55,735 bases of DNA, from the NCBI GenBank assembly GCA_023265515.1, contig JAHFSZ010000005.1:1-55735 (forward strand), in the 5' to 3' direction. This DNA comes from Verrucomicrobiota bacterium. Its GTDB lineage: Bacteria > Verrucomicrobiota > Verrucomicrobiia > JABWAM01 > JAHFSZ01. This document shows positions 1 through 55,735 of the stretch, piece after piece. Within the stretch, counting starts at the first letter, position 1, and each line of letters opens with the position of its first letter. Below the pieces are notes generated by a model, which was given only the letters and a program-made list of their open reading frames with translations, did no database searches and was not told where the DNA came from. A program made the translations under genes and the position numbers.

Positions 1-1
1 G

Positions 2-214
2 ATCGTCGTTGGCGGCACCAATAGCAACAACACGCGCGAGCTAGCCGAGACCTGCCGGCTTCACTGTCCGAGGGTTTACCGGGTTGAGAGCGCAGTCGAA
101 TTGCGGGCTGAATGGTTTTCAGGCGCCAAAACCGCCGGCCTGACCGCTGGAACGTCGACCCCCGACGGGGTCATCGCTGAAGTTGAGCTGGCTTTGAAAA
201 AAGTCGCCGCATAA
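2..214 (+). CDS. ispH: 4-hydroxy-3-methylbut-2-enyl diphosphate reductase, C-terminal 70 aa (5'-truncated by the window edge)
   Basis: My translation from nt 2 reads IVVGGTNSNNTRELAETC...GLTAGTSTPDGVIAEV*, matching the IspH/LytB C-terminal motifs VVGGxNSSNT and G(V/L)TAGxSTP. Stop TAA at 212-214. Not listed in the ORF track. Confidence 0.9.
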   Translation: MVVGGTNSNNTRELAETCRLHCPRVYRVESAVELRAEWFSGAKTAGLTAGTSTPDGVIAEVELALKKVAA

Positions 215-234
215 AAATGAAAACCAACTAACCG

Positions 235-1839
235 ATGCGTGTTCTGCTCCTCAACCCGCCACATCCTGCCGTGGCAAGCCGCTGCCACAGGGGCCAGATG
301 CCGCCAGCCGGCCACCTTGCAGTGGGCGGGCCTCTGATCGATTCCGGGCACCAAGTTCGACTGATTGATGCGGAGACCGGCCCGCTTTCAATATCCCAAG
401 CCGTTGCCGCTGCGACTTCATGGGCGCCGGACGTCGTCCTTGTTGGCCACTCGGGCTCTACCTCAGCTCACCCGACCATTGCTGAACTGGCTCGCGCGTT
501 AAAGATGGCGAACCCCCGCGTTCCGATTGTCTATGGCGGATTGTATCCCAGTTACCACGCGGAGGAGGTTCTATCCAACCATCACGAGATCGACGTCATT
601 ATCCGCGGCGAAGGCGAGGACACGACACGTCGGCTTGTCGCTGCTCTCGAATCAGGCGATTGCCTCAGCACGGTAAATGGAATCGCCTACCGTGATCACG
701 GCGTGCCACGCTTGACTGCCCCCGCACTCACCATTCAAAACCTCGATGCTTTTCGCGTTGGCTGGGAATTGATCGAGAACTGGGACGACTACCAATATTG
801 GGGCGCCGGCCGCGCTGCGGTAATCCAATTTTCACGCGGCTGCCCACACCGCTGCAGCTACTGCGGCCAACGCGGCTTTTGGACCCGCTGGCGCTATCGT
901 GATCCTCACAAGGTCGCGGCACAGATCGGGTGGCTTTACCGCACACACCGGGTCGGCTTCGTCGATCTGGCCGATGAAAATCCAACCACCTTGCCGCGGC
1001 TTTGGCGGACCTTCCTGGAGGCGCTCATCTCGCAGAATGTCCCGGTTCAGCTCGTCGGAACCATGCGGGCGAGCGACATTGTTCGAGACGCGGAGTTCCT
1101 GCATCTTTACAAGAAAGCCGGCTTCTCCCGCATCCTCATGGGCATGGAGAGCACCGATCCTGACACTCTCATGAAAATCCGGAAGGATGCCACAACCACG
1201 ACAGATCGCGAGGCAATCAAACTCCTGCGTCAGCACGATATCCTTTCCCAAGCCGCATATGTCGTCGGGTTCGAGGAAGAGACGGACCGCCAGTTTCTCC
1301 ACGGACTGCGGCAGCTCTTGTTATATGATCCCGACCAGGTCAATGCGATGTACGTCACGCCTCACCGCTGGACACCGTTTTACCGCGAGAGCGCCGGACG
1401 CCGAGTCGTTGAGCTGGACAAAAGCCGGTGGGACTATCGCCACCAGGTACTGGGCACCAGGATTCCTTCCTGGCGAGTGTTCCTCTGGGTAAAGCTGACC
1501 GAGGCCATTTTGCAGCTCCGTCCTCGCGCCTTGTGGCGGGTGATCGCGCATCGCGATCTCAAAATCCGCAGGGCGCTCCGATGGTGCTACGGCGTTGGCG
1601 CGCGCGCCTGGCTCTTTGAGATGCGCTCGTTCCTGCGTCCGCGGCGGCGTCAGCGTTCGCCCCGTCAAGTGACCCTTGCGCAGTTCTGGGGCGCACCGGG
1701 AGACGCTCATGAAGAAGCCTTGAGACCTGCGGAACGCCCCGCTCGCTCCCATGTTGCGGGCGCCTCTAAAACAGGTTACAATCCCGTGTTGATGAAAATC
1801 GGAACTCCCGTTCCCACCGTGCAGGTTTCGAGCGCATGA
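235..1839 (+). CDS. Cobalamin-binding (class B) radical SAM protein, BchE/HpnP-like superfamily; substrate unknown
   Basis: N-terminal B12-binding Rossmann domain (LLNPPH..MPPAG; PDVVLVG; PIVYGGLYPS) followed by the CxxxCxxC motif RGCPHRCSYC, then DLADEN and RILMGMES. Confidence 0.88.
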   Translation: MRVLLLNPPHPAVASRCHRGQMPPAGHLAVGGPLIDSGHQVRLIDAETGPLSISQAVAAATSWAPDVVLVGHSGSTSAHPTIAELARALKMANPRVPIVYGGLYPSYHAEEVLSNHHEIDVIIRGEGEDTTRRLVAALESGDCLSTVNGIAYRDHGVPRLTAPALTIQNLDAFRVGWELIENWDDYQYWGAGRAAVIQFSRGCPHRCSYCGQRGFWTRWRYRDPHKVAAQIGWLYRTHRVGFVDLADENPTTLPRLWRTFLEALISQNVPVQLVGTMRASDIVRDAEFLHLYKKAGFSRILMGMESTDPDTLMKIRKDATTTTDREAIKLLRQHDILSQAAYVVGFEEETDRQFLHGLRQLLLYDPDQVNAMYVTPHRWTPFYRESAGRRVVELDKSRWDYRHQVLGTRIPSWRVFLWVKLTEAILQLRPRALWRVIAHRDLKIRRALRWCYGVGARAWLFEMRSFLRPRRRQRSPRQVTLAQFWGAPGDAHEEALRPAERPARSHVAGASKTGYNPVLMKIGTPVPTVQVSSA

Positions 1840-2501
1840 TCGCACGGCACATCCATCACGCGCTTGCGCAGGTCCAGGAGCTGCAGCACCAGCTTCTAGA
1901 AAAGCAACGGTTCAAGGGCTACTCGGGACGCGCCCGGGCGGCGACCGGATGCCTGGCGCTGCTGGCAGCCATCGTGATGTCCGCGGATTCGTTTCCCCAG
2001 AAGGCATCATGGCACGCCGTTGGATGGGGCATTGTGTTTCTACTTGGCGCAGCGATCAACTTCGGCGCGCTGATCTATTGGTTCTTCACCGATCCGGATG
2101 ATATTTCGCGCGGAAAAACCGCGGGACGTGATGTGAGGCGCCTCAAACCGCTGATCGACGCATTCGGCCCGCTTTTCGTCGGCGCGGTTCTGACGTTCGT
2201 GTTTCTTTACGAAGGCCAGCACCGGCTGCTGCCCGGGATGTGGATGTGTCTTTTCGGGCTGGCGAACCTGGCGTCACGCCACGTGCTGCCCCGCGCCATT
2301 TTCCTGGTGGGACTCTTCTATATTATCTGCGGCACCGCCTGCCTGCTCTGCCCGGACATTTCATTCACCGATCCCTGGCCGACCGGCATCGTTTTTTTTG
2401 TGGGTGAATGGGCGGGCGGCTGGATCCTTCATTACGACAACGTCACCAACGCCTCGTTCAACCAGTTGATCGGGCGTCTGTTGGGAAGAGAGGAGCCATG
2501 A
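1836..2501 (+). CDS. Multi-pass (~6 TM) integral membrane protein, function unknown
   Basis: Several hydrophobic segments; ATGA overlap with the radical SAM stop. Confidence 0.75.
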   Translation: MIARHIHHALAQVQELQHQLLEKQRFKGYSGRARAATGCLALLAAIVMSADSFPQKASWHAVGWGIVFLLGAAINFGALIYWFFTDPDDISRGKTAGRDVRRLKPLIDAFGPLFVGAVLTFVFLYEGQHRLLPGMWMCLFGLANLASRHVLPRAIFLVGLFYIICGTACLLCPDISFTDPWPTGIVFFVGEWAGGWILHYDNVTNASFNQLIGRLLGREEP

Positions 2502-2884
2502 GCGATAAAAGTGAAAATCCTTATGAGGCCCTGGAGAAGATTTTTCACGAGCCAAACCGGCTCGCGATCATGTCGGCGCTCTGCCGCTCGAGCCATGGGC
2601 TCACCTTCAATGATTTGAAGGAGGAGTGCAGCCTGACCGATGGCAACCTGAGCCGGCACCTGAAGGCGCTGGAGGAGGCCGGCGCAATTGCCATCAAGAA
2701 AACCTTTGTCGGCGTCAAACCGCAGACCACCGCGCTGTTGTCTGCGAGGGGGCGGCAGAACTTCCTGGACTATCTGAAGGCGCTGGAAGAAGTCCTCAAA
2801 AAGGCCGCCGAGGCGATCGGGCCGGAAAAAAAGGAAGCCCGCCATCCACTGCGCCTCGGAAAAACTGCACGAGCCAAATCATAG
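2498..2884 (+). CDS. Winged-helix (ArsR/MarR-like) transcriptional regulator
   Basis: IFHEPNRLAIMSAL...LTFNDLKEECSLTDGNLSRHLKALEEAG motif. ATG at 2498 overlaps the upstream TGA and follows an AGGAG RBS. Confidence 0.88.
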   Translation: MSDKSENPYEALEKIFHEPNRLAIMSALCRSSHGLTFNDLKEECSLTDGNLSRHLKALEEAGAIAIKKTFVGVKPQTTALLSARGRQNFLDYLKALEEVLKKAAEAIGPEKKEARHPLRLGKTARAKS

Positions 2885-2890
2885 GATCCC

Positions 2891-4138
2891 ATGAAATGGC
2901 AGCGGACCGCTGGAAAGAATCTGTCGAATCCCCGACAAATGAATTCCAAAGACCGGGTCCGCCGCCTCGCACGCCCTGGCATCGCCCTTCTCCTTTTCCT
3001 CGCCGGGGTCTGGTTGATCCCTCACCGGTGGTGTTCGCGGGATTCCGGCGACTGGTACCGGGGCGACCCGGCAGTCCAGAAAAAACTGGCCGCCGGAGTG
3101 GAGCAATGGATCATCAAAGATCTTCAGCGCGACAACTATTCCACGGGCAACCGTCAGTTCAACGGCGAATGGCTCTTCGGAACCTACCTGATGGCCGGCC
3201 TGGGTTACGGCCAGACAGCCCTCGAGCATCCTGAATGGAGGACCCGCCATCTCCAGCTGATGGAACATTGCATCGACCGGATACTGACCCCGGGGGTCCG
3301 GGCCTTCGACCGGGAAAGCTGGCGCAACGATCCCATCGACTCGCTGGACGAGGACTCCGATCATGCTGCGTATCTGGGATACTTCAATCTCCTTCTGAGC
3401 CTCCACCGTCTTCTTGAACCCAAGTCTAAATACTCACAACTCAACGACCGGATCACGGAGGCTCTTTGCCGGCGCATTCACAACAGCCGGACGGGTCTCC
3501 TATCCACCTATCCGGGAGAAACGTACCCGGTAGACAACTGTGCGGTGATTGCGTCGATCGGACTCCACGACCGGGCGACCGGAACGAATCACCGCGAACT
3601 GCTTATGGCATGGGAAGCGCGACTCCGTGAAAAATACATCGACCCCACGTCAGGGCTGCTCTTCCAAGCCGTGGACTCGCTCGACGGCTCGCCGATCGAC
3701 GCCCCGCGTGGATCGGGGACGACGCTTGGCGCCTACCTGCTGTCATTTTCCCATCCGGGTCTTTCGCGGGAGCTTCATATGGCCGTAAAACGGCAGCTAT
3801 TCCGGACATGCCTCGGATTCGGCGCGGTGCGCGAATATCCCGTCTCGTTCTCGCGCGGACGGGGCGACATCGATTCGGGTCCCGTGCTCTTCGGCATCGG
3901 AATTTCACCGACGGGTTTCCTGGTTTCCACTTCAAGAATCTTCGGGGATCGATCCATGTTTTCCGACCTCTACGGGACAGTCGATCTCTTTGGCGCGCCC
4001 TTGGATGGCAACAACGGGCTCACGTTCGTGACGGGGGGACCGATCGGAAACGCCATCATGTTTGCGATGCTCACGGCCCAGCCGGAGGACGGACGGACGG
4101 ACGAAGCGCGTCCTTTGAGCGCCGGGGAGGGCTCATGA
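2891..4138 (+). CDS. Linalool dehydratase/isomerase-like (alpha/alpha)6-barrel protein A, N-terminal membrane anchor/signal
   Basis: The segment YLGYFNLLLSLHRLLEPKSKY...TYPGETYPVDNCAV...LHDRATGTNH...IDPTSGLLF parallels LinD (YKGHLNLMYGLYQLV...CEPDNYFVQCNSVA...YDRLHGTDY...IDPERGAFY, recalled from memory). Clear paralog of the next gene. Confidence 0.72.
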   Translation: MKWQRTAGKNLSNPRQMNSKDRVRRLARPGIALLLFLAGVWLIPHRWCSRDSGDWYRGDPAVQKKLAAGVEQWIIKDLQRDNYSTGNRQFNGEWLFGTYLMAGLGYGQTALEHPEWRTRHLQLMEHCIDRILTPGVRAFDRESWRNDPIDSLDEDSDHAAYLGYFNLLLSLHRLLEPKSKYSQLNDRITEALCRRIHNSRTGLLSTYPGETYPVDNCAVIASIGLHDRATGTNHRELLMAWEARLREKYIDPTSGLLFQAVDSLDGSPIDAPRGSGTTLGAYLLSFSHPGLSRELHMAVKRQLFRTCLGFGAVREYPVSFSRGRGDIDSGPVLFGIGISPTGFLVSTSRIFGDRSMFSDLYGTVDLFGAPLDGNNGLTFVTGGPIGNAIMFAMLTAQPEDGRTDEARPLSAGEGS

Positions 4139-5331
4139 AGCACGCTGTCCTTCTCCGGGCCCTCGGGTCCTTGATCGCATTGGGCGCCGCCGCGGCCATT
4201 TGGTTTCCGGCCATGCATTTGTTTTTTCGCCCCAACATGGATGATTACTTCGCCGTCAAGAGCGGCATTTCGCCGAAAGCCAGGGCAATCGCCGCCTACC
4301 AGCTCGATCTCTGGAAAGACCCGGGAAAACGCACCCGCGAGGTCGCGCGGATGCGAACAAGCAACGCCGAGTGGGATTTCATGGGCCGGACCTTTCTGGT
4401 TCTCTCGCTCGCGAACATGGCCCTGCACGAGCCGGACCGCCAGGAGGAGTATCTTAAAGTCATGGACCGAATCATCGAGGAAACCATCCGGTTCGAGAAC
4501 GACAAGGGCATCTATTTTTTCCTGATGGATTATGCCAGGGAGGGTAAATTCAGCTCGGACCAGCCCGCCAGCATCTTCATTGACGGCGAGACCGCCCTCA
4601 TGCTTGGCGCCCGCCGGATGGTCCGTGAGCGGACGGATTACAAGCCGATGATGAAGCAGCGGATCGACCGCCTGGTCAAGATGATGACCAAAGGTCCCGT
4701 GCTTTGCGCGGAGAGCTACCCGAATGAATGCTGGATGTTCTGCAATACGGTCGCCCTGGCAACGCTCCGGATTTCCGACGTCCTGGACGGTTCCGACCAT
4801 TCGGCATTCCTGAAAAAATGGGTCGCGACGGCAAAAACCAAGCTGATCGATGTCAAAAGCGGCCTGCTTTTTTCCAGTTTCGGCCTTGACGGAACTCCCC
4901 TCGACGGACCGGAAGGCTCGTCCATCTGGATGGTATCGCATTGCCTGCAAATCGTGGACCCGTCCTTCGCCAATGACCAGTACGCCAGAGCGCGGAAGGA
5001 ACTCGCAACAACGGTCTTTGGCTTTGGCTACGCCAAGGAATGGCCGGCCTGCTGGCGCGGCTCCCCCGACATCGATTCGGGGCCGATCGTGCCGGTATTG
5101 GATGCGAGCGCGGGCTCGAGCGGCTTGGCGCTCATCGGGGCAAGCGCCTTCAAGGATTCGGTCTACCTAAAGGCGTTGATCACGTCGCTCAACTTCGCGG
5201 CCTTTCCCAATAAACAGAACAACACCCTCCGCTACTGTGCAAGCAACCAGGTCGGCGATGCGGTCATTCTCTATTCCCTGGTCAACGGACCTCTCTGGGA
5301 CAAGGTGTTGCGCGCCAAGAAGGCATCATGA
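4135..5331 (+). CDS. Linalool dehydratase/isomerase-like (alpha/alpha)6-barrel protein B, N-terminal membrane anchor/signal
   Basis: ATGA overlap at 4135-4138 and hydrophobic N-terminus. ESYPNECWMFCNTVA...LDGSDH...LIDVKSGLL motif. Shares GFG...E(Y/W)P...DIDSGP with protein A. Confidence 0.72.
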   Translation: MKHAVLLRALGSLIALGAAAAIWFPAMHLFFRPNMDDYFAVKSGISPKARAIAAYQLDLWKDPGKRTREVARMRTSNAEWDFMGRTFLVLSLANMALHEPDRQEEYLKVMDRIIEETIRFENDKGIYFFLMDYAREGKFSSDQPASIFIDGETALMLGARRMVRERTDYKPMMKQRIDRLVKMMTKGPVLCAESYPNECWMFCNTVALATLRISDVLDGSDHSAFLKKWVATAKTKLIDVKSGLLFSSFGLDGTPLDGPEGSSIWMVSHCLQIVDPSFANDQYARARKELATTVFGFGYAKEWPACWRGSPDIDSGPIVPVLDASAGSSGLALIGASAFKDSVYLKALITSLNFAAFPNKQNNTLRYCASNQVGDAVILYSLVNGPLWDKVLRAKKAS

Positions 5332-5332
5332 C

Positions 5333-5680
5333 ATGAACCCCATTCAACCACGCGCCCACTGGCTGGACCGCATGTTTTCCCCGCACATGCTTCTTCGACG
5401 CGCCGTGATGTTAAGCCTTGTCTTTCTGCTCTGCGAAGTCGCCGGGCTCAGGGTTTACACATGCATCCTTTGCGGAACTTCGCCGGACGGTCAGCCGGTC
5501 GGCGTTTTGGCTGTCTTCCTCACCGGTTTCTACCTTTTCTTCTACTTTGCGTTCATCTGCGCAGTCCCCGTTCTCCTCCTGGCATCCCTCATTCTCCTAA
5601 CAACGAAAAGACTATCGAAAATCTCGAAAACTTCCACGGAGACGGACCATGAGAAACAAGATATCAACTCTGTTCGTTGA
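5333..5680 (+). CDS. Small 2-TM membrane protein, hypothetical
   Basis: ATG 1 nt after the upstream stop; two long hydrophobic stretches. Confidence 0.65.
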   Translation: MNPIQPRAHWLDRMFSPHMLLRRAVMLSLVFLLCEVAGLRVYTCILCGTSPDGQPVGVLAVFLTGFYLFFYFAFICAVPVLLLASLILLTTKRLSKISKTSTETDHEKQDINSVR

Positions 5681-5960
5681 AACCGGCCTACTCCTCTTGA
5701 TTCACTTCGTTTTGATCAACTGGATGGCGGAGGATAACCCGGTTGCCAGAATTTTGGCGCTGGGGGAGCATACGCCCTTATGGGTGTCGACGCTCTGCGT
5801 GATTTTCCTGGGAGTCAGAATCCTGCTCCTCGTCCTGCTTCCGGGCATCATCGCGCTACGGCTTGGAATGATCCTTTTCGACCAGCTCGGAAGGCAACGA
5901 CCGGAGCCGGTTCCCGAGACAGCCCCTACTCAGGGCTCCACTTCTGCTTCCGCTCAGTGA
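5649..5960 (+). CDS. Small 2-TM membrane protein, hypothetical
   Basis: Overlaps the previous gene, two hydrophobic stretches; last gene of the operon. Confidence 0.6.
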   Translation: MRNKISTLFVETGLLLLIHFVLINWMAEDNPVARILALGEHTPLWVSTLCVIFLGVRILLLVLLPGIIALRLGMILFDQLGRQRPEPVPETAPTQGSTSASAQ

Positions 5961-6303
5961 TGAGCCGCTGATATTTCTCTTTCTGATCGTCACTCAAGAG
6001 CTGCATCACACGGTGGTCGAAGTCATCGACGATCTTGACGAAACGCGGCTGTGCTTCGCCGCGCAGAGTTTGAAGCTGCGCGTGGGAATCCATGATGATT
6101 TCATGGAGCTTGGCCTTCTGCTGTTCGTCCATGCCCAGCTTGCCCGTGATCCGCTTTTCGATCCGGTCACGGACCCACTCCGGGTTCGCGGCAGCTTGCC
6201 GGATGAAATGGATCGTCATCCGGTGGCCGGCGATGACGCCGACCAGCGCTCCCGCGAGGAAGATTGCCGCCACCCACAACCATGCTTTCCATCGATTCAT
6301 CAT
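5926..6303 (-). CDS. Spy/CpxP/ZraP-like periplasmic helical protein (heavy-metal sensor-like)
   Basis: N-terminal TM (WLWVAAIFLAGALVG), then KLGMDEQQKAKL...LLSDDQKEKY (LTxxQ-like repeats). Start moved to MMNRW. Confidence 0.7.
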   Translation of the reverse strand: MMNRWKAWLWVAAIFLAGALVGVIAGHRMTIHFIRQAAANPEWVRDRIEKRITGKLGMDEQQKAKLHEIIMDSHAQLQTLRGEAQPRFVKIVDDFDHRVMQLLSDDQKEKYQRLITERKQKWSPE

Positions 6304-6320
6304 GATCTTGTTCGCTTTCT

Positions 6321-6611
6321 CTATGAGTAAAAAGTCCAGAACCACGGGTCCGTCAGCTTCGTCCAATCCTGGGCCGCGCCCCAGTCGCCGCCGAACAGGA
6401 GCCAGTCGCCGCAGGCTAGAAGAATAACCGCCGCCATCGCCGGCGCCAGGAACTGGCGGGCCGCGATCGCGATCAATTCAAAAGGCGATGACGTCTCCAC
6501 TTTCACGCCAGCAATCGCCGAAACAACGCGGCTTACAAATGTGTTCGAGGGAACCGGAGACTCTTCCCCGCGCGCCGCCTCGAACAATTTTTTCAGTTTA
6601 TCATCACTCAT
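6321..6611 (-). CDS. Putative anti-sigma factor-like single-TM protein
   Basis: Directly downstream of an ECF sigma; short N-terminal helix plus one TM. Confidence 0.6.
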   Translation of the reverse strand: MSDDKLKKLFEAARGEESPVPSNTFVSRVVSAIAGVKVETSSPFELIAIAARQFLAPAMAAVILLACGDWLLFGGDWGAAQDWTKLTDPWFWTFYS

Positions 6612-6635
6612 GGCACATCCATTCTGAAATCCTCT

Positions 6636-7205
6636 TCAATAACAGGATCGTTCATGGCCCATCCGCTCCAAAATTTTCTTCAACTTGGCTCGCGCCCGGT
6701 GGGCCCGGACGCGGACCGCGACGCCTGACCAGCCTGTCATGCGCCGGATCTCCTCGACGCTCCGCTCCTCGATCTCGAGAAGCGTGATCACGATGCGGTC
6801 CTCCGGTGAAAGTTTCGACAGGGCCAGCCCAAGCACCTCGCGCGCGTCGCGCACTCCGATCTCAGAAGGCCGGTCGCTCCGCAGCCAGTCGAGAACCGAA
6901 TCGCCGAGCGAGGAAAAGGGAACTTCCTGTCGCAGGCGTTTCTGTTTTCGCAAATGATCGAGCGCGGTGCGGACGGCAATCCGGGAAATCCAGTGCTCGA
7001 AGGGCGCGCGGCCGTCGAACTGGGCGAAGGCCCGCCATGCCTTGATGAAAGTCTGCTGGGCGAGGTCCTCCACGCGTTGGATGTCGCGCTCGTAGCGCCC
7101 CAGGATCGCGAAAACCCTCCGCTGGTGCCGCTGGACCAACTCTCCGAAGGCATCCGTTGAGCCTTGGCGGACTTCTTCGATGATTTCATGCTCATCCTCG
7201 CTCAT
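6636..7205 (-). CDS. ECF-family RNA polymerase sigma factor (sigma70 region 2 + region 4)
   Basis: DAFGELVQRHQRRVF, EDLAQQTFIKAWR, FEHWISRIAVRTALDHLRK, LSKLSPEDRIVITL..., GVAVRVRAHRARAKL. Confidence 0.92.
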   Translation of the reverse strand: MSEDEHEIIEEVRQGSTDAFGELVQRHQRRVFAILGRYERDIQRVEDLAQQTFIKAWRAFAQFDGRAPFEHWISRIAVRTALDHLRKQKRLRQEVPFSSLGDSVLDWLRSDRPSEIGVRDAREVLGLALSKLSPEDRIVITLLEIEERSVEEIRRMTGWSGVAVRVRAHRARAKLKKILERMGHERSCY

Positions 7206-7211
7206 TCACGG

Positions 7212-7303
7212 CGTGGTTCGTGGATCGTGAATCGTGGATCGAAGCCGCCCGTGGTTTGCTGTCACTCTTCTTACGAACCACGAAACCCGAATCACGATCC
7301 CCG
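7212..7303. repeat. Degenerate heptamer tandem repeats in inverted arrangement (hairpin-forming)
   Basis: cgtggtt-cgtggat-cgtgaat-cgtggat (7212-7239) faces cgaacca-cgaaacc-cgaatca-cgatccc (7274-7301). Confidence 0.7.
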
Positions 7304-7306
7304 AGT

Positions 7307-7804
7307 TCAGTCATTGAGCGCAGGATGGCTTCCAACATTCTTGAGGAACCAGTCGATGTTGTCATCGATCCGTTTCTGGAACTCCGTGACCTTGTCGTGC
7401 TGCTCCTTGGTCAGGATCGGGCTGATTTTGGCATAAACTTTGGCCCTTTCAACAGCCAAATCCGATTCGATGGCCGCCACCTTCGCGGACGCCGCGCGGA
7501 CCGCCCTCTCGTCAACCTTGCCGTTGGACGATTGCTGAATCACACCGCGCATCTCGACGCGGGCCTGGTGCAGGTCCGACAACTTGGACAGAACGACATC
7601 CTTCTCCTCATTGCGGACTTTCTTGATTTGCGCGACCTGATCCTCGTTGAGGTCGAGTTTTTCCGCGATGCGCTGGGCGATCAAGCCGTGAAACCGGCCC
7701 GATCCCAGGGCACCCGTCTTGGCGGCCTGCGACTCATAGACGAAAGCGCCGCCCGCCATCAACAGCACGGCGGCGGCGATCCATGTTATTCTTCGTGTTT
7801 TCAT
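7307..7804 (-). CDS. Spy/CpxP family periplasmic chaperone
   Basis: Signal peptide, KLDLNEDQ and ILTKEQ (LTxxQ) motifs. Confidence 0.85.
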   Translation of the reverse strand: MKTRRITWIAAAVLLMAGGAFVYESQAAKTGALGSGRFHGLIAQRIAEKLDLNEDQVAQIKKVRNEEKDVVLSKLSDLHQARVEMRGVIQQSSNGKVDERAVRAASAKVAAIESDLAVERAKVYAKISPILTKEQHDKVTEFQKRIDDNIDWFLKNVGSHPALND

Positions 7805-7813
7805 ACCATTCCA

Positions 7814-7840
7814 GACGTGGAAAACCGCGATAACGTTACA
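7814..7840 (-). promoter_or_regulatory. Putative ECF-sigma promoter (-35 TGTAAC, 17-nt spacer, -10 CGTC)
   Basis: Minus strand reads TGTAAC-gttatcgcggttttcca-CGTC, ending 9 nt before the spy ATG, at the head of the operon that encodes an ECF sigma. Confidence 0.5.
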
Positions 7841-7896
7841 CCCATTGGCCGCGATTCCTCTTTGCGAATCGTCGTTTTTTAATTACGATCCGAGGG

Positions 7897-8304
7897 ATGG
7901 CGCAGGTCGACCAGGACCAGGAGCATTTGAAACTCCTTTCCATTTTCCATTACGTGGTTGGATGCGTTGCCGGCCTCTTTGCCTGCTTTCCCGTCATCCA
8001 TGTCGTGATGGGCCTCATGATCGCCCTGAATCCCGGCAGTTTTGGAGGCCATCGAGGAGACGAACCTCCGGCATTGTTCGGATGGCTTTTCGTCATTTTT
8101 GGCGGCGTATTCATTTTAATTGGCTGGAGCTTCGCGGCGACCATCATTCTGGGCGGCCGCTTCATCGCCCAACGGAAGCACTACACAGCCTGCGTCATCA
8201 TCGCCGCGATCGCCTGCGTTTTCTTTCCATTCGGGACTGCGCTGGGCGTCTTCACGCTGCTGGTCCTGCTGCGTCCGAGCGTGAAACCGCTTTTCACTTC
8301 CTGA
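7897..8304 (+). CDS. Conserved 3-4 TM membrane protein, hypothetical
   Basis: DQEHLKLLSIFHYVVG...FPFGTALGVFTLLVLLRPSVK pattern; hydrophobic segments. Confidence 0.75.
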   Translation: MAQVDQDQEHLKLLSIFHYVVGCVAGLFACFPVIHVVMGLMIALNPGSFGGHRGDEPPALFGWLFVIFGGVFILIGWSFAATIILGGRFIAQRKHYTACVIIAAIACVFFPFGTALGVFTLLVLLRPSVKPLFTS

Positions 8305-8429
8305 TTGCAGCGATGTCATGGTGACTATCGTCACACCCGCGCGTTGCACGGAATACCGGGCGCGCGAACATCCGGAAAAACCCGTCTAGCCAGCCGGCGG
8401 GCTTGGCCGCCACAGGCGGCTCAACCCTC

Positions 8430-9737
8430 CTAACCACCAGGCGGGTAAACCTCCAGCGGCCGGGGCTCGAGCCGGACCCGGCTCATGACGATCAGCCCGA
8501 TGAACATCACAAGAGCCATCGAAAAGAGCGCGGCGCGGTACTGGATGGCGGGCGAGTCCCGAAGAAAATAGACCATTCCACCCCAGATGAGCGGGCCGAC
8601 AATCGCGGCTCCCTTGTTCACGAGTCCGAAGATGGCGAACATCTGGCTCTTTTCCTCGGGGTGGCAAACTGCCATTAAAAAACTGCGCGACACCGTCCAG
8701 ATCCCGCCAAGGCCGGTCGCGATCAAGGCGCCAACGACATAAAAAACTTCCTTCGAGGTGTTCAACGTCCCGGCGATCAGTCCGACAACCCAGATACCCA
8801 TCACCACGAGCAACATTCGCCAATGGCCCCATTTGTCGCCGAGATGGCCGACGACAAAGGAGCCGATCAACGCGAAGAAAACCACCATGAAGAAAAAAAT
8901 ATCGATCTCGTCAAGCTGCACGCCGAGAAACGCCCGCTTGGTCTCCGACAAACCGACCACCTTGTTGGCGTAGATGCCCATGTACTGGATCACGGTGTGT
9001 GTGGCCTCGAGACCGATCAGGATGGCGATGAAAAACAGCAGGATCTCGCGGTGCCGGACGACGCGGTTCAACGTCACAAAAAATGCCTCCCAGCTGTTGC
9101 GCAGTCCATCGACGAACGAGACTCGGTGCAATCCCGGCTGCTCCCTTACGAAAAAAAAGAGCGGCAGCGAAAATCCGAGATAAAGCAGCGCGACCGGTAG
9201 AAAGATTCCCGTGTAACTGCCCGCGGCCGCGAAACGGCTCACGTAGAAAATCCCGATCACCGTGCCCAGATAGCCAACGCCCGTGCCTATTCCGGAGATG
9301 CGCGCCAGGTGCCGGTCGTCGGCCACATCGGCCAGCATGGCGTTGTAAAAAACCATGGCACACTGGGCGCCGATATTGGCCATCACAAAGTAAAACAGGC
9401 CCGTGCTCAGCGTGACGGCGCGGCCGATCATCGCCGTGAAGGCCACACCGATGAGCGTAAAAACCAGGACAAAGATCTTCCGCTTGCCAGTCTCATCGGA
9501 AATGGGACTTAAGGTGATCTGAAGAATCGCCGCGATCATCATGGAGACCGACATGGCGATGCCATACTGGATGTCCTGGCCTCCCTTCTCCTTGGTCACC
9601 CAGAAGGCAAAGTACCGGCTGATCACGCAGAAGGAGAAAAGCGTGTTGGCCAGATCATAAAGCGACCAGGAAATGACCGGCCATGTGAACCATTTCGGCC
9701 GCCGCGGCCAGTCGGAGTATTTTGAGAGGAATAACAT
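8430..9737 (-). CDS. MFS transporter (UMF1/Atg22-like)
   Basis: SWSLYDLANTLF, FYNAMLADVA...ISGIGTGVGYLG, ~12 TM. Confidence 0.85.
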   Translation of the reverse strand: MLFLSKYSDWPRRPKWFTWPVISWSLYDLANTLFSFCVISRYFAFWVTKEKGGQDIQYGIAMSVSMMIAAILQITLSPISDETGKRKIFVLVFTLIGVAFTAMIGRAVTLSTGLFYFVMANIGAQCAMVFYNAMLADVADDRHLARISGIGTGVGYLGTVIGIFYVSRFAAAGSYTGIFLPVALLYLGFSLPLFFFVREQPGLHRVSFVDGLRNSWEAFFVTLNRVVRHREILLFFIAILIGLEATHTVIQYMGIYANKVVGLSETKRAFLGVQLDEIDIFFFMVVFFALIGSFVVGHLGDKWGHWRMLLVVMGIWVVGLIAGTLNTSKEVFYVVGALIATGLGGIWTVSRSFLMAVCHPEEKSQMFAIFGLVNKGAAIVGPLIWGGMVYFLRDSPAIQYRAALFSMALVMFIGLIVMSRVRLEPRPLEVYPPGG

Positions 9738-9755
9738 CGATCCCCTTTTCTTAAT

Positions 9756-9783
9756 TGATAAATGCTAAATGATAAATGATAAA
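9756..9783 (+). repeat. Heptamer tandem repeat (TGATAAA)x4, one copy degenerate
   Basis: tgataaa-tgctaaa-tgataaa-tgataaa in the 51-bp gap between the divergent MFS gene and cdsA. Confidence 0.7.
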
Positions 9784-9788
9784 TAGCC

Positions 9789-10646
9789 ATGGTCTTTTGG
9801 AAGAGATTGAGCAGTTCAGTCTTTTTGTGGGCCGTCCTCCTGTTCGCGCTGTTCAAGCTGGGGAACCTGGCGTCGTGGGCGCTGACGCTCCTGATCTCCT
9901 CCATCGCGCTCGCGGAGTTCTACGATATTCTCACCCAGCAGAATCTGAAATCCTTCAAATTCGGCGGCCTGCTCGGCGGCGCGGTCCTGCTCTCGGGCAG
10001 TTGGTGGCACGGCCAGTACGAGCCTCAGTTTCTGGCAACCTTCGAAATGCTGACCCTTCTCTGCTTCGTCATGGGAGTCTTCATCCGCCAGCTTCCGCAG
10101 AACAAGAACCCGGAAGCCATCGAGACGATGGCCTATACGCTGCTGGGTCTCATGTATATCCCATTCCTGATGAGCTTCATCCCGAAGATCAACTATCTCT
10201 ATGGGCTGAACGGCCCCGGTCCGCTCTTTGTCTTCTACGTGGTGGCCGTCACGAAATGTTGCGATATCGGGGCCTACCTGGTCGGGCGCACCCTGGGACG
10301 CCACAAGATGACCCTCCGGATCAGCCCGAACAAAACCTGGGAAGGCGCCTTCGGCGGCGTTGTTTTTTCCCTGATCACCAGCTACACGCTCTTCCAAATC
10401 TGGGGCAAGGCCTGGACCCAGGTCGGCTTCACCCAGAACCATGCGATCATTACCGGCCTGCTCCTGGGCACGGTCGCAATCATCGGGGACCTGTCCGAAT
10501 CGCTGATCAAACGGGAAGCCAATATCCACGATTCCGGAGGAGTCCTGCCGGGAATCGGTGGAGCGCTCGACTTGATTGACAGTTTATTGTTCACGGCCCC
10601 GGCGATGTATGCTTACCTTGTGCTGGTGATCAACTGGAACCTCTGA
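9789..10646 (+). CDS. cdsA: Phosphatidate cytidylyltransferase
   Basis: CDIGAYLVGRTLGRHK...ISPNKTWEG and SESLIKREANIHDSGGVLPGIGGALDLIDSL signatures. Confidence 0.95.
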   Translation: MVFWKRLSSSVFLWAVLLFALFKLGNLASWALTLLISSIALAEFYDILTQQNLKSFKFGGLLGGAVLLSGSWWHGQYEPQFLATFEMLTLLCFVMGVFIRQLPQNKNPEAIETMAYTLLGLMYIPFLMSFIPKINYLYGLNGPGPLFVFYVVAVTKCCDIGAYLVGRTLGRHKMTLRISPNKTWEGAFGGVVFSLITSYTLFQIWGKAWTQVGFTQNHAIITGLLLGTVAIIGDLSESLIKREANIHDSGGVLPGIGGALDLIDSLLFTAPAMYAYLVLVINWNL

Positions 10647-10784
10647 GCCCGCATGGCTTCATAAAATAATGCCAACACTTTTCCAAACACCCCTAAAAAC
10701 TCCTCTTCATTCGGCTTTCTTTTTCCAGATCTGTGCTGTTTTCTAGCAATGCGCATGTTTAATTTGGCCTTATTTTACCGAAGG

Positions 10785-10878
10785 CGGAGGCATACTAGCG
10801 CATCAGCTGCGTTCCTCGGGACGAGCAGTAGTGACTACAGCTCGCCCTCGGGCCTTGCTGCTGCGCCGTCTGCCTCCG
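10785..10878. repeat. ~95-nt nested imperfect inverted repeat (REP/MITE-like or structured leader)
   Basis: Outer stem cggaggca/tgcctccg, middle gcgca-cagc/gctg-tgcgc, inner cgagc-gtag/ctac-gctcg. Confidence 0.5.
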
Positions 10879-10905
10879 TGAAGCTCATGCGGGCGGAAAA
10901 AAATT

Positions 10906-12066
10906 GTGAGTCATAAACAAACTAAAAAACGCCTGGTCCTTCTGGGATCCACGGGGTCGATTGGCCAGAGCACCCTCAAGGTGGTCGAAGACCTCCGGGA
11001 CCGGGTCGAGCTGGTTGGCATCGCGGCCGGGGGCGGCAGCCTCGACGAGCTGGCGCGCCAGGCCAGAACCCTGCGCGTCAAAAAAGTCGGTGTCTTTCAG
11101 AAATCCAAATACGCGGAGCTCAAGCGCCAGCTCGGCGGCGGGATCGAGTGTGTCTGCGGCGAGGAGGGACTCATCGATCTGGCAAGAATGCCGGAAGCGG
11201 ACATCGTCCTGATCGCCATCGTCGGCACAGCCGGGCTGCGCCCCGCGCTCGAAGCGATTCGCGCGGGCAAAGACATCGCCGTTGCCAGCAAGGAAATCCT
11301 GGTCATGGCCGGCGAGAGTGTCATGGGCGAGGCCGAAAAGCATGACGTCAAGGTCCTTCCCGTCGACAGCGAGCACAGTGCGATCTTCCAGTGTCTGGAA
11401 AACCGCCCGAAGAACCATATCAAACATCTCTGGCTCACCGCGTCAGGCGGGCCATTCCGGAAAAAGCCGAAGGAAGAGTTCGCCTCCATCACGGTACAGG
11501 ACGCCCTCAAGCATCCAACCTGGAACATGGGCAACAAGATCACCATCGACTCCGCGACACTGATGAACAAGGGCCTCGAAATGATCGAAGCCCGATGGCT
11601 CTTTGGAACGGACATCGACCAGGTCAAGGTCGTGATCCATCCGCAAAGCATCGTCCATTCGATGGTGGAATTCATCGATGGCTCGATTCTCGCCCAGCTC
11701 AGTGAGCCGAACATGCGCTACCCGATCCAATACGCGCTCACCTATCCCGACCGCGCGCCCAATACAATGGAACCGTTTGATTTCGGCCGGATGAATACCC
11801 TTACTTTCGAGACTCCCGACGACGAGCGGTTTCCGGCGCTCTCGCTGGCGCGCGAAGCAGGCCGGCGCGGCGGCACAACCCCGGCCGTTTTCAACGCCGC
11901 CAACGAAGTGGCCGTGGACTTCTTCGTCAAGGGAAAACTCAACTTCCCGGGCATCTGGGAGACCGTGGCCCGAACGCTCGCCGCGCACCGGACTGTTGCG
12001 CATCCATCGCTTGATATGATCGTGGAAGCAGACCGCTGGGCCCGCGAAGAAGCGGCCAAGGAGTAA
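10906..12066 (+). CDS. dxr: 1-deoxy-D-xylulose-5-phosphate reductoisomerase
   Basis: LGSTGSIG, ASKE, LPVDSEHSAIFQ, LTASGGPF, HPTWNMGNKITIDSATLMNKGLE, NAANE. Confidence 0.97.
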   Translation: MSHKQTKKRLVLLGSTGSIGQSTLKVVEDLRDRVELVGIAAGGGSLDELARQARTLRVKKVGVFQKSKYAELKRQLGGGIECVCGEEGLIDLARMPEADIVLIAIVGTAGLRPALEAIRAGKDIAVASKEILVMAGESVMGEAEKHDVKVLPVDSEHSAIFQCLENRPKNHIKHLWLTASGGPFRKKPKEEFASITVQDALKHPTWNMGNKITIDSATLMNKGLEMIEARWLFGTDIDQVKVVIHPQSIVHSMVEFIDGSILAQLSEPNMRYPIQYALTYPDRAPNTMEPFDFGRMNTLTFETPDDERFPALSLAREAGRRGGTTPAVFNAANEVAVDFFVKGKLNFPGIWETVARTLAAHRTVAHPSLDMIVEADRWAREEAAKE

Positions 12067-12078
12067 GAGGCGTCATTC

Positions 12079-13491
12079 ATGGAAAATTTTCTCATCTCGT
12101 CACTCAAGTTCCTTTATTGCACTTTCATGGTCCTGCTGCTCTTCAACCTGACCATCTTCGTGCATGAATACGGGCATTACCTGCTGGCACGCTGGCGAAA
12201 ACTGAAGGTCGACGAGTTTTCCATCTGGTTTGGCCCGGCGATCTGGCAAAAGAAGATCGGCGGCATCCTCTTTTCACTCCGCTCCATCCCGCTCGGAGGC
12301 TACGTCAAACTTCCCCAGCTCCAGCCCGACGATCCGATCGAGGGCAAGAGCGAAATTCCGAAAGAGGAGCTTCCCTACGCTCGCCCCGTCGACCGGATCC
12401 CGACGCTCTTTGCCGGAAGCGTTTTCAATTTTCTTTTTGCGATCCTCATCGCGTGCCTTCTCTGGGTGGTCGGCATTCCGGTGGACAAGTCATTCACCGA
12501 CACGACCATCGGCTACGTTCCGGAAAACAGTGCGGAAGCGGCGGCCGGTCTCCGAATCGGAGACAAAATCGTTTCCATCAACGGCAATGCGGTCCACGAC
12601 TGGATGGACATCAAGGCTGAAACCGCTCTGGCCACGACCTCCACCCTGAGCCTGTCGGTGCTCCGCGACCACGGAACGGAAGCCCTTCATTTTCAGCCGG
12701 CCAAAAACATGCTGGGAATCCGGGAACTGCAATCCGAGTCACGACAGGGTGTGGTGGTGGGCCGGGTGATCGATGGCACACCCGCCAGCCGGGCGGGCCT
12801 GAAAACGGATGACCACATTCTCTCCGTCGATGGCATCGAACTTCTCAGCCCCGATCATCTCGCCTCGATTGTTGCTCCGCGAATCGGCAAGGAATGCGCC
12901 ATCGTTCTCGAGCGAAATGGAAACCGGATGAATTTGACCGTAACGCCGGTTCTCGATCCGGACGCCCGCCGCGGCAAGATCGGGATCGGATTCAAGGTAT
13001 CAGAGGCCGACACCGTTCTCATCCATCCCAACCCCATCAAGCAGATCACCGAGGTGCTCCTGCGGATGGCGCAGATCATCAACGCGATTTTTCATCACAA
13101 AGAAACCGGCATCGGCGTCAAGGACCTCGCCGGACCCATCGGAATCGTCGACCAGCTCTACCAGATGGTCGCCGTGGACATCCGGCACGCGCTTTATTTC
13201 CTGGTCCTGCTTAATGTCAACCTGGCGATCCTCAACCTGCTTCCCCTGCCGGTCCTCGATGGGGGGCACATCATGTTTACAATACTCGAGTGGGCGCGAA
13301 GAAAGCCCCTGAATCACAAGCTGATGGAGGCGATCCAGATGACGTTTGTCATTCTCCTGCTCGCTTTTGTTGTTTACGTCTCGTTCAACGATGTGAAAAG
13401 ATGGCAATTGATGCATGGTTTTGGCCCGAAACCCGAAGCGGTCCCGGCGGGCCAGAACCCGGCATCCAACCGTCCCATGGATCGAAAATAG
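12079..13491 (+). CDS. rseP: RIP/S2P intramembrane metalloprotease with two PDZ domains
   Basis: HEYGH zinc motif, PLGGYVK, NLLPLPVLDGGH; canonical position after dxr. Confidence 0.95.
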   Translation: MENFLISSLKFLYCTFMVLLLFNLTIFVHEYGHYLLARWRKLKVDEFSIWFGPAIWQKKIGGILFSLRSIPLGGYVKLPQLQPDDPIEGKSEIPKEELPYARPVDRIPTLFAGSVFNFLFAILIACLLWVVGIPVDKSFTDTTIGYVPENSAEAAAGLRIGDKIVSINGNAVHDWMDIKAETALATTSTLSLSVLRDHGTEALHFQPAKNMLGIRELQSESRQGVVVGRVIDGTPASRAGLKTDDHILSVDGIELLSPDHLASIVAPRIGKECAIVLERNGNRMNLTVTPVLDPDARRGKIGIGFKVSEADTVLIHPNPIKQITEVLLRMAQIINAIFHHKETGIGVKDLAGPIGIVDQLYQMVAVDIRHALYFLVLLNVNLAILNLLPLPVLDGGHIMFTILEWARRKPLNHKLMEAIQMTFVILLLAFVVYVSFNDVKRWQLMHGFGPKPEAVPAGQNPASNRPMDRK

Positions 13492-13499
13492 AGCACGAA

Positions 13500-15554
13500 A
13501 TGAATCCAGCACCGTATTGTTTTCACCCGTTTTCTTATCAGCGGCGCAAGACCCGCGAGGTGAAGGTCGGATCTGTCGGCATCGGCGGCGCCAACCCGAT
13601 CCGCATCCAGTCAATGACGACCTCCGACACCATGAACACCGACGCCACGGTCAAGGAGACAATCGAGCTGGTCAAGGCGGGTTGCGAGATCGTCCGAATC
13701 ACCGCTCCGACCAGCAAGGACGCCCAGAACCTCAAGAATATCCGGGCCGAGCTGCAGAGGCGGAATATCCACGTTCCCCTCGTGGCCGACATCCACTTTT
13801 TGCCCTCGGCCGCCATGGAGGCCGTCAACCATGTCGACAAAATCCGGGTCAACCCGGGCAACTACGCCGACAAGAAGAAGTTCGCCATCCGCGAATACAA
13901 CGATGATCAGTACAATGAGGAGCTCCAGCGCCTCCATGACGCATTTTCCCCGCTGGTCAAGCGCTGCCTGTCGCTCGGTGTCGCCATGCGCATCGGCACC
14001 AACCACGGCTCGCTTTCCGACCGGATCATGAACCGCTACGGCGACACGCCGCTGGGCATGGTCGAGTCGGCGCTCGAGTTCGTCCGCATCTGCCGCGACC
14101 ACAACTATCACCAGATCGTCCTTTCCATGAAGGCCTCCAACCCGAAGGTCATGATCCAGGCCTACCGGCTGTTGGCTCAGCGGCTGGGCGAATTCTCCTG
14201 GGATTATCCCTTTCATCTCGGAGTCACGGAGGCGGGCGACGGCGAAGACGGGCGCATCAAATCCGCCATCGGAATCGGGTCGCTCCTGGACGATGGCATT
14301 GGCGACACCATCCGCGTCTCCCTGACGGAAGACTCGATCCATGAGATCCCGGTCGCGCGGGCCATCGCCGGGAAATACAACGAAGGCCGCGGCCCGGTCG
14401 CGAGGCTCGATCTCGGATCGATCGATCTGAAGGAGGTCCGCAATCCTTACGAATACACGCGCCGCAAGTCGCGCGAGGTGACGGTCGGCGATCTGGCGGT
14501 CGGCCACTCGGAAACAATCTGCGTCGAAATCCCGCTCGAGCTGCATGACCCCCGGTTGGAGCAAAACATTTTCGACGTCACCCAGGGCAACCGTGATGTC
14601 GTTGCCGAAATCATCCAGTTTCAGGCCAAGGGCGCCGCGGATTTTGAAAAAATCCAGGAGCTCCGCAGCGAAGAAGGCTCGGCGGCTGGATCGAACCTCT
14701 TTTCCGTCAATATCGGCAGCCAGGCCGCGCTGGTCGGACAGCTTCCGATCGGCATTGCCGAGAAGATCATTTTCGAACCCGGCGGCTCCTGGACCCCGGA
14801 ACACTTCGACAACCTGATCGATTACGCGCAGACCAACGAGGCCGCGCTCCAGATCAATCTCTGCGACAACAACTGCCACCACGGGAAGAACTTCTTTGAA
14901 CGTTGCCGCGACAAGGGATTCTTCGAGGTCCTCGTCGGCATTGGCCGCACCGAGAACGTCGGCCTGGTCCAAGGGTATCGTATTTTGGCATCCTATCTTG
15001 CCCAGCTGGAGATCGATTTTCCCATCCAGCTTCGAAACATCGACTCCTCTGGCGTCGGATCCGGTGACGAAAAGAGCCTCCTGCTCGAATCAGCCCGCAA
15101 CATTGGCAGCCTGCTCTGCGACGGCATCGGCGATTCAATCGAGGTGTCCGGCCCGGCACCGAAGGAGGCCCTGCGCTGGGCCTACAATATCCTGCAGGGA
15201 ACCGGCAACCGCATTACCAAGACCGAATACGTCTCCTGCCCATCCTGTGGACGAACTCTCTTCAATCTCCAGTCAACCACCGAGAGGATCAAGCAGAAGA
15301 CCGTGCACCTCAAAGGAGTCAAGATCGCGATCATGGGATGCATCGTCAACGGACCCGGCGAGATGGCAGACGCCGACTTTGGCTACGTCGGCGGCGCGCC
15401 CGGCAAGGTGAATCTCTACGTTGGCAAGGAGTGCGTCCAGTATCACGTCCCCGAGGCCGAGGCCGACCAGCGACTGATCGATCTGATCAAATCCCACGGC
15501 AAGTGGGTCGAACCCGAAACTTCCGCCCAACCAACCGGGCAGGCTCGCACCTGA
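13500..15554 (+). CDS. ispG: (E)-4-hydroxy-3-methylbut-2-enyl-diphosphate synthase, long three-domain type
   Basis: IQSMTTSDT, PLVADIHF, RVNPGN, RIGTNHGSLS, HLGVTEAG, GIGDTIRVSL, SCPSCGRT, MGCIVNGPGE. Start moved to ATG 13500. Confidence 0.96.
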   Translation: MNPAPYCFHPFSYQRRKTREVKVGSVGIGGANPIRIQSMTTSDTMNTDATVKETIELVKAGCEIVRITAPTSKDAQNLKNIRAELQRRNIHVPLVADIHFLPSAAMEAVNHVDKIRVNPGNYADKKKFAIREYNDDQYNEELQRLHDAFSPLVKRCLSLGVAMRIGTNHGSLSDRIMNRYGDTPLGMVESALEFVRICRDHNYHQIVLSMKASNPKVMIQAYRLLAQRLGEFSWDYPFHLGVTEAGDGEDGRIKSAIGIGSLLDDGIGDTIRVSLTEDSIHEIPVARAIAGKYNEGRGPVARLDLGSIDLKEVRNPYEYTRRKSREVTVGDLAVGHSETICVEIPLELHDPRLEQNIFDVTQGNRDVVAEIIQFQAKGAADFEKIQELRSEEGSAAGSNLFSVNIGSQAALVGQLPIGIAEKIIFEPGGSWTPEHFDNLIDYAQTNEAALQINLCDNNCHHGKNFFERCRDKGFFEVLVGIGRTENVGLVQGYRILASYLAQLEIDFPIQLRNIDSSGVGSGDEKSLLLESARNIGSLLCDGIGDSIEVSGPAPKEALRWAYNILQGTGNRITKTEYVSCPSCGRTLFNLQSTTERIKQKTVHLKGVKIAIMGCIVNGPGEMADADFGYVGGAPGKVNLYVGKECVQYHVPEAEADQRLIDLIKSHGKWVEPETSAQPTGQART

Positions 15555-15572
15555 TTCCAGCAGCGCCGCCGG

Positions 15573-16226
15573 CTAAGATGCCAGGCTTTCGTAGTTCTGC
15601 TCCGTAATATAGCGGTAATACTTATCGAAGAGGGCATCCGCGTCCTGCGGGTCGCCCTCCGGGTTGATTCTCTCGATTTTGGGAAGGATGGCGGCCGAAA
15701 GAATTCCTTCCTCGAAAGCTCTTTTAACGCCAACACCGTAAAGGATCACGGCATAGAGGCGGGGAACATTCGCCGGTAGCTGGTCGATTTCCTGATCCGT
15801 CAACAGTGGAATGCCGATCAGCGATGCGACCGCGTCGGCGTCAGGGTATTGTTTGAGAATGTCAAGATAGACCTTGTTCGGCATGCCGGCGCCGGTTCCC
15901 CGCGACATGTCGTCGATTTTGACGGTGACCCGCCCAACGATTTTGAATTTGCCTTCATACGGGCCGAAGCCCCGATTGAAGCCTTGGGTTTGCCCGCGGA
16001 ATACCGGGCTGTCGACGCTCGAATCCATCATCACGAGCACGAGCTTCGAACCTTCGGGAAGTTCCTGACCCAGCCGTTTGCCAAGCCCCTCGGTCGCGGC
16101 CGCCTGGCGGCTGACATCGATCTTGGGAGACCTTTCGCACTGCGTCAAGAAGAGGGAAAGAATCGAAATCACAATGGCCGCGATGCAGATGCCGGTCACG
16201 AGGGGTTTCTGTGCGCCCAAATTCAC
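15573..16226 (-). CDS. Hypothetical membrane-anchored periplasmic alpha/beta protein
   Basis: Single N-terminal TM (ICIAAIVISILSLFL), then a globular domain. GTG start at 16226 is a guess. Confidence 0.6.
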   Translation of the reverse strand: MNLGAQKPLVTGICIAAIVISILSLFLTQCERSPKIDVSRQAAATEGLGKRLGQELPEGSKLVLVMMDSSVDSPVFRGQTQGFNRGFGPYEGKFKIVGRVTVKIDDMSRGTGAGMPNKVYLDILKQYPDADAVASLIGIPLLTDQEIDQLPANVPRLYAVILYGVGVKRAFEEGILSAAILPKIERINPEGDPQDADALFDKYYRYITEQNYESLAS

Positions 16227-16466
16227 CGTTTGATCATATAATGAATGGCTTCGATCAACGCAACGATTTTTCCCCCACACTTTCCAGTCGGATCTGCCCA
16301 AAAATCTTGCTTCTGGAGAAGATCTTGTCTTACGGTGCCCGCTCGGCCGGGATGGAAGAAAGTGCGGGGCTTTTCCTTTTGACAGATTCTAGCCTTTTCG
16401 TGATGATCCCCAGCCGAGGAGTTTGCCTGCACCCGACACGGCCGCAGGCGAGTTCAAGCCGGGCCG

Positions 16467-17393
16467 ATGACACACACTCAAACCATCTTTTGGGCGATCA
16501 TTGTGCTTTGCCTGGCCATGCCGGGGCGGGCTCAGCAAACCCAAGTCCAGCAGCAATCCCAGCAGGGGGCCGTCGAAGAGATCCGGCGGGCACAGAAGTA
16601 CGTCGTTGTTCCCAAACTTTCACCTGAGGACCAGGAGGAATTCGGCGAACAGGTCGTCCTCACCGAAAAACCCGTCCAGCCGATCTTCACGGGTTACACC
16701 GACAACCAGCTGCTTTTTGAGTCCAACGCCCTCCTGACCCACGGTAACGAAGAAAGTGACATGCTCTTCATTTCCACAACCGGCTTCGGCATCCAGCCGC
16801 CCCTTCCGGAGGATTGGAAAAAAGTGATTTTGGTTTTCAACGGCCGCTTCCAAGCGTACCGTTACAATGATCAGAACCAGCTGAACTTTCACATTTACAC
16901 CGGCGGCGTGACCGCCGGCTACCAGGTGGACGACCTCCTTTCGGTCCTCACCGGCCACAGTTACAACATTTACTACAATGAGGAGTCGTACGACAAATTT
17001 TTCGAGGAAACCGATCACTTCATCAGCGTCAATCGCGCGATCCCGATCGCAGACGATCTGGCGGCCTTCGTGGGCGCGCAGGTCCAGTACCGAAATACCG
17101 CTCCGGCGCGCTTTTCGCGGATGGAGTACGACCTTTTCGGCGGCGTGCGTTATGCGCTCGACGAAAAGTGGGTCGCGCAGATCTACGAGCGCGCCGAATA
17201 CCAGGATTATGTCGCGAACTTCACCCGCCACGACTGGAATCTCCAGTCGGTGCTGTCGCTGACCCACTATTTCAACGAATGGGCCAGCGCCCGGATCATG
17301 GGGCACTACACTTACAATAATTCGAGCATTAACGTCCTCGACTACCAAAATTTCGAGTCTGGCGGGGCGATTACTTTTACCGCTCAATTTTAA
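16467..17393 (+). CDS. Outer-membrane beta-barrel protein
   Basis: Signal peptide, alternating aromatic/hydrophobic strands, C-terminal Phe (ITFTAQF). Confidence 0.75.
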   Translation: MTHTQTIFWAIIVLCLAMPGRAQQTQVQQQSQQGAVEEIRRAQKYVVVPKLSPEDQEEFGEQVVLTEKPVQPIFTGYTDNQLLFESNALLTHGNEESDMLFISTTGFGIQPPLPEDWKKVILVFNGRFQAYRYNDQNQLNFHIYTGGVTAGYQVDDLLSVLTGHSYNIYYNEESYDKFFEETDHFISVNRAIPIADDLAAFVGAQVQYRNTAPARFSRMEYDLFGGVRYALDEKWVAQIYERAEYQDYVANFTRHDWNLQSVLSLTHYFNEWASARIMGHYTYNNSSINVLDYQNFESGGAITFTAQF

Positions 17394-17413
17394 GGTCACA
17401 TGCGGGTGACCCG

Positions 17414-17872
17414 ATGGTTTTGAAAATCATCTCAGGGGGCCAGACGGGGGCCGACCGCGCGGCGCTGGATTTCGCCATTGCCCACAACATCGCCCACGGC
17501 GGCAAATGTCCGAAGGGCCGGCTCGCTGAAGATGGCGAACTCGCCGCGAAGTACCGGCTCTCCGAGACGCCCCAAGCGGAGTTCATCCACCGGACGCACG
17601 CCAACGTCCAGGAAAGCGACGGGACCGTGATCTTTACGCTCGGCCCTCTTCGGGGCGGCAGCCGCGTGACCGCAGGCTATGCGGCGAAGCGCGCAAAACA
17701 CTGTCTTCACCTCGATCTGAAGGCATTCCCGGTGAAAGAGGCGGCCAAACACCTTCAGAAATGGATTCGGGAAAACAGGATCCGGGTTCTGAATGTCGCC
17801 GGGCCGCGCGCCGGTCATGCGCCGAAAATTTACCAGCTCGTGATCGAAACCCTCGAAACCGCTTTCATGTGA
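17414..17872 (+). CDS. Putative molybdenum-carrier / YpsA-type SLOG family protein
   Basis: KIISGGQTGADRAALD...GGKCPKGRLAEDG...RT..NV..SDGT...VLNVAGPR. Confidence 0.85.
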   Translation: MVLKIISGGQTGADRAALDFAIAHNIAHGGKCPKGRLAEDGELAAKYRLSETPQAEFIHRTHANVQESDGTVIFTLGPLRGGSRVTAGYAAKRAKHCLHLDLKAFPVKEAAKHLQKWIRENRIRVLNVAGPRAGHAPKIYQLVIETLETAFM

Positions 17873-18101
17873 GCTGTCGCCAGTCCGAAAGAAAAAGCGT
17901 CCTTGCTTTTTCCATGGGATTTCGTCCTGCTCAGGGCGGCCATTTCTTCGAAGCGGCGTTACTGCCGAGATTCCAAAAACGCGCTTTTGGTGGGCATTTG
18001 AGCCAAAAAGGCTCTGAAAACGCCCTGATCCATGAAAAGCTTTTTTGACACCAGGCCCTCGGATGGGCTATGTTCCCCGTTTGAGCCAGCGGCCAGGTTC
18101 C

Positions 18102-19904
18102 ATGAAAAAAACACGCGCCATCACCTCGATCGTCTTGATTCTCGCTGTTACCACGGCGAGCGCCAATCCGATTTTGACGAGCGCGAAAGTCACGCAAGTT
18201 CAGAACGATGTCCGCCTGAAAGAAGGCGCGGCGACTCCCGGCTCCGGCGGCGAACTTGATCCAGCCCCTTCGCGAGGTTTGGCCGCTTCCGAGCACAACG
18301 CCAAGGTCGGCGATGTCGTGCAGGGAACCCGCACGCTGAGCACCGGAAAAAAATCCCGGGCCGAACTGTTGTTCAACGACAACACGGTCGCGCGGCTTGG
18401 GGCCAACAGTGTTTTTTCATTCAAGCCCGGAAGCCGTGACATCGATCTGAAATCGGGTTTTCTTCTGCTCCACACCCCCAAGGGACAGGGCGGGGCCAAG
18501 ATCACCACGCCCTCCGCGGCAGCCTCCGTTCTGGGCACGACCGTCATGCTCGCGGCCCTGCCGGGGGGCGGGATGAAACTGGTGGTGCTGGAAGGCACCG
18601 CCTCTATTAAATACAACGGCATCACACAGAACGTGGGTGCGGGCCAGTTGGTCTTCCTGACACAGGAGAATGGCATGTCGCCACCCATCAATGTCGACCT
18701 CAAGCAGCTCGTCGCTTCATCGGGACTGTTCAACAATTTCAAGGGAACCATCGGCAGCGAGCAGTTAATCCAGGAAGCGATCAAGGAGCAGGCCGAGAAG
18801 ATCGAGGATGGCGAATTGGAGGCGAGCGGTTTCAAGATCGGCGGTGATCAGAACGGCCTGAACATCCTCAATGCGGCGGTGATCGAGGCGCTGCTCCAGC
18901 AGTTTGTAACGGTCCAGAATGCGCTGTCCCATACCACGGCGGAGATTCAGGAAGACATGTCTGATGCCTTCAGCCTTTCTCCTCCCGCCAGCATCGATTT
19001 CTCAACGCCCCTTGCGGTCAGTGACACCGGCCTGAGCCTGCTTGGCGTGCCGGGTGAGTCGGGCAGCGTCATGTTTTTCAGCGACCGCTTTTATTTCACG
19101 AATGGTCCGCCTGCAAACCTTTCGAACCTCCAGGGCGGGTCCACAGCGATCTTCTCCGCCGCGGGCGAGGCAGTCGATTATCTGACGCGCTTCAATGCAA
19201 TCCGGTTCGACGGCTTCCAATCTTCGGGCGGCGAGGATGCCGGCGGATTCAACAACCTCAACCTTGTTTTCTCGGCGGATCGCGGGAGCATCGGCGTTTT
19301 CAATTCGAATTTTGAGCAAAATGGCGATCTCTTCTTTCACGCAGGGGGATGGAAAGTGGGGGACAAGGGAAATGTCGACATCTTCAACAGCAGGATTCAA
19401 AGCGCGGGCACCGGGGGCGCCGGCGTTTTCATCAACACCGCGACAGGCAACATTCTGATCAATCAATCCGAGATCCTGCTGGCGTCGTCGACGCCAGGCA
19501 CCCAGATCCTCCTGGATGCGCCGGGGACCGGTGCGGCCATTGTTGCTCAGAATTCGATCATCAACAGCGCCGTCGGAGCGAATCCCGGAGCCATCACGAT
19601 CCCTGCCAATCAGCTCACCGGCCGCGTCGATCTCACGAACACGCAGATCATCGCGGCGAACAGCCAACTGGCGTCCGATGTTCGCGTGCTTGCAAGCATG
19701 ATCAATCTCGCCAACACCACCATTACCGGATCCATGGTGATCCTCGGTAACAACGCCCAAAACGCTACGATCAATTTCATCGGCGATCAGAACTTCATCT
19801 ACACGAGTGCAGGCGTTGATGGCTTGGTGATCAACGGCACTCAAACCGGCACGGTGAATGTCGGCACCATTGGCCAGCAGGGAACCACGCCTGTTGGCCC
19901 ATAG
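18102..19904 (+). CDS. Secreted FecR-domain protein with a long N/G/T/I-rich beta-helix-like C-terminal region
   Basis: Signal peptide MKKTRAITSIVLILAV; FecR-like TGKKSRAELLFNDNTVARLGANS...TPSAAASVLGT; repetitive beta-strand-rich tail. Confidence 0.75.
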   Translation: MKKTRAITSIVLILAVTTASANPILTSAKVTQVQNDVRLKEGAATPGSGGELDPAPSRGLAASEHNAKVGDVVQGTRTLSTGKKSRAELLFNDNTVARLGANSVFSFKPGSRDIDLKSGFLLLHTPKGQGGAKITTPSAAASVLGTTVMLAALPGGGMKLVVLEGTASIKYNGITQNVGAGQLVFLTQENGMSPPINVDLKQLVASSGLFNNFKGTIGSEQLIQEAIKEQAEKIEDGELEASGFKIGGDQNGLNILNAAVIEALLQQFVTVQNALSHTTAEIQEDMSDAFSLSPPASIDFSTPLAVSDTGLSLLGVPGESGSVMFFSDRFYFTNGPPANLSNLQGGSTAIFSAAGEAVDYLTRFNAIRFDGFQSSGGEDAGGFNNLNLVFSADRGSIGVFNSNFEQNGDLFFHAGGWKVGDKGNVDIFNSRIQSAGTGGAGVFINTATGNILINQSEILLASSTPGTQILLDAPGTGAAIVAQNSIINSAVGANPGAITIPANQLTGRVDLTNTQIIAANSQLASDVRVLASMINLANTTITGSMVILGNNAQNATINFIGDQNFIYTSAGVDGLVINGTQTGTVNVGTIGQQGTTPVGP

Positions 19905-19919
19905 ACTCACGGGCTTCCG

Positions 19920-20420
19920 GTGACTTTCGGTCAACCCTTGCAGGCCAATAACCAGCGTAGTCTCATGCAGGTTGCCATTGAAGCGGCCCGCTCCGGCATA
20001 CGACTTGGGCATGGCGGTCCTTTTGGCGCCTGTCTCGTGAAGAACGGAAAAATCCTCGCTGTCGCGCACAATACGGTCCTAAAGACGTACGATGCCACCT
20101 GCCACGCCGAGATCAACGCCATCCGCGGGGCATCCAAAAAATGGAAGACCCCGTTTCTTGAGGAAGCCGTGATCTACTCCACGACGGAGCCTTGTCCGAT
20201 GTGCTTTGCCGCGATCCACTGGGCGCGAATCTCGCGGGTCGTGTACGGGGCTGACATCGCTGACGTGAAACGCCGGGGTTTTAACGAGCTTACCATCTCG
20301 AGTTCGAAGTTGAAAATGATGGGCAGATCCCCCGTCCGGATCACGAAGGGTTTCATGCGGCGGGAATGCCTCGGTCTTCTCCGGGAGTGGGACCGGCTCG
20401 AAACCAAGCACCCCTATTGA
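19920..20420 (+). CDS. Zn-dependent nucleoside/guanine deaminase (CDA fold)
   Basis: HAE and EPCPMC zinc motifs; GPFGA. The start may be ATG 19965. Confidence 0.88.
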   Translation: MTFGQPLQANNQRSLMQVAIEAARSGIRLGHGGPFGACLVKNGKILAVAHNTVLKTYDATCHAEINAIRGASKKWKTPFLEEAVIYSTTEPCPMCFAAIHWARISRVVYGADIADVKRRGFNELTISSSKLKMMGRSPVRITKGFMRRECLGLLREWDRLETKHPY

Positions 20421-20531
20421 CGACCCATAACATGGCGCGCCAGCTTCCGGTGAAGCTTGGGCAGCATGGGCCGAAATCCAGTTTGTATTGTGCGTGAACT
20501 TCCGGACGGCCGTGGTAGGTTGTCACAGACG

Positions 20532-21155
20532 ATGCCGGACCGCCGCTCATCCTTTGGACTCGCCCGCCGCGAGCTTCGGATCCTTCGACGCCTGAACACG
20601 CCCGCCAAAATCCAGGACTTCCTCACCAATCTCCCATTCAACGGCGAGCCCCGGGGGGAAACCTGCATGTCTCCGCGCCGAGTCCTGCGGACCGGCAAGG
20701 CACATTGCATGGAAGGCGCGCTGCTCGCCGCGGCCGCCCTTCGTCTGCAAGGCCGACCGCCGCTCATCATCGACCTGTGCGCCACCGATGAGGATGACGA
20801 TCATGAAATCGCCCTCTTCGGAGGACCCGGCTGCTGGGGCGCGGTTTCCAAAACCGGTTCTCCGGTCTTGCGCTATCGCGAACCGATCTATCGGTCAATC
20901 CGCGAGCTGATCATGTCGTACTTCCACGAATACTTTATGAACAACGGCCGGAAAACCCTCCGCTCCTATTCGGTCCCGATCGATCTGAGCCGCTTCGACA
21001 AGCGCGGCTGGATGACGGCGGAGGACGACCTCTGGGACATCGCCGATTACATGACTGACGTCCGGCACCATCGCATTCTCACTCCGGCCCAGACCGCCCA
21101 CCTTCGCAAGGCCGATCCAATCGAGATCAAGGCAGGGCGGATGCAGGAGAAGTAG
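20532..21155 (+). CDS. Conserved hypothetical protein, transglutaminase/papain-like
   Basis: LNTPAKIQDFL...AHCMEGALLAAA...DDDHEIALF...LRYREPIYRS with candidate catalytic Cys and His. The start could be as early as 20457. Confidence 0.7.
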   Translation: MPDRRSSFGLARRELRILRRLNTPAKIQDFLTNLPFNGEPRGETCMSPRRVLRTGKAHCMEGALLAAAALRLQGRPPLIIDLCATDEDDDHEIALFGGPGCWGAVSKTGSPVLRYREPIYRSIRELIMSYFHEYFMNNGRKTLRSYSVPIDLSRFDKRGWMTAEDDLWDIADYMTDVRHHRILTPAQTAHLRKADPIEIKAGRMQEK

Positions 21156-21297
21156 ATGGAAGACGGAAGAACTCTGTGGCGGGGAGCATTCTAGAAACTG
21201 CGGGCGATTCTAGTAATTCTAAGTTTCCCCTGAAAAAATGCGCTTCGGCCAGGCAAACTTGCTGAACCAACGCCGATCATGTATGGTGAATATCTAA

Positions 21298-22173
21298 ATG
21301 CGAATGGGAGGAACCAAAATCTGGGCGGCGATGTGGTTGGGGTTTGGCATGCTGGTGTCGGCTCCGGCTCAAGCCGTCATTCTGGGAAGCGCGGACGGTT
21401 CCGGAAATACGACGGCCCCAACGGACGATCCGGGCTGGGCTCGCATCGGAATGGTGAACGGCTCCACCGGCGTCTATCTGGGCGATGGCTACGTCCTCTC
21501 GGCCAAGCACGTCGATGCGGGTAACTTCACGCTTGGCTCAACCATCTACAGTCTCGATTCCAGTTTCGCGCCCCAGTATCTTCAAACCTTGCCCGGCATG
21601 TTCGCCGACCTGGTGATCTTCAGGGTCGTCAGTGGGCCGTCCATGTCCCTGATGCCCATCTACACCGGCAGCGCTGAAGCCGGCAAAATTGCCACATACG
21701 TCGGTTTTGGACTGGACCGGGGCACCGAGGTCACGGGACAAGGCTGGCTTTGGGGAACCACCCAGACGGAGCGATGGGGACAAAATGTCATTGACGGCAC
21801 GTTTACCATTTCCGACAGCGCCTCGCACACTTCTTACGAATCGCTGGTTTCGGATTTCGACCGCGTCGGCAGCGGCGGAACCGGACTGGCGAACGAATCC
21901 GCCGCCGCGACCGGCGATTCGGGCGGCGCGCTCTTCATCAAGGACGGCTCCATCTGGAAGCTCGCGGGCATCATGACCGCCGTGACCGCGACCGGCCACT
22001 CCTATTACGATAACAACCCCACCCTGCCTGGAAACCAGCCCGACAACCTTTATTCCGTCCGCTTGAGCGATTACAGCGGCTGGATCCTTACGACGATTCC
22101 CGAGCCAGGCAGTTGGGCGCTGATGGTTCTGGGCAGTGGGCTTCTTGCCGCGCGTCTCTTTCGGAAAAAATAG
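21298..22173 (+). CDS. Trypsin-like serine protease with PEP-CTERM sorting domain
   Basis: Signal peptide; catalytic triad motifs LSAKH, ADL and GDSGG; C-terminal IPEPGSWALMVLGSGLLAARLFRKK. Confidence 0.9.
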   Translation: MRMGGTKIWAAMWLGFGMLVSAPAQAVILGSADGSGNTTAPTDDPGWARIGMVNGSTGVYLGDGYVLSAKHVDAGNFTLGSTIYSLDSSFAPQYLQTLPGMFADLVIFRVVSGPSMSLMPIYTGSAEAGKIATYVGFGLDRGTEVTGQGWLWGTTQTERWGQNVIDGTFTISDSASHTSYESLVSDFDRVGSGGTGLANESAAATGDSGGALFIKDGSIWKLAGIMTAVTATGHSYYDNNPTLPGNQPDNLYSVRLSDYSGWILTTIPEPGSWALMVLGSGLLAARLFRKK

Positions 22174-22231
22174 AGAGGGCGGTGCGTCTAGACAGGAAAA
22201 TGCCTGTCCAGCACGGCAGATTTCTCCCTGT

Positions 22232-22259
22232 ACGCTCCACGCTCCACGCGGTACGCTCC
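22232..22259 (+). repeat. Heptamer tandem repeat (ACGCTCC)x4, one copy degenerate
   Basis: acgctcc-acgctcc-acgcggt-acgctcc immediately upstream of the ZIP start. Confidence 0.6.
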
Positions 22260-22266
22260 GCCTTCA

Positions 22267-23016
22267 ATGAACGTCTGGGGTTACAGCCTTTTGAGCGTGG
22301 GCATCGTCAGTTTGCTCTCCCTGATCGGCATCGTCACGCTTTCCCTGAAGCCTCTGACGATGCGTAAAGTCATTTTTCACATGGTCAGTTTCGCCGTGGG
22401 CGCCCTGTTCGGCGACGCGTGCATTCACCTGATTCCAGAAACTTTCGAAAAAATCCGGCCGCCGCTGACCGGATCGTTTCTTCTGGTCGGCGGCATCCTG
22501 ATCTTCTTTGTGCTCGAAAAGTTCGTCCGGTGGCGCCACTGCCACGTTCCGGAGGAGGAGCATCAACACGTCCATCCGGTTGTCACGACCAACATTGTCG
22601 GCAACACCGCGCATAACATGATCGACGGCATGCTCATCGGGGCCAGTTACACGGCGAGCATTCCGATCGGCATTGCGACAACGATCGCGATCATCCTGCA
22701 TGAGATCCCTCATGAGATGGGCAACTTCAGCATCCTGATCCACGGAGGTTTGCCGGTTCAAAAGGCGCTCCTGGTCAACTTTCTTACGGCGCTTGCAGCC
22801 GTGCTCGGCACCGTCATTTCCCTCTTGATCGGCTCGCATGTGGAAGCTTTCACGCTCTGGCTTCTGCCGGTGACCGCCGGTGGTTTTCTCTACATTGCCG
22901 GATCGGACCTGATCCCCGAGCTCCATCACGAGGTGAATCTTCGGACCTCGTTCGGCCAGTTCGTCGCGATCATCCTGGGCGTGGGAATCATGGCGGCGCT
23001 CAAGTTCATGGATTAG
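22267..23016 (+). CDS. ZIP family divalent metal transporter
   Basis: His-rich loop HCHVPEEEHQHVH; HNMIDG; HEIPHEMGNF; GGFLYIAGSDLIPEL. Confidence 0.92.
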   Translation: MNVWGYSLLSVGIVSLLSLIGIVTLSLKPLTMRKVIFHMVSFAVGALFGDACIHLIPETFEKIRPPLTGSFLLVGGILIFFVLEKFVRWRHCHVPEEEHQHVHPVVTTNIVGNTAHNMIDGMLIGASYTASIPIGIATTIAIILHEIPHEMGNFSILIHGGLPVQKALLVNFLTALAAVLGTVISLLIGSHVEAFTLWLLPVTAGGFLYIAGSDLIPELHHEVNLRTSFGQFVAIILGVGIMAALKFMD

Positions 23017-23060
23017 AAGCTATCCCGAAGGCGAGTCGAGGACCGGTGGTTTTTATACGC

Positions 23061-24506
23061 TCAGAAATGAATTCCGGTCATGGAGAATGCAACCGCGATG
23101 GACGCCGCTCCGGCCCACATCAATGCGAACGGAATCCAGGTCTCGCGCTTGTGCATGAAAAAATAAATGACGTTGGGAAGCGGGTTGAAGAGAAACATCG
23201 CGATCGCCCAACCGATGCTTTCCTTCCAGGCCAAAACAACCATCCAAATACTGCCCGTCAGATACGTGATGAACCCTGCAAGGATGAGGATGTAGAGCCC
23301 CCTGGAAATATCCGGAATTTTTGTTCCGTCCTGTGCGAGAACGTTCCCGGAGGATTTTTTTGGCGGTTCCTTCGCGGCGGCTGACGAGACAGCAGGCTGG
23401 GCAGGGCCGGTGACGGCGGGTTTTGGAGCCTTTGCTCTTGGCTTGGAAATTTTCGCGGCGGCGGCGTTCGATGCCTTTGCCGCGGCGGCCAACGCCGCTT
23501 CCCTCGCCGACTGCTCCGCCCGTTCAAGGATCCCGACGACACCGGGCTGTCCTTTCTGGCGCGCCACATCAACGGCACTGCCCCCGCTGCCAGCCGACAT
23601 CTTCGCGCCTTTGCCGAGAAGCAAGGCCACGGCATTCGTCTGTCCTGCCGCGGCCGCGTGCATGAGCGGCGTCCAGCCCGCCTTGTCCTCTTCATCCAGT
23701 AAAGCGCCGCGTGAGATCAGGGTTTTCATCGCCTCCTCCCGGCCCGCGGCGGCGGCAACCATCAGCGGAGTCGCTCCGGTGGCCGGGTCCTGCTCCTTCG
23801 TGGAGGCGCCTGCTCCGATCAGCGCCTCGATGATGGCCGGCTGGCCGGACGCGGCTGCGCGCATCAACGGGCTCATCCCAGTGACATCCACCGTTTTCAA
23901 CAAATTTTTGTTTTTTAAAACGAGTTCACGGATGGTTTTGACATCCTCGATCAGCATGGCGGTTTTCAGGTCGGTGACTTTCACACCGGAATCCTTCAAG
24001 AGGCGGCAGACCTTCACGCGGCCCTTTGCCGAGGCAACCATCAGGGCGGTCTGTTCCAGGCCATTTTTTAGATTCAGATCGGCATCCCGCGCGATCAGGG
24101 CCTTGGCGATGTCGTCCCAACCGTTGGCAGCCGCCTCGATCAACGGTGTGTTGCCGCCAGGCAGGAGGCCGTTGACGTCGCCCGCCGTCCGGATCATTTT
24201 TTCAGCCTGCTGAACCGCTTCCCGTGACGGGGGCGTGAGATCCACATCGCCGGGCTCGATGATGGATTTGTCGGTCGAGGCGTTCAGCGCCGCCACCTGC
24301 TCGCGCGTCAGCACCGTCAGCGGCACGGTCTTGTTGCCGATCGCATGCGTGAAGGTGATCTGATTGTCCTTGAACTGTGAAAGCGTCACTCGTTCATACG
24401 TGAAGTCGCCGATGGTGAGCGAGTCAACCGGGGACTCCGCCCGTGCGAGGACGGACATGGCGATCAAAGTCAAAATAATGCCGGGTTGCCGCTTCATAAG
24501 AAACAA
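23061..24506 (-). CDS. Ankyrin-repeat envelope protein with conserved N-terminal beta-domain and C-terminal 3-TM module
   Basis: Repeated GxTPL/ALMxAA ankyrin motifs; shared N- and C-terminal modules with its neighbours. Confidence 0.88.
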   Translation of the reverse strand: MFLMKRQPGIILTLIAMSVLARAESPVDSLTIGDFTYERVTLSQFKDNQITFTHAIGNKTVPLTVLTREQVAALNASTDKSIIEPGDVDLTPPSREAVQQAEKMIRTAGDVNGLLPGGNTPLIEAAANGWDDIAKALIARDADLNLKNGLEQTALMVASAKGRVKVCRLLKDSGVKVTDLKTAMLIEDVKTIRELVLKNKNLLKTVDVTGMSPLMRAAASGQPAIIEALIGAGASTKEQDPATGATPLMVAAAAGREEAMKTLISRGALLDEEDKAGWTPLMHAAAAGQTNAVALLLGKGAKMSAGSGGSAVDVARQKGQPGVVGILERAEQSAREAALAAAAKASNAAAAKISKPRAKAPKPAVTGPAQPAVSSAAAKEPPKKSSGNVLAQDGTKIPDISRGLYILILAGFITYLTGSIWMVVLAWKESIGWAIAMFLFNPLPNVIYFFMHKRETWIPFALMWAGAASIAVAFSMTGIHF

Positions 24507-24507
24507 C

Positions 24508-25431
24508 CTACATCAAGAGATCGAAAAAACCCATTCGATAACGCAAGACGGGAATCGTCAACATCAGAAAACCGGCCGCGTAGATCCCATAGGGCAGAGC
24601 CGCCGTGCGAATGTGGAACATCCAGTAGATGAATCCGGCGACTGGATTGAAAAAGAAAATGAGCAGCGCCCAGGTCATGCTGTCGGTTTGATGAATGGCC
24701 ATGCCGATAAGCCACACTTCGCCAATGAAAAGCATGAAAAAACCGGCCCACGCCAGAAAGCGGACGAACCCGGGGACCTTGATCCGCGTCTCCGATTCCT
24801 CCTGCTCGGACTCCTGACCGTTACGGCCAAGCGAGCGGAACTCCTGGATCAACGCCTCCGTCGAAGCGGCCGCTTCAGCCACTGCCACCGGATTTTCCGC
24901 CGGAACAATGGGGGTTGTTGCCGGCGGGGCGTTCGTCGCAGGCGGAGGCGTTGGCGCCGCGGCCTGATTCGCGCCATTGGTCTGCAGGATCGGCGCCGGG
25001 GGGCTCGTTGGAGCCGCAACCTGATTCGTGGCCGCTGCCGGCGGCGCGATCTTGATCTTCGCGGAGGTCCGGTTGAGCGCCTCGATCTGGCCGGGCGACA
25101 GTTGAGACGCCGGAAGGTTTTTGAGGCCGTATGCATGGGAAATGACGACGGTCGTTCCGTCGAAGCCGGTGAGAGTCACGTTCTCGAAAGTCTTGTCACC
25201 GATGACCAGCGTCGGCAGAGGCTGCGGATTCGATTCCGCTGCCGCACCTGCGACGGCGTTGGTTGACGACAGAGGGGCGGCCACACCGGGTGCCGCGTTC
25301 GTCACGGGTGACTGGACTTGGCCTGGCGGGTTTGTGGTTTGGGCGAACACAGGTATCACCAGAGTCGCGACGAGAAAAACGAGGCCCAACAGCCCTGTTT
25401 GCTTCATTCGTAAAAAACGGACCGCAGGCAT
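24508..25431 (-). CDS. Paralog lacking ankyrin repeats: N-terminal beta-domain, Pro/Ala/Thr linker, C-terminal 3-TM module
   Basis: IGDKTFENVTL...SHAYG...QIEALN and WALLIFFFNP motifs shared with neighbours. Confidence 0.8.
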   Translation of the reverse strand: MPAVRFLRMKQTGLLGLVFLVATLVIPVFAQTTNPPGQVQSPVTNAAPGVAAPLSSTNAVAGAAAESNPQPLPTLVIGDKTFENVTLTGFDGTTVVISHAYGLKNLPASQLSPGQIEALNRTSAKIKIAPPAAATNQVAAPTSPPAPILQTNGANQAAAPTPPPATNAPPATTPIVPAENPVAVAEAAASTEALIQEFRSLGRNGQESEQEESETRIKVPGFVRFLAWAGFFMLFIGEVWLIGMAIHQTDSMTWALLIFFFNPVAGFIYWMFHIRTAALPYGIYAAGFLMLTIPVLRYRMGFFDLLM

Positions 25432-25438
25432 AAAGCGC

Positions 25439-27019
25439 CTAAAAGAGAAAGTCGAATACGCCGACCTGGTAGACCATCACAGGGATGCCCCACATCATCA
25501 GGCCGAATAGATAAAGGGCGAATGGAAACCACATTTCCTTTGGGTGCATGATGAAATAAACCAGAAATGCGGGGGGGCCGAAAAACAAGGTCAGCAGGCC
25601 CCACAGCGCGCTGTCATAAAATGCCATGCAGATGAACCAAAGCGATCCGCCGACGAAAAACATAAGGCCTGACCAGACGATGTATCGGACATAAGACGGA
25701 ACCTTCGCCATTTTTTGCTTGGTCTCCTCGACCTGCCTGGCGAGCTCCTTTTCAGCCGCCGTTTTGGATTCCATGATCTCCATCATCGATTGGACTGTCC
25801 TGGCATCCGCCTGCATTTGCTGGCCCTGCGCCTTCATCTGCTCCAACCCGGGATCCCGGTAATCCTCGGATGGGGGCGCTTTGTTTTCCGCGGACTTTTC
25901 CGCGGGCGCCGGCAGCTGAGGCGGGGGCTGTTGATTCTGCGCCTTCTGCTGTTGAGACAGCCTCTCGCGTGAACGCGCCTCCTCTTTTTCAAACCGTTCG
26001 GCTTCCGCAGTCTGCTGCCTGACCGCTTCCGTGTACGCGCTCTCCCAGCTCTTGACTTGTTTCTCGTAATAGGCGGCGGTGTCCGCCGCGCTTTTCGCGT
26101 TCAGATCCTCGGTTTGCGCCCTCGAGAGGTAGTCCTGGGCCTGCTGCTTTTCGGTCGGGTTGGCAAGCGCCCGGCTCAGCTGCGCCGCCTTCCGGCGGAA
26201 GGAGCCGGCCTTGTCCCGGCTTGCTTTCGCCTGCTCGTTGAACTGTTTGGCCTTGGCCCGGCATTCCTGGATATTCTTTTCGCAGTCGAGCATGTAAGGC
26301 GTTTTCGGCAATACCTTCGGCGCATGCCTGGCGCCGGCGCTTTTCAAAAGCGCGATGATCTTCGCGTCGCCCCGCGCCTCCGCCTCCTGAAGGGGCGTCG
26401 TTCCCAACCTGTTCATCAAGGTCACATTTGCGCTGCGGGCGATCAGCACTTTGATAATGTTGGCACGGCCGTTGGCAACGGCTTCGATCAGCGGCGTGTT
26501 GCCGTTGGAGAGCAGACCGTTCACCTCGCCGGCCGATTGAATGAGCGCGTCGGCTTCTTTGACAGCTTCCGGCGAAGGCGGCGTCAGATCCAACTGGCTG
26601 GTATCAATGAAGACCCGGTTGGTGGTTTTGTTCAGCGCACCAACCTGCTCCACGGTGAACGCCGCGACCGGCAGCGTCTTGGTCCCATACGCATGGGAAA
26701 AGGTGATGTTGGCGCCATCAAACGAGGTGAGGGTGACGCTTTCAAATGTCTTATCGCCTATCGTAAACGACGCCATTGGCCGGGGCTCCTCTGTTGCCAG
26801 TCCCTGCCCTTGAGCCCTGGCGGGACCGGCAGGCGCACTCGCTGCGGCTGGAGTGGCTGTCCCGGAATCCGCCGCGTTGGTGCCCGCGCCACGGGCAACA
26901 CCTTCGGCGACTGGCTCCGTCTGGGCGGATAAGAGCACCGTGACCAACAGTCCGGCAAACAAGATCAAAAATGGGAGCGTTGTGAGGCGCCGAAGCACCC
27001 TTCCGATAAACCAAAACAT
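25439..27019 (-). CDS. Paralog with N-terminal beta-domain, 2 ankyrin repeats, coiled coil and C-terminal 3-TM module
   Basis: GNTPLIEAVANG and GTTPLQEA; A/Q/E/K-rich coiled coil; WGLLTLFFGP. Confidence 0.82.
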   Translation of the reverse strand: MFWFIGRVLRRLTTLPFLILFAGLLVTVLLSAQTEPVAEGVARGAGTNAADSGTATPAAASAPAGPARAQGQGLATEEPRPMASFTIGDKTFESVTLTSFDGANITFSHAYGTKTLPVAAFTVEQVGALNKTTNRVFIDTSQLDLTPPSPEAVKEADALIQSAGEVNGLLSNGNTPLIEAVANGRANIIKVLIARSANVTLMNRLGTTPLQEAEARGDAKIIALLKSAGARHAPKVLPKTPYMLDCEKNIQECRAKAKQFNEQAKASRDKAGSFRRKAAQLSRALANPTEKQQAQDYLSRAQTEDLNAKSAADTAAYYEKQVKSWESAYTEAVRQQTAEAERFEKEEARSRERLSQQQKAQNQQPPPQLPAPAEKSAENKAPPSEDYRDPGLEQMKAQGQQMQADARTVQSMMEIMESKTAAEKELARQVEETKQKMAKVPSYVRYIVWSGLMFFVGGSLWFICMAFYDSALWGLLTLFFGPPAFLVYFIMHPKEMWFPFALYLFGLMMWGIPVMVYQVGVFDFLF

Positions 27020-27066
27020 GGCCGAAATCTCAAGCTGGTTCTCAGAAACCGGGTGGTGTCCTATGT

Positions 27067-27111
27067 TGTAGCGGCGCTCTATGAGCGCCGGCCCGGCGGT
27101 CGCAGACCGCC
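27067..27111. repeat. GTAG-type REP-like double hairpin (right end truncated)
   Basis: tgtagcggcgctctatgagcgccg-gcc-cggcggtcgcagaccgcc; sister copy at 39329. Confidence 0.8.
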
Positions 27112-27126
27112 AATTCGCCCTAGATC

Positions 27127-28662
27127 CTAGATATAAAAGCCGAGGAGGTTCACATCAAACAGCCACGCCGGGATTCCCATGATCAAGATGCCGGCCAGAT
27201 AGATCGCTAAAACGGGCATGGCGCCTCGCACGCGGACGAAGCAGTAAGCGGCCCCGCCGAGCGGGTTGAAAAACAGCACGACCAGCCCCCAAGCCAACCC
27301 GTCCTGGATCGCGATGAGAGTCAGCCAAACGTGTCCCACCGCGGAGATGATCAAGCCCGCCCACAAGAGGAATGGAACGTAGCGCGGCAGTGCGGCGCGC
27401 CTGGCCTCCTCCTCACCCTGGAGAGCCCGCTCGATTCCCAGGACACGCTTGAAGCTTCTTCGTTTTTCGGCCTTGATTTTTCCCGCATCCTCCTCAGCCT
27501 CCAGAAGCAAGGCCGCCAAGTCGCCGTGATCGCATTCCAAGGCGTGCTGCCGCGCCGTTTTACCGACGCGGTCGATGGCATCCGGCCGGGCGCCCCGTTC
27601 CAGGAGGAGCTCCACAGCATCCTTGTTATTCTTCCTCGCCGCAAGCATGAGGGAGTTCCGGCCTTCGCTGCGGTCGACGGCGCGGATTTTTGCCCCGTGA
27701 TCGATCAGGATTTTCATCATCTCAAGGGATCCGGATTCAGTGGCCGCCATGAGCGCAGTCATGCCCTTCTGGTCCCGCGCATTGACATCGACGCCTTTCT
27801 CGATGAGGATCCGGCCGGTCTGCGTTTTTCCCGTCTCGGCCGCATGGATGATCGCGGTGTTTCCCGCGTTGTCGCGGGCATCCAGCGAGGCTCCTTTCTC
27901 CGCCAGCAATTCCACGACTCGGTCCTGCCCAGCCCGGGCCGCCAGCATGATGACCGTCCGGCCCAACGCATCCGTCGTTTCAGTTGACGTGGGATCCTTG
28001 GCAAGGAAGAGCTTCACGATGTCCTCGTCGCCGGCCTGCGCGCGACCGATCAAATCGGGAATTTTCGCGCCGGCGTTCTCCAGCATCCCCGCAATCTCCG
28101 TGTAGCCGCGGATCGCGGCCTCGTACCAGGCAGTGTGGCCGTCCTTGTTGACGGCATTCGGATCAGCGCGCATTTTCAACACAACCTTGACGTAATCGGG
28201 CCGGCCCGTCAGGACCGCCTCGATCAGCGGCGTGTCTCCGTCCTCCAGCCTCCGGTTGACACCACCAGCCTGCGCAATCCAGTGGTCCACTTGTTTGAGA
28301 ACCTCAGGAGAAATCGGGTTCGGGTCGACCTTGGTGAGATCGATGCTGGCCAGAGTCGTGGTGCCATTGAGCGCCTTCATCTGGTCGAGGCTCAAACTGG
28401 AGACGGGGATGTTTTTGATCCCGGCGTCATGCAAGATGGTGGCATTGGTTTTACCGGCCGCCTTGAGCGTCACGTTCAGGTACACCCGCCCGCCCACCGT
28501 TAGGCTTGGCAGAGGCTTCGGCGCGGCTTGTGCCGCCGGCTTGTCCGCCGGGGCGGAGTTATCGGACTGGGCCGCGGCAAGGAGAGCCATGAAGCAGAAA
28601 ACAAGAATCGCCAGGGCCAATTTCACGGAGGCGACCTTAATGAGGTTCGAACAGCGTTCCAA
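27127..28662 (-). CDS. Ankyrin-repeat envelope protein (~8 repeats) with the shared N-domain and C-terminal 3-TM module
   Basis: Multiple ankyrin motifs; WGLVVLFFNP. Confidence 0.88.
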   Translation of the reverse strand: MERCSNLIKVASVKLALAILVFCFMALLAAAQSDNSAPADKPAAQAAPKPLPSLTVGGRVYLNVTLKAAGKTNATILHDAGIKNIPVSSLSLDQMKALNGTTTLASIDLTKVDPNPISPEVLKQVDHWIAQAGGVNRRLEDGDTPLIEAVLTGRPDYVKVVLKMRADPNAVNKDGHTAWYEAAIRGYTEIAGMLENAGAKIPDLIGRAQAGDEDIVKLFLAKDPTSTETTDALGRTVIMLAARAGQDRVVELLAEKGASLDARDNAGNTAIIHAAETGKTQTGRILIEKGVDVNARDQKGMTALMAATESGSLEMMKILIDHGAKIRAVDRSEGRNSLMLAARKNNKDAVELLLERGARPDAIDRVGKTARQHALECDHGDLAALLLEAEEDAGKIKAEKRRSFKRVLGIERALQGEEEARRAALPRYVPFLLWAGLIISAVGHVWLTLIAIQDGLAWGLVVLFFNPLGGAAYCFVRVRGAMPVLAIYLAGILIMGIPAWLFDVNLLGFYI

Positions 28663-28688
28663 GCCAAAACCCGGAAGAAGGTCCGGTC

Positions 28689-29345
28689 CTATTCCTTTGC
28701 TCCGGCTTTCAAAAGGATCTCACGCAAATCCATCCGTCCGCGAAGTTTTGCGATCATCAGCGCGGTCTGACCAGCCTTGGTCTTCAGGTTCACATTCGCG
28801 CCCTTCTCGATCAGCGTCGTGGCAATCTCGGCTTTACCGTCGAAAATGGCCCCCATCAATGGTGTGACGCCGTTGGCGTCGCCCAAGTTAAAGTCGGCGC
28901 CCTTTTCGAGAAGCATTTTAACGTTCTCGTGCTTTCCGGAAATCACCGCCCACATCAGGACCGTCGTTCCGTCGGCGGACTGGTCATTCACCTTGGCACC
29001 CTTCTCCATGAGAATCTTCATCGTTTCCAACTGGCCGTTGTGGGCCGCCGCCATCAGGGCCGTCCATCCCCCTTCGCTGCGTGCGGAAATATCCGCCCCT
29101 TTCGAGAGCAGAAGCTTGATGACCTCAGGGTGGCCTTCGCGCGCCGCCCACATCAGCGCCGTGCGCCCCTTGTCATCGCTCGAATCCACATCCACGCCCC
29201 TGGCCAGGATTCCCGCGACGGCGTCCTGGTCTCCCTTTTGGACCGCGTCGAGCAACGAGATGGCGTTGGTCGATGTTTGACCGGAAGACAATCCCGCCAC
29301 CGATAGCATCAGAAGAAAGAAACAGAGAATCGACGCTGATTTCAT
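28689..29345 (-). CDS. Secreted ankyrin-repeat protein (~5-6 repeats)
   Basis: Signal peptide followed by GRTALMWAA, GWTALMAAA, GTTVLMWAV, GVTPLMGA and GQTALMIA. Confidence 0.92.
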   Translation of the reverse strand: MKSASILCFFLLMLSVAGLSSGQTSTNAISLLDAVQKGDQDAVAGILARGVDVDSSDDKGRTALMWAAREGHPEVIKLLLSKGADISARSEGGWTALMAAAHNGQLETMKILMEKGAKVNDQSADGTTVLMWAVISGKHENVKMLLEKGADFNLGDANGVTPLMGAIFDGKAEIATTLIEKGANVNLKTKAGQTALMIAKLRGRMDLREILLKAGAKE

Positions 29346-29455
29346 GACCCGCCCGGTTGAGTCTTAAGATAACACCAAAAAGCGGAAAAAACCGGCGAAA
29401 AAAATGACCATGGCGGTCTTTTCAGCCGAGGCAGTCGTTCCGCTGGGGGAAAGAC

Positions 29456-29476
29456 GAAGCCAGCCCCGCCGGCTTC
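29456..29476 (-). terminator. Possible terminator hairpin of the nitrate operon
   Basis: Minus strand gaagccggc-ggg-gctggcttc followed by gtcttt, ~60 nt after the cysJ-like stop; weak U tract. Confidence 0.35.
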
Positions 29477-29535
29477 TGACCGGCTGCCGGGCAAGATGTG
29501 AACCGGACAATCTTTTGGGCGGGATCGAGACCTCA

Positions 29536-31284
29536 TCAATAGACGTCCCGCTGATAACGTTTTTCGGACTGCAACTTTTTCACGTAGGCTGCCGCAGCTT
29601 CCGCTGTCTGCCCGCCACCCCGTTCAACGACTTGATGAAGCGCGGAATCGACATCCCTGGCCATCCGGCTGGCATCGCCGCAGACGTAAACAACGGCGCC
29701 CTGTTCCAGCCACGCGAAAATCTCCCCCGCGTTCTCCAGCATCCGGTGCTGGACGTAAACTTTCTGTGCCTGGTCACGCGAGAAAGCCGTGTCGAGCCGG
29801 CTCAAAACACCGTCCGCGAGCATCGCCGTCAGTTCCTCGCGATATAAAAAGTCCGTCGCTTCGTGCTGGTCGCCGAAGAAAAGCCAATTTTTCCCCTTCG
29901 CCCCGGCAGCCCGCCGTTCTTCCAGGAAGGCGCGGAACGGCGCGATCCCCGTCCCAGGTCCGACCATGATGACGGATGTGTCACCGGAGGGCGGCAACCG
30001 GAAGTTTTTGTTGGTATGAACGAAAACCGGCACCGGCGTTTCCGGGCCGGCGCGGTCGGCGAGAAATGTGGAGCAGACACCCTTGCGATCCCGCCCGTGC
30101 GATGCGTAACGGACAGCGGCCACGGTGAGATGAACCTCTCCTGGATGAGCCCTTGGGCTCGATGAAATCGAATAGAGGCGCGGTGGGAGCTTTTTAAGCA
30201 AACCGATGAACTCAGCCGGCTCGAAGCGGGCTTGCGGATACGCGAGCAGCATGTCGATGATCTCCCGGCCCCAAAGATGGGAACGGAGTTCCGCCTTGGA
30301 TTCGGGTTCGAGGAGTTTTTTCAGCGCGGCATCCCCGGATTTTTCCACGATCTTCTGCAACAAGGCCTGTGGGATCTTCGTGATCTCACAACGGGAGAGG
30401 AGAGCTTTGCGCAGTGCCGTAGTGCCGCCTTCCGGATCGGCCACCGCCTCCTCCCCATCATAGCCGAGCGCTTTGAGCAGATCTTCGACGAGCGAGGGGC
30501 AGTTGGTCGCCACGACACCCAGCGCATCTCCGGTTTCGTACGTGAGGCCGGAATCCCCAAGCGAAATTTCAAAATGCCGGGTGTCCTTTTCCGAGCCAGG
30601 CGCGTTCAGCTTTCGGTTGGCAAGCAACCGGGCGGGGAAAGGATTTTTTTTAGACCAGGCCGGCGGCGCTTCCACGGCGGCTGGAGCCGCGCTCCCACCC
30701 GACCCATTCGGCAGGCTCAGGGCAGGCAGCACTCCGCTCATCCACTGGTGAAAAGACTCGTCATAATCGACGTCGCAATCGACGCGCGAAAAAATTCGCT
30801 TCGCGCCGAGCTCTTCGAGGCGCCTGTCGAAGTTTTTTCCGCATTCACAAAATTTGGCGTAGTTGGTGTCGCCCAGCGCCAGGACGGAATATTGGACATG
30901 GTCAAGCCGCGGCGCATGGCCGTTGCCGAGATATTCCCAGAATCCCTTCGCGTTGTCGGGTGGATCGCCGTCACCATGCGTGCTGGTCACGATCAGCAGC
31001 GCCTTTTCGTTCTTCAGCTGACTGCAACTGTACTCGGCCATGTCGACCACCGATGGCGCGAAACCGCGCTTGCCGGCTTCCGAAGCCACTTTTTTGGCAA
31101 GGCTCTCCGCTGTCCCGGTCTGGGAGCCGAAGAGGATCGTGAGCGGGTTCAGCGGCCTTGCCTCGGCCGCTGGAATACCGGCAGGCGCCGGCCGGGAATA
31201 GACTCCGGCGAAAAAACCGTTCAGCCATGCCCGCTGCTCGGGCGAAAAGGGGGAATTCTCAGGAATAAAAGGGATATTACTCAT
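29536..31284 (-). CDS. CysJ-like diflavin (FMN/FAD) NADPH reductase, likely partner of the nitrite reductase
   Basis: FGSQTGTAE, THGDGDPPDNA, PRLYSISSS, MVGPGTGIAPFR, KRYQRDVY. Confidence 0.92.
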   Translation of the reverse strand: MSNIPFIPENSPFSPEQRAWLNGFFAGVYSRPAPAGIPAAEARPLNPLTILFGSQTGTAESLAKKVASEAGKRGFAPSVVDMAEYSCSQLKNEKALLIVTSTHGDGDPPDNAKGFWEYLGNGHAPRLDHVQYSVLALGDTNYAKFCECGKNFDRRLEELGAKRIFSRVDCDVDYDESFHQWMSGVLPALSLPNGSGGSAAPAAVEAPPAWSKKNPFPARLLANRKLNAPGSEKDTRHFEISLGDSGLTYETGDALGVVATNCPSLVEDLLKALGYDGEEAVADPEGGTTALRKALLSRCEITKIPQALLQKIVEKSGDAALKKLLEPESKAELRSHLWGREIIDMLLAYPQARFEPAEFIGLLKKLPPRLYSISSSPRAHPGEVHLTVAAVRYASHGRDRKGVCSTFLADRAGPETPVPVFVHTNKNFRLPPSGDTSVIMVGPGTGIAPFRAFLEERRAAGAKGKNWLFFGDQHEATDFLYREELTAMLADGVLSRLDTAFSRDQAQKVYVQHRMLENAGEIFAWLEQGAVVYVCGDASRMARDVDSALHQVVERGGGQTAEAAAAYVKKLQSEKRYQRDVY

Positions 31285-31285
31285 A

Positions 31286-33043
31286 TCAGTTCGTGAACAT
31301 TTCCTGGAGCTGCCCGACTTCGTGGCGGCGCGTGAACCGGGTGAAGGATTCGCCGGACTTGCGCCGTTCCATGTAAATTTTCAAAATCCGCTCCAGGAGC
31401 GCCGGCAGCTCCGTGAATCGGATGCCCTTGAAGATTTCACGGCCGAGGGCCTGTTCATGGTCGTCGCCTCCGCCCAAAATCACGTTGTAACCCTCGTCAG
31501 CCGTGGGGCCGACCTTAATCCCCAGCAAACCGATGTCGCCGATATAGTGCTGCGCGCATGAATGGGGGCATCCCGTCAGGTGAATGTTGATCGGTTGGTC
31601 CAGCGGAACCCGTTTCTCCAGATACCGTGCCAGTTCCAACGCCTGGCCCTTGGTGTTGGTCGCTGAAAATTTGCAGCCGGTGTTGCCTGTGCAGGCGACC
31701 AGGCCGCCCGCGATGTGGGATGCCTCATAGTGAAAACCGGTCCAGGTCAACGACCTCTTGACCGCCTCCACATAGGTGTCGGGAACGTTCGGGATAAGCA
31801 GGTTTTGAAAAACCGTGAGCCGCAGCTCGCCCGAACCATAGTTGCCCGCCGTTTCCGCAAGCCGGTGCATCTGCTGGGCCTTCATCCGGCCGACCGGAAT
31901 CACCACGCCGATGTAATTCAACCCTCTCTGCGCCTGTCGATAGACGCCGATGTGTCCATGGCGGAACACCGGCCGCCTCGGCTCGCAGTGTTCAAGCGGA
32001 AAATGGACCAGAGGAAATGCGAGCTTCTTTTCGGTCTGATCCAGAAATTTCGGAATTCCCCAACGGTCAATGAGGTATTTCAGCCGCGCCTTCTTGCGGT
32101 TGGTCCGGTCGCCGTTTTCCACAAACACCCGGACCATGGCGGCCGCGGCGGCGACGCACTCGTTGGGCTTCAGAAGGATCCCTGCATCCTGTGCAAATTG
32201 TTTGTGGCCCGTGATCCCCGCCAGTTGGACGCGAAAATAGACGCCGGGCTCGACTCCTTTGCCTTCGCCAACGCGCACCGCGACGAATCCAAGGTCGTTG
32301 GTGTCGGCCGCGACGCTGATCGAACCTCCGTTGTCGAAAGCAACATTGAACTTGCGCGGGATGCCGTAGAGATCCCGGTGATTGAGGATGTAATGATGCA
32401 GGGCCTTGGCCAGCGGCCGCACGTCGAACACCTCGTCCAGATCGATGCCGGAAGTCGGCGACGCGGTGATGTTGCGGATGTTGTCAGCGCCCGATCCCCT
32501 CGACGTCAGCCCGATCTCCTGCAGCTTGATGAGCACGTTGACGATGTGGCGGGCGGCGATCTCCCGGACCTGGATGTTGCCGCGCGTGGTGATGTCCGCG
32601 TAGCCGTTACCCCACTGCTCGGCGATCTCAGCCAAGCCTGCGAGCTGCGCCGAAGTCAAAATGCAGCCCGGGATCCGGCAGCGCATCATGAATGCGTTCT
32701 GCGCCGGCGCGACGTAAAAAAGACCGTGAAATTTGAAGCGGAACGTGTCCTCGGCGTCCGGAAACCGGTCCTGGTCCGCGTGTGCGGCGATCTTCTCCCA
32801 GATGTCGAGCGGGTTTTCCTCGTGCTTGATCCGCTCCTCCTTGCACAGCTCGGAAAGCGGCGTGCCGTGGACGGTCTCTTCCGCCGGCGCGGCAAGGTTG
32901 ATTGAAGCGCCGGCCGGATCGCCGGTGATCCTGCCGTCGCCGGCGACGCCGACGAACGGCATGAATCCCCTTTGCGCCGCCCCGGCCAGGACGCCCTGCA
33001 GATACTCCTTCTGCTCGTCGGTAAACGGACCCGGTGCGCTCAT
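31286..33043 (-). CDS. nirA: Siroheme/[4Fe-4S] nitrite reductase, NirA family
   Basis: [21 protein letters not shown] and TGCPHSC motifs; located in the nitrate cluster. Confidence 0.88.
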
Positions 33044-35157
33044 GCCTTCACCGCCTCCCCTCCGTCCCTCTCGAGCCGGACGGCATTGTGCTTCAACTCA
33101 GGCTGGCGCGAGATCGGGTCGGCCTCGCCGTGGGTCACCAGGTTCACGCAACCGTCCTCGCCGGCCGATTGCCCCCAATGAAACGGCATGAAGAGCGATC
33201 CCTCCCGCATCGATTCTTCAATCTTGAGCCGCGTCCGGGCCACACCGCGCCGTGAGATGAGCCGGACCGCGTCGCCATTCCGCAGGCCAAGGCGCTGCGC
33301 ATCGGCAGGGTGCGCCGCGACAAAGGGTTCGGGGTTGAGCTTGCCCAGCTTCGCCACATGTCCTGTTTTCGTGCGCGAATGCCACTGGTGCGCGAGCCTG
33401 CCGGTGGTCAGCGCGAACGGATAGTCAGGCGTGATCCGGTCCGCGGGAGGCAGATCATCGACCGGATGAAAACGGGCCCGGCCGCTCGGAGTGGCAAATG
33501 TTTTGCGCCGGTAGCGCCTTGCGATGCCGGGGCTGCTCTTGGTGGGGCAGGGCCACTGGATCGGATGATGCTTGAGGCGCCCATACGTGATGCCGTCCAT
33601 GTTGAGCGCGTAGACATCGGAACAGCAAAGTTTATGCTCCTCGAAAATGTTGGCGGCCGATGAAAAGGAAAACTGCTCCTCATAACCCATCAAGGCGGCA
33701 AACCGGCAGCCAATCTCCCAGTCGGGACGCGCCTCGCCGGGCGGAGACACGCAGGGCTGCAGAAGGCTGACACGGCGTTCCGAATTGGTCATCGTTCCCT
33801 CCATCTCCAGGTTCAGCGCCGCCGGCAGGAGGACGTGCGCGAGGCGGGAGGTCTCCGTCGGGTGATAACAATCCTGGACGACGAGCAATTCCACCTTCTC
33901 GAGCGCCCGGCGGATCTGGTTGGAGTTCGGCATGGTCGCCAGCGGGTTGCACCCGACCACCCAGAGCGCCTTCACTTCGCCCGTCTCGAGCGCCTCGAAC
34001 ATGCGAACGGCGTCGAGTCCCGGCTTGGGCCGTATTCTCGGCAGCGGCACGCCCCAGATTTCAGCGATCTCTTTGCGGTGCGCATCGTCGGAGACGTTCC
34101 GGTGACCGGGCAGCAGACCGCTCATGTAGCCGACCTCGCGTCCGCCCATCGCGTTGGGCTGGCCCGTGAGCGAGAAGGGCCCGCTTCCGGGGCGCCCGAT
34201 CTTGCCGGTCGCCAGGTGAAGGTTGATGATCCCAAGATTTTTGGCGACTCCTTGCGTGCTCTGGTTGGCTCCCATCGCCCAGAAACTCAGGGCGTCCGCC
34301 GACTGGCCAAACCAGAACGCGGCCCGGTGGATGTCGATTTCGGAAACACCGCAAACTTTCGCCGCGCGCGCGGGCGACCAGCCCTCCACCATGCCCCGGA
34401 CTTTTTCCCAATCTTCGGTGTGATCGCGGATGAAGCGTGGATTGATCCATCCCTGCGAGATCATCACGTGCAGCATCGCGTTGAGCAGCGCCACGTCGGT
34501 GCCGGGGCGAATCGCCAGATGGAGATGCGCGTTTTCAGCGGTTGGCGTGCGCCGCGGATCCACCACGATGATCCGGACCCGCTTGCGGTTGGCGCGCCTT
34601 TTGATCCTCTGCCAGAGAACCGGATGGCACTCGGCCATGTTGGCGCCGAGAATCAGGAAACATTCCGTGAGCTCAATGTCCTCGTAGCACGTGGGCGGAG
34701 CATCGGCTCCCAGCGAAAGCTTGTAGGCGCTCACCGCGCTCGACATGCAGAGGCGGGAGTTGGCGTCGATGTTGTTGGTGCCGATCGCGCCCTTGGCGAG
34801 CTTGTTGAAGACGTACTGCGACTCCGTCGTCAGCTGGCCGGAGACATAAAATGCAACAGCATCCCGCCCATGATCCCGGAAGATCGAGCGGTATTTCTCG
34901 GCCAGATGCTCCAGCGCACCATCCAACGGGACAGGCTCAAAGGGATCGGATCGGTTAAAACGGATCTGCGCGAACTTGAGACGATTCGGCGTGTCAATGG
35001 TCTGGTCGACCGTCGCGCCCTTGGTGCAGAGGCTCCCGAAATTGGCGGGATGCTCCTTGTCGCCTTTAACGTCGACGATTCTGTTGTCGCGAACTTTGAC
35101 CGAAAGCCCGCAACCCACGCCGCAGTAAGGGCAGATTGTTTTGACCGTCGTTTCCAT
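33040..35157 (-). CDS. Assimilatory nitrate reductase catalytic subunit (Mo-bisPGD; NasA/NarB type, no C-terminal BFD domain)
   Basis: [49 protein letters not shown]. Confidence 0.93.
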
Positions 35158-35166
35158 GGCATCGCC

Positions 35167-36405
35167 TCAGGCCGCCTCCGCATCCTCCTGGGGAAGATTT
35201 GTTCGGACCGTTCCGCCATGCGCCACCCAATCGCCGATCCAGTGGCGCTGCACAAAGGCAAGCGTCAGGAACGCGAGAGCCGAGAGAGAAGCAAACAAGG
35301 CGAGCCCGGCCCCGTAGGAACCGGCCGCCTGCTTGAGCCATCCGAGCGCGGTGGGAAGCAGAAATCCGCCGATGCCCCCCGCGGCGCCAAAGATACCGGT
35401 CGCAGTCCCAACGCGGGCTCCAAAGCGCTGCGGCACAAGCTGGAAAACCGAGCCGTTGCCCGCGCCGAGGCACGCCATCATGAGAAAAAAGAGCAGGACG
35501 GCCAGCGTCAACGCCGGAAGCTGCGCGACGCCCAAGGCGAGCGCGGCGACGGCCGCATACACCAACATCAGCATCCGCACACCGCCGATCCGGTCCGCGA
35601 GAAACCCCCCGACGGGCCGGATGAAGCTCCCCGCGAAGACACAGAGAGCCGTCAGGTCGCCCGCATGGACCTTCGAGACGGCGTATTGGTCGCGCAGCAG
35701 GATCGAGAGGAAACTCGCCAGACCGACGAATCCGCCGAAGGTCACGCTGTAAAAAAGACTGAAGAGGTACGTGTCTCTCTCCTTAAAGAGCGAGAGGTAG
35801 TCCGACCAACCCGGCGCAGCCGGACGGCTGGGCGCGTCTTTGGCGAAAAGCAGAAAAAACGCCGCCACCGCAGCCAGAGGGATCATCGCCAGGCCAAACA
35901 CCGCATGCCACCCGAACGCCTCGGCGAGCCGCGGGGAAAACAGGGTCGCGAGAATGGTTCCGGAATTTCCGGCTCCGGCAATGCCCATCGCCAGACCCTG
36001 ATGCTCCGGCGGGTACCAGCGGCTTGCCATCGGAAGCGCCACGGCGAAACTTGCGCCCGCCACGCCGAGGCAGAGCCCGAGGGCGTAAACGCCGCTGATC
36101 GAGCCGGCCCAGAGCCAGCCACCGAGCAGCGGCAGGAAAGTGGCCGCCATGCCGATCAAGCCCGCCTTTCGCGCGCCGATCGAGTCGGTGAGATAGCCCA
36201 GGACAAGACGAAGGATGGATCCGCCCAGGAGCGGAATCGCGGTCATCAAGCCCTTCTGGGCGGGACTGAGTCCAAACTCGGACGCCACATAATTTCCCAG
36301 AGCCCCGAGGAGCACCCAGATCATGAAGCTGACATCAAAATAGAGAAAGGCTCCCGCCAGAGTCGGCAGGTGGCCCGATTTCCAAAAGGATAAGCGGTTG
36401 GTCAT
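35167..36405 (-). CDS. narK: NarK/NRT2-family MFS nitrate/nitrite transporter
   Basis: GHLPTL, GASFAVALP, GIAGAGNSG, TFGGFVG, GAGNGSVFQLVP. Confidence 0.9.
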   Translation of the reverse strand: MTNRLSFWKSGHLPTLAGAFLYFDVSFMIWVLLGALGNYVASEFGLSPAQKGLMTAIPLLGGSILRLVLGYLTDSIGARKAGLIGMAATFLPLLGGWLWAGSISGVYALGLCLGVAGASFAVALPMASRWYPPEHQGLAMGIAGAGNSGTILATLFSPRLAEAFGWHAVFGLAMIPLAAVAAFFLLFAKDAPSRPAAPGWSDYLSLFKERDTYLFSLFYSVTFGGFVGLASFLSILLRDQYAVSKVHAGDLTALCVFAGSFIRPVGGFLADRIGGVRMLMLVYAAVAALALGVAQLPALTLAVLLFFLMMACLGAGNGSVFQLVPQRFGARVGTATGIFGAAGGIGGFLLPTALGWLKQAAGSYGAGLALFASLSALAFLTLAFVQRHWIGDWVAHGGTVRTNLPQEDAEAA

Positions 36406-36419
36406 GGCACGCCATCAAC

Positions 36420-36435
36420 GCAACCGGCATGCCAA
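36420..36435 (-). promoter_or_regulatory. Sigma54 (-24/-12) promoter of narK operon
   Basis: Minus strand TTGGCATGCCGGTTGC = GG-N10-GC, 14 nt upstream of the narK ATG. Confidence 0.75.
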
Positions 36436-36637
36436 TGTTCCGCAGGTCACTCATGAAACAAATGAAATATTTATCGTAATTTGATGAAAAATTTTCAATA
36501 GCTCGGCGAGGCGGAAAATCCTCCTTTTTCAGGCGTTTTGGCGGGGTATACCGCCTCAGGGCATGCGGCCCGCCGACAGGGCGGCCCGTCCTCTTTGGGA
36601 GCCCATCCCTGCCGGGCCCTGAGAACCATCAACGGCC

Positions 36638-36653
36638 TGTCTCAATTTGGACA
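36638..36653. promoter_or_regulatory. Candidate enhancer-binding-protein site (TGT-N10-ACA)
   Basis: cc-TGT-ctcaatttgg-ACA-gg palindrome ~200 nt upstream of the sigma54 site, with an AT-rich tract between them. It could instead be a hairpin downstream of the porin. Confidence 0.45.
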
Positions 36654-36686
36654 GGCTGATTAGAATCTATCCCGAAAAGGAGCTGC

Positions 36687-38201
36687 TCAAAATTGGAACA
36701 TGGTTTGCGCATAAACAAAATCCGCATCATCCGCCCTCCCCGTATCCGCCAGGTACGCTCCGGAAAAAAAGTGGCTGTAGCCCACCAGGAGCTTCATCCA
36801 CTTGACCACCGGATAGGTCGCCGTGAAATCCACTTCACTGCCCGCAAAATTGTTGGCGCTGCCCCGCGTGGGAACATTCCGCACCGGGGTGTACGCGTTG
36901 GCCCTGAACCACTGGTCGTTGGTTTCCGCGATCCAAAAGGCGTGGTAATCGACCTGGAGGCCGAGTTTTTCGATCGGCGTGATGTTGAACTGCGCGCGCG
37001 CGTTGTGCATGTTGCGCCACGCGAACAGGTCCATGTAACCGTAGAACTTATGGTTCGTCGGGAAGAGGTTCTGGAATGATCCGTTGTTCCCGTCCATTGG
37101 ATCATGGTCGCCCGATGCGTAGTTGTATTCGAGGCCGAGGCGGGTTCGTTCCTTGCCCTCCCACGTGTAGCCGCCCGCCACGTGCGTCGCCACCGCCGCC
37201 AGATCCTTTCTGGAGGTTGTGGCGTTCGGAAGGTTGGTGTCAACGGAGTTGGAAACGATGGTCCCCAACTGGCCGGCCGTTTCCATCTCATAGTCCCACG
37301 GGCCGAGCTGACCGGGTGTGGACTTGATGCGCGTGCCGATCGTCGCGTAGTCGCCTTTCTCCGTGCCAAGCTGAACGCCATTCTGGTCCGTCCCAATCGG
37401 GGAGCCGCCCATCGGAAAGCCTGAATCGATATCGGTCTTGTTTCGATAGAAGGCGTAGAATTCAGTCACCTGCTTCGGGATGTAATTCATCTGGTAGTAG
37501 AGCCCGAAAAACCTGTCCTGCGTGTCCGGCGCGTCAAAATGATTCGAAAAGTGCTCGACGGGCATGACGGCAAAGCCTTCGAGATTCCAGTTCACCTGCT
37601 GAAAGCGCATCTTGATGCCGTCAAAAACACGTCCAATGTTATTCCAGTCGAAAGCGCCGATCAGTCGCTCATCCCCGTAACCCAGCTCCTGCCGGCCCGC
37701 GGTCACGCCAAACGGACATTCCTTATAGTTTGCGATGGTGACGTTGGCCTGCCGCAGGAAGAAGGAATCATCCCCCTCCGAGCCCGAGAATCCAGGATCA
37801 TCCGGACGGTCGGAGCCGATTTCGCGCGAGTCCTGGGTTTGCAGATAAATATTCACCCAATCGTTCGGCTTGTTGCGGACGCCGATCCTGAAACGCTGCA
37901 ACAGGTACGCGTCATCGGTGATCGCATCGACGGCACTGTTGAAATCGAAATTGTTTTCGCGCCACTCAAAGCGCATCCGTTCCTGGACATCGAACACCAC
38001 CGCCCCGCCCTCGAGGCTGAGTGGATCCCCGGGCTTCCAATCGGAAGAACCAGCCGCGCCTTTTGAATCCAGTCCCGTTTCCAGGATCGGCTGCTTTAAA
38101 TCGCGGCCCGCCTCGTATTTCAGCGCGTCATCTGCGGGCGCGCCTGCGATCACGCGAAAAGCGAATATCACTGCCAATGAACATTTTTTAAGCATCATCA
38201 T
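36687..38201 (-). CDS. Alginate-export-family outer-membrane porin (probable nitrate-associated porin)
   Basis: QERMRFEWREN, GRQELGYGDERLIG..DWNN.GR.FDG, YNYASGD, FQNLFPTNHKFYG, C-terminal Phe. Start moved to the MMM at 38201-38195. Confidence 0.85.
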   Translation of the reverse strand: MMMLKKCSLAVIFAFRVIAGAPADDALKYEAGRDLKQPILETGLDSKGAAGSSDWKPGDPLSLEGGAVVFDVQERMRFEWRENNFDFNSAVDAITDDAYLLQRFRIGVRNKPNDWVNIYLQTQDSREIGSDRPDDPGFSGSEGDDSFFLRQANVTIANYKECPFGVTAGRQELGYGDERLIGAFDWNNIGRVFDGIKMRFQQVNWNLEGFAVMPVEHFSNHFDAPDTQDRFFGLYYQMNYIPKQVTEFYAFYRNKTDIDSGFPMGGSPIGTDQNGVQLGTEKGDYATIGTRIKSTPGQLGPWDYEMETAGQLGTIVSNSVDTNLPNATTSRKDLAAVATHVAGGYTWEGKERTRLGLEYNYASGDHDPMDGNNGSFQNLFPTNHKFYGYMDLFAWRNMHNARAQFNITPIEKLGLQVDYHAFWIAETNDQWFRANAYTPVRNVPTRGSANNFAGSEVDFTATYPVVKWMKLLVGYSHFFSGAYLADTGRADDADFVYAQTMFQF

Positions 38202-38266
38202 ACTGTACCGTCTCTCATCGCGGCTGGCATTGATTTGGATCAATTGAAGGTTGGTTTCGATGGTTC

Positions 38267-38282
38267 GCAGAAGCCATGCCAA
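38267..38282 (-). promoter_or_regulatory. Second sigma54-type promoter, upstream of the porin
   Basis: Minus strand TTGGCATGGCTTCTGC = GG-N10-GC, with the same TTGGCATG core as the narK promoter. Confidence 0.6.
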
Positions 38283-38360
38283 CTTCGGCACGCCGACGGA
38301 TGAATTAAATGAAACATTCAGGTTGATATCATGATTGATTTTCACTAATTAGCGGACAGC

Positions 38361-39281
38361 ATGGAAACAAGGCGGCTTCGAATGTTCTGCTCGATCGCCA
38401 AACACGGCAGTCTCGTGGCCGCGGCGCGCGAGCTTCACCTGACCCCGTCGGCCGTCAGCCACGGTCTCAAGGCTCTCGAGACACAAATCGGGTGCCGTCT
38501 TTTGGACAGGGTGGGGAAAAAAGTCTACCTCAACCAGGCCGGGGAGCAGTTGCTCGCGCAGATCGAAAATCCGCTTGCCGCCATCGACTCCGCCGAAGAT
38601 GAAATCAAGCGTCTCGCAAGATGGGGGCAAACGCGCCTGCGCGTCGGCGCGTCGGCGTCGGCCTGCCACTATATTCTTCCTGCGGTGATCAAGGAGGTCA
38701 AAAAATCCTTCGAGCAGGCGTCCATCCAGCTGGAGTCGGGGGACACGCCCGAGCTCGTGGACTTGATCCGCCAGAACAGGATCGATCTGGTTTTGGGACT
38801 CGAGCCCGACGACCCATCCGGCCTGGAGGTCCGCCCCCTGTTCGGCGACGAGCTGCTCTTCACCTTTTCATCCTCGCATCCTTGGGCGCAGGCGAGGTCC
38901 GTGACCCGAAACGAAGTCGCCCGGCAGCACTTCATTCTTTACCAGAGAAGGAGCTTCACGGCCCGTCTTGTCGAAGCCTATTTTCATTCCGAACGGATCA
39001 TTCCGCTGGCGGTCATGGAGATTGCGGACATCGAAGCGATCAAGGAGATGGTCAAACTCAACCTGGGCGTCGCTGTCCTGGCGCCCTGGACCACCGTGCG
39101 CGAACTCAAAAAAGGAACCCTGCGCATGCGCACGATCGGCGCCCGGACGCTCAAGCGGAAATGGGCGTTGGTTTCCCGGTTTGGCCGCAGGCTCAGCCTG
39201 ATCGAGGAGACCTTCTGCAAGCTCTGCCGCCAGTTCGTCACCGCGATGCCCACCGATCACCGGGACATGCGCCGCGGCTGA
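38361..39281 (+). CDS. LysR-family transcriptional regulator
   Basis: N-terminal HTH GSLVAAARELHLTPSAVSHGLKALE...G..LLDR; ~306 aa; divergent from the nitrate cluster. Confidence 0.95.
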   Translation: METRRLRMFCSIAKHGSLVAAARELHLTPSAVSHGLKALETQIGCRLLDRVGKKVYLNQAGEQLLAQIENPLAAIDSAEDEIKRLARWGQTRLRVGASASACHYILPAVIKEVKKSFEQASIQLESGDTPELVDLIRQNRIDLVLGLEPDDPSGLEVRPLFGDELLFTFSSSHPWAQARSVTRNEVARQHFILYQRRSFTARLVEAYFHSERIIPLAVMEIADIEAIKEMVKLNLGVAVLAPWTTVRELKKGTLRMRTIGARTLKRKWALVSRFGRRLSLIEETFCKLCRQFVTAMPTDHRDMRRG

Positions 39282-39328
39282 CGCGCAAGATTAGGCGGGC
39301 CCGGCGTTGTCCTGATTTCATGGTTTTC

Positions 39329-39377
39329 TGTAGCGGCGGTCTATGACCGTCGACGGCGCTCGCAGAGCGCCGCTACA
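39329..39377. repeat. GTAG-type REP-like double hairpin (complete doublet)
   Basis: tgtagcggcggtctatgaccgtcg-a-cggcgctcgcagagcgccgctaca; terminal TGTAGCGGCG/CGCCGCTACA inverted repeat. Confidence 0.85.
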
Positions 39378-39462
39378 AATGAGGACAACGCAGCAGGCCG
39401 ACAATACTTGAATCATTTGCCGATCGACTCTAAGATCATGCGGGGTTTCGGCCTCAATTCGA

Positions 39463-41226
39463 ATGGCGGCGAGTGAAGAACAAATCAAGATGGCTGAAGA
39501 GCTCCTCTTTTCCGGGGAGCCAAAGACCAGCTTCGTCAAACGGCTCTACTTCGGACTGTTCGACGCGCACCGCGTATTCCCCTTCCCCGAACCTCCAGCC
39601 GGAGAACAGAAAAGCGAAGAGGATTTCATAGCCCGGGTGAGGGCTTTTGCCCAGGAGCGCGTCGACCCGGACTGGATCGACCGCCACGCCACGATTCCGG
39701 ATGATGTGGTCCATGGACTTGCCGAACTCGGCATTCTGGGACTCATCATCCCCAAGGAATACGGCGGGCTCGGGCGCTCCTACCATACCTACTGCAGGAC
39801 CGTCGAAACTCTCGCGCGGCGCTGCAGCTCAACGGCGCTTTTTGTCAGCGTTCATCAGAGCATCGGTTTGAAGGCTCTTTTGCTTTTTGGAACTGAGGAG
39901 CAGCGCCGCCGCTGGCTGCCGCAGATGGCCACCGGAAAAAAACTCTCCGCCTTTTCCCTGACGGAGCCCGAGGCGGGCTCCGACGCCGCCGGAATCAGAA
40001 CCCGCGCCGTTTTCGACCCGGTCAAAAACATCTACCGGATTACCGGCCAAAAACAATGGACCACCAACGGCAGCATCGCCGGCATCCTCACGGTCATGGC
40101 AAAGACAGACATGGAAACGCCGGACGGTCGTCGTGAAAAAATCACCGCCTTTCTCGTCACCCCCGACATGCCGGGCTTCCGGGTCACGGCGCCTGCCCTC
40201 GAGAAAGTCGGAATGCGGGGCACGACGACAAGCAATCTGGCTTTCGATGACATGGAGGTTCCTGCAGCAAACGTGCTTGGCACCCTTGGCGCCGGACTCA
40301 AGATCGCCCTGACTGTCCTTGACTATGGCAGGACTACGTTCGGCGCCTCCTGCACCGGAGCCGCCAAGGAAGTTCTTGAACGCGCGACCTCCCACGCTCA
40401 AAACCGGCATCAGTTCGGCCGCCCGCTGGCGAGTTTCGCCTTGGTGAAGCGTAAAATCGCGACGATGGCCTCACTCACCTACGCGATGGACGCCGTCACG
40501 CAGATGACCGCCGGGATGATCGACCGTGGCGACGACGACATCATGCTCGAAACGGCGATCGTCAAGGTGTTCTCCAGCGAAGCACTCTGGACGATCATCT
40601 ATGAAGGGATGCAGATCTTCGGAGGCCGGTCCTTCTTCCCGGACCAGCCGTTTGAAAGAATGATGCGTGACGCTCGGCTCAACACCATCGGCGAAGGTTC
40701 CAACGAGGTGCTTCGCGCCTTTATCGGCGTCGTCGGCATGCGTGACGTCGGAAAACAGCTCGAGCAACTGCAGGCGGCGCTCCGCCACCCGATGCAGCAG
40801 GCCATCAAGATCGCCGGACTGAGCCAAAGCATCCTGCGGCGCGTCGCAACGACGCCGCGGGTTCCCGTTCAGTCGCGTGAGCTGGCCGGTGAAGCCGAAC
40901 AGCTCGGCGAGTCGACCCACCGTTTCGGCAACAGCATCCTCCGCCTGCTCGCCCGCCACCGGGAAGAGATCGTTGAACAACAGATGATCCTGGACCGCGT
41001 CACCACCATCGTCATCGCGCTTTATACGATCACAGCCGTCCTCTCGAAATTGGATCTGGACTTGTCGCGGCCTGGCGAAGGAAACAAAACTCTGGCCCAT
41101 GATCTTTCCGCGGGAAAACTTTATTGCCAGGAGGCCTTCGCCTCGATCGACCGCGCCACGCAGCTCCTCTTCCGCAACAACGACGCGGACGTCGAGGCTG
41201 TGTCGGACCAACGGACCGGATCGTGA
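39463..41226 (+). CDS. Acyl-CoA dehydrogenase (long, VLCAD/ACAD9-like)
   Basis: AFSLTEPEAGSDA, GQKQWTTNG, KVGMRG, GRTTFGA, RHQFGRPL, IFGGRSF, RDARLNTIGEGSNEVLR. Confidence 0.95.
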   Translation: MAASEEQIKMAEELLFSGEPKTSFVKRLYFGLFDAHRVFPFPEPPAGEQKSEEDFIARVRAFAQERVDPDWIDRHATIPDDVVHGLAELGILGLIIPKEYGGLGRSYHTYCRTVETLARRCSSTALFVSVHQSIGLKALLLFGTEEQRRRWLPQMATGKKLSAFSLTEPEAGSDAAGIRTRAVFDPVKNIYRITGQKQWTTNGSIAGILTVMAKTDMETPDGRREKITAFLVTPDMPGFRVTAPALEKVGMRGTTTSNLAFDDMEVPAANVLGTLGAGLKIALTVLDYGRTTFGASCTGAAKEVLERATSHAQNRHQFGRPLASFALVKRKIATMASLTYAMDAVTQMTAGMIDRGDDDIMLETAIVKVFSSEALWTIIYEGMQIFGGRSFFPDQPFERMMRDARLNTIGEGSNEVLRAFIGVVGMRDVGKQLEQLQAALRHPMQQAIKIAGLSQSILRRVATTPRVPVQSRELAGEAEQLGESTHRFGNSILRLLARHREEIVEQQMILDRVTTIVIALYTITAVLSKLDLDLSRPGEGNKTLAHDLSAGKLYCQEAFASIDRATQLLFRNNDADVEAVSDQRTGS

Positions 41227-41262
41227 TCGAGGACCAACGGATCGGATTGTAATAGGAGACCC

Positions 41263-42891
41263 ATGGATCGGATCATGACACGGGCCATCATCGCCCTGGT
41301 TCTTTTCATGGGCGGAACGCTGTTCTGGTCCGCCTCGCACGCGGAGCTGATCTCCCAGGAAGCCTACTACTGGACCTTTGCGCAGCACCCGGCGCTCAGC
41401 TACTACGACCATCCGCCGATGGTGGCCTGGCTGATCGGGCTCGGCACCTTCTGCTTTGGAAACACGGAGCTCGGGGTCCGTTTCGTCCATCTGTTGCTTT
41501 ATTTCGGCTCCGCTTTCCTGATGTTCCTGACAGCGTGCGCCTGGTTTGGACGGAGAACCGCGTTCTGGGCGACACTCATTTTTGCCGCCACACCCTTCTA
41601 CATCGCGACCGGTTTTATCGCATCGCCCGACGGGCCGCTGATTTTCTTCTGGCTGCTGACGCTGTTGACTCTCTCAAGAGCTCTTCAGACCAAGAGCACC
41701 CGATCGTGGTTTTTTTCAGGACTGGCCCTCGGCGCGGCCATGCTTTCAAAATACCCGGCCGTGATTCTGGTTCCGTCGTTTCTTCTCTTCCTCTTGTTCT
41801 CGCCACAGCACCGTTTCTGGCTTCGCCGGCCGCAGCCCTGGATGGCGGCATGCGTGGCCATGCTGGTCTTCAGCCCCGTGATTGTCTGGAACGCCCAGCA
41901 CGACTGGGCTTCGTTCCTGTTTCAATCGACGCGCGCGCTGGATCAGGGATCCTCCAAGCCGCTTCACCGCGCCTTCGAATTCTGGGCGATTCAGCCGTTG
42001 CTGCTCACACCCCTGCTTTTCGTCCTGTTCGCGATCGGCGCCTCGCGCGCGATCCGACGCGGCTGGTTCCAGCATGATGAGCGTTGGAATTTCGCCGTCT
42101 CATTCGCCCTGCCGATCCTTCTGATCTGCTTTGTCTCCGGGCTGAAGACCGATCACGTCCACTTCCAATGGACGGCGCCCGCCTACCTGTCGCTTACGCT
42201 GGCGGGAGCGGCCGTTTTTTCCGAGGGGATCGGAAGCCATGATCCGCGGCAGGCCCGGCGTTGGCGCTTGTTCGGATGGGCTGCGGGCGTTTTTTCCGCA
42301 GCCGTGATTTTGCTCGCATTGAGTTTCTTCACCCTGGGACTTCCGAAGGTTTCGGCGGTCCGCGTTCCCCTGGGCTGCTGGCGAGAGCTGGCCGGCAAGG
42401 TGGAGGCGGCCGAAACCCGGCTCCAGGCGCAAACCGGGCAGGAGCCTTTCATCCTTGGATTCGACAAATACAAGATCTCGGCTTCGCTCGGCTTCTATTC
42501 AGGCGAGCCGGAGGAGCAAGTCAATTGGTTCGCCCTTGGCCAGCCGGGTTTCGCCTACCGTTACTGGATCAACCTGCGATCATGGAAGGGTCATCCCGCG
42601 ATCGCCGTGCTCGCCGAGTCCAACGGATCGGACCTCGACAGATTGCGAAAGTACTTTGACCGCATCACCGGGCCAATCGCCATCCAGGTGACCACCGTCG
42701 ACCGGCGGACCCGCATCTTCTATCTTGTCGACTGCTATGGATACCGTCCCGCGCCGGAAGCCCCGATGTTGGAGAGCCGGAATTGCTTTCAAGAAGGCGC
42801 GGTTTCCAGGCTTTTGTCTCGTCTGGCAATGAACTCGCCCGGTATGGAAGGGACATTTTTATTTCTTTTCCCTCTGTCGTCAGCCCGTTAG
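41263..42891 (+). CDS. GT-C fold glycosyltransferase, family 39/ArnT-PMT-like
   Basis: EAYYW..AQHPALSYYDHPPMVAWLI, SPDGPL, LSKYPA, PVIVWNAQHDWASF; many TM. Confidence 0.88.
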   Translation: MDRIMTRAIIALVLFMGGTLFWSASHAELISQEAYYWTFAQHPALSYYDHPPMVAWLIGLGTFCFGNTELGVRFVHLLLYFGSAFLMFLTACAWFGRRTAFWATLIFAATPFYIATGFIASPDGPLIFFWLLTLLTLSRALQTKSTRSWFFSGLALGAAMLSKYPAVILVPSFLLFLLFSPQHRFWLRRPQPWMAACVAMLVFSPVIVWNAQHDWASFLFQSTRALDQGSSKPLHRAFEFWAIQPLLLTPLLFVLFAIGASRAIRRGWFQHDERWNFAVSFALPILLICFVSGLKTDHVHFQWTAPAYLSLTLAGAAVFSEGIGSHDPRQARRWRLFGWAAGVFSAAVILLALSFFTLGLPKVSAVRVPLGCWRELAGKVEAAETRLQAQTGQEPFILGFDKYKISASLGFYSGEPEEQVNWFALGQPGFAYRYWINLRSWKGHPAIAVLAESNGSDLDRLRKYFDRITGPIAIQVTTVDRRTRIFYLVDCYGYRPAPEAPMLESRNCFQEGAVSRLLSRLAMNSPGMEGTFLFLFPLSSAR

Positions 42892-42901
42892 AGTGCGGCC
42901 G

Positions 42902-44443
42902 ATGGCTGACGTCGACACTTCAGGGCCTGAAATTGTTGATGACGATCCATGGATTGGCCAGAACCTTGCCGGATACATCATCCTCCAGCGACTCGGCGAG
43001 GGCGGCATGGGCATTGTCTACCTCGCCCGGCACCAGTCTCTTGACCGTCTGGCCGCTGTCAAATTCCTTCCCGGCGACATGGCGACCGATGCGGCTTTCG
43101 TCGAGCTTTTCCTGCGTGAAGCCAAAGCCGCCGCCAAACTGAGCCATCCGAACATCGTCGCTGTCCATGACGCAGGCGTTGTCGGTGAAAACATCTACTA
43201 CTTCATCATGGAATACGTGGAAGGGCGGGATCTGCGCTCGATCCAGCAGGAACTCGGAACACTGCCGGTGCCCCTGGCGGTCGAATATCTCCGCCAGGCC
43301 GCCTCCGCGCTGGCCTACGCGCACAAGAAACAAGTCATCCATCGCGACATCAAACCGGAAAACCTCCTCCTTACCAGCGAGCGCATCATCAAGGTGGTCG
43401 ACCTCGGCCTCGCCAAATGGGCCGGCGAGGAGTCCAGCATGATCACTCAGACCGGCGACATCATGGGCAGCCCCATCTACATTTCCCCGGAGCGGCTGCG
43501 CGATCCGCATACGATCGACCACCGCACCGACGTCTACTCGCTGGGTGCAACGCTTTTTCATTTGGTGACGGGGAAAATTCCTTATGAAGGCTCCTCGGCC
43601 GTGATCATGGCACGCCATCTGACCGACGCCGCCCCCGATCCTCGTGACATCAATCCCAAACTTGATGAAGGCATCAGCCGAATCATCATGAAGATGATGG
43701 CCAAGGAAGTCGGCGACCGCTACCAGACCATGGAGGAGGTGGAAACGGCGTTCGAAGAGTACCAGGCCGGCAGGGCTCCCCCTCCCCTCAAAACGCGGCG
43801 GCTGGCCCGCAGGAACAAACCCTGGCTGACCCCCGCGGTGCTTCTATTGGCCGCGGGCGCGGCCGGTTTTTTTCTGGCATCCCGGCTCACCAAGTCCGAG
43901 ACCACTCCGGCGGTCGCCGTCCTTCCCAAACCCGTCAACCCGCAAAAACCACCCTTGGTCGTCGCCGATTTCAACCTCGACAGCAGGGTCAACCGGTTGG
44001 GCGGCACTTTTGGCAGCTGGGGTTCCTCGCGGCCCGATCCTCTCGGCAAAGCCGGCGAACGAGTCGAGCGCAGTGGAGGGACCGACGGCACCGGCTACTG
44101 GAAAATCAACTTCGATATCACCACTCCCGGCTCATCCGCAGGCGCCTGGATGCACCTAAACAAGCTGGATGCCACCGGCTACAATGTGCTGGCGTTTCAA
44201 GCCAAGGCCGAAGGCGTCAACAACCTTAATTTTCTCTTCGAGCTTAAGGGCCCGTCGACGGGCCAACGCGTCATCCGCGGCATCGGCAGCAAATGGCAAT
44301 CGGTCGAAATCCCCCTCAAGGAACTGAACATTGGCTCCAGCAAGAGCCTCTCGGAGCTCTCCGTCAAGTTCGACGCCCAAAATACCGGCGCCGCCAAGGG
44401 CAGCCTGTCCATGGACCAGATTGAGTTCTTGAAGAAGAAGTAA
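42902..44443 (+). CDS. Hanks-type Ser/Thr kinase with one TM and a C-terminal carbohydrate-binding-like (CBM11/CIA30-like) domain
   Basis: LGEGGMGIVY, AVK, HRDIKPEN, DLG, GSPIYISPE; TM AVLLLAAGAAGFFLA; jelly-roll-like C-terminus. The GTG at 42893 is an alternative start. Confidence 0.9.
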   Translation: MADVDTSGPEIVDDDPWIGQNLAGYIILQRLGEGGMGIVYLARHQSLDRLAAVKFLPGDMATDAAFVELFLREAKAAAKLSHPNIVAVHDAGVVGENIYYFIMEYVEGRDLRSIQQELGTLPVPLAVEYLRQAASALAYAHKKQVIHRDIKPENLLLTSERIIKVVDLGLAKWAGEESSMITQTGDIMGSPIYISPERLRDPHTIDHRTDVYSLGATLFHLVTGKIPYEGSSAVIMARHLTDAAPDPRDINPKLDEGISRIIMKMMAKEVGDRYQTMEEVETAFEEYQAGRAPPPLKTRRLARRNKPWLTPAVLLLAAGAAGFFLASRLTKSETTPAVAVLPKPVNPQKPPLVVADFNLDSRVNRLGGTFGSWGSSRPDPLGKAGERVERSGGTDGTGYWKINFDITTPGSSAGAWMHLNKLDATGYNVLAFQAKAEGVNNLNFLFELKGPSTGQRVIRGIGSKWQSVEIPLKELNIGSSKSLSELSVKFDAQNTGAAKGSLSMDQIEFLKKK

Positions 44444-44452
44444 GATCTCCGA

Positions 44453-47400
44453 TCAATCGCGCGTCCAGCGAACAGAGTCGACGTAGAACGTTGTGGGTGT
44501 CTGGGCGGTGATCTTCAGAGGGCACGAGACATGTGCGGGATCAACTCCCGTAAAGCTGCTGATCGCAATGCTGATTTCCTGCCACTGGCCGGCCGTCGAA
44601 CTGATAAATTTCGTCCGGGTAATGCCCCCGGGTGATTCGATTTCCACTTTCAGGGTGGATGTGCTTTTGACCCAAAACTTCAAGTGTCCGCTCGCGTAAG
44701 ACGATAGATCGTAAGTGCCACTCACCTTGAATACGCCCCAACCGGCGAAGCCGATGGTGGTCGTCTGGAAACACTCCGTCCCTTCCGGCGGCGTTTCGCC
44801 CGTGAAGCTGCCGTCCCAGGATCCAACTCCCCAGGTAAAAACCGTCGAATCCGAAGGCACGCCTGCATCCGAATAGACGCTGAAAACAGTGCCGACCGTG
44901 ATCGTTGTTTCAGGCTCATACGGCAACCCCTCCGGAGTAAACCGAAATGTGTCATCCATGCCGATCCTCTCCTCGTAGGGTTGTATGCCCGGTCGCTTAT
45001 GGTCAAAGATATAAGCGCCCCACATGTAATTGGCTCCGTAGGGAGTGTTCGCCGGGATCGTGATGGGAAACATCTGGTTGCCGCTGCCCGTGCTGATGAG
45101 GAAGTCCGAGGTCATGTAGGTGACTCCCAGGTAGACATCCTGGAGAAAGATCCGGAGCGTCATGGGGAACGATACCTGATACGGCTTCCACTGTGTGAGC
45201 ATCACGATCGTATCGAGATCATTCCAGACCACCGGGACATAGACGGTCGTGCCCGGATCAAACACCGTCGGGAAGGCCGGGTCCTCAACCTTCAGGCGCG
45301 GCGCCCATGAGACCTTGGTCGGCGCCGTGCTCAGGTCCGACGACTCGGTAAACCAAGTGGCCCAGCGGTATTTGCCTCCGCTGGCCCCGTCCTTGAAGGA
45401 TGGGTCACCCGGATCATAATCCGGCACCAAGGCGTAGTTGGGCGTGTAAGGCGGACGGAAGTCGTCGACGACACCGTTGACCACCTCGCTCTGCAGCCAG
45501 TTCTCGAACCGCATGTCCTTGGCCGACGGATAACCGCTCAACGTCGCCGCCTTGTTCAGTGTGATTTTGTCGTTGGGCGAACCACCGTCGTTCAATGTGA
45601 TGCGGTAGTACTTCGCCGCTGTGTCAAGATTGATGGTTGGCGTGTAACTGCTAGCCGCGGTGGGCGAACTGTAGATGTTTGTCCAAGTCGTCTCGTCGGA
45701 GGTTTTCTCAACCATCACCTGGTTGTTGCTACCGGCCAACTGGAAGGCCATGGTGATCTTCGGCGAGGTTGCCGACGCGATGTCTTTGAAGGCAAGGAAG
45801 AGTCGCGGCCTCTGTGCCGGTCCAACGGCGTTGCTCACCCAGTTCTGGGCGCTCTCTTCCAGCCAGGCGTTTGGATCGACGACTCCATCAAACATCGGAC
45901 TGCCGCCATAGACCTTGTTGACCAGGCCATCGCCGTTGTCGCCATCGCCCATGAGGCCAAAGTTCAGCGTCAGAGACTGGCCCCTCGTGTTATATGCAAC
46001 CCAGTTGTCGAAGGTCCGGCCAGCCATGGCCAGCGGTGTCGCGCCCGCGTGGAGGAGGCCGTATCCGGCGATGCTGGATTGGAAACCAGGATCATTTGAC
46101 GACGTGTAGAAGCCGGTCTGACTGAGCCATGGATCGGATGCGTCCCACGGGTAAGCGAATGCAATCCAGTAAATATTACCGTCGCCCGTCATCGTGGTCG
46201 ATGGCAGCGTGAACTGCACGTTCTGGCTGCCGGTGCCGTCGAGGGTCCAAATATCCTGTTCGGCAAGTACGAAGTCGTCACCGCTTGGAGTCGCATATTT
46301 GAGCTGGATCTTGATCTTGTAGATCTCGCGCGTCGCCGAATCCAAAACCCTCTGGGCAATCAGTTGGTACTGGTTGGTCATCTGGTCAAACGTATCCACG
46401 CCGAAGTTGAACACATAGGCCTTGCTCCGCCTGTCCCCATAGTCCGACGTACGCGCGTAGGTTGTGTCGAAGTAATACGTCCCCGCGTTCTGCTCATACA
46501 ACTCGATGGACGTGATTTGCTTCCAGTCGACGCCCGTGACGGCGGCCGGGGTGATCGGCCAGTAAATCTGCGTCCACTGATTTTGGATCGCATGGCCCGG
46601 CGACCAGACCATGGAACTAAGATTGCCCCATTTGTCTTTGAACTTGATCTGGACCGTGTTGTTGTCCTGCGTGTCGTAGACCCAGGCGTAAAAGCCCACG
46701 ATGCTGCTCAGGTCCACAGTTCCGCCGGGCGCCCCCAGGTTGAGACCGATCGTGCCACCTCCGCTTCCCACGGTCATCTTGACCGAGTGCGATCCGGCCT
46801 GAACAATTCCCGTCTCAAAGGCGAGGCTCGCCTGCCAAGCGTCGTAAAAGTAGGCGCCCGGCGTGCTGTTGTCCGGCTCGAAGTCCTGGAAAGACACGTC
46901 GCCCTTGGCAATCGAGTTGCTGATCATTGCGGGCGCCGAAAAGCCCGCGTTCAAAATATCAGCCAGCTTCGTTCCCGTCGTCAACACCGTCCATGCGGTG
47001 GCCGATGCGTTCGGATTCGACGCGATCAGCTGGCCGTTCGAGTAGGTTTGCGTGATGTAGTTGTTGGTATCGGTCACCCTCAGATTCTGGAGAAAACCGA
47101 GGGAAGTCGCTGCCGGGGCCACGCCGAAGATGCTTTCGACACGGCCGGGGCCGTTGGAGCCGTCTGGCTTCAGCATGCCGACGCCGCCATCGGTGGCAAT
47201 TACGGCGAACTGCGCCGATTGGGAGTAAGCCCTGAGGTTGTAACACTCATCGTTGTTCATGACATAAACGCTCGGGAGGATGACCGTGCTGAAGAATGAT
47301 TTCAGGTACCCCCAGTTGAGGTTCAGGAGTTCGCTGTCGGTCCCCCGCTCGGTGTCATCCACGAAGTAATATCCCTTCGTGGGCTCCCAAACGCCGAGCT

Positions 47401-50400
47401 GTGACGCCTTGGCGCCGAGGCCAATCTTGCCGCTGATTAGCCGCGTGTCCGTGAATGTGCCGACGCTGGAGCCGTCAAGGTAGACCTGAAAGTTACTGCC
47501 GGTAGCCTGAACCTTCAGCATATGAGATACATTCGCCGAAATCTCGTTAATATTCGCCAGGTTCTGGACGAAGTCTTGCCCGTTGACCCTGCCGCCGTAC
47601 TTGATCCGCCAGAGGCCGTAGTTATTGTAGGTCTTAACGTAGTAGTAGTTGTCGTTGTTTTGATAGCGGAAGATCAAGTACGTCTCCTGGAAATAAGGGT
47701 CTTTCACCACATACTTGAACTTGGCTTCCACATTGTAATTCGTCCAACTGCTGTCGCCTGCCACAACCATGTTGTTGCCCTGACCAATGCGGTCGAGGCT
47801 CAGCTCGTTACTCGCCACCTGCCAGCGGCTGCAGCCATCCACCTGTGTCCAGTTTGCCATGCTGCCGGTGTTGAAGTTGTCGCTGAACGCCGCGGCGCCC
47901 GTCACCACGACGTCATCAAAGCGGGTCTCGGCCGGATTGGAGTGGGCATAACCCAGGCTTTCGAGCCAGTCGCAGGTCTGACTCACCTTGTCGTAGTGCG
48001 ACGGGAAAAGAGCCTGCGTCTTACTGGACCGCACCACGGCGATGCGCCGGGGAAATGCCGTTTCACGCGACAACGGAGTGTTTTCCCACCATTGATAAGC
48101 GTACAAGTCCTGCCATTGAAGATTAAGAGATGCGGTCTGGCCTTTCGTCAACGATGTGGGCAGCGCGGTGATCGGATTGATTGCCCACTCCAGCTGAGTC
48201 AACTGCTTCGCTTCGGCAACCTTATTGCCGTTGTCCTCGAGCCAGGCATGAATGATGTACTTGCCCCCGTCCAAGGTCGACTTGTAGTCACCATCCGCCT
48301 TGTTGGCGTCGGGAATGTAAAGCCAGAGCGTCTGATCGCCCTCGCCCGAAACCACCGCGTTGGCGCTGCTATAGATTTCATTCGCCACGCCGTCGCCGTT
48401 ATCTCCATCCTCCTGGAAGGCCGCCACCAGCGTTTCATTCTGCGCACCGAGTGTGTCGTACCGAACCTTCACCTGGAAAGAGTTCTGCCCCATCGGATGA
48501 ACCACGGCAGGAGCGTCGATGATTTCGACTTTCTTGATGGCATCGGTAGTGTACGCGCGCACCAACTCATGCCCGTTGGGTTGCAGCGTGAGGTTGAACG
48601 TTCCGTTGCTGCTGGTCGCGATGATTCCGCCGCTGGTCAGGTTCTCAATCGTTCGGCCTTGAACCAGCGTCGTCGTGATGGTCACCGTCTGGCTGGCGTC
48701 GTTAAGGTAGTTGTTTGCGGAAATCAGGATCGAGCCGTCGGCGGCTGTCCGGTAATCCACAAGAACATACTGGCTTCCTGACACGTCCAGGGCGGGATTG
48801 ATGCCGAAACCTGTGCGGAAGATCGCCTTGATCCAGTCATAACGCTGGGCCCAGGGGCCGATGTCCGGCTGGCCATCCGCGTTGCTGTCCGAGCTCACGT
48901 CACCGAGTGAAAAAGTCGTAATCGCCGCCTTCGCAGTCGGAAGGTTATTGATGACAAGGGCTGGATGGCCGTTGGAATGTCTGGCATACACCACGCCCGT
49001 GGTCGGCGTCGTCATGTTGCTGTACTTCCAAACGCGGAAGGTATCTTGACGGTTCTGGGTGAGAGGGGCGAGCGCCTGGGAAACCGTCGTAGTGATCGGC
49101 ATAAATTGGATGCCGAACTGCTCATTCTCGACAGGATCGTCGTAACCGGAAGTGTTCGTCGCATCAATGCCGAAGATATCGTTCATCTGCTGCACGAAAT
49201 CCGGAAGCGGATTGACATGGTAATCCTGCATGCCAGGCAAGTCGGCATCGGCATAGATGTTGACGCCGGCCGGAGTCACCTTGCGATGGATGTAGCTGAG
49301 GTCGCCCGGATAAGTCCGCATGTTCCGCGGCAGAATGAGGGCTGAATAAGTGCTGTAGTCGCGGGGCGTGCCGTTGTTCTTTTCAACATCCTGGAACATC
49401 TGCTCAGTGCCGGCGGTGTAAGCTGCGTCATCGAAATAGTAAACACCCTGATTCTGCTCGAAAAGTTCCACCGATCGGATCTTGGCTTTGTCCAAGCCGG
49501 CGGCTTTCGGGTACTGGGAAAGGTTCCACGTGATCTTCGTCCACTGGTTTGCAACCGATGCGTTGTTGGACCAAAGGGAGTTGCCGTCACCCCTGGAACC
49601 TCCGTTTCCGTTCACGTCGCGGAGACGGAGTTGAATCGTGTTGCTGCCTTGCGTGTCGTAGACCCAGACCGAAAATGCCGTCGCCCCGCTCAGGTTCTTG
49701 CTCTGGCCGGCGTCCGCCGCGTCAATCGCGACCGAGCCGCCTCCGTTGGCGGCGTTCATCTTGACCGAACGCGTGCCGCCATGGACGGTGGTCAGGTTAA
49801 TGGACGGGTCGGCCTGGTAAACATCCTTGAAGTAGGTTGAATTGAGCAGCTCGTCGCGCTCCATGAAGGTTGGCTTCAGACCGACCCGCAGAAGGGAACC
49901 GAAAAGCTGCTGCATGTTCGACTCGTAGCGGTTGTACATCTGATCGGTCGCGTGCGACCAATAGATCGCCACGTCGGGATCGCGATCCTTGGAACCCGCC
50001 AGCAGATGGATCAGCCCGATCTGCTCCATGAGGCCATAATTGTCGCGCACGACCCAATACGCCGGCTTGATCCGCCGGTCAGCATAGGTAATGCCGAAGC
50101 CTTTCTCGCGGTCGGTGATGTATTCACGGTCCTGCCACGTGAAAACGTGAATGCCGATGACACCGCTTTCCAGCGCCTCCCAAAGCGCGTTGCGGATGAG
50201 AGGTCCCTGGTTTTGCTCGTTGATGCCAGAGAAAAGCGTCTCGGACGAAGTGAAGCCGGTTTCAGAATACATGACAGGCAGGCCGGTCCTCCACTTGGCG
50301 TTGACGATGCCCCACCGGGCGGTCTCCAATTCCGAGCCAGGCAAATTCCACGGGTAATTGTTGATCGACCAGAAATCGAGGGGCGCTCCCATGTCCTTGC

Positions 50401-51388
50401 AGGCCTGCACGATCTTGCCCGCGTGTTCGGCGTGGTAGCGCCAGTCCTCATCACCCCACTGCGTGCCGACGGCCGAGTAGCTGATCAAGTGGTTTGGATC
50501 AGCGGCGCGCACGGCTTTCGCACCGGCGGCCGTGTAGCCGGCGATGCTGTCCTGCCGCCATTCCACCAGGTCCCACCAGGCGGGATTGTCCCGGTTGTAA
50601 GGCGTGGGCATCTGAACGTCATTGAATGAACCGTAGGACGTTCCCCACACCTGGTTGAGCGCCGAGATGCTGCCGTTGTAGAAAGTGGAAAGCCAGCTCC
50701 GAAACGCGCCCTGACACTGATCGTCGTAACCATCCTGCTTGCCGCTCCAGAGGCCAACATAGCCGTACTCGTTGCCGACAATCCAGGCGACAAGCGTCGG
50801 GTTGTTCTTGTAGCGAGCTGCCACCGCGCTCAGAAACTCCGTGTACTGCGCCCGGGCGTTCGGGTTCTCGAAAGAAATGATGTCAGAGCGCCAGCGGGTG
50901 GGCTGGTAGACCCCTTCGTTGTCATAGCCGGGCGGATGCATGGTGTACCAACCCGAATCCGGATTCTCGGCCGTCGATTTCGGAAACCAATCGGGCGGCC
51001 ATTGGTAGCCCGCCAGGGCGAACACCTTGATGCCCCGCTGGGCGCAGGCTTGCAGCAGATAGTCGTAATTGGACCAGTCAAACTGGTTGTCGCCTGCCGC
51101 TTCGATCTCCTTCCAGACGAAATCCACCCGAACGGAGTTGACATGCGCTTTGACCATCTCATCGAGGTCATAATTGATCTGATCGTACGTCTGCCAGACG
51201 CCGAGCGGGCGGTTCCATGTCTGATAGGCGATGCCGTGCGGCAGCCAATAACTGCTTGCAGTGGGGTCGTAGAAATAACCGTTCTGGATTCGAATGAATC
51301 GCTGATCATGGGCGTGGAGATGAGGGCACTGCGGCAAAAATACTGGAAACAGAAAAAGAAGACAGGATGACAGAATTTTCGTCTTCAC
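44453..51388 (-). CDS. Giant secreted multimodular glycoside hydrolase, clan GH-A (GH42-like catalytic domain) with CBM, lectin and Ig modules
   Basis: Signal peptide from GTG 51388; MVKAHVNSVRVDFVWKEIE, IVGNEYG (acid/base), MYSETG (nucleophile); GH42 trimerisation-like domains; several beta-sandwich modules. Confidence 0.85.
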   Translation of the reverse strand: MKTKILSSCLLFLFPVFLPQCPHLHAHDQRFIRIQNGYFYDPTASSYWLPHGIAYQTWNRPLGVWQTYDQINYDLDEMVKAHVNSVRVDFVWKEIEAAGDNQFDWSNYDYLLQACAQRGIKVFALAGYQWPPDWFPKSTAENPDSGWYTMHPPGYDNEGVYQPTRWRSDIISFENPNARAQYTEFLSAVAARYKNNPTLVAWIVGNEYGYVGLWSGKQDGYDDQCQGAFRSWLSTFYNGSISALNQVWGTSYGSFNDVQMPTPYNRDNPAWWDLVEWRQDSIAGYTAAGAKAVRAADPNHLISYSAVGTQWGDEDWRYHAEHAGKIVQACKDMGAPLDFWSINNYPWNLPGSELETARWGIVNAKWRTGLPVMYSETGFTSSETLFSGINEQNQGPLIRNALWEALESGVIGIHVFTWQDREYITDREKGFGITYADRRIKPAYWVVRDNYGLMEQIGLIHLLAGSKDRDPDVAIYWSHATDQMYNRYESNMQQLFGSLLRVGLKPTFMERDELLNSTYFKDVYQADPSINLTTVHGGTRSVKMNAANGGGSVAIDAADAGQSKNLSGATAFSVWVYDTQGSNTIQLRLRDVNGNGGSRGDGNSLWSNNASVANQWTKITWNLSQYPKAAGLDKAKIRSVELFEQNQGVYYFDDAAYTAGTEQMFQDVEKNNGTPRDYSTYSALILPRNMRTYPGDLSYIHRKVTPAGVNIYADADLPGMQDYHVNPLPDFVQQMNDIFGIDATNTSGYDDPVENEQFGIQFMPITTTVSQALAPLTQNRQDTFRVWKYSNMTTPTTGVVYARHSNGHPALVINNLPTAKAAITTFSLGDVSSDSNADGQPDIGPWAQRYDWIKAIFRTGFGINPALDVSGSQYVLVDYRTAADGSILISANNYLNDASQTVTITTTLVQGRTIENLTSGGIIATSSNGTFNLTLQPNGHELVRAYTTDAIKKVEIIDAPAVVHPMGQNSFQVKVRYDTLGAQNETLVAAFQEDGDNGDGVANEIYSSANAVVSGEGDQTLWLYIPDANKADGDYKSTLDGGKYIIHAWLEDNGNKVAEAKQLTQLEWAINPITALPTSLTKGQTASLNLQWQDLYAYQWWENTPLSRETAFPRRIAVVRSSKTQALFPSHYDKVSQTCDWLESLGYAHSNPAETRFDDVVVTGAAAFSDNFNTGSMANWTQVDGCSRWQVASNELSLDRIGQGNNMVVAGDSSWTNYNVEAKFKYVVKDPYFQETYLIFRYQNNDNYYYVKTYNNYGLWRIKYGGRVNGQDFVQNLANINEISANVSHMLKVQATGSNFQVYLDGSSVGTFTDTRLISGKIGLGAKASQLGVWEPTKGYYFVDDTERGTDSELLNLNWGYLKSFFSTVILPSVYVMNNDECYNLRAYSQSAQFAVIATDGGVGMLKPDGSNGPGRVESIFGVAPAATSLGFLQNLRVTDTNNYITQTYSNGQLIASNPNASATAWTVLTTGTKLADILNAGFSAPAMISNSIAKGDVSFQDFEPDNSTPGAYFYDAWQASLAFETGIVQAGSHSVKMTVGSGGGTIGLNLGAPGGTVDLSSIVGFYAWVYDTQDNNTVQIKFKDKWGNLSSMVWSPGHAIQNQWTQIYWPITPAAVTGVDWKQITSIELYEQNAGTYYFDTTYARTSDYGDRRSKAYVFNFGVDTFDQMTNQYQLIAQRVLDSATREIYKIKIQLKYATPSGDDFVLAEQDIWTLDGTGSQNVQFTLPSTTMTGDGNIYWIAFAYPWDASDPWLSQTGFYTSSNDPGFQSSIAGYGLLHAGATPLAMAGRTFDNWVAYNTRGQSLTLNFGLMGDGDNGDGLVNKVYGGSPMFDGVVDPNAWLEESAQNWVSNAVGPAQRPRLFLAFKDIASATSPKITMAFQLAGSNNQVMVEKTSDETTWTNIYSSPTAASSYTPTINLDTAAKYYRITLNDGGSPNDKITLNKAATLSGYPSAKDMRFENWLQSEVVNGVVDDFRPPYTPNYALVPDYDPGDPSFKDGASGGKYRWATWFTESSDLSTAPTKVSWAPRLKVEDPAFPTVFDPGTTVYVPVVWNDLDTIVMLTQWKPYQVSFPMTLRIFLQDVYLGVTYMTSDFLISTGSGNQMFPITIPANTPYGANYMWGAYIFDHKRPGIQPYEERIGMDDTFRFTPEGLPYEPETTITVGTVFSVYSDAGVPSDSTVFTWGVGSWDGSFTGETPPEGTECFQTTTIGFAGWGVFKVSGTYDLSSYASGHLKFWVKSTSTLKVEIESPGGITRTKFISSTAGQWQEISIAISSFTGVDPAHVSCPLKITAQTPTTFYVDSVRWTRD

Positions 51389-51539
51389 GGTTGTTGTTTT
51401 GTCGAAAGATTTTTGAGATCCCGGAAGCCGGCTTAACCCCAATGAGACACTCGGGAATTTAAAGAGTATAAATACTTAGTTCAGTTCCCCACGAAGCGAT
51501 CCTTGTACTATCCTCACCCCTCTTGATCTGCAAGAAATT

Positions 51540-54500
51540 TCATTCCGCCGCCAGCAGCTCCCGCGCCATTGTCTCTACATTCTGCAAACCGCATTCGGTA
51601 GCCAGCGCAAGTGCGCGTTTGAGTGATTCCGAAGCGCCATCCTTGTCTTTTCGTTCATTCCGAACCCGGCCCTGGGCAAGAAAAGTCCGGGCTAAATCAA
51701 ACTTTGCCCCAATTTCCTCCATGAGCGCTGCGCTTTTGGTCAGGTGACCATCGGCCTCATCCAGGCGTGGCGGCGAACCTGCCGCCAACACTCGACCGAT
51801 CGCACGCTCCGCCAAAGCTTCAGCAATGACGCTGCCCGTTGTTTTGGCAATCGCAAGAGCCTCTTCCCCCTTTTTCAGCGCCGAGGTCACGTCGCCCGAT
51901 TCAAGCAAAGTTTCGGCTTCAATCGCCGCCAGCCATTCTCCGAGCAGTAAACGACCACCAAGTTTTTTCGCAGCTTCATGAGCTGCGGTCCAATGTTTGA
52001 TGGCCCCTTCATAATCCTTCAATCCGGACAACCCCCAAGCAATGAATGAATTGCTGGAATATTGAAACATTGCGTCTCCACTATTTTCGGCAATGGCAAA
52101 TGCTTTCTTGGCATTTTCAATCGCCTCGGCATACCTGCCCGCAATCAGTTGGATCAGGGCAAAGGCAGTATGAGCCATCGTTTTTGCATTCAAATCTCGA
52201 CTGGCCTGCAATAATTTAAGCACGCGCATGATTTCCTTGGAACCTGTCGCATAATCTCCCAATGCGGCGCGAGATCCTGCGCGAAAAATATGAGAGTAGA
52301 GAATCTCGTGATGGTTTTTTGCCGCCTCCAGAAGCGGCACGGTTTGGTTTAAAAGTTCCAGCGATTTTGCAAACTGACCCTGCATGAAAAGAGCGCGTCC
52401 GATAACAGCCCCCGGAAGAGCCATGAGTTCCGGATCACCAAGCTTGGAGGCGACTGCAAGCACTTTTTGAAAGTGACCAATCGCTTCCGGCGTGCGTCCC
52501 CCAAGGTAATGTACTCGCCCCATCCAAAATTGAATGCGTGCCAGACGAATCGGATCGTTCAACAATTCCGCTGTGGCCTTGGCTTCGACAAGCAGAGCCA
52601 TGTTTTTTTCCGGTGATTCAGCCTGGGGTGACACACTCACCAACCGGACATTCAGATCCACCCGTTTCTGATGATGAACTTCGTCCTGAGGAAGATATTT
52701 AAGAGCTTCGAGCGCCCGACGAAAATGGTCCCGCGCCTCCGCGTAGGCAAAAATTTGTGTCATTGCGTTTCCAGCTCTGGCTGAGTATTCGAGAGCCTTT
52801 TCCCACGCCTCTCCACGGAAGTAGTGGTAGGCCAGCAACGCCGTAAACTCCTCGATCCGCTCGGCGAACACCGCTTCCATCGCCTCGCCCACCTTTTGGT
52901 GCAAAATTTTCCGCGCCGGTCCCAGCAGCGTCTGGTAGGCCACTTCCTGTGTCAGAGCATGTTGAAAAATATACTCGATCTCCGGATGCCGCGCCCGCTC
53001 CCGCACCAACTCCGCCTCCTCGAGCCGCGAGATCTGCGCATCCAGCCCCGTCTCGCCCCGCGCTATGTGGTCCAGGACACGATAAAGAAACACCCGACCG
53101 ATCACCGCCGCCTTCTGAATCACCCGCCGCGTTTCCTCCGGCAGCCGATCCAACCGTGAAAGCAGCACCGCCTGAAGCGTGTCCGGCACCTGAATCGTCT
53201 CAACAAGCTCCGTCGCCTTCCATTCCGCCCCATCACGAACGAGCGCTCCCCGCTCGATGAGAGACCGCAGCACCTCCTCGACAAAAAATGGATTCCCTTC
53301 CGCCTTGCCAATGATCGTTGCCGTGAGCTTCTCCGGAAGCGTGCTACCTCCCAGCAATCCCTTCACCAAATCGTGATTGGATTGCCGGGAAAGAGGCTGA
53401 AGCTGAAGTTCCACAAAGCGGTCGCGAAATCCGGCCAGTGCCGGCTCCAGCTTTTCCCAATTCCCCGCAGATTCCTGCTTCGGCCGGCCCATCGCGACAA
53501 TCGCCACCGGCGCCCGCATGGTCACCGAGAGAAGATGAATGACCAGATCCATCGAACTCAAGTCCGCCCAATGAAGGTCTTCGAGCACCACCACCACGGG
53601 TTTCTGCCGGGCCAGAAGCAGCAGAAATTCCTCCATGATCGAAAAGAGCCGCGTCCGGAACGCCTCCCCGGCCATCGCCCCCACCGCGGCCGCTTCGCTG
53701 ACCTCGAGTCGTAGCGAAAGCAGCTGGGCCAGGACCGGATAGGCGTCCTTCTCCTCCGGAAAAATCTCGGCCAGGCGCCGCCGCAAACTCGCCCGCGCCT
53801 TCGCCTCTCCATCCTCGTCCGCGATCCCCGCGTAACGACGCAGCAGGTCCAAGAAGGGGCCATAGCTCAGCGACCGGCTAAAGGCGAAGGAACGACCCTC
53901 GAGCCACGTCAGGTCCTTCCCCTCCCGCTGACGGATCTCCGCCAGCAAGCGGCTCTTCCCAATCCCCGCTTCGCCCAGAATCCTCACGACCCGCCCCTCC
54001 CCGCGCCGCAAGGCATCAAGGCATTCCGCCAGCCCCTGACGCTCCCGGTCGCGACCAACAAGGGGCGAAGAGAGCCCTTCCAGACCGCGCGCCTTCTCCG
54101 GTTGAAGTTTCGCGTGCAAAAGCTCATAGACGTGCAAAGGATCCTGCTTTCCTTTAACCTTGATCGAATCCATCTCCTGGAAAGCAAAGCCCCCACGCGT
54201 CAGCCGATAGGTGTTCCGGCTCACAAAAACCTGCCCCCTTTTTGCAGCGTCCTGAAGCCGTGCCGCAATGTTGACCGTGTCCCCCATCACGGTGTAACTC
54301 ATCCGCAAATCGCTCCCCATGTTCCCGGCAATGACAATGCCGGTGTTCACGCCGATGTGAAGATCCAGCGGCTGACCCAGCTTCTCGATCCATCGCCGAT
54401 TGAATCCCTGCAGCTTTTCCCGCATCAGAAGCGCCGCGCGCAGAGCGTTCTCCGCGTCATCCTCCAGGGCGATGGGCGCTCCGAAGACTGCCATGACGCA

Positions 54501-54932
54501 ATCTCCCACAAACTTGTCCACCATTCCTTCGTACTGGTAAACGGCTTGGACCAACTCCTTCAGACAGTCATTGACGAGAGAAGCCACCACTTCCGCGTCG
54601 AGCCGTTCCGAGATGGCCGCGAAGCCGGAGATGTCGGCAAAAAGCACGGTGACTTGTCGGCGTTCGCCTTCGATCCGTCCCAAGGCGCGCATCTTGTCAG
54701 CGAGTTGTTTGGGAACGTAGCTCTGCAACTGCGCGAGCAGGGTGTCGGGCGAAAGACCGGCCTTTGGCTGGGCCTGGGCCGCGGTTTTTTGTTCGGCGCG
54801 AAGGGACTCGAGTTGCGCGCGTAGAACCGTGAGCGTGACCTCCACCACAGTGTCCCCAAGCGTCGGCCTCAACGACTCTTGCGCCGCAATCGCGGATTGA
54901 AGTTGGGCAATCTGTTCGTCGGTCGATGGCAA
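51540..54932 (-). CDS. Class III adenylate/guanylate cyclase - STAND/AAA ATPase - TPR protein
   Basis: VTVLFADISGF, DKFVGDCVMAVFG, YTVMGDTVNIAARLQ; Walker A GEAGIGKS; Walker B VVVLEDLHWAD; C-terminal TPR helices. TTG start. Confidence 0.93.
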   Translation of the reverse strand: MPSTDEQIAQLQSAIAAQESLRPTLGDTVVEVTLTVLRAQLESLRAEQKTAAQAQPKAGLSPDTLLAQLQSYVPKQLADKMRALGRIEGERRQVTVLFADISGFAAISERLDAEVVASLVNDCLKELVQAVYQYEGMVDKFVGDCVMAVFGAPIALEDDAENALRAALLMREKLQGFNRRWIEKLGQPLDLHIGVNTGIVIAGNMGSDLRMSYTVMGDTVNIAARLQDAAKRGQVFVSRNTYRLTRGGFAFQEMDSIKVKGKQDPLHVYELLHAKLQPEKARGLEGLSSPLVGRDRERQGLAECLDALRRGEGRVVRILGEAGIGKSRLLAEIRQREGKDLTWLEGRSFAFSRSLSYGPFLDLLRRYAGIADEDGEAKARASLRRRLAEIFPEEKDAYPVLAQLLSLRLEVSEAAAVGAMAGEAFRTRLFSIMEEFLLLLARQKPVVVVLEDLHWADLSSMDLVIHLLSVTMRAPVAIVAMGRPKQESAGNWEKLEPALAGFRDRFVELQLQPLSRQSNHDLVKGLLGGSTLPEKLTATIIGKAEGNPFFVEEVLRSLIERGALVRDGAEWKATELVETIQVPDTLQAVLLSRLDRLPEETRRVIQKAAVIGRVFLYRVLDHIARGETGLDAQISRLEEAELVRERARHPEIEYIFQHALTQEVAYQTLLGPARKILHQKVGEAMEAVFAERIEEFTALLAYHYFRGEAWEKALEYSARAGNAMTQIFAYAEARDHFRRALEALKYLPQDEVHHQKRVDLNVRLVSVSPQAESPEKNMALLVEAKATAELLNDPIRLARIQFWMGRVHYLGGRTPEAIGHFQKVLAVASKLGDPELMALPGAVIGRALFMQGQFAKSLELLNQTVPLLEAAKNHHEILYSHIFRAGSRAALGDYATGSKEIMRVLKLLQASRDLNAKTMAHTAFALIQLIAGRYAEAIENAKKAFAIAENSGDAMFQYSSNSFIAWGLSGLKDYEGAIKHWTAAHEAAKKLGGRLLLGEWLAAIEAETLLESGDVTSALKKGEEALAIAKTTGSVIAEALAERAIGRVLAAGSPPRLDEADGHLTKSAALMEEIGAKFDLARTFLAQGRVRNERKDKDGASESLKRALALATECGLQNVETMARELLAAE

Positions 54933-55061
54933 CGCCTGCCTCCGCGTGAAAGGAAGGGTAAGTTTATCACCGGATCACACTGCGTCAACATCTCTTGACT
55001 CCTCCATCTTCAGATTTTTTTTTGCTTGCGTTGGAGGATAACTCAATCGAGACTTTGTTTC

Positions 55062-55718
55062 ATGAAAAGCCTCCTTTTCTTGTTCGGGCTGTTGGCTCTG
55101 CTTCCATTGTCCAACCTCAACGGCGATGATTCTCTGAAATCCGGACCGCAGCCGGCATCGTCGGACCAAGAGGATGAAAAGGAATGGTCGGCTGAGCTTG
55201 GGAGTGGTGTTCTATTTTCCAATGTGCGGGTTTCGAGCTTGGATGCCTATACTTTGGTCCCGATCGATTTCACCGCGAGTCTGGCCGTGGATGAGGTTTC
55301 CCTGGACGATTTCTGGGGCGGAATCTTTCGTGGAAATACCGAGTTCATCTTCCGTGGTTTTGGGATGGCAGTTACCACGGGGACTGAGTCGCGAATCGTC
55401 GGCTTCAACGTCGGACCCCGCTACAATTTTGTTCAGAAAGGGTGGCCCGTGGTCCCCTTCATCGGAGCCGACGTCGGTTTTGGGTTTGCAGACTCCCGGG
55501 GGAAGACCAATGGGACCCAGCAAGTGGGTTTAGGACAGGATATGAACTTCTACTTCGGCGTTGTTACCGGTATTCGTTATTACATAAATGAGGACTGGTT
55601 TGTTCGATTCACGGTGGCGTACAACCATTTCTCAAACGCGGGTCTTTCAGAGCCAGCCCGCCAGAACCGCGCCATTGACGCAATGGGGCCCGAACTCAGT
55701 GTGGGATCCCGGTTCTAA
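55062..55718 (+). CDS. PagL-like acyloxyacyl hydrolase / lipid A deacylase family outer-membrane beta-barrel
   Basis: Signal peptide, beta-strand pattern, YNHFSNAG motif (HxSNA of the PagL family), terminal Phe. Confidence 0.75.
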   Translation: MKSLLFLFGLLALLPLSNLNGDDSLKSGPQPASSDQEDEKEWSAELGSGVLFSNVRVSSLDAYTLVPIDFTASLAVDEVSLDDFWGGIFRGNTEFIFRGFGMAVTTGTESRIVGFNVGPRYNFVQKGWPVVPFIGADVGFGFADSRGKTNGTQQVGLGQDMNFYFGVVTGIRYYINEDWFVRFTVAYNHFSNAGLSEPARQNRAIDAMGPELSVGSRF

Positions 55719-55735
55719 TCAAAGACGCTGATCTC

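What the first reader, a model, noticed from the sequence alone, without database searches (positions are those of the whole stretch)
46455..49834. Two apparently circularly permuted carbohydrate-binding modules inside the same protein
Seen: CBM copy at 46455-46891 reads FQDFEPDNSTPG-YFYDAWQA...GSHSVKM...WVYDTQDNNT...NQWT...IELYEQNAGTYYFD. The copy at 49364-49834 starts YFKDVYQA...GTRSVKM...WVYDTQGSNT...NQWT...VELFEQNQGVYYFD and carries FQDVEKNNGTP at its end, so the first strand has moved to the C-terminus. Likewise the DUF1080/ConA-like domain (47402-47932) has its usual last strand (TRFDDVVV) placed before FSDNF...SGKIGL. A permuted and a non-permuted version of one CBM in one polypeptide is a rare natural test case for how domain insertion occurs.
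Basis: partly seen in the sequence, partly recalled or inferred. Interest (0 to 1): 0.62.

Follow-up and report, generated by a model that had tools for sequence, protein, structure and literature searches.

The report
Circularly permuted sugar-binding domain nested in glycosidase
One giant secreted glycosidase carries the same small sugar-binding-type domain twice, once in normal order and once rotated so that its first strand comes last. This is a real but not unprecedented example of how domains inserted into other domains arise from tandem repeats.

Summary
Both copies lie in one 2329-aa GH42-like protein on the minus strand (44453-51442).

- **CBM2 (aa 1518-1660)** has the canonical order of a small unnamed jelly-roll family: the head FQDFE..NGTP comes first and YYFD comes last.
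- **CBM1 (aa 538-696)** is an exact one-unit circular permutant: core, a 10-aa linker, then the head.
  - It aligns as a single stretch to a doubled canonical copy.
  - Its displaced head scores 31.8 bits on a head matrix; the best unrelated 11-mer in the six-frame window scores 15.2.
  - The tail is more conserved among five orthologues (84%) than the core (73%).
  - Thirty homologues lack exactly this block.
- **Structure prediction.** AlphaFold gave the tail low confidence when the domain was modelled alone. In its host it gave pLDDT 86-93, with a strand hairpinned onto the last strand. No coordinates were available, so occupancy of the first-strand slot is inferred.
- **A second permutant.** A GH30 enzyme from another metagenome carries the same family with a different break point. 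Tandem arrays of the family are common, which fits capture of one out-of-register repeat unit.
- **The DUF1080-like domain** is probably permuted too. Moving the N-side strand to the C-end completes the Pfam profile in 8 of 8 homologues, and controls do not. This is not shown structurally.

Circular permutation of CBMs is already known (CBM36/CBM60), so this is a new member of a known kind.

The parts
44453..51442 (-). Gene for a 2329-aa secreted multidomain GH42-like glycosidase (P0001). The database copy P0002 starts 18 codons later.
   Evidence: ORF list and translation. Pfam Glyco_hydro_42 scores 84.8 bits against a cutoff of 21. The un-inserted homologue P0010 matches solved GH42 beta-galactosidases over the barrel.
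50126..51193 (-). GH42-type TIM-barrel catalytic domain, aa 84-439.
   Evidence: Pfam PF02449, E 1e-23.
49832..49990 (-). First half of host alpha/beta domain 1 (aa ~485-537): strand, helix, strand PTFME and short helix RDELL, lying before the insert.
   Evidence: AlphaFold secondary structure: E12-16, H21-40, E45-49, H50-54 of construct 480-890. It is continuous with the second half in 30 un-inserted homologues.
49427..49831 (-). CBM1 core, aa 538-672 (FKDVYQA...VYYFDD). This corresponds to canonical positions ~15-142.
   Evidence: Family HMM 5/12-142, 142 bits. pLDDT above 90 in both models. Foldseek matches jelly-roll CBMs.
49397..49426 (-). 10-aa linker AAYTAGTEQM (aa 673-682) that joins the former C-terminus to the former N-terminus.
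   Evidence: It is the least conserved part, at 50% pairwise identity. In the model it forms the turn and the start of the hairpin strand.
49355..49396 (-). Displaced head FQDVEKNNGTPRDY (aa 683-696). This corresponds to canonical positions 1-14, now at the C-end of CBM1.
   Evidence: Head matrix score 31.8 bits. Family HMM positions 1-15 match here. 83.6% conserved in orthologues. pLDDT 86-93 in the host context but below 50 in the isolated-domain model.
48773..49354 (-). Second half of host alpha/beta domain 1 (aa 697-890), resuming at STYSALILPRN.
   Evidence: Alignment A2 with un-inserted homologues and the AlphaFold model.
47903..47926 (-). Strand TRFDDVVV (aa 1173-1180). It is the probable displaced last strand of the DUF1080-like domain; the alternative is that it is beta-2 of host domain 2.
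   Evidence: The orthologous strand, moved to the C-end, completes PF06439 to position 184-186 of 187 in 8 of 8 homologues. Controls do not.
47399..47887 (-). DUF1080 / ConA-like core (aa 1186-1348), FSDNF...SGKIGLGAKASQ.
   Evidence: PF06439 scores 20.8 bits for this sequence, below the cutoff. Homologues score 33-41 bits, above it. There is a weak CBM66 levanase match in the PDB.
47354..47398 (-). LGVWEPTKGYYFVDD (aa 1349-1363). This is probably the host strand and is retained in homologues that lack the DUF1080 block.
   Evidence: P0009 and P0010 read LGYQKAE|LGIWEPAKGYYILTD. The segment does not extend the PF06439 match.
46463..46891 (-). CBM2 (aa 1518-1660), a canonical-order copy inserted in a hairpin of host domain 2.
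   Evidence: Family HMM 1-142, 169.5 bits. The head scores 37.0 bits. P0009, P0010 and P0012 lack it...APALISNKYGPNGSKAFVFNFG.
44477..44839 (-). C-terminal jelly roll (aa 2202-2322), a distant relative of the same family without a recognisable head.
   Evidence: Family HMM 14-141, 18.3 bits, i-E 1.7e-5. Pfam Exop_C is weak, at 16.9 bits.

Best explanation
**The gene.** It encodes a giant secreted GH42-like glycosidase, probably from an Omnitrophota-type MAG. Its non-catalytic alpha/beta domains carry nested beta-sandwich modules.

**The CBM-like family.** Two of the modules belong to one small, unnamed jelly-roll family of CBM type.
- Its canonical order is head FQDFE..NGTP..Y, then the core, then the last strand YYFD.
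- CBM2 (aa 1518-1660) is a canonical copy inserted in a hairpin.
- CBM1 (aa 538-696) is an exact one-unit circular permutant: core positions 15-142, a 10-aa linker, then head positions 1-14.
- CBM1 sits in the loop between strand 2 and strand 3 of the alpha/beta domain that follows the catalytic barrel.

**Inferred structure of CBM1.** The displaced head folds back as a hairpin onto the last strand and takes the place of the missing first strand. This brings the chain back next to the point where the insert began, which is the geometry an inserted domain needs.

**Inferred origin.** One repeat-length piece was captured out of register from a tandem array of the family.

**The DUF1080-like domain.** The domain at aa 1173-1348 is probably built the same way, with its usual last strand (TRFDDVVV) ahead of its first (FSDNF).

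**Shown versus inferred.** Shown: the sequence-level permutation, the insertion boundaries, the conservation and the fold class. Inferred: which slot the tail fills, the route of origin and carbohydrate binding.
For: 1. **The canonical order is head first.** 74 of 186 domain hits are full length with the head at HMM position 1, and many end a protein at YYFD. A 189-aa secreted stand-alone copy in the same genome runs from LQDFEPSNGT to YYIDDVEYE and then stop.
2. **Doubled-sequence test.** The CBM1 insert (aa 1-160 of the insert) gives one contiguous stretch on the doubled P0011 copy (positions 16-172, 54% identity, 182 bits against 167 for a single copy). The same holds on doubled CBM2 and on the doubled stand-alone copy. 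The family HMM matches 12-142 and then 1-15.
3. **Head matrix.** The tail scores 31.8 bits in the window, and 28.9-35.6 bits in the four orthologues. The host side of CBM1 scores -3.9.
4. **Insertion boundaries.** 30 homologues from several phyla join ELLxGE directly to YxxYxAIILP, so core and tail are one inserted block.
5. **Conservation.** Pairwise identity among five orthologues is 83.6% for the tail, 72.6% for the core and 50% for the linker.
6. **AlphaFold in the host context.** Mean pLDDT is 88.2 and pTM 0.87. The tail blocks score 93 and 86. Strand 200-205 comes straight after last strand 187-198.
7. **Fold class.** Foldseek matches CBM11, CBM8, CBM22 and CBM30 jelly rolls, with TM 0.5-0.6 and E 1e-6 to 1e-4.
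8. **An independent permutant.** P0088 is a complete GH30 gene with split PF02055 hits. It carries HMM 43-141 and then 1-42, and it nests among canonical copies in the tree.
9. **Tandem arrays are common.** The next head follows 8-37 aa after YYFD.
10. **DUF1080-like domain.** Appending the N-side strand to the core's C-end adds 2.2 to 8.1 bits and completes PF06439 in 8 of 8 homologues. It also adds 5-8 bits to PF21708. Four kinds of control add at most 1 bit. P0009 and P0010 lack exactly FDDVVV...GAKASQ.
Against: - The isolated CBM1 model left the tail from V686 onward below pLDDT 50. The confident placement used an alignment enriched with natural tandem-junction rows plus the host anchoring, so it is not independent of my choices.
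- No coordinates were returned, so strand pairing and occupancy of the first-strand slot are inferred from DSSP order alone.
- No canonical copy was modelled for comparison.
- HMMER scores the short tail at only 1.9-6.5 bits on its own.
- For the DUF1080-like domain, the window's own sequence is below the Pfam cutoff (20.8 against 26.8 bits), and its rearranged versions returned no hit.
- Profile-profile alignment of host 1 against host 2 cannot tell which strand is the host's (scores 21.3 and 22.2).
- Carbohydrate binding is untested, and the family has no Pfam or NCBIfam model.
- The host was not confirmed as a GH42 domain B by Pfam or Foldseek.
Confidence: 0.8

Rival explanations
1. The tail is a vestigial stump. 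On this reading CBM1 is a tandem pair whose second copy was deleted after its first 14 residues. FQDVEKNNGTPRDY is then only a linker back to the host, and CBM1 works without a first strand.
For: The isolated-domain AlphaFold model gives the tail from V686 onward pLDDT below 50 and no strand at FQDVE. Tandem arrays that could leave such stumps are common. Some other proteins show head-like motifs after a domain with no recognisable core following (P0098, P0078, P0079).
Against: The tail is the best-conserved part of the insert (83.6% against 72.6% for the core), and it keeps every family-conserved head position: F/Y, Q, E, N, G, T. The block contains each canonical position exactly once. The tail is confident in the host-context model. 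P0088 shows the same exact-unit logic with a 42-residue displaced piece that cannot be a mere linker.
Confidence: 0.12
2. The DUF1080-like domain is in canonical order. On this reading TRFDDVVV is beta-strand 2 of host alpha/beta domain 2, the sandwich starts at FSDNF and closes with GYYFVDD, and P0009 and P0010 lost the block by a deletion that happened to swap strands.
For: Host 1 carries its insert after strand 2, so an insert after FDDVVV would be at the equivalent site. hhalign aligns host-1 strand 2 to either candidate about equally (21.3 against 22.2). In many homologues 200-480 aa of extra domains lie between FDNVTV and the core, which is simpler to explain if those domains merely sit in tandem. 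The window's own sequence gave no Pfam result in the rearrangement test.
Against: GYYFIDDDE never extends the PF06439 or PF21708 match, whereas the N-side strand completes both in 8 of 8 homologues. Shuffled, host-1 and other-domain strands add at most 1 bit. P0009 and P0010 keep LGIWEPAKGYYILTD and lack FDNVTV, so that segment serves the host without any DUF1080 present.
Confidence: 0.25
3. The arrangement is an assembly or frame artefact, or a chance resemblance.
For: None found. The window comes from an 88.5%-complete MAG of 103 contigs.
Against: The same arrangement, with an intact frame, is found in four orthologues from other assemblies at 64-70% identity. The matrix score is 16 bits above anything else in the window.
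Confidence: 0.01

Closest known systems
CBM36 / CBM60 (Montanier et al. [quoted passage not shown] I know it only from reference lists in PMC4725902 and PMC6852018; the paper itself is not held.
   Same: It is a natural circular permutation of a jelly-roll carbohydrate-binding module.
   Different: That permutation separates two CAZy families found in different enzymes. Here the canonical and permuted forms belong to one sequence family (39-56% identity), sit in one polypeptide, and the permuted form is nested inside another domain.
Swaposin, the plant-specific insert of plant aspartic proteases (from my own knowledge, not checked here).
   Same: A domain sits inside a host enzyme in circularly permuted order relative to its free-standing relatives.
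   Different: It has a helical saposin fold and a eukaryotic host. No tandem-array intermediates survive in that family.
Jelly-roll CBM families CBM11, CBM8, CBM22 and CBM30 (PDB 6r31, 7t7y, 1dyo/1h6x, 1wmx/2c24).
   Same: The fold class matches: Foldseek TM 0.5-0.6, probability 1.00.
   Different: Sequence identity is only 12-17%, and there is no Pfam or NCBIfam match. Binding has not been tested.
PF06439, 3-keto-disaccharide hydrolase / DUF1080 (ConA-like), and the CBM66 levanase module (PDB 4b1l, 4azz).
   Same: The homologous domain in P0018 and P0012 passes the Pfam cutoff, and the core matches profile positions 6-173. There is a weak CBM66 match.
   Different: The profile's last ~13 positions are matched only by a strand that lies N-terminal of the core.
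Concanavalin A versus favin, and the Fibrobacter GH16 lichenase (from my own knowledge, not checked here).
   Same: Circular permutation is tolerated in ConA-like sandwiches.
   Different: ConA is permuted after translation. Neither of these is an inserted domain.

Membership tests
Circular permutant of the FQDFE...YYFD jelly-roll family (CBM1) | Every canonical segment is present once, in rotated order, and aligns contiguously to a doubled canonical copy. | tested here: met
   One stretch covers insert positions 1-160 on doubled P0011 (16-172), doubled CBM2 (16-169) and the doubled stand-alone paralogue. The family HMM matches 12-142 and then 1-15.
Circular permutant of the FQDFE...YYFD jelly-roll family (CBM1) | The rest of the family has the unrotated order. 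| tested here: met
   74 full-length hits start at the head. Only the five orthologues and P0088 have the head after the core with no following domain.
Circular permutant of the FQDFE...YYFD jelly-roll family (CBM1) | The displaced segment occupies its original place in the fold. | tested here: inconclusive
   pLDDT is 86-93, and a strand is hairpinned on the last strand, in the host-context model. pLDDT is below 50 in the isolated model. No coordinates or permutation-aware superposition were available.
Carbohydrate-binding module (CAZy sense) | Demonstrated carbohydrate binding by a member. | not testable with these tools
   Only fold similarity to CBM11, CBM8, CBM22 and CBM30 and co-occurrence with GH2, GH3, GH30 and GH42 catalytic domains.
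Any named CBM, Pfam or NCBIfam family | A profile match above the curated cutoff. | tested here: not met
   No hit for either CBM segment at E up to 10. NCBIfam gave none.
PF06439 (DUF1080 / 3-keto-disaccharide hydrolase) | A profile score at or above 26.8 bits. | tested here: inconclusive
   The window's own core scores 20.8 bits. Homologues of the same domain score 33-41 bits, and P0018 matches aa 1120-1420 of the window's protein at E 3.3e-91.
PF06439, circularly permuted form | The C-terminal profile positions are matched by a segment that lies N-terminal of the core. | tested here: met
   Met in 8 of 8 homologues, with gains of 2.2 to 8.1 bits and the match reaching position 184-186 of 187. 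Controls add at most 1 bit. There is no result for the window's own sequence.
GH42 beta-galactosidase family | The Glyco_hydro_42 catalytic barrel. | tested here: met
   PF02449 scores 84.8 bits against a cutoff of 21. The homologue P0010 matches solved GH42 structures. Catalytic residues were not examined.
GH42 domain B (trimerisation / GATase1-like) as the host of CBM1 | A PF08532 match or a fold match. | tested here: not met
   No Pfam hit on the un-inserted host. No GH42 chain appears among the top Foldseek matches. Only the position after the barrel and the alternating strand-helix pattern support it.

The most novel reading that the evidence does not exclude
Capture of exactly one repeat length, cut out of register from a tandem array (possibly through an excised circular intermediate), may be a recurrent route by which beta-sandwich modules become nested inside other domains. 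On this reading the circular permutation is the footprint of the mechanism, not an adaptation. The same family has done it at least twice with different break points: in a GH42-like alpha/beta domain and in a GH30 barrel. An unrelated ConA-like domain in the same protein shows the same footprint, with further domains nested at its old termini in homologues.
Probability: 0.3. Interest if true: 0.65.

Novelty: new member of a known kind. Interest (0 to 1): 0.48.

Why it matters
The permutation-by-duplication model is usually argued from end states alone. Here one small family offers all of the following at once:
- free-standing copies;
- tandem arrays, which are the presumed intermediates;
- a canonical inserted copy;
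- two independent exact one-unit permutants inserted in different host folds.

One protein holds both the canonical and the permuted form. That makes folding, stability and binding of the two topologies directly comparable in a natural pair.

The work also flags an unnamed jelly-roll family attached to GH2, GH3, GH30 and GH42 enzymes as a candidate new CBM family.

For annotation, it shows why profile searches truncate or split such nested domains.

Tried and rejected
- **Pfam and NCBIfam on the whole protein and on the three segments.** No hit for either CBM or for the window's DUF1080-like segment at first pass.
- **Homologue searches.** The third search, with CBM2 plus flanks, returned only two proteins. 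The search restricted to CBM2 returned seven.
- **AlphaFold of the isolated CBM1 insert.** I used an alignment in which only 5 of 30 rows covered the tail. The tail was unplaced, so I repeated the run in the host context with tail columns covered by natural tandem-junction rows.
- **Foldseek of the host-plus-insert model.** It found only the CBM part and did not identify the host fold.
- **phmmer of the DUF1080-like segment against the PDB.** Only a weak CBM66 match (E 0.28) that stops before the last strand.
- **hhalign of un-inserted host 1 against two spliced versions of host 2.** Scores of 21.3 and 22.2 do not discriminate.
- **Rearranged versions of the window's own DUF1080-like core.** They gave no Pfam output at all, so the test rests on homologues.
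- **The head-like 11-mer YQNFESGGAIT at + 17343.** It scores 15.2 bits but is not part of any family domain.
- **P0098, P0120, P0078 and P0079 as further permutants.** Considered and rejected, because they have degenerate heads upstream or are cut tandem copies.
- **The Montanier 2010 paper.** It is not held.

Full report
**Where and what.** Pfam finds a GH42 catalytic barrel at aa 84-439 (84.8 bits) and a weak galactose-binding-like match at the C-terminus. NCBIfam finds nothing. The closest relatives are 64-70% identical proteins from metagenome assemblies, one of them named as a Candidatus Omnitrophota MAG beta-galactosidase. The quoted peptides are at the stated coordinates. Window 49364-49834 is aa 537-693, 46455-46891 is aa 1518-1663, and 47402-47932 is aa 1171-1347.

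- The two CBM-like copies are 39% identical over 146 aa (E 1e-33). The segment after the first copy (FQDVEKNNGTPRDY) matches the start of the second (FQDFEPDNSTPGAY) at 8 of 14 positions.
- I built a position matrix from 68 heads of other proteins, leaving out this orthologue group. It gives 37.0 bits to the CBM2 head and 31.8 bits to the CBM1 tail.
- The best of the other 87,267 eleven-mers in the six-frame window scores 15.2, and the bulk has mean -27 with sd 6.4.
- In the four orthologues the tail scores 28.9-35.6 bits, as high as their canonical heads. The host residues in front of CBM1 score -3.9.

**Which order is the normal one.**
- A search of 1.84 billion representatives with CBM2 found only 127 clusters at E <= 0.001, so the family is small. 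It has no Pfam model.
- Of 186 domain hits, 74 are full length and begin with [FYLI]Q[DN]FE..NGT. Most hits end at YYFD, often at the very end of the protein.
- The window's own genome has a 189-aa secreted protein that is nothing but a signal peptide plus one such domain, running from LQDFEPSNGT to YYIDDVEYE and then stop.
- CBM2 is therefore the canonical form and CBM1 is the odd one.

**CBM1 is an exact one-unit circular permutant.**
- The family HMM (142 positions) matches CBM1 as 12-142 followed by 1-15.
- Against a canonical copy written twice in a row, the CBM1 insert aligns as one contiguous stretch across the junction. On doubled P0011 it covers 1-160 against 16-172, at 54% identity and 182 bits, compared with 167 bits for a single copy. 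The same happens on doubled CBM2 and on the doubled stand-alone paralogue.
- Each canonical position is present once. The cut lies between Y14 and F15 of the canonical numbering.

**It is one inserted block.** Thirty homologues from several phyla read ...FINREELLAGE|YINYQAIILPRN..., joining position 58/59 directly to 216/217 of aa 480-890. The block they lack is YFKD...NNGTPRD, that is, core, linker and tail together. The tail therefore belongs to the insert and not to the host.

**The tail is under selection.** Mean pairwise identity among the five orthologues is 83.6% in the tail, 72.6% in the core and 50% in the linker. EKNNGTP is invariant.

**Structure prediction.**
- Modelled alone, with an alignment in which only 5 of 30 rows covered the tail, the core came out at pLDDT above 90 but the tail from V686 on was below 50.
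- I then modelled it inside its host domain (aa 480-890), with the tail columns covered by 14 rows. These included natural stretches running from a core to the next head in tandem arrays. The model has mean pLDDT 88.2 and pTM 0.87.
- In that model the tail blocks score 93 and 86, and a strand TEQMFQ (construct 200-205) follows the long last strand (187-198) after a one-residue turn.
- This is the geometry expected if the old termini were joined by a short linker. I did not receive coordinates, so occupancy of the first-strand slot is inference.
- Foldseek places the domain among jelly-roll CBMs (CBM11, CBM8, CBM22, CBM30) at TM 0.5-0.6.

**How it probably arose.**
- Tandem arrays of this family are common, with the next head 8-37 aa after YYFD. 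CBM1 has 10.
- A piece one repeat long, cut at the same point in two successive repeats, gives exactly what is seen.
- P0088 is a second case. It is a complete GH30 gene in the interior of a 6.8-kb contig from a hydrocarbon metagenome, and its GH30 Pfam match is split in two.
- P0088 carries HMM 43-141 (88.5 bits) followed by 1-42 (31.5 bits). It aligns contiguously to the doubled canonical copy at 62% identity.
- In a tree of 193 cores, the five permuted orthologues form a clade (support 1.0). That clade is sister to a group of canonical copies in which P0088 nests. CBM2 lies outside this 13-member group.
- The two permutants have different break points and different hosts, so they are separate events. 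CBM1 and CBM2 are not recent duplicates of each other.

**The DUF1080-like domain.**
- Pfam does not reach its cutoff on the window's own sequence: 20.8 bits against 26.8 for the core alone. It does reach the cutoff on the same domain in homologues, at 33-41 bits. P0018 matches aa 1120-1420 of the window's protein at E 3.3e-91.
- In every case the natural sequence matches profile positions about 6-173 of 187 and stops. The segment after the core (LGIWEPQKGYYFIDDDE) never extends the match.
- When the strand that lies before the core (..SFDNVTV.., TRFDDVVV here) is written after it, the match runs to position 184-186. The score rises by 2.2 to 8.1 bits in 8 of 8 homologues, and the GH59 lectin-domain profile rises by 5-8 bits.
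- Four controls add at most 1 bit: a shuffled strand, strand 2 of host domain 1, the last strand of a neighbouring domain, and GYYFIDDDE.
- Two homologues that lack the domain (P0009, P0010) lack exactly FDNVTV...GAKASQ and keep LGIWEPAKGYYILTD, as expected if the latter belongs to the host.
- Against this, profile-profile alignment of host 1 with host 2 accepts either strand. In many homologues 200-480 aa of extra domains lie between FDNVTV and the core, which would require three levels of nesting.
- I put the permuted reading at about 0.75.

**Comparison with what is known.** Natural circular permutation linking two jelly-roll CBM families (CBM36 and CBM60) is published (Montanier 2010, cited in PMC4725902 and PMC6852018). 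Engineered permutation of CBM21 is tolerated (PMC3511584). Permuted inserted domains are known from swaposins (my own knowledge, not checked here). The finding is therefore a new member of a known kind. Its particular value is that canonical, tandem, inserted and permuted states all survive in one small family, with two of them in one polypeptide.

**Verdict.** It is supported with reservations at the structural level for CBM1, and probable for the DUF1080-like domain. Interest is moderate.

Noticed in passing
P0088 (locus L004 893-2821): A GH30 enzyme from a hydrocarbon metagenome has the same CBM-like family inserted in its TIM barrel after SPWSPPAWMKT. It is permuted at a different point (HMM 43-141, then 1-42), and the GH30 Pfam match is split in two.
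   Followed up: partly
G000 contig 80, 15725-16171 (locus L003 1393-1962, + strand): A 189-aa secreted stand-alone canonical copy of the CBM-like family sits in the window's own genome, next to a 243-aa protein with a PEP-CTERM-like tail. It would serve as a natural control for the canonical fold.
   Followed up: partly
window 44477-44839 (-), aa 2202-2322: The C-terminal jelly roll is a distant member of the same family (HMM 14-141, 18.3 bits) without a recognisable head. Orthologues and P0012 carry one or more such copies.
   Followed up: no
homologues P0008, P0012, P0015, P0019, P0025 and others (protein level): One to three extra ~150-aa sandwich domains (FxDDMESG...WYVDDVxV) lie between the FDNVTV strand and the DUF1080-like core. 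If the permuted reading is right, this is three-deep nesting. The host alpha/beta domains also carry further inserts of 130-600 aa at another loop in many homologues.
   Followed up: partly
window 46463-46891 (-): CBM2 is itself an inserted domain, in canonical order. P0009, P0010 and P0012 read straight through (APALISNKYGPNGSKAFVFNFG). One protein therefore shows both ways of nesting the same family.
   Followed up: partly
window 51389-51442 (-): The longest ORF starts at a TTG, but the database copy (P0002, 2311 aa) starts 18 codons later. The start codon is not settled. A signal-peptide-like stretch follows either start.
   Followed up: no
window 17343 (+): YQNFESGGAIT is the best head-like 11-mer outside the gene (15.2 bits), but no family domain follows it.
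   Followed up: yes
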